Origin: Armatimonadota bacterium
Lineage (GTDB): Bacteria; Armatimonadota; UBA5829; DTLH01
Reading direction: 5' to 3'
DNA: 34,372 nt
Assembly: GCA_039680575.1 (NCBI GenBank)
Contig: JBDKSP010000080.1
Coordinates: 1-34,372 of the forward strand
Below are positions 1 through 34,372 of the stretch, in pieces. Numbering within the stretch: position 1 is the first letter of the stretch; each line of letters begins with the position of its first letter. Below the pieces are notes generated by a model. The model was not told the DNA's origin. It ran no database searches and was given only the letters and a program-made list of their open reading frames with translations. Both the position numbers and the translations under genes were made by a program.

Positions 1-1
1 A

Positions 2-133
2 GAGCTGGGTGTACCGATCTGCGATGAGGAAAGCAAGATGAGCTATGCCGGTTTCACGGCACGATTATTGGCTCACCCCTCAGTCTGTGCCCCAAACTGG
101 CAACCGATTTGGACATATCGCAACGAACTCTGA
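2..133 (+). CDS. possible 3' end of an upstream gene (partial, unknown product)
   Basis: Open frame from the window edge, ELGVPICDEESKMSYAGFTARLLAHPSVCAPNWQPIWTYRNEL*, ending TGA at 131-133 just before a promoter; no recognisable motif. Confidence 0.3.
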   Translation, partial: ELGVPICDEESKMSYAGFTARLLAHPSVCAPNWQPIWTYRNEL

Positions 134-145
134 ACTCTTACTTAT

Positions 146-174
146 TTGACTTAGAACGCTAAAAATGGTAGACT
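146..174 (+). promoter_or_regulatory. sigma70-type promoter with extended -10
   Basis: TTGACT (146-151), 17-nt spacer, TG-n-TAGACT (169-174); upstream of the HAD-thiD-pyrG run and supports ATG 201 as the real start. Confidence 0.65.
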
Positions 175-200
175 TTCTGCTTGGTGAGGAAGGTACCAGG

Positions 201-1006
201 ATGTTAAAAGAACCTCAAATGTATGTGTTCGATCTCGATGGTGTAATATACCGTGGAGACATGCCTCTACCGCATGCCAGTGAAACATTGCGGGAACTCA
301 GGCACCGCAACCGCAAAATCTTCTTCTTTACCAACAACGCCACTAAATCGCGCGAAGACTATCGCTCAAAGCTGGAAAGAATGGGGATTTCAGCCCCGCT
401 GGACGAGATCATGACCTCAGCCTATGCCACATCGCTCTACTTCAAGGAAAGCGACAAACTCGGCGGGCGCGTGTACGTGGTCGGTGAGGCTGGACTCGTA
501 AGAGAGATGGAGTCTGCGGGGATGGAAGTCGTCAGAAACGGCGATTCCGCACATATCGACTTCGTAGTAGTCGGACTGGACAGGCAGTTTACTTATGACA
601 AGCTCGCAAAAGCCCAGCAGGCTATTCTAGGCGGGGCCGAGTTCGTCGCAACTAATACAGACTCAACGTTTCCTATTGAAGACGGCGTCGTCATCCCCGG
701 CGGAGGATCGATCGTCAGTGCGGTTGCTACGGCGTCAGGAGTCGAACCGTTTGTGGTCGGAAAGCCGCGCACATACGCACTGAAGAAGATTATCGAAATA
801 GCCGAAAGCACTCCCGATAGAAGCGTTATGGTCGGGGACAGGCTCGAAACGGATGTACTCGGCGGCAACCGGATGGGTATGCCCACCGTGCTTATTACGA
901 CAGGCGTCTCTACCCGGAGCGATGCGGAAAACACATCCGGTGATATGAGACCGTCAAGGGTAATCGACGACCTGATCGAGCTTCTGGACGAGTCGGAGAC
1001 CATGCG

Positions 1007-1010
<4 letters not shown>
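201..1010 (+). CDS. HAD-superfamily subfamily IIA hydrolase (NagD-like phosphatase)
   Basis: Motifs FDLDGVIY, FTNNAT, ATNTD, VGKP, MVGDRLETD. Start moved to ATG 201 (SD GAGGAAGG); the ORF-track start at 165 overlaps the promoter. Confidence 0.9.
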
Positions 1011-3486
<2,476 letters not shown>

Positions 3487-3495
3487 ATAAAATAC

Positions 3496-3525
3496 TTGAT
3501 AGCTTACCTGATAGTATGATATAAC
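3496..3525 (+). promoter_or_regulatory. putative sigma70 promoter
   Basis: TTGATA (3496-3501), 18-nt spacer, TG-a-TATAAC (3520-3525) in an AT-rich gap before the paralogue pair. Confidence 0.45.
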
Positions 3526-3580
3526 CGGGTGTATCGACAATTTGTACGCTCGGTTATTTTCATTACAATGGAGTGGCACT

Positions 3581-4633
3581 ATGACATCGGCTCGCAAACG
3601 CAGCTCATTCATCATATTCCTTATAATCGCATCCATGGGGCTTTTATCCGCCCAGTTGTCATCAGCAGCTGTAAAAAAAATGGTAAAGAAACCATCAGCG
3701 AAACCAAAGGTAAAGCTCGCATCGACTGCTAAACCGGATGCTGAACCAATCGAGTTTCTGTTCTTGCCGCCTGATGGAACGACATATGTAGAATCATTCA
3801 AAGGGACAAGAATTACAAGCGTAGACGGGTTAAAGCGTATCCCGGAGACCACCGAGTGGAAGACGCGCGTCACCATCACCAGGACTACCGATGGTTATCA
3901 CGTTGTTCGGACTCCGATCTCCTACTCTACGAGCGATATCGATGAAGAATCGATGCAAGCCATAATTTCACGGTGTCTTAGAACAGCCAAGATTGAATAC
4001 GATCTCGAACTGACCGGTTATTGTTCCAGAGTCACAGGAATGGACAAAGTAGTCGAAGATGTAAGGGCAAAAGTAGAAAAGCTGGAAAAGAATAATGGTA
4101 TAATCTACGACCCCGAAGACAGCGAAGATATCGATAAGGAATATGCCGATCTGCTCAAATCCCTTACTTCCTCGGAAGAAGGCACATGGAGCTCGAGATA
4201 TATGCAACTGATGGGACTCTATGTGAAACCTGGGGAGTCCATGGAAGAAGGACATGAGATGTCCATATTCTACGGGTTATCTTCACCCGGAACGATCGCA
4301 ACTGAGGTATTGGGGACGCAGAAAACCGGCAATCACGACTGTGTAAAAGTGCAGTATACGATGCATACGAACAACGACAAGCCTAATAAGTTCACAGAGC
4401 AAATGCTAAAAATGATGTTTCTGTCCTATACCGCGGTAAGATCCAGTTATTACGGCATTTCGCGCTTCTCTGCAGCGGCAAAGATGGAATGTGTTGTCGA
4501 CCCGGCCACATTACTTTTGCACTCCGAGTCTTCCAAATCCAACTCAGTAGTAGAAATAGCTTTTGAGAACGACATGAAAACTTCGCTTGCTTTCGATGAA
4601 TACGAACAGTATACTTTTGAATACGAAAAATAG
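3581..4633 (+). CDS. secreted hypothetical protein, tandem paralogue 1
   Basis: ATG 3581 with SD GGAG; signal peptide (RKR, then FIIFLIIASMGLLSAQLSSA); Lys/Pro-rich linker; shares several blocks with the next ORF. Confidence 0.75.
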   Translation: MTSARKRSSFIIFLIIASMGLLSAQLSSAAVKKMVKKPSAKPKVKLASTAKPDAEPIEFLFLPPDGTTYVESFKGTRITSVDGLKRIPETTEWKTRVTITRTTDGYHVVRTPISYSTSDIDEESMQAIISRCLRTAKIEYDLELTGYCSRVTGMDKVVEDVRAKVEKLEKNNGIIYDPEDSEDIDKEYADLLKSLTSSEEGTWSSRYMQLMGLYVKPGESMEEGHEMSIFYGLSSPGTIATEVLGTQKTGNHDCVKVQYTMHTNNDKPNKFTEQMLKMMFLSYTAVRSSYYGISRFSAAAKMECVVDPATLLLHSESSKSNSVVEIAFENDMKTSLAFDEYEQYTFEYEK

Positions 4634-4649
4634 ATGGAGGTGCCTGACG

Positions 4650-5627
4650 GTGAACTCAAATACGATTAAATCCATGTACATAGTCTTGATTATCGCCGTA
4701 TTAACACTTGCCGCTGGTTATGCGCAGGCAGCAACAGCAAAGACGAGTGAAGGAATAGCCTTCAGGTTCAATCCCCCTGATGGGATCACCTTCACCGAAA
4801 CAGGCAAGCACACTACCAAAGAGTATTTCTATGGTATTGCCTCCAAACCTGTTGTTATAACCACCAAGGCAAGGATAACTATCAAAAAGACCGACAAGGG
4901 ATACCGTGCATCCAGAATTCCTCTTTATTACAATGTCGAAGGTAATTCTTCAACAAATAAGAGCACCACTACAGATGCAATATTGAAATATCTCGATTGT
5001 ACGGTGCTGGAATATGAGCTTAACAAAGATGGCGAATGCATCGGGATCCTGGGACTCGAAAAGCTGATCGATGATATAGAAATAGAAGTGAGAAAAGTAG
5101 CCCCTCCGGGAATGCAGCTGAACCCGGAAGTGCTCATGTCGATGATAGCATCGGTAGAATCTATCGAAGCCGTACGCTGGAATGAGAAATTCGGCTATAT
5201 GACCGGATATTACATGAACGTGGGAGAGTCCATAAAGACATCGACACCTCAAGAACTCCCCCATAGTGGAGATCTGGTAAAAGCGAACTGTGTGATAAAA
5301 CTCTCTGAGCTTGTCAAAAAGGGAGGAAAAGAACTCGCTAAAATTCAATACAGTTCTTCGCTGGATAATGAAGCATTGAGTGATTGGTACAACAAATCCG
5401 GCGCATTTATGATCGGTTCCAATTCAGGTGCTTCATATGAGGCTATGGAAGTATCCAGCGCTGAACGGAAAGATAAAATAGAGCATACAATCTATCTTTC
5501 CACTCAACTTCCGTACTTTATCTCATCGAAGTCTACGATGAAAGTCGTAGGCTCTATATCCGATACCAGCAATATACGTTACTCATACGAGGAGTGGGAG
5601 CAGTACACTTACGATTATTCCAAATGA
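4650..5627 (+). CDS. secreted hypothetical protein, tandem paralogue 2
   Basis: GTG 4650 preceded by GGAGGTG; signal peptide ending AGYAQA; shared blocks FRFNPPDG, LEYELNKDGEC, WEQYTYDYSK. Confidence 0.75.
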   Translation: MNSNTIKSMYIVLIIAVLTLAAGYAQAATAKTSEGIAFRFNPPDGITFTETGKHTTKEYFYGIASKPVVITTKARITIKKTDKGYRASRIPLYYNVEGNSSTNKSTTTDAILKYLDCTVLEYELNKDGECIGILGLEKLIDDIEIEVRKVAPPGMQLNPEVLMSMIASVESIEAVRWNEKFGYMTGYYMNVGESIKTSTPQELPHSGDLVKANCVIKLSELVKKGGKELAKIQYSSSLDNEALSDWYNKSGAFMIGSNSGASYEAMEVSSAERKDKIEHTIYLSTQLPYFISSKSTMKVVGSISDTSNIRYSYEEWEQYTYDYSK

Positions 5628-5752
5628 CCAGAAACGCTATTATTCGACGTTTCGATAAGGCCATCTTTACCGTATATATCCTAATGGCGGCGCGCCTACC
5701 GCACGCTGACTAACGGGAATCGGTATTATTCCCATGAAATGAGTTCGCATAA

Positions 5753-6151
5753 GTGGAAAGTGAAGGATGGCTCAGGCTGAGAAAAGATTCCGAAGCTAAC
5801 TGGGTGCAGGCAAGGGCAGACTATGCGACTGCCGTCACTCTCCTTGATGCCGGTGTCTACTATGCCAGTGTATTCTTCAGCCAGCAAGCTGCTGAAAAGG
5901 CACTAAAGGCATATACTATCGACAAAACGGGCAAGAGCCCCAAGGGTCACAACCTGATTCAAATGGCTAACAATCTGGACGCCCCACTTGAGGTCATGAA
6001 CGCCACCGCAGAGTTGAACCCTGAGTTCCTGGCAACGAGAAACCCGGAAGCGTCGGACGGCGTGCCCGCGCAGATCTATGACCGCAAAAGTGCAAGGCTG
6101 CATCTCAGGTCAGCTCAGACCGTAGTAGACTGGATCAAATCTGTTATTTAA
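5753..6151 (+). CDS. HEPN domain protein (COG2250-like), no adjacent MNT partner
   Basis: ARADYATA..LL..G.YYASVFFSQQAAEKALKA, PKGHNL, and ATRNP in the RYP position; all-helical, about 130 aa. Start uncertain. Confidence 0.8.
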   Translation: MESEGWLRLRKDSEANWVQARADYATAVTLLDAGVYYASVFFSQQAAEKALKAYTIDKTGKSPKGHNLIQMANNLDAPLEVMNATAELNPEFLATRNPEASDGVPAQIYDRKSARLHLRSAQTVVDWIKSVI

Positions 6152-6282
6152 TGAGATTTCCGGTAACACCTGAAATCTCCAAAAAGATTTTCGGCAATGG
6201 ACAGCATACGATTAAGCTGACTAGCTGAAAGTCTATAACCCACACTATTCACTAGCAATGCAGGCTGAGGAAATCAAATAAC

Positions 6283-7803
6283 GTGAGTTATCTTTTAGGA
6301 ATAGATGTCGGCACCAGTGGTGTTAAAGCTCTGCTGGTCGATCCTGCAAGGGACGGGTTTACAGCAAGCTCCGCAACAAAGACTTATCCCCTCTTCACGC
6401 CGAACCCACTGTGGGCGGAGCAAAACCCCGAAGATTGGTGGAATGCTGCCCTTGCCGCAATCGGTGACGCAATGCGGCAGAGGGGTATTTCGGGCAAAGA
6501 CATCAAAGGCATCGGACTGAGCGGCCAGATGCACGGAGCTGTGTTTCTCGATGAAGCTAACCAGGTTATCCGGCCAAGCATCCTGTGGTGCGATCAACGA
6601 ACAGCAGTTGAGTGCGACTGGATCACTGAGAAAATCGGCGCGGAACGTATAATCGAGCTCATCAGCAACCCGGTGCTTACGGGATTCACTGCCGGAAAGA
6701 TCATCTGGCTGCGAAACAACGAACCTGAGGCATATTCCCGCGTCAAAAAGGTCCTGCTTCCAAAGGACTACATACGTCTCAGGCTTTCGGGTGAATATGC
6801 TACAGATGTCTCCGACGCCTCCGGAACGGCTCTCTTCAACGTCAAGGGACGGACCTGGTCTGGTGAGATGCTGGATGCGCTTAATATTCCAGGGGAGTGG
6901 ATGCCCCGCGTTTATGAGTCACCGGAGATAACCGGCCGGATAACCGCCGAAGCTGCTGCTGTTTCCGGTCTCGAACCCGGCACACCTGTTGTCGCAGGCG
7001 GCGGTGACAACGCCGCAAGCGCCGTTGGGAATGGGATAGTAGAGCCGGGATTAGTCTTCTCATCGATCGGAACATCCGGTGTCGTCTTCGCTTATGCCGA
7101 TGAGCCTGTCGTCGACCCAAAACTGCGCGTCCACACATTCTGTCATGCAGTCCCGGGCAAATGGCATGTGATGGGAGTGGTCCTGTCTGCCGGAGGCAGC
7201 CTCAGATGGTACAGAGACACTTTTTGCGAAGCTGAAAATGCAGTTGCCGGGCATACTAATCGTGACACTTATGATATACTATCAGAGGAAGCAGACGGTG
7301 TCCCTCCTGGGTGCGAAGGTCTCGTCTTTTTACCGTATTTGACCGGCGAGAGGACCCCTCACGCCGATCCTTACGCGCGCGGTGTCTTTTTCGGCATCAC
7401 GCTCAGGCATAGCAAGCCGTATTTCGCGCGAGCCGTGATGGAAGGTGTGAGCTATGCAATGAGGGACTCTTTTGAGATCATGAAAGAGATGGGGGTTCCG
7501 CTGACTCAGGTCCGTGCTACCGGCGGCGGAGCCAGAAGCGCTCTCTGGAGACAGATAGAAGCCGATATTACCGGCAAGGAGCATGTCACTGTCAATACCG
7601 AAGAAGGACCGGCTTTCGGAGCCGCACTCCTCGCCGGAGTCGGAACAGGCGTTTATCCGAGTGTAATTGAGGCTTGTAAGTCTGCCATCCGTGTGGAAAA
7701 ATCTACTGAGCCAATTCAAAATAACATCCCGATATACGAGCGATACTACCGTGTTTACCAGGATCTTTATAAATCGCTCAAACCGGACTTCAGGCTGGTA
7801 TAG
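6283..7803 (+). CDS. xylB: xylulokinase (FGGY family)
   Basis: LGIDVGTSGVKA, GLSGQMHG, ILWCDQRT, LLPKDYI, TDVSDASGT, GGGDNAA, FLPYLTGERTPH, GGGARS. Confidence 0.92.
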   Translation: MSYLLGIDVGTSGVKALLVDPARDGFTASSATKTYPLFTPNPLWAEQNPEDWWNAALAAIGDAMRQRGISGKDIKGIGLSGQMHGAVFLDEANQVIRPSILWCDQRTAVECDWITEKIGAERIIELISNPVLTGFTAGKIIWLRNNEPEAYSRVKKVLLPKDYIRLRLSGEYATDVSDASGTALFNVKGRTWSGEMLDALNIPGEWMPRVYESPEITGRITAEAAAVSGLEPGTPVVAGGGDNAASAVGNGIVEPGLVFSSIGTSGVVFAYADEPVVDPKLRVHTFCHAVPGKWHVMGVVLSAGGSLRWYRDTFCEAENAVAGHTNRDTYDILSEEADGVPPGCEGLVFLPYLTGERTPHADPYARGVFFGITLRHSKPYFARAVMEGVSYAMRDSFEIMKEMGVPLTQVRATGGGARSALWRQIEADITGKEHVTVNTEEGPAFGAALLAGVGTGVYPSVIEACKSAIRVEKSTEPIQNNIPIYERYYRVYQDLYKSLKPDFRLV

Positions 7804-7812
7804 AGCTAGCCC

Positions 7813-7877
7813 GCTTTATTCGTGAAACGAATAAAGCTCTCACTAAAACAGTGTTATTCACTAGAAACGTGAATAAT
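7813..7877 (+). other. two related intergenic hairpins/palindromes
   Basis: GCTTTATTCG-tgaaa-CGAATAAAGC (7813-7837) and TTATTCAC-tagaaac-GTGAATAA (7854-7876); no U-tract. Confidence 0.5.
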
Positions 7878-7898
7878 GCGGGTTAGGAGATTTTGAAT

Positions 7899-8543
7899 AT
7901 GAAGTTTTTCGTCGACACTGCCAATGTCGAAAACATCCGAAAGGCCTGCTCCTGGGGCGTGGTTGACGGCGTGACAACCAACCCGTCTCTTGTTGCCAAA
8001 GAAGGCCGCGACTTCAAGAAGACAATTCTCGAGATCTGCAGCATTATCAATGGCCCCGTAAGCGCAGAAGTAGTCAGTCTCGACGCTGAGGGTATGGTCC
8101 GGGAAGCGCGCGAGATCGTAGAATGGCATGAGAATATAGTCATAAAGATCCCTATGACAAAGGATGGTATGATTGCGGTCCGCAAGCTGTCAGAAGAAGG
8201 GATCCGAACCAATGTGACTCTTATCTTTTCTCTGAACCAGGCGCTTATCGCCGCCAAAGCCGGAGCAACCTACATAAGCGTCTTTGTCGGGAGGCTCGAT
8301 GACGTAGGACACGAAGGAATGGATGTCGTCCACGACACAGTACAGATGCTGGACACATATTCGTTCGATTCCGAAGTGATTGTGGCAAGCGTACGCCATC
8401 CCCTTCACGTGGTCCAGGCAGCCAGAGTCGGCGCGCAAGTCTGCACAATCCCGTTTGCTGTGCTCGACCAGATGTTCAATCACCCATTGACAGATGCAGG
8501 GATAGAAAAGTTTTTAAAAGACTGGGAATCGGTTCCCAAATAA
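7899..8543 (+). CDS. tal: transaldolase (short Tal/FSA family)
   Basis: [21 protein letters not shown], catalytic [26 protein letters not shown]. The Glu in SAEV and Phe in FVGR indicate transaldolase rather than FSA. ATG 7899 with SD AGGAG. Confidence 0.9.
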
Positions 8544-8668
8544 TGGGTTTCATCAATAGCCGATATACGATTGGTTGTTAACTGAACAGCCATAAATCTA
8601 TAGATACAAAACATTACTCACCGGCCTGGTATGCCAGCAACCGGTCTGAAATTCAAGGGTGAATCAGA

Positions 8669-9781
8669 GTGATTATTGGAATTCCGAAAGAAGTCAAAGT
8701 AGAAGAGGACCGCGTAGCTGCGGTCCCGGCAATCGTGGAGTCGCTTGTGCGCTCAGGTCACGAGGTTATCGTCGAGACCTGCGCGGGATGCGGTATCGGC
8801 CTTACAGATGACGATTATAAGGATGCAGGCGCAAAGATTGCGGCAACTCCGTCAGAAGTATATGCTTCCGCCGATATGATCGTGAAGGTAAAAGAGCCCC
8901 TCCCGCAGGAATATGGGCTCATCAAGAACGGCCAGGTGCTGTTTACTTACTTCCACCTTGCCGCGGATCAGGAACTGACCAAAGCCATGATGGCCAGCGG
9001 CGCTGTCTGTATAGCCTACGAGACGATTGAGGCGCCAGACGGCTCGCTGCCGCTCCTTACACCTATGAGTGAGGTCGCGGGCAGGATGGCGGTCCAGGAG
9101 GGCGCAAAATACCTTGAGCACCCGATGGGCGGCAAAGGTGTTCTGCTTGGCGGAGTCCCCGGTGTCGCACCTGCTAATGTAGTCGTTATAGGCGGCGGTA
9201 TTGCAGGCACAAGTGCCGCAAAGATCGCAGCCGGTATGGGCGCTAATGTCATAGTTATCGACATAAACATAGACAGACTTAGATATCTCGACGAGATACT
9301 GCCGGCGAATGTTCGGACCCTTATGTCCAATCATTACAACATCCGCTCGGCAGTTAAGAATGCGGACCTCGTGATTGGTTCAGTGCTGCGGCATGGAGCA
9401 AAAACTCCTGTTCTCGTGACCCGCGAGATGCTGAAGCTGATGAAGCCGAAGTCCGTGATCGTCGATATAGCAGTCGACCAGGGCGGATGCTTCGAGACAA
9501 CACATCCGACTACGCATACCGATCCGACATTCGTCGAAGAGGGTATTATACACTACTGCGTGGCCAACATGCCCGGTGCAGTTGCACACACATCGACTTA
9601 CGCGCTTACGAATGCAACTGCTCCTTATATCCTGCAGCTTGCAAACAAAGGCTGGAAGCAGGCGCTTAAGGACAATCCCGGACTTCTCAAGGGGCTTAAC
9701 ACCGCTTACGGCAAGTTGACCATACCTGAAGTAGCGAATCTCTTCGGCTATGAGTCATATACACCGGAATCGGTGATGTAG
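8669..9781 (+). CDS. ald: alanine dehydrogenase
   Basis: IGIPKEVK, KVKEP, FTYFHLA, PLLTPMSEVAGR, IGGGIAG, DIAVDQGGCFET, HYCVANMPGAV. Confidence 0.96.
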   Translation: MIIGIPKEVKVEEDRVAAVPAIVESLVRSGHEVIVETCAGCGIGLTDDDYKDAGAKIAATPSEVYASADMIVKVKEPLPQEYGLIKNGQVLFTYFHLAADQELTKAMMASGAVCIAYETIEAPDGSLPLLTPMSEVAGRMAVQEGAKYLEHPMGGKGVLLGGVPGVAPANVVVIGGGIAGTSAAKIAAGMGANVIVIDINIDRLRYLDEILPANVRTLMSNHYNIRSAVKNADLVIGSVLRHGAKTPVLVTREMLKLMKPKSVIVDIAVDQGGCFETTHPTTHTDPTFVEEGIIHYCVANMPGAVAHTSTYALTNATAPYILQLANKGWKQALKDNPGLLKGLNTAYGKLTIPEVANLFGYESYTPESVM

Positions 9782-9826
9782 TTATCGCCACTCATAGTGA
9801 ATGCGGTATTAGCCGAATAAAATATC

Positions 9827-9854
9827 AAAGGCGGGGTTTAGACCCCGCCTTTTT
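9827..9854 (+). terminator. rho-independent terminator after ald
   Basis: AAAGGCGGGGT-TTAG-ACCCCGCCTTT followed by further T residues. Confidence 0.8.
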
Positions 9855-9884
9855 CGTCCAAAAGAGACTTTGAGGGGAAAGCAT

Positions 9885-11210
9885 ATGATACTTCGAGCGC
9901 ACGTCATCATGCCTATAACAGAAGACCCGATAGAAGGCGGGGAAATCTTTATTAAGGATGGCCGGATTGAGGCTATCGGAGAGGATTTATCGGCTGCTTT
10001 ACCGGATGAGCCTGTCGAGGATTTAGGCCACGCCGCAATACTCCCCGGTCTCGTGAATGTACACACACATCTGGACTATACCGTCCTGAGAGGGATTGTA
10101 GACGATGAGCCGTTCATGCCATGGATTCGGCGGTTGACGGACATCGGTAAGGAGATGCAGCCTGAAGACTTTCTTACGTCTGCCAGTCTGGGACTGCTTC
10201 AACTCGTCCGTTCCGGTGTAACAACTATAGGAGACTCCACATTCTCCGGCGCTGTCGTCGAAGCAGCGCGCGAAGCAGGACTGAGAGGCATCGTCTATCA
10301 GGAGACCTTCGGCGCTGACCCAAGCCGGGACTACAAAGAACAAGTTGATCTGCTGGCTGAAAAAATGGCGGAACTACGAGGCAATTCGGGAGACCGAATT
10401 ACTATCGGGGTATCTCCTCATTCCGTCTACACTTCCAGCGAGCGGCTTCTCAGGCTGGTAGCCGACCTTGCGCTCGACCAGGGGCTTCCTGTCGCCCTCC
10501 ACGTTTCCGAAACCCGTGATGAGGTCGTTCTGATCGAAAGCGCTGAGGGACATATAGCCGATTTCTACAAGCTGTTCAGGTTCGACTTCGAGGCTCGCGG
10601 CAAATCTCCCGTAGCTTATCTTCACGAAATAGGGCTGCTCAACAGCAATACGCTGGCAGCGCACTGCGTCCACATCAATGATAATGACCTGGATATGCTC
10701 GCCGCGGATGGCACTCGCGTCGCCCACTGCCCTAAATCCAATGCGAAGCTCGCAGTAGGTACAGCGCCGCTGAAATCGATAATCGACCGGGGCATCATAA
10801 CGGGAATCGGCACCGACAGCGCTGCAAGCAACAACGCACTCGATATGTTCGAAGAAATGCGCTTTGCAGTGCTCGCGCAGAGAGCTGTTAATGAAGATGT
10901 GACTGTATTAAATGCCAAACAGATACTCGAATTGGCTACGCTTGGCGGCGCAGCCGCGCTTGGTATGGATATCGAGATTGGAAGCTTGGAGCCGGGAAAA
11001 CAAGCTGATATAATAGCTGTCGATTTGTCTTCACCAGCAGTATTTCCGACTATAGACCCCTACTCTGCCATCGTCTACTGCTGCTCGGCTTCTGATGTAA
11101 TGCTCAATATGATAGGCGGTGAGATAATCTACCGGTCCGGGCAATACTTTAGGATCGATGCAGATGAAATCAACCGGCAGGCGGCACTTACGGCAGCGAA
11201 GATTCAATAA
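9885..11210 (+). CDS. metal-dependent amidohydrolase, MtaD/SsnA (MTA/SAH deaminase-like) family
   Basis: PGLVNVHTHL, PHSVYT, LHVSET, AHCVH, HCPKSNAKLA, GTDSAASNN, GSLEPGKQAD; ATG 9885 after GAGGGG. Confidence 0.85.
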   Translation: MILRAHVIMPITEDPIEGGEIFIKDGRIEAIGEDLSAALPDEPVEDLGHAAILPGLVNVHTHLDYTVLRGIVDDEPFMPWIRRLTDIGKEMQPEDFLTSASLGLLQLVRSGVTTIGDSTFSGAVVEAAREAGLRGIVYQETFGADPSRDYKEQVDLLAEKMAELRGNSGDRITIGVSPHSVYTSSERLLRLVADLALDQGLPVALHVSETRDEVVLIESAEGHIADFYKLFRFDFEARGKSPVAYLHEIGLLNSNTLAAHCVHINDNDLDMLAADGTRVAHCPKSNAKLAVGTAPLKSIIDRGIITGIGTDSAASNNALDMFEEMRFAVLAQRAVNEDVTVLNAKQILELATLGGAAALGMDIEIGSLEPGKQADIIAVDLSSPAVFPTIDPYSAIVYCCSASDVMLNMIGGEIIYRSGQYFRIDADEINRQAALTAAKIQ

Positions 11211-11619
11211 AACCCAGTTTCCGAAACCGATCGAGTATTGCTGGAGTCAGATCGTATTTACCCAGGTCATCGAACGGCACCCATCTGCATTCCGTCGCGT
11301 CTGTAGCGGCTGCAGCAGCCCCTGACACTACCGTTCCGAAGTAATCGAGCAGGATATAGTGAAAAAGAATGGTATCGTCCTGCTTTACGATAAGGTCTGA
11401 CACTCCCGCGAACTCACCGACATCGATTACAAGCCCGGTTTCTTCGAGGGTTTCGCGCTTTACGGCCTCTTCGATCGTTTCACCGATCTCCATACTCCCG
11501 CCGGGTATGGACCACTTTCCGAGATTGGGCTCAGCGCCGCGCTTGATGAGGAGAATTTCTCTGTTTCTGACTATGATGGCTGCAACAGCCGGTACAGGAT
11601 GCTTCATTCCGCTATGCAT
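11188..11619 (-). CDS. Nudix hydrolase
   Basis: Nudix box GGSMEIGETIEEAVKRETLEETGL; convergent 23-nt overlap with the amidohydrolase gene. Confidence 0.9.
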   Translation of the reverse strand: MHSGMKHPVPAVAAIIVRNREILLIKRGAEPNLGKWSIPGGSMEIGETIEEAVKRETLEETGLVIDVGEFAGVSDLIVKQDDTILFHYILLDYFGTVVSGAAAAATDATECRWVPFDDLGKYDLTPAILDRFRKLGFIESSLP

Positions 11620-11805
11620 ACATAGTTATTCTTCAAATAAAGCTAACTGACCTTCAAACGAGAAGGATTTTGAGCATAAAATGGCGCAGTTTAAGAAGTG
11701 TGTCAGCACAATCTCTGACTATCGCAAGACCGGCAGTAAGAAGTGCGTGCCGGTTGGGTAAGAACGAGTTGACAGCGATCATAAACCTGTAAAAGAGGAT
11801 TCGAT

Positions 11806-12534
11806 ATGGCTTTCTCAAAAGAGCAAATGGCAAAAGTGATGGACTACACGCTGCTCAAGCCGACGGCGACCAGAGATGATGTGCTCAGATTCTGTGAACA
11901 GGCAAAAGAGCATCATTTCGCAACAGTTGTCGTGTTTCCGTTCTGGCTTCCGGTCGCAGCGCGTGAACTCTCAGGGACTGACGTAAAGGCTGCAACTGTA
12001 ATCGGCTTCCCATACGGCGCAAACGGCCGTGCGGTCAAGCTCTACGAGATGCGCGCGGCGGTAACGAACGGCGCATCCGAAATAGATGTCGTGATGAATA
12101 TATCCGCGCTTAAATCCGGCGAGATCAGTATAATAGAAAGAGAAATAACTGAATTGGTGGACACGACCAGAGCGCTTGGAATGACCGAAGATGCAAAACG
12201 CGTGCTCATCAAGATCATCATTGAGGCTTATTACCTTACCGATGATGAAAAACGGATCGCCTGCCAGATTATCCAGAATGCCGGCGCGGACTTCGTTAAG
12301 ACATCGACGGGAACCGCTCCCGGCGGCGCTACCATAGAGGACATACGCCTGATACGAGACGTTGTAGGTCCAAGTATGGGGGTAAAAGCCGCCGGAGGCA
12401 TAAGGACTCCCGCTCAGGCTGTAGCAATGCTCGATGCAGGCGCAAATAGGATCGGCACGAGCGCGGCAATCGATATAGTCGAAGCCTATCATCCCGAAGA
12501 CTTCATGCAGTCAGCCGAAAGACGCCGGAGGTAG
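11806..12534 (+). CDS. deoC: deoxyribose-phosphate aldolase
   Basis: DYTLLKP, TVIGFPYG, EIDVVMN, KIIIE, DFVKTSTG, GVKAAGGIRT, RIGTS. Confidence 0.93.
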   Translation: MAFSKEQMAKVMDYTLLKPTATRDDVLRFCEQAKEHHFATVVVFPFWLPVAARELSGTDVKAATVIGFPYGANGRAVKLYEMRAAVTNGASEIDVVMNISALKSGEISIIEREITELVDTTRALGMTEDAKRVLIKIIIEAYYLTDDEKRIACQIIQNAGADFVKTSTGTAPGGATIEDIRLIRDVVGPSMGVKAAGGIRTPAQAVAMLDAGANRIGTSAAIDIVEAYHPEDFMQSAERRRR

Positions 12535-12544
12535 CTTTTAGTTA

Positions 12545-13324
12545 ATGGAATCGCCAAGGACATATCGCGCGACTGCCATCGTGCTTCGACGCATCAATAT
12601 CGGAGAAACGGACAGGATAATTACGCTTTATACTCGAGAGAAGGGAAAGCTCTCCGCAGTTGCCAAAGGTGCAAGAAAGCATCTGAGCAAGCTTGCTGGT
12701 CCGACCGAAATGTTCACCTATGGCCGGTATTTTCTTGCAGCTGGACGAGACCTCGATATAATCACCCAGGCTGAGGCGAAAGAGTCCTTCCCCGCTATCC
12801 GCCGGGATCTTGACCGCATCGCGCATGCAACCTACATGGCCGAGATGATAAATGCCTTCGTCGAAGAACGTGATGCCAACTACGGGCTTTTCGACACACT
12901 GCTTTCCGCGCTTTACCTGCTGGAAGGGGAAATCGATCCGGAGATAGTCACGCGGTATTTTGAGCTCAAGCTGATGTCTATGCTGGGTTACCGGCCTGAA
13001 ATGGACCGGTGTTTGCGGTGTAATGCGGAACCCTCCGGCGATGGGATCGACTTCAGCCCATCACTCGGCGGGAGAGTCTGTGCGGAATGCGGGCCTATAC
13101 CGGACGACGCCATACATATTAGCGAGGAAGCAGCCCAGGCTATGCGCACACTGCTCACAGCCGAACCCAGGATGCTGAGAAACCTTGATTTTTCTGATGA
13201 AGTGCGGAAAGAGCTTTTCAGAGCGGTCCGATTGTATGTCCGCTATAGAACAGACCGCGACCTGAAAAGTTCTGATTTCATTCAGGCTTTATCGCTTATG
13301 GGAACACAAACCGAAGGCGAGTAA
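12545..13324 (+). CDS. recO: DNA repair protein RecO
   Basis: AIVLRR..GETDRIITLYTREKGKLSAVAKGARK, FELKLMSMLGYRP, zinc finger CLRC...CAEC. Confidence 0.93.
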   Translation: MESPRTYRATAIVLRRINIGETDRIITLYTREKGKLSAVAKGARKHLSKLAGPTEMFTYGRYFLAAGRDLDIITQAEAKESFPAIRRDLDRIAHATYMAEMINAFVEERDANYGLFDTLLSALYLLEGEIDPEIVTRYFELKLMSMLGYRPEMDRCLRCNAEPSGDGIDFSPSLGGRVCAECGPIPDDAIHISEEAAQAMRTLLTAEPRMLRNLDFSDEVRKELFRAVRLYVRYRTDRDLKSSDFIQALSLMGTQTEGE

Positions 13325-13382
13325 TAGCGGATAAAGTCGGTTTCTGTTGTTTTGGGACACTTTTGTAGACTGTCCGATCACT

Positions 13383-13416
13383 AAAAAGGGCGAAGGAGTT
13401 GATTTCCTTCGCCCTT
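13383..13416 (-). terminator. rho-independent terminator between convergent recO and hppA
   Basis: 12-bp stem AAGGGCGAAGGA/TCCTTCGCCCTT with an A-tract on the left, giving a U-tract on the minus strand. Confidence 0.8.
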
Positions 13417-13444
13417 AATCTTCGCTTAACTCTTTTGATATGGA

Positions 13445-15898
13445 TTAAGCGTTAACTTTTTCTCTCTCTTCCTTGCAGCAATTCGGGGACTTTGTCCCAC
13501 TGGTTGTGTCGACGTCGATTCCACCGCGTTTGCTCCACATGGTCGCACCAATAAGCGCAAGAGCAGCAGCCACAACAACTACCGTTCTTGTGGTTACTCC
13601 CAGCGATGGCTGTATGACTATCGGGGCCAGAAGAATCGCAACGAGGTTCATAACTTTGATGAGCGGGTTCAACGCAGGACCGGCCGTATCCTTGAAAGGA
13701 TCACCAACTGTGTCGCCCACGACTGTTGCCTTATGCTCTTCGGTACCTTTACCTCCGAACATACCGTCTTCGATCTTCTTCTTTGCGTTATCCCAAAGTC
13801 CACCAGCGTTCGAGAGCAGAACAGCCATCAGCTGGCCTGACAGGATCGAACCGGCAAGGAATCCACCGAGCGCGGCGGCACCCTTGAGCGGATCACCGTA
13901 TCCAAGACCAAAAGCTACAAATATTGGCGCTGTAACAGCCAAAACTGCAGGGCTCAGAAGCTCCCTTTGAGCAGCAGCGGTCGAGATAGCGACGCAGCGC
14001 TGATAGTCAGGCTTACCCTTTTCGGAACCGCTTCGAGGATCATAGTCCATAATGCCTTTGATCTCTCTGAACTGGCGGCGGACTTCCTCAACAAGCTGGA
14101 AGGCTGCGCGGTTGACCGCGTTTATTGCGAATGAACAGAACAGGAACGGCACCGCGCCTCCGATTAGAAGACCAATGAATACCTCAGTCCAATCGACTCT
14201 GATGCCAATATCAATCAACCCTGCATCAGCCATAAATGACCGGAAGAGCGATGTAGCCGCGATAACTGCTGTTGCAATCGCAAGACCTTTCGTGAGAGCC
14301 TTTGTGGTATTACCAACAGCGTCGAGCTTTGCTACGATCTTGTTGGCATTACTGTCTTCGCCCACATCCTTCAGCGCGCCGGACATCTCGAAGATCCCGT
14401 TTGCGTTATCGGAAATCGGTCCGTAGGTGTCCATTGCAAGCATGAAACCTGTGGTAGCGAGAAGTCCAAGACCGGAAAGAGCGATTCCGTATGCAGCCAT
14501 AGCTGCATTTCCTGGGAAGAGGAGCATCGCGGCAAGGATACTTGCACATATCGCGATTATTCCCCAAACGCTCGATTCAAGTCCTGAAGCAAACCCGCTC
14601 AAAATAACGGTAGCAGGACCGGTCTTAGCGGCCTTTGCAGCTTCCGTAACAGGCTTCTTGTCAATAGCTGTGAAGTGCTCGGTGATCTTGCCGATCACGA
14701 GCGCCAGGATGATACCGACGAGGTTTGCAGCCGCAAATCTCCACCACTCAAAGCCAGGAATCTGGACCTTATTGAAAATGTAATGGGAAACAGCAAAGAA
14801 TCCAACCGTTGCAAGGAGAGCCGATATATGGAAGCCCTTGTTGATCGGCTTCATCGGGTCCATGCTCATGTCGTCTTTGCCCTTTACTGCATAGATACCG
14901 ATAATGGACGCAATAACGCCTACGGCTCTAATGATAAGAGGATAAACGACCAGTGCAAGTCCTGCGGCGCCAAGATTGAGCATGTTGGCAGCAGCAGCGC
15001 CAAGAATAATCGCGGCAACCAGAGTGACTTCATAAGACTCGAATACGTCTGCAGCCATACCGGCGCAGTCACCAACGTTGTCACCAACGTTATCAGCAAT
15101 CGTAGCGGCATTTCGAGGATCGTCCTCAGGTATGCCCTGCTCGACTTTTCCGACTAGGTCAGCGCCTACGTCAGCAGCCTTCGTGTAGATACCGCCGCCG
15201 ATCCTCATGAAGAGAGCAGCTAGGCATCCACCAAAACCGAAACCAATAAGGACCTTCATCGACTGGTTGCCGAAGAGGAAGAATACTAAACATGCACCGA
15301 GAAGTCCGAGGCCTACTGTCGCCATACCGGAAACACCGCCGGCACGGAACGCAATATAGAGCGCCTTCTTGAAACTGCTCAATGCCGCGTTTGCAACACG
15401 GACGTTGGCTCTTACAGCCATCATCATACCGACATATCCGGCGAGGTAAGAAGCAGCTACACCGAGTACGAATGCAAGTGCGACGCCCAGATAAATCGGC
15501 ATTGCAACCCCTGGATACATGCCGAACCCGGGTACATTTCTATAAAGGAAGAACAGGCCGATAGCTATAACAATGACAAACCATATCATCGTCTTTACCT
15601 GACGCTTGAGGTATGCCTTAGCTCCTTCCTGAACGGCATGGGAAACCGAGACCATTCCCTTTGAGCCGGGGTCTTCCTTCATAATCCTCAAAAACCATAA
15701 AAGACCAAAGACCAATCCGAAGATAGCGCATCCAAACACTATCCATATTGACGGCCACATCATATCGAGCTCACTAAAATTGGGAAGCTCGATAGCTTCG
15801 CTGGCCCACGACACGCCTGGCAGCGCCAGGAGCGCGAGCGCGCTCATCCCGATAATCATCGAGAGGCGTTTAGCCAGCCCTTTTCGTGCAGTTCGCAA
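13445..15898 (-). CDS. hppA: membrane-bound proton-translocating pyrophosphatase, K+-independent type
   Basis: GGGIYTKAADVGADLVGKVE, EDDPRN, DNVGDNVGD, DTYGPISDNANG, DAVGNTTKA, GGLWDNAKK, GDTVGDPFKDTAGP; TTG start with SD AGGAGG. Confidence 0.96.
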   Translation of the reverse strand: MRTARKGLAKRLSMIIGMSALALLALPGVSWASEAIELPNFSELDMMWPSIWIVFGCAIFGLVFGLLWFLRIMKEDPGSKGMVSVSHAVQEGAKAYLKRQVKTMIWFVIVIAIGLFFLYRNVPGFGMYPGVAMPIYLGVALAFVLGVAASYLAGYVGMMMAVRANVRVANAALSSFKKALYIAFRAGGVSGMATVGLGLLGACLVFFLFGNQSMKVLIGFGFGGCLAALFMRIGGGIYTKAADVGADLVGKVEQGIPEDDPRNAATIADNVGDNVGDCAGMAADVFESYEVTLVAAIILGAAAANMLNLGAAGLALVVYPLIIRAVGVIASIIGIYAVKGKDDMSMDPMKPINKGFHISALLATVGFFAVSHYIFNKVQIPGFEWWRFAAANLVGIILALVIGKITEHFTAIDKKPVTEAAKAAKTGPATVILSGFASGLESSVWGIIAICASILAAMLLFPGNAAMAAYGIALSGLGLLATTGFMLAMDTYGPISDNANGIFEMSGALKDVGEDSNANKIVAKLDAVGNTTKALTKGLAIATAVIAATSLFRSFMADAGLIDIGIRVDWTEVFIGLLIGGAVPFLFCSFAINAVNRAAFQLVEEVRRQFREIKGIMDYDPRSGSEKGKPDYQRCVAISTAAAQRELLSPAVLAVTAPIFVAFGLGYGDPLKGAAALGGFLAGSILSGQLMAVLLSNAGGLWDNAKKKIEDGMFGGKGTEEHKATVVGDTVGDPFKDTAGPALNPLIKVMNLVAILLAPIVIQPSLGVTTRTVVVVAAALALIGATMWSKRGGIDVDTTSGTKSPNCCKEEREKVNA

Positions 15899-16162
15899 CG
15901 TTAACCTCCTCTAGATACTCGCGGCCATCAATGGCCACACGAATAAAATGCCGCGCGTTATTTGGAGCAACGCTGCGGCAACATAGCGAATCATTCGCTT
16001 ATAAACCAACGAGATTATATGCCTCCGTGACTGTTTATGTCAATCCTGACCTACTCGAAACAAGGGCTAGGTGTTCGTGTCTGGTATAGATATCTTTCTA
16101 TTCATCGCATAAGAAGGTTTTTTGCAAATAAGATCGAAGTCTTTACTGTGAAAGGAGTCAAT

Positions 16163-17104
16163 ATGGAGAAATTATCATATAATGGCTGGCCTAACTGCAT
16201 CAGGATGTCCAGCGGCAGTGTTGAGCTTATAATCACGACCGATGTAGGACCGAGAATTATCCGATACGGGTTTGTTGGTCAGGAAAACGAGCTTTACGAG
16301 TTTTCGGATCAAGCCGGAAAGACAGGCGGAAATGAGTTCAGGCTGTACGGCGGACACCGGCTTTGGCTTGCACCCGAGAGGAAAGACCTTACTTATTTTC
16401 CGGATAACTCCACCGTAGATTACGAAACGGATAGTAACACACTGCGGTTGATTCCGGGTATCGAGAGCACTACAGGCATTCAAAAAGAGCTGCTCATTAC
16501 ACTTGACCAGAATGACAGCAGCGTCAAAATAGTGCATAAAGTTACCAACCGATCCAGCCACAGCATCGAGCTGGCTCCGTGGGCTCTCTCTATGATGACG
16601 CCGGGCGGTTTCGGAATTATTCCGCAGGAGCCGTATTCACCGCATCCCGACATACCCGATTATCCCGGCCAGGTCATTGATCCCAAATACTATCTGCCTG
16701 TCCGAACGATGGTCCTGTGGTCATATACCGATCTGAGCGACCACCGGCTGCGGTTCATGCCTAAGTACATCACACTCCGGCAGGACAAAAACACCGCGCT
16801 GGCGATTAAGCTGGGACTAAGCAACTCTCTGAGATGGGCCGCCTATGCCAGAAACAGGCATTTATTCATCAAGACGTTCTCATACGACCCAAAAGTAGCC
16901 TACCCGGACAACGGATGCAATTTCGAGATATTCACCGATAGCAAATTCATGGAAATTGAGAGTCTTGGCCCACTCAGGGCGCTGCCTGCCGGTCAGAGCA
17001 TAATTCATGAGGAAACATGGTCCCTTTTCGACCATGTTGATGTTGACCCAACAGAAGAAAGCATCGACGCAAACGTGCTCCCCAAGGTTTTTGCCAATTT
17101 ATGA
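16163..17104 (+). CDS. hypothetical protein, DUF4380 / galactose-mutarotase-like beta-sandwich
   Basis: ATG 16163 after AAAGGAG; DVGPRIIRY, YGGHRLWLAPE, APWALSMM, YPDNGCNFE, EIESLGPL, HEETW. Confidence 0.7.
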   Translation: MEKLSYNGWPNCIRMSSGSVELIITTDVGPRIIRYGFVGQENELYEFSDQAGKTGGNEFRLYGGHRLWLAPERKDLTYFPDNSTVDYETDSNTLRLIPGIESTTGIQKELLITLDQNDSSVKIVHKVTNRSSHSIELAPWALSMMTPGGFGIIPQEPYSPHPDIPDYPGQVIDPKYYLPVRTMVLWSYTDLSDHRLRFMPKYITLRQDKNTALAIKLGLSNSLRWAAYARNRHLFIKTFSYDPKVAYPDNGCNFEIFTDSKFMEIESLGPLRALPAGQSIIHEETWSLFDHVDVDPTEESIDANVLPKVFANL

Positions 17105-17205
17105 GAGCGAACGCTACAATAACTGAGTTTTGAAACGTCTATTATTTATGGGCAGGTTATTGCCCTACCTAACTTGTCGCTGTTGAAAGGAGACGTATAC
17201 TGAGC

Positions 17206-18192
17206 ATGTCACGCAGAAATATCTACTCATACATCCTGGCCTTCTTTTTCGTCACACTTTTCTTTGCAATATCTTCAACCTGCGCCAGATCGGCAGGGTT
17301 GACAGAGGACAAACAACCAATATGGTCGCCGGATGGAAAGAGGATCGCATTCGTCTCCAACAGGCTTTTACCCGAAAATGCACCTGATGGTTCTTCCAAT
17401 ATATGGGTGGTCGATGTAGACGGCAGCAATATGCAGCAGATCACGTATCAGGGGTCCAATCAATTCCCATCGTGGTCGCCGGATGGACAAAAGATCATCT
17501 TCCAGAGCGGGAAATCGATATGGCAGGTAGATGTCGACACCAAGAAGTTCATGCAACTTGCGGGTGGAACCAGAGGCTGGTATGCCCCTGATTGGCATCC
17601 TAAGAACCCGGGAAAAGTGGTCTGCGCTTACCAGACACAGGTCAGCAACGATAACGACCTTGCAGTCATAAACCCCATGACTATCCTTACACGTGAATCG
17701 GGCACTCAGACGGTTCGTGACAGGCCCGGCAGCGATGATATGCCCCGTTGGTCAAAGGACGGTACGAGAATTGCGTTCATCGGCAGAAAAACAGATGCTG
17801 CCGGAACCGATAACTTCTACCTTATGACGACCAACCCGGATGGAACAACACTGAAGACACACTGCAGACTCGATAAACCGAGCGGGCGACCATCCTGGTT
17901 TTATTCAGGTGATTCGATTGTCCTCGATAATGGTGTAGTTTGTGACCTCGCCAGTGGAAAGACGCGTAACTTATTCGAGGACAAGATAAGTGACCCTGAT
18001 ATCTCCCCGGATGGCCGTATAGCAGCCTACAGTCAGACGATAGATGGCGTCGGGCGTCTGTTATTTACCCGCAAGCTGAGCGGTGAGGATAAAAAGCAGA
18101 TAACGACATCGCCGTCCGAACCGGCCAAGCCAGCCGAACCCGCAAAACCGGTTGAGCCGGCTGTGAAAGACTGGGAGTTCACCACCGGTTAG
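17206..18192 (+). CDS. exported TolB-like beta-propeller protein (PD40 repeats)
   Basis: Signal peptide; repeats PIWSPDGKRIAF, PSWSPDGQKIIF, PRWSKDGTRIAF, PDISPDGR; Pro-rich tail PSEPAKPAEPAKPVEPA; SD AAAGGAG. Confidence 0.85.
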   Translation: MSRRNIYSYILAFFFVTLFFAISSTCARSAGLTEDKQPIWSPDGKRIAFVSNRLLPENAPDGSSNIWVVDVDGSNMQQITYQGSNQFPSWSPDGQKIIFQSGKSIWQVDVDTKKFMQLAGGTRGWYAPDWHPKNPGKVVCAYQTQVSNDNDLAVINPMTILTRESGTQTVRDRPGSDDMPRWSKDGTRIAFIGRKTDAAGTDNFYLMTTNPDGTTLKTHCRLDKPSGRPSWFYSGDSIVLDNGVVCDLASGKTRNLFEDKISDPDISPDGRIAAYSQTIDGVGRLLFTRKLSGEDKKQITTSPSEPAKPAEPAKPVEPAVKDWEFTTG

Positions 18193-18240
18193 CGGAAAAC
18201 AAAAAAAACGATAGAGGTTTTTTGCTATCAGAGTGTTGAA

Positions 18241-18433
18241 TCGCGAAATGCGCGAAGAAGCACGAAAGACGCGAAAGGGGATTGGTGGAGACTCGTAGCT
18301 TCTCTCCTTGCGGGAGAAGGTTGGGATGAGGGGTTGCTGCAAGTCTGTAGAATCTAGCATTGCTTCGGTGGCAAGCAAACCGAAGCAAATTAGTGGAGAC
18401 TCGTGCTTCGGGACGAAATGCGGTCCCGAAGCA
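18241..18433. repeat. mosaic of short palindromic extragenic repeats
   Basis: CGCGAA/CACGAAA iterations (18242-18276); direct repeat ATT(G/A)GTGGAGACTCGT at 18281 and 18389; CTCC-TTGC-GGGAGAAGGTTGGGATGAGGGG unit; two hairpins sharing TGCTTCGG...CCGAAGCA (18360-18388, 18404-18433). Confidence 0.6.
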
Positions 18434-18469
18434 TATGAATAAATGCTGTAAATCTCCACCTTCTGCGGT

Positions 18470-19672
18470 TCAAAAGCTGACATCTGACGACTGACTGCTG
18501 TCCCCTATCTCCCGCAAAAAGCTCTTTCCGTTTTTCATAGGCGGCAAGGAAAGGGCTTCGGCAACGGTTACAGCGACATCCGAGAAGGTTTCCCTCACTC
18601 CCAGGTCGATACCTGTGTTAAGCCCCGGACCAAGGACGATCAGCGGGACGTACTCACGGCTGTGGTCAGTGCTCGGTGTAGTAGGATCGCAGCCATGATC
18701 AGCTGTCATGATTAACAGATCCCCCTTTTCAAGCGCTGTAAGCAGCCTCGGAATCTCCAGATCGAACGCTTCGAGTGCCGCGGCATATCCTTCGGGATCA
18801 TTCCTGTGGCCATAGCGCATGTCGAAATCGACCAGGTTCGTGAATATAAGCGTACTGGTGCGAGACTCGACTGCATGGATCGTTTCTTCGGTTATATCGG
18901 CATTCCCGGCTGCATGAATAGCGCGCGTCACACCACGCCCGGCGAAGATATCCTCTATCTTCCCGATTCCCAGCACTTCCCCACCCTCCTTCTCGACAAA
19001 ATCGAGAAGTGTCTCTTCCAGCGGAGGCAGCGAGAAATCTCTGCGGCGCGGCGTCCTCGAAAAACTACCCGGCTTACCGGCAAAAGGCCTTGCTATGACC
19101 CTTGCAACGGCGTGAGGACCGGTCAGAATGCGTCTGGCAATCATACACCAACGGTACAGCTCATCTACTGGTACGATGTCCTCATGCGTTGCAATCTGAA
19201 ACACGCTGTCTGCTGATGTATAGACTATCGGCCTTCCTGTTTTCAGATGCTCCGCGCCCAGCCGCTCTATTATCTCCGTTCCGGAGGCCGGAATGTTGCC
19301 GAGCGCCTTCCTGCCTGTCTCTTTCTCGAACTGGTCGAGAACATCCTGTGGAAAACCGTTCGGATAGATCGGAAACGGCTGGCGTGTGATGATCCCGGCC
19401 AGTTCCCAATGGCCAATAGTCGTGTCTTTCCCGGCGGAGCGTTCAGCCATTTTGCCATAGCAAGCCAGCGGATGAGAGACAGCAGACACTCCGTCTACCT
19501 TGATGATATTGCCGAGCCCCAACCGCTCAAGGTTCGGCAGGTTCAGGCCTCCTACTGCTGATGCTATATGTCCGAGCGTGTTGCTTCCGGCGTCGCCATA
19601 GTTCGCGGCATCCGGCAGTTCCCCTACCCCGAGTGAATCGAGGACTATGATTATAGCGCGGGATATTTTCAT
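18470..19672 (-). CDS. deoB: phosphopentomutase
   Basis: [77 protein letters not shown]. Confidence 0.96.
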
Positions 19673-19675
19673 ATA

Positions 19676-20566
19676 CTATGCCCTCGGGTGCGATTTTCTA
19701 TAGACTTCACGCAGGTGTTCGCGCGTGACATGAGTGTAGACCTGAGTCGTTGCAATATCTGCATGCCCCAGCATCTCCTGTATCGACCTTATGTCCGCGC
19801 CATGCTCCAGGAGATGCGTCGCAAATGAATGCCTGAGCACGTGAGGAGTTATCTGCTTGGTTATACCTGCGGATTTCGCGTATTTTTTGACGATCTTCCA
19901 AAAACCGACTCTTGTCATGGGACCGCCGAGGCGCGTGATAAACAGATACTCGTTCCTCAAACCTTTTGCGAATATCGGGCGGCTCTCGTTCAGATAACGG
20001 CGGATCATCCCGACGGCTATATCGCCTATCGGCACAACCCGCTCCTTGGAGCCTTTTCCAACGCATCTCACGAACCCTACGCCCAGGTTCACATCATTCG
20101 TGAGCAGGTTTACGAGTTCGGATACTCTGAGCCCCGTCGCGTACATCGTCTCGAGCATCGCCCGGTCTCTTATTCCGTTGGGCTCGGACAGGTCCGGTTG
20201 GCTCAAGAGCCTCACGATATCGTCTTCAGTAAGTATCTTTGGAAGCGGTTTTGCCGGGCGAGGATTCTCGATAGCGCTTGCGGGATCGCCTGAAATATCA
20301 CCCTCGCGCTGAAGAAACTTGAGGAACGTCCTAAGAGCAGCGAATTTCCTCTCCACGCTAGATGCCGCGTACTTCTCGCGCCGGAGTCTTGCGATAAACT
20401 TGGTAATGAGTTCTTCATGGATGCCTTTAACGGTATCTACACCCATTTCGTCCGAATATGCGGCAAATTGGGCGACATCCAGCGCATAGGAAGCTATGGT
20501 ATTCTTCGAAAGGCCGCGCTCGACCATTAGATAATCGAGAAATTTTTGAATATGAGCATCCATCAT
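19676..20566 (-). CDS. xerD: site-specific tyrosine recombinase XerD
   Basis: ERGLSKNT, RDRAMLETMYATGLRVSEL, GKGSKERVVP, PHVLRHSFATHLL, QEMLGHADIATTQVYTHV; xerD-deoB adjacency as in Firmicutes. Confidence 0.92.
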   Translation of the reverse strand: MMDAHIQKFLDYLMVERGLSKNTIASYALDVAQFAAYSDEMGVDTVKGIHEELITKFIARLRREKYAASSVERKFAALRTFLKFLQREGDISGDPASAIENPRPAKPLPKILTEDDIVRLLSQPDLSEPNGIRDRAMLETMYATGLRVSELVNLLTNDVNLGVGFVRCVGKGSKERVVPIGDIAVGMIRRYLNESRPIFAKGLRNEYLFITRLGGPMTRVGFWKIVKKYAKSAGITKQITPHVLRHSFATHLLEHGADIRSIQEMLGHADIATTQVYTHVTREHLREVYRKSHPRA

Positions 20567-22200
20567 ATTTTCCGGTAGATTTTTATCGTCGGCGACATAT
20601 ACTTCAGGTCATGCGGCAGATGCTCTGTCGAGCCGAAAGAGATATTAAAGGCCTTCAGGTCCTTTTTGAACACCGCAACTTCCTTATAAGACCTGTTCAG
20701 TCTGTCCATAAACTTCATGGCGCTTGGAATCCGCAGCCTGCCGGCATCTTCATACTCGAAATCGGTCATTACGATGTATTCCGGCATTTTCCCGCTCACG
20801 ATCGACGGGTCCCATTCCTGACCCGGATCGGGGTTAACCTTGATACTGTAGCGCGAGTCAACCGTCCCCTGGAACCGGTCGCTGTGATTTATAGCCGTAG
20901 AGTCCGGCGAGATCGGCGGAGTATAAAACCACGGCACGGTCGGAAGGCCGATTGTAGATGACGGCTTAACGTTATCATTGAACCACTGAGCAGCCTGTGT
21001 TCTCGTGTCAGGTGCAAGGAACAACCGGTCTAGAGATATCGCATAGATGCAGGTATGACCTATTACCGCGGCGCATATACCGACCCAGACCCACCTGAGC
21101 AAAGCCGTTCCCTGATCCTTCGCCACCTGGTAGACTTCCACTATCATACGGCCGGCGAGTATCGCAACAGGCGGAAGTATCAGGATCATATAACGGGCAA
21201 ACCTTACTTCCGACAGTGAGATCATCGTGTAGTAAGGGACAACGAACGACAGTATAAGCCAATCAGCAGGTTTCCGCCGGACCATAGCCAATGCGACTGC
21301 AGCAAGGACCACCACAAGCAGGAATACCCCGAGTCCGTAGCCAAGCGAGTTGACTAAAATATCGAACCAACCCGGACCTTTTCCCTGGAACACAAGTCCA
21401 TGCCCGCTTCCCGCATGCCTCAGCTCATAGATAAACCCTTCGACGAACCGCCCCGGACGAATAAAGACCGCCGGAGTAGAGATAAAGAACCCTAGCAGGA
21501 ACGAGGGTCCTGCCGTCCAAAACTTTGAGTCTCTTATCCGCTTCAGGAATGGGACCTTGCCTTCTCTCAAAAAATGAGCCAGGAGGACCGGAATGAACAC
21601 AACTGCCGCATTATACTTTGTCCCTGCGGCAATGCCAGATGCGACTCCTGCCGCGATATACCATTTCAGAGCCGGTTTTGTGATAATCATCGCTGCAGTA
21701 AGCAGCGTTACAGCCACCCAGAATGCGGCGGGGACGTCCACCGTTGCAAAATGCGAGTGGACGATGTGAAGCGGGATGATGGCCATAATCAAAGCAGCCA
21801 ACACGCCTGCCGCGCGGCCGTAAAGCCGGCTTGCGGCACCGTAAACAACTGAAACTGTCAGCGCGCCGAGAAGAACAACTGTAATCCTGGCAATCAGATA
21901 AACACTGATAAGCGATTTGTCTATTGTTATCCCGTAATATGGTGCGGTATGAACCGCCAGCGCGCCGAGGTTCATATATCCTGATGGGTAATTATAGAAC
22001 CCTGGGTCGAGTTGAAACGAGAACGGATCTATCCTCAACATCGCGCCTATCTGGAAGACTTCATCCGGATGGTACGTAAATTGATGGAAAGCATCAGGCA
22101 AACCCCAATGGATACCGCATATACGGAATGCGAATGCAGCAATTGTGATGAAAGCGACTGCGGCGGCCACCCAAAACTGCGCGACAGGCTGTTTCTTCAT
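20563..22200 (-). CDS. GT-C fold membrane glycosyltransferase (ArnT/PMT_2, GT39/83-like)
   Basis: Polytopic membrane protein with HPDE after TM1, FYNYPS, HSHFATVD, GTKYNA, FARY, and a soluble C-terminal domain. Confidence 0.8.
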   Translation of the reverse strand: MKKQPVAQFWVAAAVAFITIAAFAFRICGIHWGLPDAFHQFTYHPDEVFQIGAMLRIDPFSFQLDPGFYNYPSGYMNLGALAVHTAPYYGITIDKSLISVYLIARITVVLLGALTVSVVYGAASRLYGRAAGVLAALIMAIIPLHIVHSHFATVDVPAAFWVAVTLLTAAMIITKPALKWYIAAGVASGIAAGTKYNAAVVFIPVLLAHFLREGKVPFLKRIRDSKFWTAGPSFLLGFFISTPAVFIRPGRFVEGFIYELRHAGSGHGLVFQGKGPGWFDILVNSLGYGLGVFLLVVVLAAVALAMVRRKPADWLILSFVVPYYTMISLSEVRFARYMILILPPVAILAGRMIVEVYQVAKDQGTALLRWVWVGICAAVIGHTCIYAISLDRLFLAPDTRTQAAQWFNDNVKPSSTIGLPTVPWFYTPPISPDSTAINHSDRFQGTVDSRYSIKVNPDPGQEWDPSIVSGKMPEYIVMTDFEYEDAGRLRIPSAMKFMDRLNRSYKEVAVFKKDLKAFNISFGSTEHLPHDLKYMSPTIKIYRKI

Positions 22201-22209
22201 TAGTCCTGG

Positions 22210-22818
22210 TTAACCTTCCTTCGCTACCTGTGATGAGGATTTCGGTTTTCGCGGACACATCGTTATCTGGATCAGGATAAATATGCCGATAGCCATCAGA
22301 ACATCGCCGATACTGAATATCCCCGAAAATACTTTTGAAAGCACCCCGGGGAGAGCATCCGTAATGAGCTTGGGGACCGGTACAATATCACCCAGAAAGT
22401 TGAACCGGGTGCTCCCCGACATTACGATGTGTCTCATCCCTTCTGACCGCGTCAGCACATCCTCGACTCCCGCGATAGTGGCGGCCTTTACGGAAACAGG
22501 CATCTTTCCTGCATTGAATGCTATCGGAAACAGGTTCAACACCCATCCTGCCAGGAACCACTTCATCCCCGGCAGTTTTCGATTCTCCCAGAAGAATACA
22601 AGAAACGCAATGCTTGCGATTATGTGCAGCAGGCCGGTCAGATGCGACCAGAGAGGGGTTTTACCTGAATATTTTCCTATCACCAGAGAAACAATGATGA
22701 TGAATGCCGGGATAAAGACAAGCCATAGGCTTTTTATCTCCAAATCCGCAAGCCGCTGGAGTCGTCCACGGCGTATGAGCGCTATTATAATCGAGAGAAT
22801 ACCGACCTCAAACGCCAA
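22210..22818 (-). CDS. DUF5317-like membrane protein (candidate LspA-like aspartic peptidase)
   Basis: LIRRGRLQRLADL, N..LPGM, GWVLNLFPIAFNAGKMPVS, RH, FLGDIVP, FSIGDVLMAIG recognised as the DUF5317 pattern. Probable TTG start 22818 (SD AGGTG) overlapping the upstream HD-GYP stop. Confidence 0.75.
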   Translation of the reverse strand: MAFEVGILSIIIALIRRGRLQRLADLEIKSLWLVFIPAFIIIVSLVIGKYSGKTPLWSHLTGLLHIIASIAFLVFFWENRKLPGMKWFLAGWVLNLFPIAFNAGKMPVSVKAATIAGVEDVLTRSEGMRHIVMSGSTRFNFLGDIVPVPKLITDALPGVLSKVFSGIFSIGDVLMAIGIFILIQITMCPRKPKSSSQVAKEG

Positions 22819-23497
22819 TTTCACACCTGCCTTCACACTTTTCAAGGACTTTCAGAAATGCATCCACAACTGAAGGATCATACTTGTTACCGGAACCGCT
22901 TTTTATCTGCTTTATGGCCTCTTCTTTCGGTTGAGACTGATGGTATGGCCTATCCGAAATGATGGCATCATAATCGGTAGTTACAGCAAGAATACGAGAT
23001 GCAAGAGGTATATCCTCACCCGATAAACCTTCAGGATAGCCGGTCCCGTCCCAATGCTCATGGTGATGAAGGATCGAATCACCCAAAAATGAAAGCGATG
23101 GCACCGCATGGACCATCTCTGCGCCGAGTGTTGAGTGATTCTTTACCTTCTCCCATTCATCAGGAGTCAGGGGATCGCTTTTGTTAAGCAGCATTGCCGG
23201 AACATTCACTTTCCCGATGTCCCTCAAGAGCGCGGCATATTCTATCTCCAGCCGCTTATCCGTATCTATCCCCAGTTCATCCGCTACATCGGTCGCATAA
23301 TCAGCTACCCTCTTTGCGTGGCCGATAGTACCTGAGTCCCTGGTTTCGACGGCAGCCGCAAGAGCGTAAAGCGCCTTTTTGAAGGCCAACTCCATCTTGC
23401 GGGGTTGATAGAAGCTGGAATAATACCAACTTCCAAAAGTTATGATCGCAGCAACAGCCACCGCAATTATAACCGGCGTTGTCCACTGGCTAGTCAT
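22808..23497 (-). CDS. single-TM HD-GYP domain protein with degenerate HD motif
   Basis: N-terminal TM (VIIAVAVAAIITFGSWY), GHAKRV, LLRDIGK (HD to RD), HHHEHWDGTGYPEGL, SDRPYH; ATG 23497 with SD GGAGG, overlapping the upstream stop. Confidence 0.85.
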   Translation of the reverse strand: MTSQWTTPVIIAVAVAAIITFGSWYYSSFYQPRKMELAFKKALYALAAAVETRDSGTIGHAKRVADYATDVADELGIDTDKRLEIEYAALLRDIGKVNVPAMLLNKSDPLTPDEWEKVKNHSTLGAEMVHAVPSLSFLGDSILHHHEHWDGTGYPEGLSGEDIPLASRILAVTTDYDAIISDRPYHQSQPKEEAIKQIKSGSGNKYDPSVVDAFLKVLEKCEGRCEIGV

Positions 23498-25046
23498 TGC
23501 CTCCAACCCTTATCCCCTCCCTGTCGACCATCTTGAGAAATGCGCGCACGACATCCGGCGAAAACTGTGACCCTGCGCCTCTTCTAAGCTCATTGATCGC
23601 CTCATCGATACCAAGCGGTTCTCGATATACCCTGCGTTTCAGCGCGCCGCAGACAGGGCATATCTCCGGGCGCCCGCCGTTTTCGGGCTTGAAACCACAC
23701 GTATCGCACTCCCAGTCAACGGACATCTCCCGGTCGTCAGTCATGGCATCGAAGGCATCAGCGACAGCGATAATTGCGGCCTCTAGCGGGACTCCGCCGT
23801 TTCTAACCCCATCGTCAGGATAACCCGCGCCGTTTGCCCATTTGTGATGATACTTTATCCAATTTACAGTCTGGTTCAGAAAATCGATATGCGCAACGAT
23901 CTCAGCACCTTTTACCGGATGCTCCTTGATCTTCGACCATTCTTCATCCGTCAATTTTCCAACTTTGTCTAAGATTTCCTCGGATACTCCTACTTTTCCG
24001 ATGTCATGCAGCAGCCCGGCGTAAGGCATCAGCATAATCGTCTCGGCGGAAAGCCTGAGCTCTCTTGCAAGCCGCTCGGAAAGCTCGGCGACACGCTTCA
24101 GGTGTCCCCTTGTATACGGATGGTAATGCTGCATGTAGGTACCTAGAGTAGCAATGGTATCCATATACATTTTTTCCCGCTCGACTGCCCTCTGCACTGC
24201 AAGCCGGAGTGAAAGAAACGGTCCAAGCGCTACTAACCCGCTCAATATCCCGACATGCAGATATAGATAGATCAAAAGGACGGTGACCGGCGGAAGCAGC
24301 AGGTATTGGCTCCATGTCAGACGCACGCTGCCCAGGAGAAGGATTTTCAACTTGAGGACAAAGCTGTACCAATCACTGCCTTTTCTAGACGACTGAGGTT
24401 CATTTACCAGAGCTGCAGTGGCGCACCGCGCTTCATCAACTATAAAATATGTAATTATGCCGACCAAAAACGGCAGCGCGGCATGTAGAAATAGTGTACA
24501 GTTCGAAGCAGCCATAAAATATCGCTGATCCAGAACATGCCCCCCTACGCACAGGTATGCGAGCGCGGCAAGCCCTACATTTATTACATCAAGCGCAGTA
24601 TTGGCGGTTATAATCTCGAGCGCCCAGAGAAATGGATAATCGGATCTCTCTTCCCAAGCGCCCGCTAGAGTCCTGATAATACTGTGAAGGCGTCCCGTTC
24701 CGGTATCCGACTCATGGTTTTTCAGCCACCTGGCGCATATCCATCCGGTAATATTGACTGCGGGCAAGGGAATTGCGGCGACAAGCATTGCGAGGACAGG
24801 TCCGAAGAGCACCATGGTAGCCCAATGCATGGGAACGCTTATTGTTACTTCTCCCAAGCCACGCGGCACCGTAATTGGGGTAAGCTCCGACCATATTGCA
24901 AGTACTGCAAAGGCTAACGCCCCTTTCCAAGCACCTGCCTCAGGTGGAATCACCCATTGCATTACAACTGCCATAGCCACCGCGGTCACTATCGACCCAC
25001 GGTAAAAGAGATGGAAGGACCTCTTACTGCTTGCCATTCGAATCAT
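23490..25046 (-). CDS. multi-TM sensor HD-GYP protein with inserted rubredoxin-like finger
   Basis: Roughly 7-8 hydrophobic segments, then YTRGHLKRV, LLHDIGK, HPVKGAEI, HHKWANGAGYP, VADAFDAMTDDR, inserted WECDTCG-x-CPVCGA, YREP, GSQFSPDVV. Confidence 0.88.
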   Translation of the reverse strand: MIRMASSKRSFHLFYRGSIVTAVAMAVVMQWVIPPEAGAWKGALAFAVLAIWSELTPITVPRGLGEVTISVPMHWATMVLFGPVLAMLVAAIPLPAVNITGWICARWLKNHESDTGTGRLHSIIRTLAGAWEERSDYPFLWALEIITANTALDVINVGLAALAYLCVGGHVLDQRYFMAASNCTLFLHAALPFLVGIITYFIVDEARCATAALVNEPQSSRKGSDWYSFVLKLKILLLGSVRLTWSQYLLLPPVTVLLIYLYLHVGILSGLVALGPFLSLRLAVQRAVEREKMYMDTIATLGTYMQHYHPYTRGHLKRVAELSERLARELRLSAETIMLMPYAGLLHDIGKVGVSEEILDKVGKLTDEEWSKIKEHPVKGAEIVAHIDFLNQTVNWIKYHHKWANGAGYPDDGVRNGGVPLEAAIIAVADAFDAMTDDREMSVDWECDTCGFKPENGGRPEICPVCGALKRRVYREPLGIDEAINELRRGAGSQFSPDVVRAFLKMVDREGIRVGGND

Positions 25047-25333
25047 GTGGGCTGCTTAGAGCTTGGTTTTGATATTCTGGAATAATGACCCTAGTATAAA
25101 ATGCCACCTCTAAGGAGTTTTGGGTAATGAGTGACAATCTTACGGACACATAACCAGTCATTGATAATGCTGCATCTATTGGTTTTGCCAAAACTCTTAT
25201 TGTAACCTCTATTGGTAAAGATGGCGAATATTTTAGCACAATAGTAATAAAAATATTGAGCCAACGGCAACGACAGTATTACTTCAAGAACTGCTGTGTA
25301 CCTGCATACATCCATCAGTCCAATAATTACGAA

Positions 25334-25420
25334 CTATGGGGGCGGCCACTGTCTCCATGTGGCTCCGCAGGTTGCAGCCAGTGTCGCCAATGCGATCAGT
25401 ACCTTGAACAGGCGTTTCAT
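25334..25420 (-). CDS. small peptide ORF, 28 aa: MKRLFKVLIALATLAATCGATWRQWPPP
   Basis: Translated by hand (below the ORF-track cut-off). ATG 25420 preceded by SD AAAGGGG; basic N-region, hydrophobic core and Trp/Pro tail; co-oriented with the flanking genes. Confidence 0.75.
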   Translation of the reverse strand: MKRLFKVLIALATLAATCGATWRQWPPP

Positions 25421-25452
25421 GTTTTCAACCCCTTTCGCGTGATTACTACCCC

Positions 25453-25524
25453 TTACCGCTCAAGAGGGGTGCATTCATCGCTTCGCTCGGGTTGACTTTA
25501 CCGCTCACTTTGGATCTGCCGCTC
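25453..25524 (-). promoter_or_regulatory. cluster of GAGCGG motifs in the leader of the peptide ORF
   Basis: CCGCTC (+ strand) at 25456, 25501 and 25519, variant TCGCTC at 25483; identical 10-mer TTACCGCTCA at 25453 and 25498. Confidence 0.45.
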
Positions 25525-25547
25525 GCGCCGTTGGCTCAATTCAAAAA

Positions 25548-26201
25548 CTATTCTCTAATTATCAATGTAGTTCGCCGGTTAATGGCATCTAATGTAGCAT
25601 TAACCACAGCTTTCCATAAATCCTGCCTGACTATTGCAGAACCTGTTAAATAATCATCTCCGCGGTTCGTGACAAAGTTGATCAATACCACAACAATGTT
25701 CTTGCCGGCCAGATTGACGCCTGTAGTCATATCTTCGACTATCATAGTGCCATCAGCCGCGCCTGCGTCTTCGACCGCACGCAGCGTTGCGGTTGCAATG
25801 AGCTTCATCTGACTGCTGCTCGAACTCAATCCTGTAGCAGTCCCCGTGTAAACCACGCCGTCTCTCCCTAGATGGACCGTAGCTTCCGCTCTGCTCCCTT
25901 CAAGAGAGATCGAAACGTCCGAAAACCTTAATCTACCCTGCTCCTTTTTCTCATTGCCCTGAAGTTGAGCTACGCTGACCTTTCGATGATCGATCTGGAC
26001 TCCAAGTTTAGCCATGACTGCCGATTCAATGTCACGCACAACCTGCTTGGGGGCTCTACTGGCTTCCGTCAGAACGTGAATCTCCTCGATCTCTCCATCA
26101 TCGCCTGAGACTATTCGCGCCGATATCACGTCGCGCAGCCGGCATATAACGGACTCAACATCAATCAGATCGTCGATATTTCCTTTTCTCTCGACTGCCA
26201 T
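25548..26201 (-). CDS. conserved hypothetical protein with LeuA allosteric (dimerisation)-like C-terminal repeats
   Basis: ATG 26201 with SD AAAGGAG (217 aa). N-domain IEEIHVL...PKQVVRDIESA...IDHRKVSVAQ; two beta3-alpha units ending IATATLRAV and AVVNATLDAINR. Confidence 0.7.
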   Translation of the reverse strand: MAVERKGNIDDLIDVESVICRLRDVISARIVSGDDGEIEEIHVLTEASRAPKQVVRDIESAVMAKLGVQIDHRKVSVAQLQGNEKKEQGRLRFSDVSISLEGSRAEATVHLGRDGVVYTGTATGLSSSSSQMKLIATATLRAVEDAGAADGTMIVEDMTTGVNLAGKNIVVVLINFVTNRGDDYLTGSAIVRQDLWKAVVNATLDAINRRTTLIIRE

Positions 26202-26272
26202 TCTCCGCTCTCCTTTCGCCGCTACTTCCTTAAAGCGGCACCCTCTCTTTTCCTCTTCGCCATTCGTAACTT

Positions 26273-26299
26273 TCATCGCCCGAATGGTCTTTTGCCTGA
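26273..26299 (-). promoter_or_regulatory. possible sigma28 (FliA/SigD)-type promoter
   Basis: Minus strand TCAG-N15-GGCGATGA versus consensus TAAA-N15-GCCGATAA. Confidence 0.3.
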
Positions 26300-26333
26300 A
26301 AACCGGCTATATAATTCTTGCTTTGTTCTCCAG

Positions 26334-28424
26334 CTACCCGCGGAATACCGCTTTGAACTTCGATGCAAGATTATCTTTTATATTCTCAAGAACAGCGTTG
26401 ATTTCCTCATCCTTAAGTGTCCGTTCTTTTGATCTGAAAACTATTGAGAGTGTAAGGCTCTGCTCATCTTCGCTCACATGCGGGCCGACATATACATCCA
26501 GAAGGCTCATATCTTCAAGAATAGCCCCACCGGCTTCGAAAACAGCTCTTCTGATGTCGCCGTAAGGCACATCCCGATTCACAACGGCAGCAAGATGGCG
26601 GTAAAGAGCCGGGAACTTCGGAAGATGCTCGTATATTATCTTCTCAGGGACAAGCGACTTCAGCAGCTCGACACTCAGTTCGAATATATACGGATGTCCT
26701 TTTATATCCAGCTCGTTTACGACTTCTGGGGCGACTTCGCCGATGATCCCTATCTCCACATTACCGGCTGTAATCTTTGCGGCTCTCGTCGGATGAAGCA
26801 TAGGATGCTCAGTCCGCTCGAATTTCACGTCTGATATCTTCAATCTATCGAAGATATTCTCGACAACTCCCTTTATGAGGTAAAAATCAGCCGCCATCGC
26901 TTCTTTGTTCAGATTCCAGGCGCTTGACCATTGATTTCCGACCATTGCGCCTGCCACCGACAGCCACTCAGTCACAGTCTTGTCCTTTTCCAGCCAGCGA
27001 TAGACTTTTCCAATCTCATAGACACTCATATCGCGGATTCCGGTTGCCTGATTCCTTACGATAACCCGGAGCAGGTTCGGCGCAATCATTGTCCTCATCC
27101 CCGCTGTTTCCCAACTGAGCTGGTTTCTGACGAAGATCGAGTCTTCCTGACCGGCGATCCGGATGCTATTGTGATCTATAAGGCTGTGTGTCAGGACTTC
27201 CTGCATCCCGGAGGACATAAGCGTCCGCCGCAGTTCCTGAACGAAAAGCCCCATGTCGCTGTCTTTGCCCTGGAACGGCGCGGGTGGAAGAGTGCTGCCG
27301 ATATTTTCATAACCATAAGCTCTGGCAACCTCTTCGATCACATCCGCCTCAAGCCGTATATCCGGCCTGAACGTCGGAACCGTCACGACAATACCTTCGT
27401 CCTCGAGAGTTGCCGGTATCTGGTACACTTCAAGAAGAGACACCATTTCCTGGGCGCTCAAAGAAGTGTCGAGCATTGCGTTTACCCGATCGGGGCGGAC
27501 AGTAACCTTAGAAATGTTATCTTTAGCGGGATATAAGTCCACAATGCCTTCGGCTATCTCACCGCCAGCCAGGTCTCTCATAAGCTCCGCTGCGCGCTTG
27601 GCTGCCAGGTCCGCCATACCTACATCCACCGAACGTTCGAACCTGTAACTGGACTCAGTTACAATACCGAGCTTCTTTGAAGTCCTTCGGATAGAGACTG
27701 GATTGAAGTGCGCGGACTCTATGAGAATATTTTTCGTATCGGGCTTTACTTCGGAATCGAAGCCGCCCATAACCCCTGCAAGCCCGACAGCGCGGTATTT
27801 ATCGGCGATAACGAGCATATCATGGCCCAACTCGCGCTCTACGCCGTCGAGTGTGGTCAGCTTCTCGCCGGCATCTGCGCGCCGGACTATGACCTCTTTC
27901 CCATCCAGAAGGCTGTAATCGAACGCGTGCAGCGGCTGACCCATCTCAAGCATGACATAGTTGGTAATGTCTACTATGTTATTGATCGGCCTCATTCCCG
28001 CGCGGATCAGCCGGTTCTTCATCCAGGCTGGGGAATCCTTCACCGTCACATTGCGGACGACAACGCCGGTGTACCTGTCACAGAGATCAGGGTCTTTGAT
28101 AGTGATCTTTATCTCTGAAGCGGATGACGGCGGGACGTCCGGAGCTTCCGGCTGGGGTATTTTGACGGGACTTTTGGTAAAAGCGGCGACTTCGCGGGCG
28201 ACACCGATAAGCGACAGCCAGTCCCCACGGTTCGGCGTGACCTTCGTGAGCATCACACGGCTGTCCACCTCATCAGGTACGCCACCCGAGTGGACGGTCT
28301 CCTCATTGTCCGTCGAGACGATCTCCTCGACCTCAAGCCCGGCCATAGTAAGCTTATCAGCCAACTCCTCGACCGATTCGCCTGTCTCTACATATTCATT
28401 AAGCCATTCAACTGGAACTCTCAT
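26334..28424 (-). CDS. pheT: phenylalanine--tRNA ligase beta subunit (lacks B2 OB domain)
   Basis: LTMAGLEVEE, TPNRGDWLSLIGVARE, INNIVDITNYVMLEMGQPLHAFD, SSYRFER, VPTFRPD, DVIEEVAR, C-terminal FDX-ACB (DVYVG...ERTL). Confidence 0.96.
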   Translation of the reverse strand: MRVPVEWLNEYVETGESVEELADKLTMAGLEVEEIVSTDNEETVHSGGVPDEVDSRVMLTKVTPNRGDWLSLIGVAREVAAFTKSPVKIPQPEAPDVPPSSASEIKITIKDPDLCDRYTGVVVRNVTVKDSPAWMKNRLIRAGMRPINNIVDITNYVMLEMGQPLHAFDYSLLDGKEVIVRRADAGEKLTTLDGVERELGHDMLVIADKYRAVGLAGVMGGFDSEVKPDTKNILIESAHFNPVSIRRTSKKLGIVTESSYRFERSVDVGMADLAAKRAAELMRDLAGGEIAEGIVDLYPAKDNISKVTVRPDRVNAMLDTSLSAQEMVSLLEVYQIPATLEDEGIVVTVPTFRPDIRLEADVIEEVARAYGYENIGSTLPPAPFQGKDSDMGLFVQELRRTLMSSGMQEVLTHSLIDHNSIRIAGQEDSIFVRNQLSWETAGMRTMIAPNLLRVIVRNQATGIRDMSVYEIGKVYRWLEKDKTVTEWLSVAGAMVGNQWSSAWNLNKEAMAADFYLIKGVVENIFDRLKISDVKFERTEHPMLHPTRAAKITAGNVEIGIIGEVAPEVVNELDIKGHPYIFELSVELLKSLVPEKIIYEHLPKFPALYRHLAAVVNRDVPYGDIRRAVFEAGGAILEDMSLLDVYVGPHVSEDEQSLTLSIVFRSKERTLKDEEINAVLENIKDNLASKFKAVFRG

Positions 28425-28469
28425 ATTGCCTCAAAATGGAAAGCTTGCTTTCCATCAAACTTCTCACTC

Positions 28470-29486
28470 CTAAAACTGGGACAGGAACCTGAGATCGTCC
28501 TCCATAAACAGGCGGAGATCGTCGATCCGGTGCTCGATCATGGGCATTCGGTCTATTCCAAGCCCAAATGCGAACCCGCTGTATATCTTCGGGTCCATTC
28601 CGCAGTTTGCCAACTCGTTAGGATGTATCATGCCGGCACCACCGAGCTCCAGCCACCTGCCGCCGCCGATACTGACGGCAATCTCCGCACCAGGCTCGAC
28701 AAACGGAAAAAAATCCGGTCTGAACCTGGTTTTGGCATCCGGACCGAACATCTCGCGGCAGAAGTGGTCGAGCGTACCCTTCAGGTCGGCAAATGTGATG
28801 TTCTCACCTACGGTAAAACAGTCTACCTGATGGAATGTGTGGCCGTGCGTTGCATCGACAGCTTCGTAACGATAGCATTTGCCCATCGTGCATATCCTGA
28901 ACGGAGGTTTTCTCTTCTCATACACCCGCTTATGCGAAGCGGTGGTCTGAGTACGGAGAAGATATGTGCTATGCGCATCGTGAGTATCCCTGTCAGTGAC
29001 ATAGAACGACATCTGCTCATCCATTGCGGGATGTTCTTCGGGATAATTAAGTGCTTCGAAGTTATAGTGGTATGACTCGATTTCCGGGCTCTCTACGACC
29101 TCATAGCCCATTCCGATGAAGATATTTTTGATTCGCATCATCGTATCGACGAGGATATGTGGCCTCCCGGTCTTGTATAACCTTCCAGGCAATGTGACAT
29201 CAATCGATTCTGCCTTTATACGGAGCTCTGTCTCTTCCGCGGCAAGCCTGTTCCGGCGGTCGGATGCTTTGGCTTCCAGTTCGGACTTCGCCTCGTTCAC
29301 GCGGCTTCCGAACAAAGGCCTCTGTTCCGGCGGAAGCGCTCCGACGGTTCTCAGCAACTGAGTCAGCCTGCCTTTTCGCCCGAGGTACTCGACCTCGATC
29401 TCATCCAGTTCCTTAGTAGACTTCGCAGCCTCTATTCGCCCGGAAGATTCCTTCACAAGATCGGTTATCGTGTTGAATTCAATCAT
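28470..29486 (-). CDS. pheS: phenylalanine--tRNA ligase alpha subunit
   Basis: YLGRKG, IDVTLPG, NFEALNYPEEHPA, LLRTQT, DATHGHTFHQ, RFRPDFFPFVEPGAE, GAGMIHP, GFAFGLGIDR; ATG 29486 with SD GGGAG. Confidence 0.96.
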   Translation of the reverse strand: MIEFNTITDLVKESSGRIEAAKSTKELDEIEVEYLGRKGRLTQLLRTVGALPPEQRPLFGSRVNEAKSELEAKASDRRNRLAAEETELRIKAESIDVTLPGRLYKTGRPHILVDTMMRIKNIFIGMGYEVVESPEIESYHYNFEALNYPEEHPAMDEQMSFYVTDRDTHDAHSTYLLRTQTTASHKRVYEKRKPPFRICTMGKCYRYEAVDATHGHTFHQVDCFTVGENITFADLKGTLDHFCREMFGPDAKTRFRPDFFPFVEPGAEIAVSIGGGRWLELGGAGMIHPNELANCGMDPKIYSGFAFGLGIDRMPMIEHRIDDLRLFMEDDLRFLSQF

Positions 29487-29693
29487 ATTACTCCCAACAC
29501 AACAATCAGAAGGGTATTGCAAGCCCCTTTCGGGACTCTCCCATGAGATTTTCAGACAAACAAAAACTATCTATGGAGTTTCAGGTAATGATATTACAAG
29601 CTCTGATACTACTGAGAAGACTCCGATCGAGAATGGAGCCTTGATTCTGAGATCAGCGCCCAAAACTCCTTATATATATATCTATATGTAAAA

Positions 29694-29784
29694 ACCCAAC
29701 GAGCAATGACCAAAACAACAGTCCTGCCTTGAGCTATTTCAACACTCGCGGTAGATCAACTGGTTTGGTTATTGTACGTTGGGC
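29694..29784 (+). other. long rod-like imperfect hairpin (candidate structured RNA or repeat element)
   Basis: CCCAACG/CGTTGGG, GCAATGACCAAA/TTTGGTTATTGT, CAGT/ACTG, CTGCC/GGTAG, GAG/CTC; the G-U pairs work only on the + strand. Confidence 0.45.
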
Positions 29785-29835
29785 GATAAATTGAACGTGG
29801 ATCTTTCGGGGTAATCCCCGGCGACCCATCTTAGT

Positions 29836-30195
29836 TTATGCTGATACCTGGGCTCTCGCCTGTTCTACAAGCTGAGAAAACGCCTGGGTATCATTGATAG
29901 CCATCTCAGACAGCATCTTTCTATCCAGTTCTACACCTGCTTTAGAAAGTCCTTCTATAAATCGGCCATATGTCAGGCCTTGCTCTCTGCATGCGGCATT
30001 AATTCTTGCAATCCATAGTCTGCGGAACTCCCGCTTCTTGTTTTTCCTGTCACGGTAGGCATACTGCATGGAATGCATGACTGCTTCTTTAGCTGTCTTG
30101 AACAGCCTGCTTCGTCCACCCCAGTAGCCTTTCGCTCTTTCCAGCACCTTCTTATGGCGCTTATGCGTCATTGTGCCGCGTTTTACGCGTGGCAT
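29836..30195 (-). CDS. rplT: 50S ribosomal protein L20
   Basis: [43 protein letters not shown]. Confidence 0.98.
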
Positions 30196-30271
30196 GTATC
30201 CGTTCTCCTAACTTAGAGTTAATTAAAACTCATAACTTTGTATTTGTGTAAGAGTTCACACTCTACAAACA

Positions 30272-30369
30272 ACGTCACCCTGAACTTGTTTCAGGGTCTA
30301 TTCCCGGTGAGATCCCGAATCTTTCGAAGATTTTCAGTATAGCTGAAACTCATTATTTCGGGATGACGT
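30272..30369. repeat. palindromic extragenic repeat element
   Basis: Inverted termini ACGTCACCCTGAA...TTCGGGATGACGT, inner hairpin ACCCTGAActtgtTTCAGGGT; ACGTCACCCTGAACT recurs at 34249-34263. Confidence 0.7.
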
Positions 30370-30380
30370 ATGAATACCAT

Positions 30381-30578
30381 TTAGGTACCGGGCAGCATCC
30401 GTTTGATCTTCTTGAGATCGCCTTTTGTGACCGCAGTCTCTAACTCAAGCCGGCGCTCACGTGAGGATGACTTCTTCATCATAAGGTGGTTCATTCTAGC
30501 ATGTCCATGAAGGACTTTTCCACCCGCACTAATCTTGAACCGCTTTGCGGCGGTCTTCCTGGTCTTAATCTTAGGCAC
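30381..30578 (-). CDS. rpmI: 50S ribosomal protein L35
   Basis: MPKIKTRKTAAKRFK.SAGGK, H...KKS; GTG start with SD GAGGT. Confidence 0.96.
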   Translation of the reverse strand: MPKIKTRKTAAKRFKISAGGKVLHGHARMNHLMMKKSSSRERRLELETAVTKGDLKKIKRMLPGT

Positions 30579-30607
30579 GTTTTACCTCACATCAAATAGA
30601 AGTCAGC

Positions 30608-31126
30608 TTATACCGCCGACTTTGGGCTAAGTATCATCGTCATCGTCCGGCCTTCCATGGAAGGCGCTTTTTCAACTACAGCGATCTCCTGCGATTCTTC
30701 AGCGATCCGCTGAAGCGACTTCCTGGCGAACTCGGGATGAGTGATTTCCCTACTCCGAAAGATGACCGTAAATTTGACCTTGTCACCTTCCTTGAGAAAC
30801 TTCAGTGCATTCTTGAGCTTGAACTGGAAATCATGCTCATCAATCCCCGGCCGCATTCTGATGCCCTTAACTTCCGAGGCTTTCTGCTTCTTGTGAGCGT
30901 CCCGTTCACGCTTTCCCTGTTCGTACTTCCACTTCCCGTAGTCCATTATCCGACATACGGGGGGGTTAGCTGTTGGTGCAACCTCAATCAGGTCCAATCC
31001 CTTTTCACGTGCAAGCTCGATTGCCTGTCTGAAAGGTACGACGCCGACTTGCGTCCCTGCGTCATCGATCAACCTGACTTCACGGGCACGAATCCTCTCG
31101 TTTACCCTGAAATCTCCTCTGCTTAT
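30608..31126 (-). CDS. infC: translation initiation factor IF-3, non-canonical ATA start
   Basis: Frame extends upstream of the ORF-track start as ISRGDFRVNERIRAREVRLID, with GAGGTG 8 nt before ATA (31126). Motifs LDLIEVAP, PPVCRIMDYGK, GDKVK, FRSRE. Confidence 0.95.
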   Translation of the reverse strand: MSRGDFRVNERIRAREVRLIDDAGTQVGVVPFRQAIELAREKGLDLIEVAPTANPPVCRIMDYGKWKYEQGKRERDAHKKQKASEVKGIRMRPGIDEHDFQFKLKNALKFLKEGDKVKFTVIFRSREITHPEFARKSLQRIAEESQEIAVVEKAPSMEGRTMTMILSPKSAV

Positions 31127-31205
31127 AGTCGTCTCACCTCAAGTTCGGCTAGAGCATCATAAATTGCTCTTCCTGCCGGATTTTCCCTGTTAGTATAGCG
31201 AACCA

Positions 31206-32927
31206 TCAAGAAGCTGTCAACTCCCCTGCTAAATCCAGTATAAATTCATCGACCGGTCTTGCACCGAGATCGCCTTTATCACGGGAGCGGACGGACACCT
31301 GGTCCTCTGCTATCTCTCTGTCACCTACTATCAGCATATATGGTATCTTCTGAAGCTGTGCTTCACGAATCTTATACCCTGTCTTTTCGTTCCTGGTATC
31401 GACTGTTGCTCTGAATCCCTTCTCGACGAGTCGAGCGGCCACTTTATGGGCATACTCCTGGTGCCGGTCAGCAATCGGCAGTATGATCGCCTGCACCGGA
31501 GCAAGCCAGAGCGGGAATGCACCAGCGTAGTGCTCGACAAGCACTCCAAAGAACCTCTCGATCGATCCCAAAAGCGCTCTGTGGACCATTATCGGCCGAT
31601 GCGGCTTGCCGTCTTCGCCGATGTACTCGATATCGAACCGTTCAGGTTCATTGAAGTCGACCTGGATTGTGCTGCACTGATGTTCCCTGCCGAGAGCGTC
31701 TTTAATCTTGACGTCGATCTTCGGCCCATAGAACGCGCCGCCGCCTTCATCGACCTTATATTCGAGACCTTTATGCTCCAGAGCCTTCTTAAGAGCATCC
31801 GTAGCTTCTGCCCAACTTTCCAGTGTCCCGACATACTTGTCTTCAGGCCGTGTCGAGAGGTATATACCGTACTCGTGAAACCCGAAATGGCCAAGAATGT
31901 CGATTACGAAGTCCAGTAGCCGTATTATTTCATCATCCAGCTGGTCAGGTGTACAGAAAATGTGCGCATCATCCTGAGTGAACCCTCGGACCCTCATCAG
32001 ACCGTGCAGGGTGCCGGAGCGCTCGAACCGATATACGGTTCCGAGTTCCGCCCATCTGATCGGAAGCTCTCTGTAGCTCCTCAACCTTGCCTTATAGATA
32101 GCAAGATGGAACGGACAGTTCATCGGCTTGATCCGATAAGGAACGCCTTCGACTTCCATCGCGCCATACATACTCTCAGCATAGAAATCGAGATGTCCGC
32201 TCGTAACCCAGAGGTCCTGACGTGCGATATGCGGTGTCTGAACCAGCTCATACCCACCTTCGAGGTGAGCCTTCCGCCAGTAGTCTTCCATAATCTTCCG
32301 TATCAGCGCGCCTTTTGGATGCCAAAGCGGGAGCCCTGGGCCGACTTGCTCATCGAATGAGAAGAGTTCGAGTTCCCTGCCCAGTTTCCTATGGTCGCGC
32401 TTCTCTGCTTCCTCAAGGCGCTGCAGATAAGCATCCAGCTCTTCCTTGGTAGGCCATGCAGTTGCATAAATCCGCTGAAGCATTGGGTTCTTTTCGTCAC
32501 CCCGCCAGTATGCACCGGCGATGGAAAGGAGTTTGAACGCACCGATCTTGCCTGTGCTCTCGACATGCGGGCCGCGGCACCAGTCTACGAAGCCGTTTTC
32601 CTCATATATGGTCGATGTCTCGTCCTCATTCTCGCGGATCAGTTCGAGCTTGTACGGCTGGTCGGCAAAAATCTTCTCTGCTTCGGCCTTCGCCACTTCT
32701 TTACGGACGAACTTATTGTCGGCCTTGACGATCTTGACCATCTCGGCTTCGATCTTTTCGAGGTCTTCCGGCACAAACGGCTCCGGCTTGTCAAAATCGT
32801 AGTAGAAACCGTCCTCAATCGGTGGCCCAATTGCGATTTTTACCTCAGGGAACAGGTTCTTGACCGCGTGCGCCATAACATGCGCCGCAGAGTGCCGCAT
32901 CATTTCAAGAGCATCTGTCTTTTCCAT
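31206..32927 (-). CDS. thrS: threonine--tRNA ligase (no N-terminal TGS domain)
   Basis: RHSAAHVMA, DWCRGPH, RDHRKLG, KPMNCP, RVRGFTQDDAH, GAFYGPKID, HRALLGSIERF; ATG 32927 lies 4 nt after the galE stop. Confidence 0.97.
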   Translation of the reverse strand: MEKTDALEMMRHSAAHVMAHAVKNLFPEVKIAIGPPIEDGFYYDFDKPEPFVPEDLEKIEAEMVKIVKADNKFVRKEVAKAEAEKIFADQPYKLELIRENEDETSTIYEENGFVDWCRGPHVESTGKIGAFKLLSIAGAYWRGDEKNPMLQRIYATAWPTKEELDAYLQRLEEAEKRDHRKLGRELELFSFDEQVGPGLPLWHPKGALIRKIMEDYWRKAHLEGGYELVQTPHIARQDLWVTSGHLDFYAESMYGAMEVEGVPYRIKPMNCPFHLAIYKARLRSYRELPIRWAELGTVYRFERSGTLHGLMRVRGFTQDDAHIFCTPDQLDDEIIRLLDFVIDILGHFGFHEYGIYLSTRPEDKYVGTLESWAEATDALKKALEHKGLEYKVDEGGGAFYGPKIDVKIKDALGREHQCSTIQVDFNEPERFDIEYIGEDGKPHRPIMVHRALLGSIERFFGVLVEHYAGAFPLWLAPVQAIILPIADRHQEYAHKVAARLVEKGFRATVDTRNEKTGYKIREAQLQKIPYMLIVGDREIAEDQVSVRSRDKGDLGARPVDEFILDLAGELTAS

Positions 32928-32931
32928 AAAA

Positions 32932-33921
32932 TTATCTATCTCCAAAGCCTTCGGGGTGGTTTCTATGCCACTGCCAGGCTGTTTCAATTATCGTTTTCAG
33001 TTCCGCATACCTGGGCTTCCATCCAAGCTGTTTTTTGATCTTATCAGAGCTTGCTACGAGCCTTGCAGGGTCCCCTGCTCTCCTCGGAGCATCGACCGCC
33101 GCTATTTTCTTGCCTGTAACTTCTTCGGCGACGGTAATTACTTCCTTGACGGAGTATCCACTGCCGTTACCCATGTTATATACGTCACTCGAGGCACCGG
33201 ATTCCAGCGCTTCGAGCGCCAAAAGGTGAGCTTGGGCAAGATCGGTCACATGCACATAGTCTCTCACGCATGTCCCGTCCGGCGTCGGCCAATCCGTGCC
33301 GAATATTGCTATATTATCACGTTTACCCAGCGCAACGTCCAGCACAAGCGGTATCAGATGATGCTCCGGCTTGTGGTCTTCGCCTATCAAACCCGATGTA
33401 TCCGCGCCTGAAGCGTTAAAGTATCTTAAAGCCGTCCATTTGAGCCCGTATGCATGATCATATTCGGTCAAAATGCGCTCCAACATGAGCTTTGATCTGC
33501 CGTAAGGGTTTGTCGGGTCCTTTGGATGGTCTTCAGGGATAGGGACAACCTCTGGTTCGCCGAAGACCGCTGCGGTCGAGGAGAAAATCATTCTCTTCAC
33601 ACCGGCTGCGAGCATCTCCTGAATCAAAGTGAGACTGTTCTGGATATTGTTTACATAGTATTTCTGAGGGTCCTTGACCGATTCTCCTACATCAGCGAAC
33701 GCCGCGAAATGCATTACGGCATCAATCGGATATTTCGCAAATACGCTTTTTAAGAGTTCGGTATCACCGATGCTTCCGATAACGACTTCGCTTCCGCTCG
33801 ACGCGCCGGTATGCCCGAATGACAGATCATCAAGGCAGACCACCCGCCTGCCCTGGTCCATCAGATGCTTGACTGCATGAGACCCCACATATCCTAATCC
33901 GCCGGTTACAAGAATCGCCAT
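32932..33921 (-). CDS. galE: UDP-glucose 4-epimerase
   Basis: ILVTGGLGYVGSH, HFAA..VGES, FSSTAAVFG, YGRSK, LRYFNASG, DGTCVRDYVHV, RRAGDP; ATG 33921 with SD GGGGG. Confidence 0.95.
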   Translation of the reverse strand: MAILVTGGLGYVGSHAVKHLMDQGRRVVCLDDLSFGHTGASSGSEVVIGSIGDTELLKSVFAKYPIDAVMHFAAFADVGESVKDPQKYYVNNIQNSLTLIQEMLAAGVKRMIFSSTAAVFGEPEVVPIPEDHPKDPTNPYGRSKLMLERILTEYDHAYGLKWTALRYFNASGADTSGLIGEDHKPEHHLIPLVLDVALGKRDNIAIFGTDWPTPDGTCVRDYVHVTDLAQAHLLALEALESGASSDVYNMGNGSGYSVKEVITVAEEVTGKKIAAVDAPRRAGDPARLVASSDKIKKQLGWKPRYAELKTIIETAWQWHRNHPEGFGDR

Positions 33922-34022
33922 AGGTTCCCCCTGAGATGCCTGCATAAATTCTAAAATATGCTTGCTCAACCGTTCTGGAAACAATAAAACCGCCTGCTAT
34001 TTCCAGCACTCCGACAGGCATT

Positions 34023-34052
34023 AATATACCACTTTCCCTCATATATTGGCAA
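34023..34052 (-). promoter_or_regulatory. putative sigma70 promoter for galE-thrS-infC
   Basis: Minus strand TTGCCA, 18-nt spacer, TG-g-TATATT. Confidence 0.55.
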
Positions 34053-34210
34053 ATAAATCAGTTGGGTGTAATACCTCATCGACGCGACAAGCAGCCACCA
34101 GACACAACTCCCGGCCACACATTTGCCCTAATATATATAATCTTATCTTTATATTTTACCAGCTGCCCCGCATTGCCTATGTAAGGGTTCACTCTTGCAA
34201 GAATTATATA

Positions 34211-34293
34211 TCACCCTGAACAACCAGCATGTCATCATGGATGGAAGCACGTCACCCTGAACTAATCGCGCCTACGGCGCGGCACGCTCCGCG
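34211..34293. repeat. partial copies of the GTCACCCTGAAC palindromic repeat plus a small hairpin
   Basis: TCACCCTGAAC at 34211, ACGTCACCCTGAACT at 34249, CGCGCC-TAC-GGCGCG at 34267-34281. Confidence 0.5.
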
Positions 34294-34372
34294 TGAATCC
34301 ACCACAGCGGGTACATAATGCCAGGACAGGATTGACACTGAAAAGTCGCCGGTTGTCCTGGCAGCCCCGGAT

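Follow-up and report, generated by a model that had tools for sequence, protein, structure and literature searches.

The window analyzed here is a stretch of 34,372 nucleotides from an Armatimonadota bacterium. Its minus strand carries five ORFs, which encode X217, a 28-aa peptide, HD-GYP1 (HD1), HD-GYP2 (HD2) and DUF5317, and the peptide ORF is embedded in a structured RNA leader.

25548..26201, minus strand: X217, a 217-aa protein; start supported by relatives
25526..25540, minus strand: 5′ arm of a long-range helix, a 15-bp pairing in the window
25456..25523, minus strand: five AGCG[AG] repeats, at positions −103, −85, −67, −62 and −40 relative to the start of the peptide
25426..25495, minus strand: extended hairpin, the base of which is paired with the ribosome-binding site of the peptide
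25334..25420, minus strand: 28-aa peptide gene, MKRLFKVLIALATLAATCGATWRQWPPP; the n-region is basic, an uncharged run of 13 residues reaches to Gly19, and the tail is aromatic and rich in Pro
25255..25269, minus strand: 3′ arm of the same long-range helix, lying 64 nt past the peptide stop
25093..25108, minus strand: probable −10-like element of a separate HD1-HD2-DUF5317 promoter
23490..25046, minus strand: HD-GYP1, 518 aa
22808..23497, minus strand: HD-GYP2, 229 aa counted from ATG
22210..22818, minus strand: DUF5317, 202 aa (PF17248, E 1.7e-29)
20563..22200, minus strand: PMT_2-type membrane glycosyltransferase (Pfam, gene-order comparison)

The inventory given in the preliminary description holds: five co-oriented genes, a signal-peptide-like 28-aa ORF (with a conserved leader and a variable tail), a polytopic membrane HD-GYP, a single-TM degenerate HD-GYP (RD for HD), a DUF5317-like membrane protein, and stop/start overlaps among the last three genes (8 nt for HD1/HD2 and 11 nt for HD2/DUF5317). 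The genes were also described as inserted among core genes. This is not a recent insertion: the GC content of the locus genes (0.49–0.52) matches that of the window (0.51) and the order pheT-217aa-HD1-HD2-DUF5317-glycosyltransferase is found again in 15 of 40 Armatimonadota loci. The glycosyltransferase is a conserved neighbor in Armatimonadota loci and was not seen, by any test made, in the loci of other phyla. The 287-nt gap between the peptide gene and HD1 is AT-rich and contains promoter-like sites. CATAAT occurs at the position equivalent to the −10-like element in eight of nine same-order gaps (read by eye), and two further promoter-like sites in the gap score 9/12 on the same strand. 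HD1, HD2 and DUF5317 are probably transcribed from their own promoter, distinct from that of the peptide.

Conservation of the peptide gene

The module was found across Armatimonadota, Bacillota, Atribacterota and Chloroflexota, and its carriers include the culturable non-pathogens Thermoanaerobacter, Geobacillus and Symbiobacterium. A gene-neighborhood survey, as proposed in the preliminary description, found the small ORF conserved beside DUF5317/HD-GYP loci. It is present in all 21 Armatimonadota loci with X217 upstream of DUF5317 and adjoins 69 of the 80 DUF5317 loci of other phyla (hereafter far loci); the genomes compared share ancestry, and such counts overstate independence. Seven of the 11 far loci without the peptide end at contig edges, and no peptide was found in the other four despite full flanks (L074, L089, L097 and L101). 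HD-GYP adjoins DUF5317 in 73 of the 80 far loci. Tandem copies of the peptide ORF occur in three loci (7 in L088, 5 in L120 and 2 in L109), and in Bacilli a divergent, repeated peptide ORF lies 3′ of DUF5317. A profile search of this genome found no second peptide, giving a copy number of one. Matches to the peptide profile scored 27–52 bits and other short ORFs at most 13.4 (26,988 short ORFs), and the differences by codon position among 13 relatives (693/504/1207) favor the third position. As the scores separate and the third position is favored, the 28-aa ORF stands above chance and, judged from its sequence, is a real gene. Three RNA runs of the same study gave only short partial matches. 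Sequence comparison shows the peptide gene, its structured leader and the genes for the four proteins to be inherited together.

The peptides share a short hydrophobic leader that ends in L-[AT]-[GSC]-G, followed by a variable aromatic tail of 4–12 aa. This motif is a lipobox pattern with Gly replacing Cys, the lipobox consensus being given as L-A/S-G/A-C in a passage of PMC9360617. Leaders are more conserved than tails in all five groups compared (in the window's family, for example, 0.96 vs. 0.57, and in Bacillaceae 0.74 vs. 0.24). Among 85 peptides, the uncharged run has a median of 13 residues, 80 tails contain an aromatic residue and 9 peptides have Cys preceding the Gly. None of the peptides, X217 and DUF5317 has a name in NCBIfam.

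The RNA leader and X217

The long-range helix encloses the leader and the whole peptide ORF. In 13 sequences this outer helix has 13 pairs, 8 of which are changed on both sides, with 97.6% of cells paired. Scored by a simple ungapped test against 30 shuffles, the outer helix outdid every one of them at only 20 of 67 loci. The extended hairpin lies within 25245–25545, where the minimum free energy has a z score of −4.39. The Shine-Dalgarno (SD) sequence is paired in 60 of 67 leaders in per-sequence folds, and the last of the five AGCG[AG] repeats sits in a hairpin loop. Since RNAalifold returned no consensus pairs on a 40-sequence leader alignment, the inner hairpin rests on these per-sequence folds and on pair counts (63.8% paired) weaker than those of the outer helix. 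A leader model found the window leader as its best and sole significant match in the genome; with no second leader there, a wider regulon was not found. At gathering score, no Rfam family matched the leader, either in the window or in 10 far loci. Neither the structured leader nor any role for X217 appeared in the preliminary description.

Where X217 is present, 41 of 43 far leaders contain AGCG at least twice; the 14 loci without X217 have it 0–1 times. The repeats track the presence of X217 among the loci compared. The AF2 model of X217 (pLDDT 88) has an N-terminal alpha-beta domain with a predicted BolA/KH-II-like fold and a C-terminal domain with a predicted LeuA/CimA regulatory-domain fold. 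Foldseek matched LeuA (E 3e-6) and also dsRBD proteins, and VIA matched 3f6g (Z 9.7, rmsd 3.1, 109 aligned) and 5nfk (Z 7.5, rmsd 2.3, 68 aligned). The earlier reading of X217 as a LeuA-allosteric-like protein therefore stands for the fold of residues 88–212 (compare 3F6G and 3FIG) but not by Pfam, which gave no match to X217; PF08502 was found on 2 among the 120 homologs listed. Unlike LeuA and CimA, X217 has no catalytic domain, and its regulatory domain is joined to the BolA/KH-II-like domain. ESM Atlas returned only unnamed clusters for X217. Its fold and co-occurrence with the repeats suggest that X217 is probably an RNA-binding regulator of the peptide leader, although its N-domain is net acidic, which counts against RNA binding. 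CsrA/RsmA, TRAP and HutP are translational or attenuation regulators. The likeness lies in a repeated short RNA motif near the SD, partly in hairpin loops, whereas here the motif is AGCG, the protein fold is another, and one target per genome was found. The idea that X217 regulates itself by way of AGCG at the start of its own gene was considered and rejected: the motif is seen there in the window, but its occurrence in 12 of 104 loci is at background.

The HD-GYP pair

HD1 combines a polytopic MASE9-related membrane domain with an HD-GYP domain. The HD, HH, GYP and RVYR motifs are kept, and the metal ligands H, HD, HH and D are all present, together with GYP and RxY[K/R]. The last motif makes c-di-GMP the likelier substrate. 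However, the domain deviates from HHExh[D/N]GxGYP in reading HHK for HHE, HHK being the reading in this order, and has HYHPY at the E185 loop with no E185-type residue, so that activity is not assured. A CxxC...CxxC zinc-ribbon insert lies at approximately 23637–23714. HD2 has one TM helix, its HD motif reads RD and it carries RPYH. In 18 relatives this motif reads RD in 7, HE in one and HD in one, and 9 have no matching motif. HD2 is probably a catalytically impaired partner.

The pair resembles the MASE9-HD-GYP phosphodiesterases, Thermotoga maritima TM1467 and Streptomyces venezuelae HdgA with the degenerate HdgB (passages of 10.1101/2021.11.05.467447 and PMC6205966), in that a degenerate HD-GYP follows a polytopic one. 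The window HD1 and six close orthologs miss the Pfam model (PF20972, MASE9), and HD1 differs in its HHK motif and zinc-ribbon insert; 6 of 12 orthologs score above the cut-off, and a profile of our own connects both sets. HD2 has one TM helix and the degenerate HdgB six, according to the same passages, which name no peptide or DUF5317 for MASE9-HD-GYP. The MASE9 ligand is described as unidentified, and its binding as predicted within the membrane, in the passages of 10.1101/2021.11.05.467447.

DUF5317 as a candidate peptidase

DUF5317 is a five-helix membrane protein with two near-invariant aspartates (D144 in 140 and D172 in 141 of 141 members), which make it a candidate aspartic peptidase. 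Its motifs G-x3-N, D and [SN]-x-[GA]-D-x5-G match the LspA pattern (PF01252; 5DIR, 6RYP), a resemblance of pattern only: in both, two putatively outward-facing aspartates follow a G-x3-N helix, the second within [SN]-x-[GA]-D-x5-G, the spacing being 18 vs. 22. The candidate substrate of DUF5317 also has a lipobox-like motif, with Gly where the LspA substrate has a lipidated Cys at +1. DUF5317 differs in its five helices and an insert of approximately 35 residues before the first Asp, and the first 56 residues of LspA are unaligned. The homology is not significant and kinship is unproven: hhalign against PF01252 gave a probability of 1.8%, and PF01252 is missing among the best 25 weak families listed for 141 DUF5317 members. 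The structural matches to 5dir (Z 4.6, rmsd 3.6, 93 aligned) and 6ryp (Z 4.4, rmsd 7.4, 102 aligned) took ranks 6 and 14 of 48,161; both are at background level, tied with unrelated bundles. For DUF5317, Foldseek and VIA gave nothing clear on the fold, a PDB sequence search one chance match, and ESM Atlas nothing. A search of mainly open papers found nothing on DUF5317, one paper on MASE9 or TM1467 with HD-GYP and, judged from the listings, nothing relevant on the peptide/HD-GYP, Armatimonadota or peptidase themes.

Of 71 Armatimonadota genomes with a full X217 gene, 29 yielded no DUF5317, and an alignment search recovered it in 0 of 10 such genomes (control 5/5). An obligate five-gene set or maturase is therefore disfavored; of the earlier proposal that DUF5317 matures the peptide, the protease-like aspartate pair remains, but not an obligate role. 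Peptide, X217 and HD1 are retained without DUF5317 in families f18 and f29 and in G134. The peptide is still fully hydrophobic in f18 (10/10), which counts against processing by DUF5317. Hydrophobicity falls to 0.9–1.8 (against 2.1–3.1) in G221, G134 and f29, where DUF5317 was likewise not found, and this drop speaks for such processing; Pro-containing tails are kept where hydrophobicity decays.

A proposed peptide input to c-di-GMP

A model of the peptide with the TM domain, also suggested earlier, passed weakly at a same-family locus (L004): precursor and HD1 membrane domain scored 0.46 (best control 0.01), with runs agreeing in at least 66% of contacts and partner pLDDT of at least 54. Of 157 solved pairs, 116 attained the mark, as did 2 of 215 mismatched ones; 18 of these solved pairs and both mismatches did so at or below 0.60. 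The model used the uncut precursor, its contacts were not given, and it fits either a processed or an uncut peptide. It points weakly to peptide binding by the HD1 membrane domain.

The best reading, whose chances we put at about even, is that a peptide, once processed, adjusts the activity of a MASE9-type HD-GYP, forming a peptide-input c-di-GMP module. X217 would bind the AGCG repeats and set the opening of the buried ribosome-binding site, and the outer helix may close off, or help excise, a small peptide mRNA. The precursor would enter the membrane in the style of a lipoprotein signal peptide, and the two outward-facing aspartates of DUF5317 would cut at L-[AT]-[GSC]-G. The cut would free an aromatic peptide of 5–13 residues, here from Gly19 or Ala20 onward, which would bind the MASE9-type domain of HD1 and alter phosphodiesterase activity, with HD2 as a mostly inactive partner. 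That the module serves a new class of cell-cell signaling, with a Cys-free lipobox precursor cut by DUF5317 as a new family of aspartic peptidases, the species-specific tail as the missing MASE9 ligand directly setting c-di-GMP turnover, and X217, as a new family of RNA-binding proteins tied to a diguanylate cyclase by a shared domain, gating synthesis through AGCG RNA, is tentative and on balance unlikely.

The preliminary description proposed an agr-type logic. In agr, AgrD, AgrB, AgrC and AgrA act together, and the precursor has a conserved ring-forming Cys/Ser and a charged C-terminal tail. The likeness is a short precursor, a dedicated membrane protein and a polytopic sensor in one locus, with a conserved leader and a variable core. 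The membership differs: AgrB (PF04647) was not matched anywhere in this genome, which is 96.8% complete, and is missing among the best 25 families for DUF5317 members, and Pfam gave only HD-GYP in the locus, with no histidine kinase or response regulator. The output here is HD-GYP, the peptides have no conserved ring-forming Cys or acidic tail, and there is an extra RNA-leader layer. By its gene content, the module is not agr.

Instead of being processed, the peptide could stay uncut and work as a membrane micro-protein, binding HD1 and regulating it in the same cell, with DUF5317 an optional subunit or a removing protease and X217 setting the level; MgrB, which acts on PhoQ, is a precedent. 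We regard this as a serious, if minority, possibility. Survival of the other genes without DUF5317 and the weak pass of the whole precursor speak for it, and tight translational control suits intracellular feedback, but the uncharged run, with its median of 13 residues, is short for stable TM anchoring, and variable tails on conserved leaders and 5–7 tandem copies fit a dosed signal better. The structured leader and buried SD would also suit a leader or arrest peptide whose poly-Pro stretch precedes the stop and which acts in cis on expression of the HD-GYP genes downstream. A PPP-stop ending occurs in the window's peptide class and Pro tails persist without hydrophobicity; however, only one of 69 far peptides has a Pro-containing tail, the repeated Bacilli ORF lies after DUF5317 and a separate promoter-like element precedes HD1, which leaves this explanation improbable. 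We give still less credence to a type I toxin-like membrane peptide, silenced by 5′-3′ long-range pairing and merely linked to the HD-GYP genes. Type I toxin mRNAs have a buried SD and end-to-end pairing, which the leader of this small hydrophobic peptide resembles, but there is one copy per genome here and the link to HD-GYP/DUF5317 is fixed across phyla, even after rearrangement (L059 and Bacilli).

Peptide control of c-di-GMP of this kind looks to be undescribed. If the processed-peptide reading is right, the orphan MASE9 sensor domain would gain a ligand and DUF5317 a role, and the four phyla would have a new RNA-protein switch along with a route that leads directly from peptide to second messenger; even with an uncut peptide, the control of c-di-GMP enzymes by a micro-protein would be undescribed. 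A search aimed at longer proteins containing X217 recovered a single protein, and not the CBS-GGDEF fusion already known. The X217 C-terminal domain occurs fused to this diguanylate cyclase in the same genome, and the fusion may close a feedback loop.

Gene order of the cassette

The five cassette ORFs, encoding in order X217 (a 217-aa protein), a 28-aa peptide, HD1 (a polytopic membrane HD-GYP), HD2 (a single-TM HD-GYP) and the membrane protein DUF5317, are all on the minus strand of the window, flanked by pheST and a PMT_2 glycosyltransferase, and are of ordinary GC content. This agrees with the preliminary description of five co-oriented genes, and the overlapping stop/start junctions it reported in the last three measure 8 and 11 nt. 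By the names of its homologues, the window's organism belongs to Armatimonadota. DUF5317 is present in 46 of 301 Armatimonadota genomes; 40 of the 45 other loci were fetched, five being omitted because the DUF5317 gene lies near the contig start. The complete order pheT-X217-HD1-HD2-DUF5317-glycosyltransferase is found in 15 of these 40 loci, and X217 is at most 7 kb away in 21. The glycosyltransferase (window 20563-22200) remains next to DUF5317 where the cassette splits (L007, L008, L022, L023, L030), and directly follows HD2 in f18, a family of genomes with X217 in which DUF5317 was not found. Three loci (L050, L066 and L072; about 6980-8350) carry a tandem pair of DUF5317 paralogues. Elsewhere in the window (3542-5627, 5753-6151 and 16037-17104), three ORFs, each 346-363 aa long, match nothing in Pfam, and one small ORF carries a HEPN domain.

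A conserved peptide gene

Judged from its sequence, the 28-aa ORF is a gene. It follows X217 in all 21 phylum loci having X217, its profile scores are cleanly separated (27-52 bits vs at most 13.4), and its substitutions are biased to third codon positions. Among the best 80 of 535 confirmed DUF5317 loci outside the phylum, a set biased to Bacillota, X217 occurs in 43, all 43 with the peptide, and two further loci have the peptide without X217. A divergent form is found in 24 loci, nearly all Bacilli, located 3′ of DUF5317 and 5′ of a membrane GGDEF/HD-GYP protein. The small ORF, whose conservation beside DUF5317/HD-GYP loci had been set as a check, is in total present in 69 of these 80 loci; of the remaining 11, seven are truncated by contig ends, and the other four gave no peptide. 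Tandem peptide genes also occur, with seven copies in L088 (7580-8430), five in L120 (7558-8070) and two in L109.

On a small-small-Gly pattern, 85 of 88 peptides could be anchored. The Gly is fixed in these 85 because the pattern includes it, and Gly19 is also invariant in an unanchored alignment of 32 sequences. The anchored peptides share the consensus L-[AT]-[GSC]-G. Their uncharged run has a median length of 13 residues, and their tails are 4-12 residues long; 80 of the 85 tails include an aromatic residue. The leader part is better conserved than the tail in 5/5 groups. PMC9360617 gives the lipobox as L-A/S-G/A-C and describes short hydrophobic regions in lipoprotein signal peptides. The peptide motif would match a lipobox with Gly replacing Cys.

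RNA leader and X217

The peptide ORF has an RNA layer that the preliminary description did not mention. The entire ORF is enclosed by a 15-bp helix, in which 25526-25540 pairs with 25255-25269. Across 13 relatives, 8/13 pairs show changes on both sides and 97.6% of cells are paired; slid controls for the whole RNA structure reach at most 52%. The leader/ORF region folds with z = -4.39, and an Rfam search of the leader gave no match. In 67 leaders, AGCG[AG] has a density of 2.76 per 140 nt vs a background of 0.35, and the ribosome-binding site is paired in 60. In 37 of 51 leaders, the final AGCG repeat occupies the loop of a hairpin (shuffles: mean 6.3, maximum 10). AGCG repeats track X217: at least two are present in 41 of the 43 loci outside the phylum with X217, and only 0-1 in L048, L109 and the 12 Bacilli-type loci checked (of 24). 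In L059, X217 lies downstream, yet the repeats are still 5′ of the peptide.

X217 had been called LeuA-allosteric-like, and its predicted fold bears this out, joining a BolA/KH-II-like domain to a LeuA regulatory domain, with dsRBD likeness; X217 probably binds RNA. Its C-terminal domain also ends a CBS-CBS-GGDEF (AGDEF) protein (L173:4262-5599; G000:C71:30249-31598, G000 being the window's own genome), which occurs in many relatives too and is widespread in the phylum. In f18 this protein is about 5 kb from the cassette (L163:159-1457). P0283 (836 aa) fuses Fe-S/hydrogenase-like domains with GGDEF and a region resembling X217, and a raiA RNA lies about 700 nt 5′ of X217 in one locus (L062:3800-4016).

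DUF5317 and LspA

The DUF5317 model is confident (pLDDT 94) and shows five helices together with a small region of sheet. Across 141 sequences, G91, N102, M106, P107, S169, G171 and D172 never vary; D144 is kept in 140 of them. This pattern parallels that of LspA, with an Asp spacing of 18 in DUF5317 vs 22 in LspA. Both aspartates may face outward, with which the charge distribution is compatible. Against 48,161 chains, the LspA structures 5dir (Z 4.6, rmsd 3.6, 93 aligned) and 6ryp (Z 4.4, rmsd 7.4, 102 aligned) ranked 6 and 14, with scores tied with unrelated bundles, and DUF5317-LspA profile comparisons gave no significant similarity. DUF5317 may be LspA-like in mode of action; we do not class it as an LspA. 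PF01252 (lspA) has no match in G000 (96.8% complete) vs matches in 28 of 31 genomes searched, probably reflecting an assembly gap.

The HD-GYP pair

In HD1, the metal ligands are retained together with GYP and RVYR; following 10.1101/2021.11.05.467447, this points to c-di-GMP as its likely substrate. HD1 has HHK instead of HHE and no E185-type residue. Through orthologues, 6 of 12 of which match PF20972, its membrane domain appears MASE9-related. Between DAMT and RxYR lies a zinc-ribbon insert (rubredoxin-like CxxC...CxxC, window 23637-23714), found in the order of the window's organism and in L016, which could add redox or metal sensing. HD2 reads RD in place of HD, as expected of the degenerate protein described earlier. 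The pair resembles the active-degenerate hdgA-hdgB of S. venezuelae, for which PMC6205966 reports no developmental phenotype and its authors' suspicion that the activating signal was absent. Matches to GGDEF number 10 in G000, which also carries 6 GEMM-I riboswitches. Two of the six (G000:C31:11319-11407 and C51:9690-9777) carry A at the position that switches specificity to cGAMP. In L059 (14011-14379), three c-di-GMP-I aptamers are located roughly 4 kb away from the cassette.

Proposed processing and sensing of the peptide

The reading that we favor, at about an even chance, is that the peptide is processed and serves as input for a phosphodiesterase of the MASE9 type, while X217 gates translation. 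A close rival, which we hold more tentatively, is that the peptide acts uncut as a micro-protein. The agr-type logic with HD-GYP output in the preliminary description survives as a resemblance only: the module fails all agr membership tests run, and AgrB has no match in G000. No description of the module was found in the literature searched, as judged from search listings. Modeling of the peptide with the HD1 membrane domain, both from L004 (same family as the window), gave a complex score of 0.46 vs 0.01 for the best control, with contact agreement between runs of at least 66% and partner pLDDT of at least 54. The mark for such scores was met by 116 of 157 solved pairs vs 2 of 215 mismatched pairs, and scores meeting it but not above 0.60 comprise 18 solved pairs and both mismatches. 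The model, which gave no interface, lends weak support to peptide binding by HD1.

Maturation of the peptide by DUF5317, as originally proposed, fares differently among lineages. The 301 phylum genomes comprise 42 with DUF5317 and full-length X217, 29 with X217 only, 4 with DUF5317 only (fragmented assemblies) and 226 with neither. An alignment search for DUF5317 in 10 of the 29 X217-only genomes found 0/10 (positive controls 5/5). On the X217 tree (54 rows, 12 omitted), no fewer than two changes are needed. The hydrophobic peptide is kept without DUF5317 in f18 (10/10) and in the fragmented genome G076, which argues against DUF5317 as an obligate maturase and suggests that the partner retained throughout is the membrane HD-GYP, with DUF5317 usual but dispensable. 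On the other side, the hydrophobic core is weakened to 0.9-1.8 in G221, G134 and f29, a second family in which DUF5317 was not found, and this favors coupling of the leader to DUF5317 in some lineages. The peptide is found in 8 of 14 members of f29, and most AGCG repeats are lost in G221 and f29. In G221 (L156:1880-2273), Pro, Asn and Asp occur in the peptide core and short tandem repeats follow.
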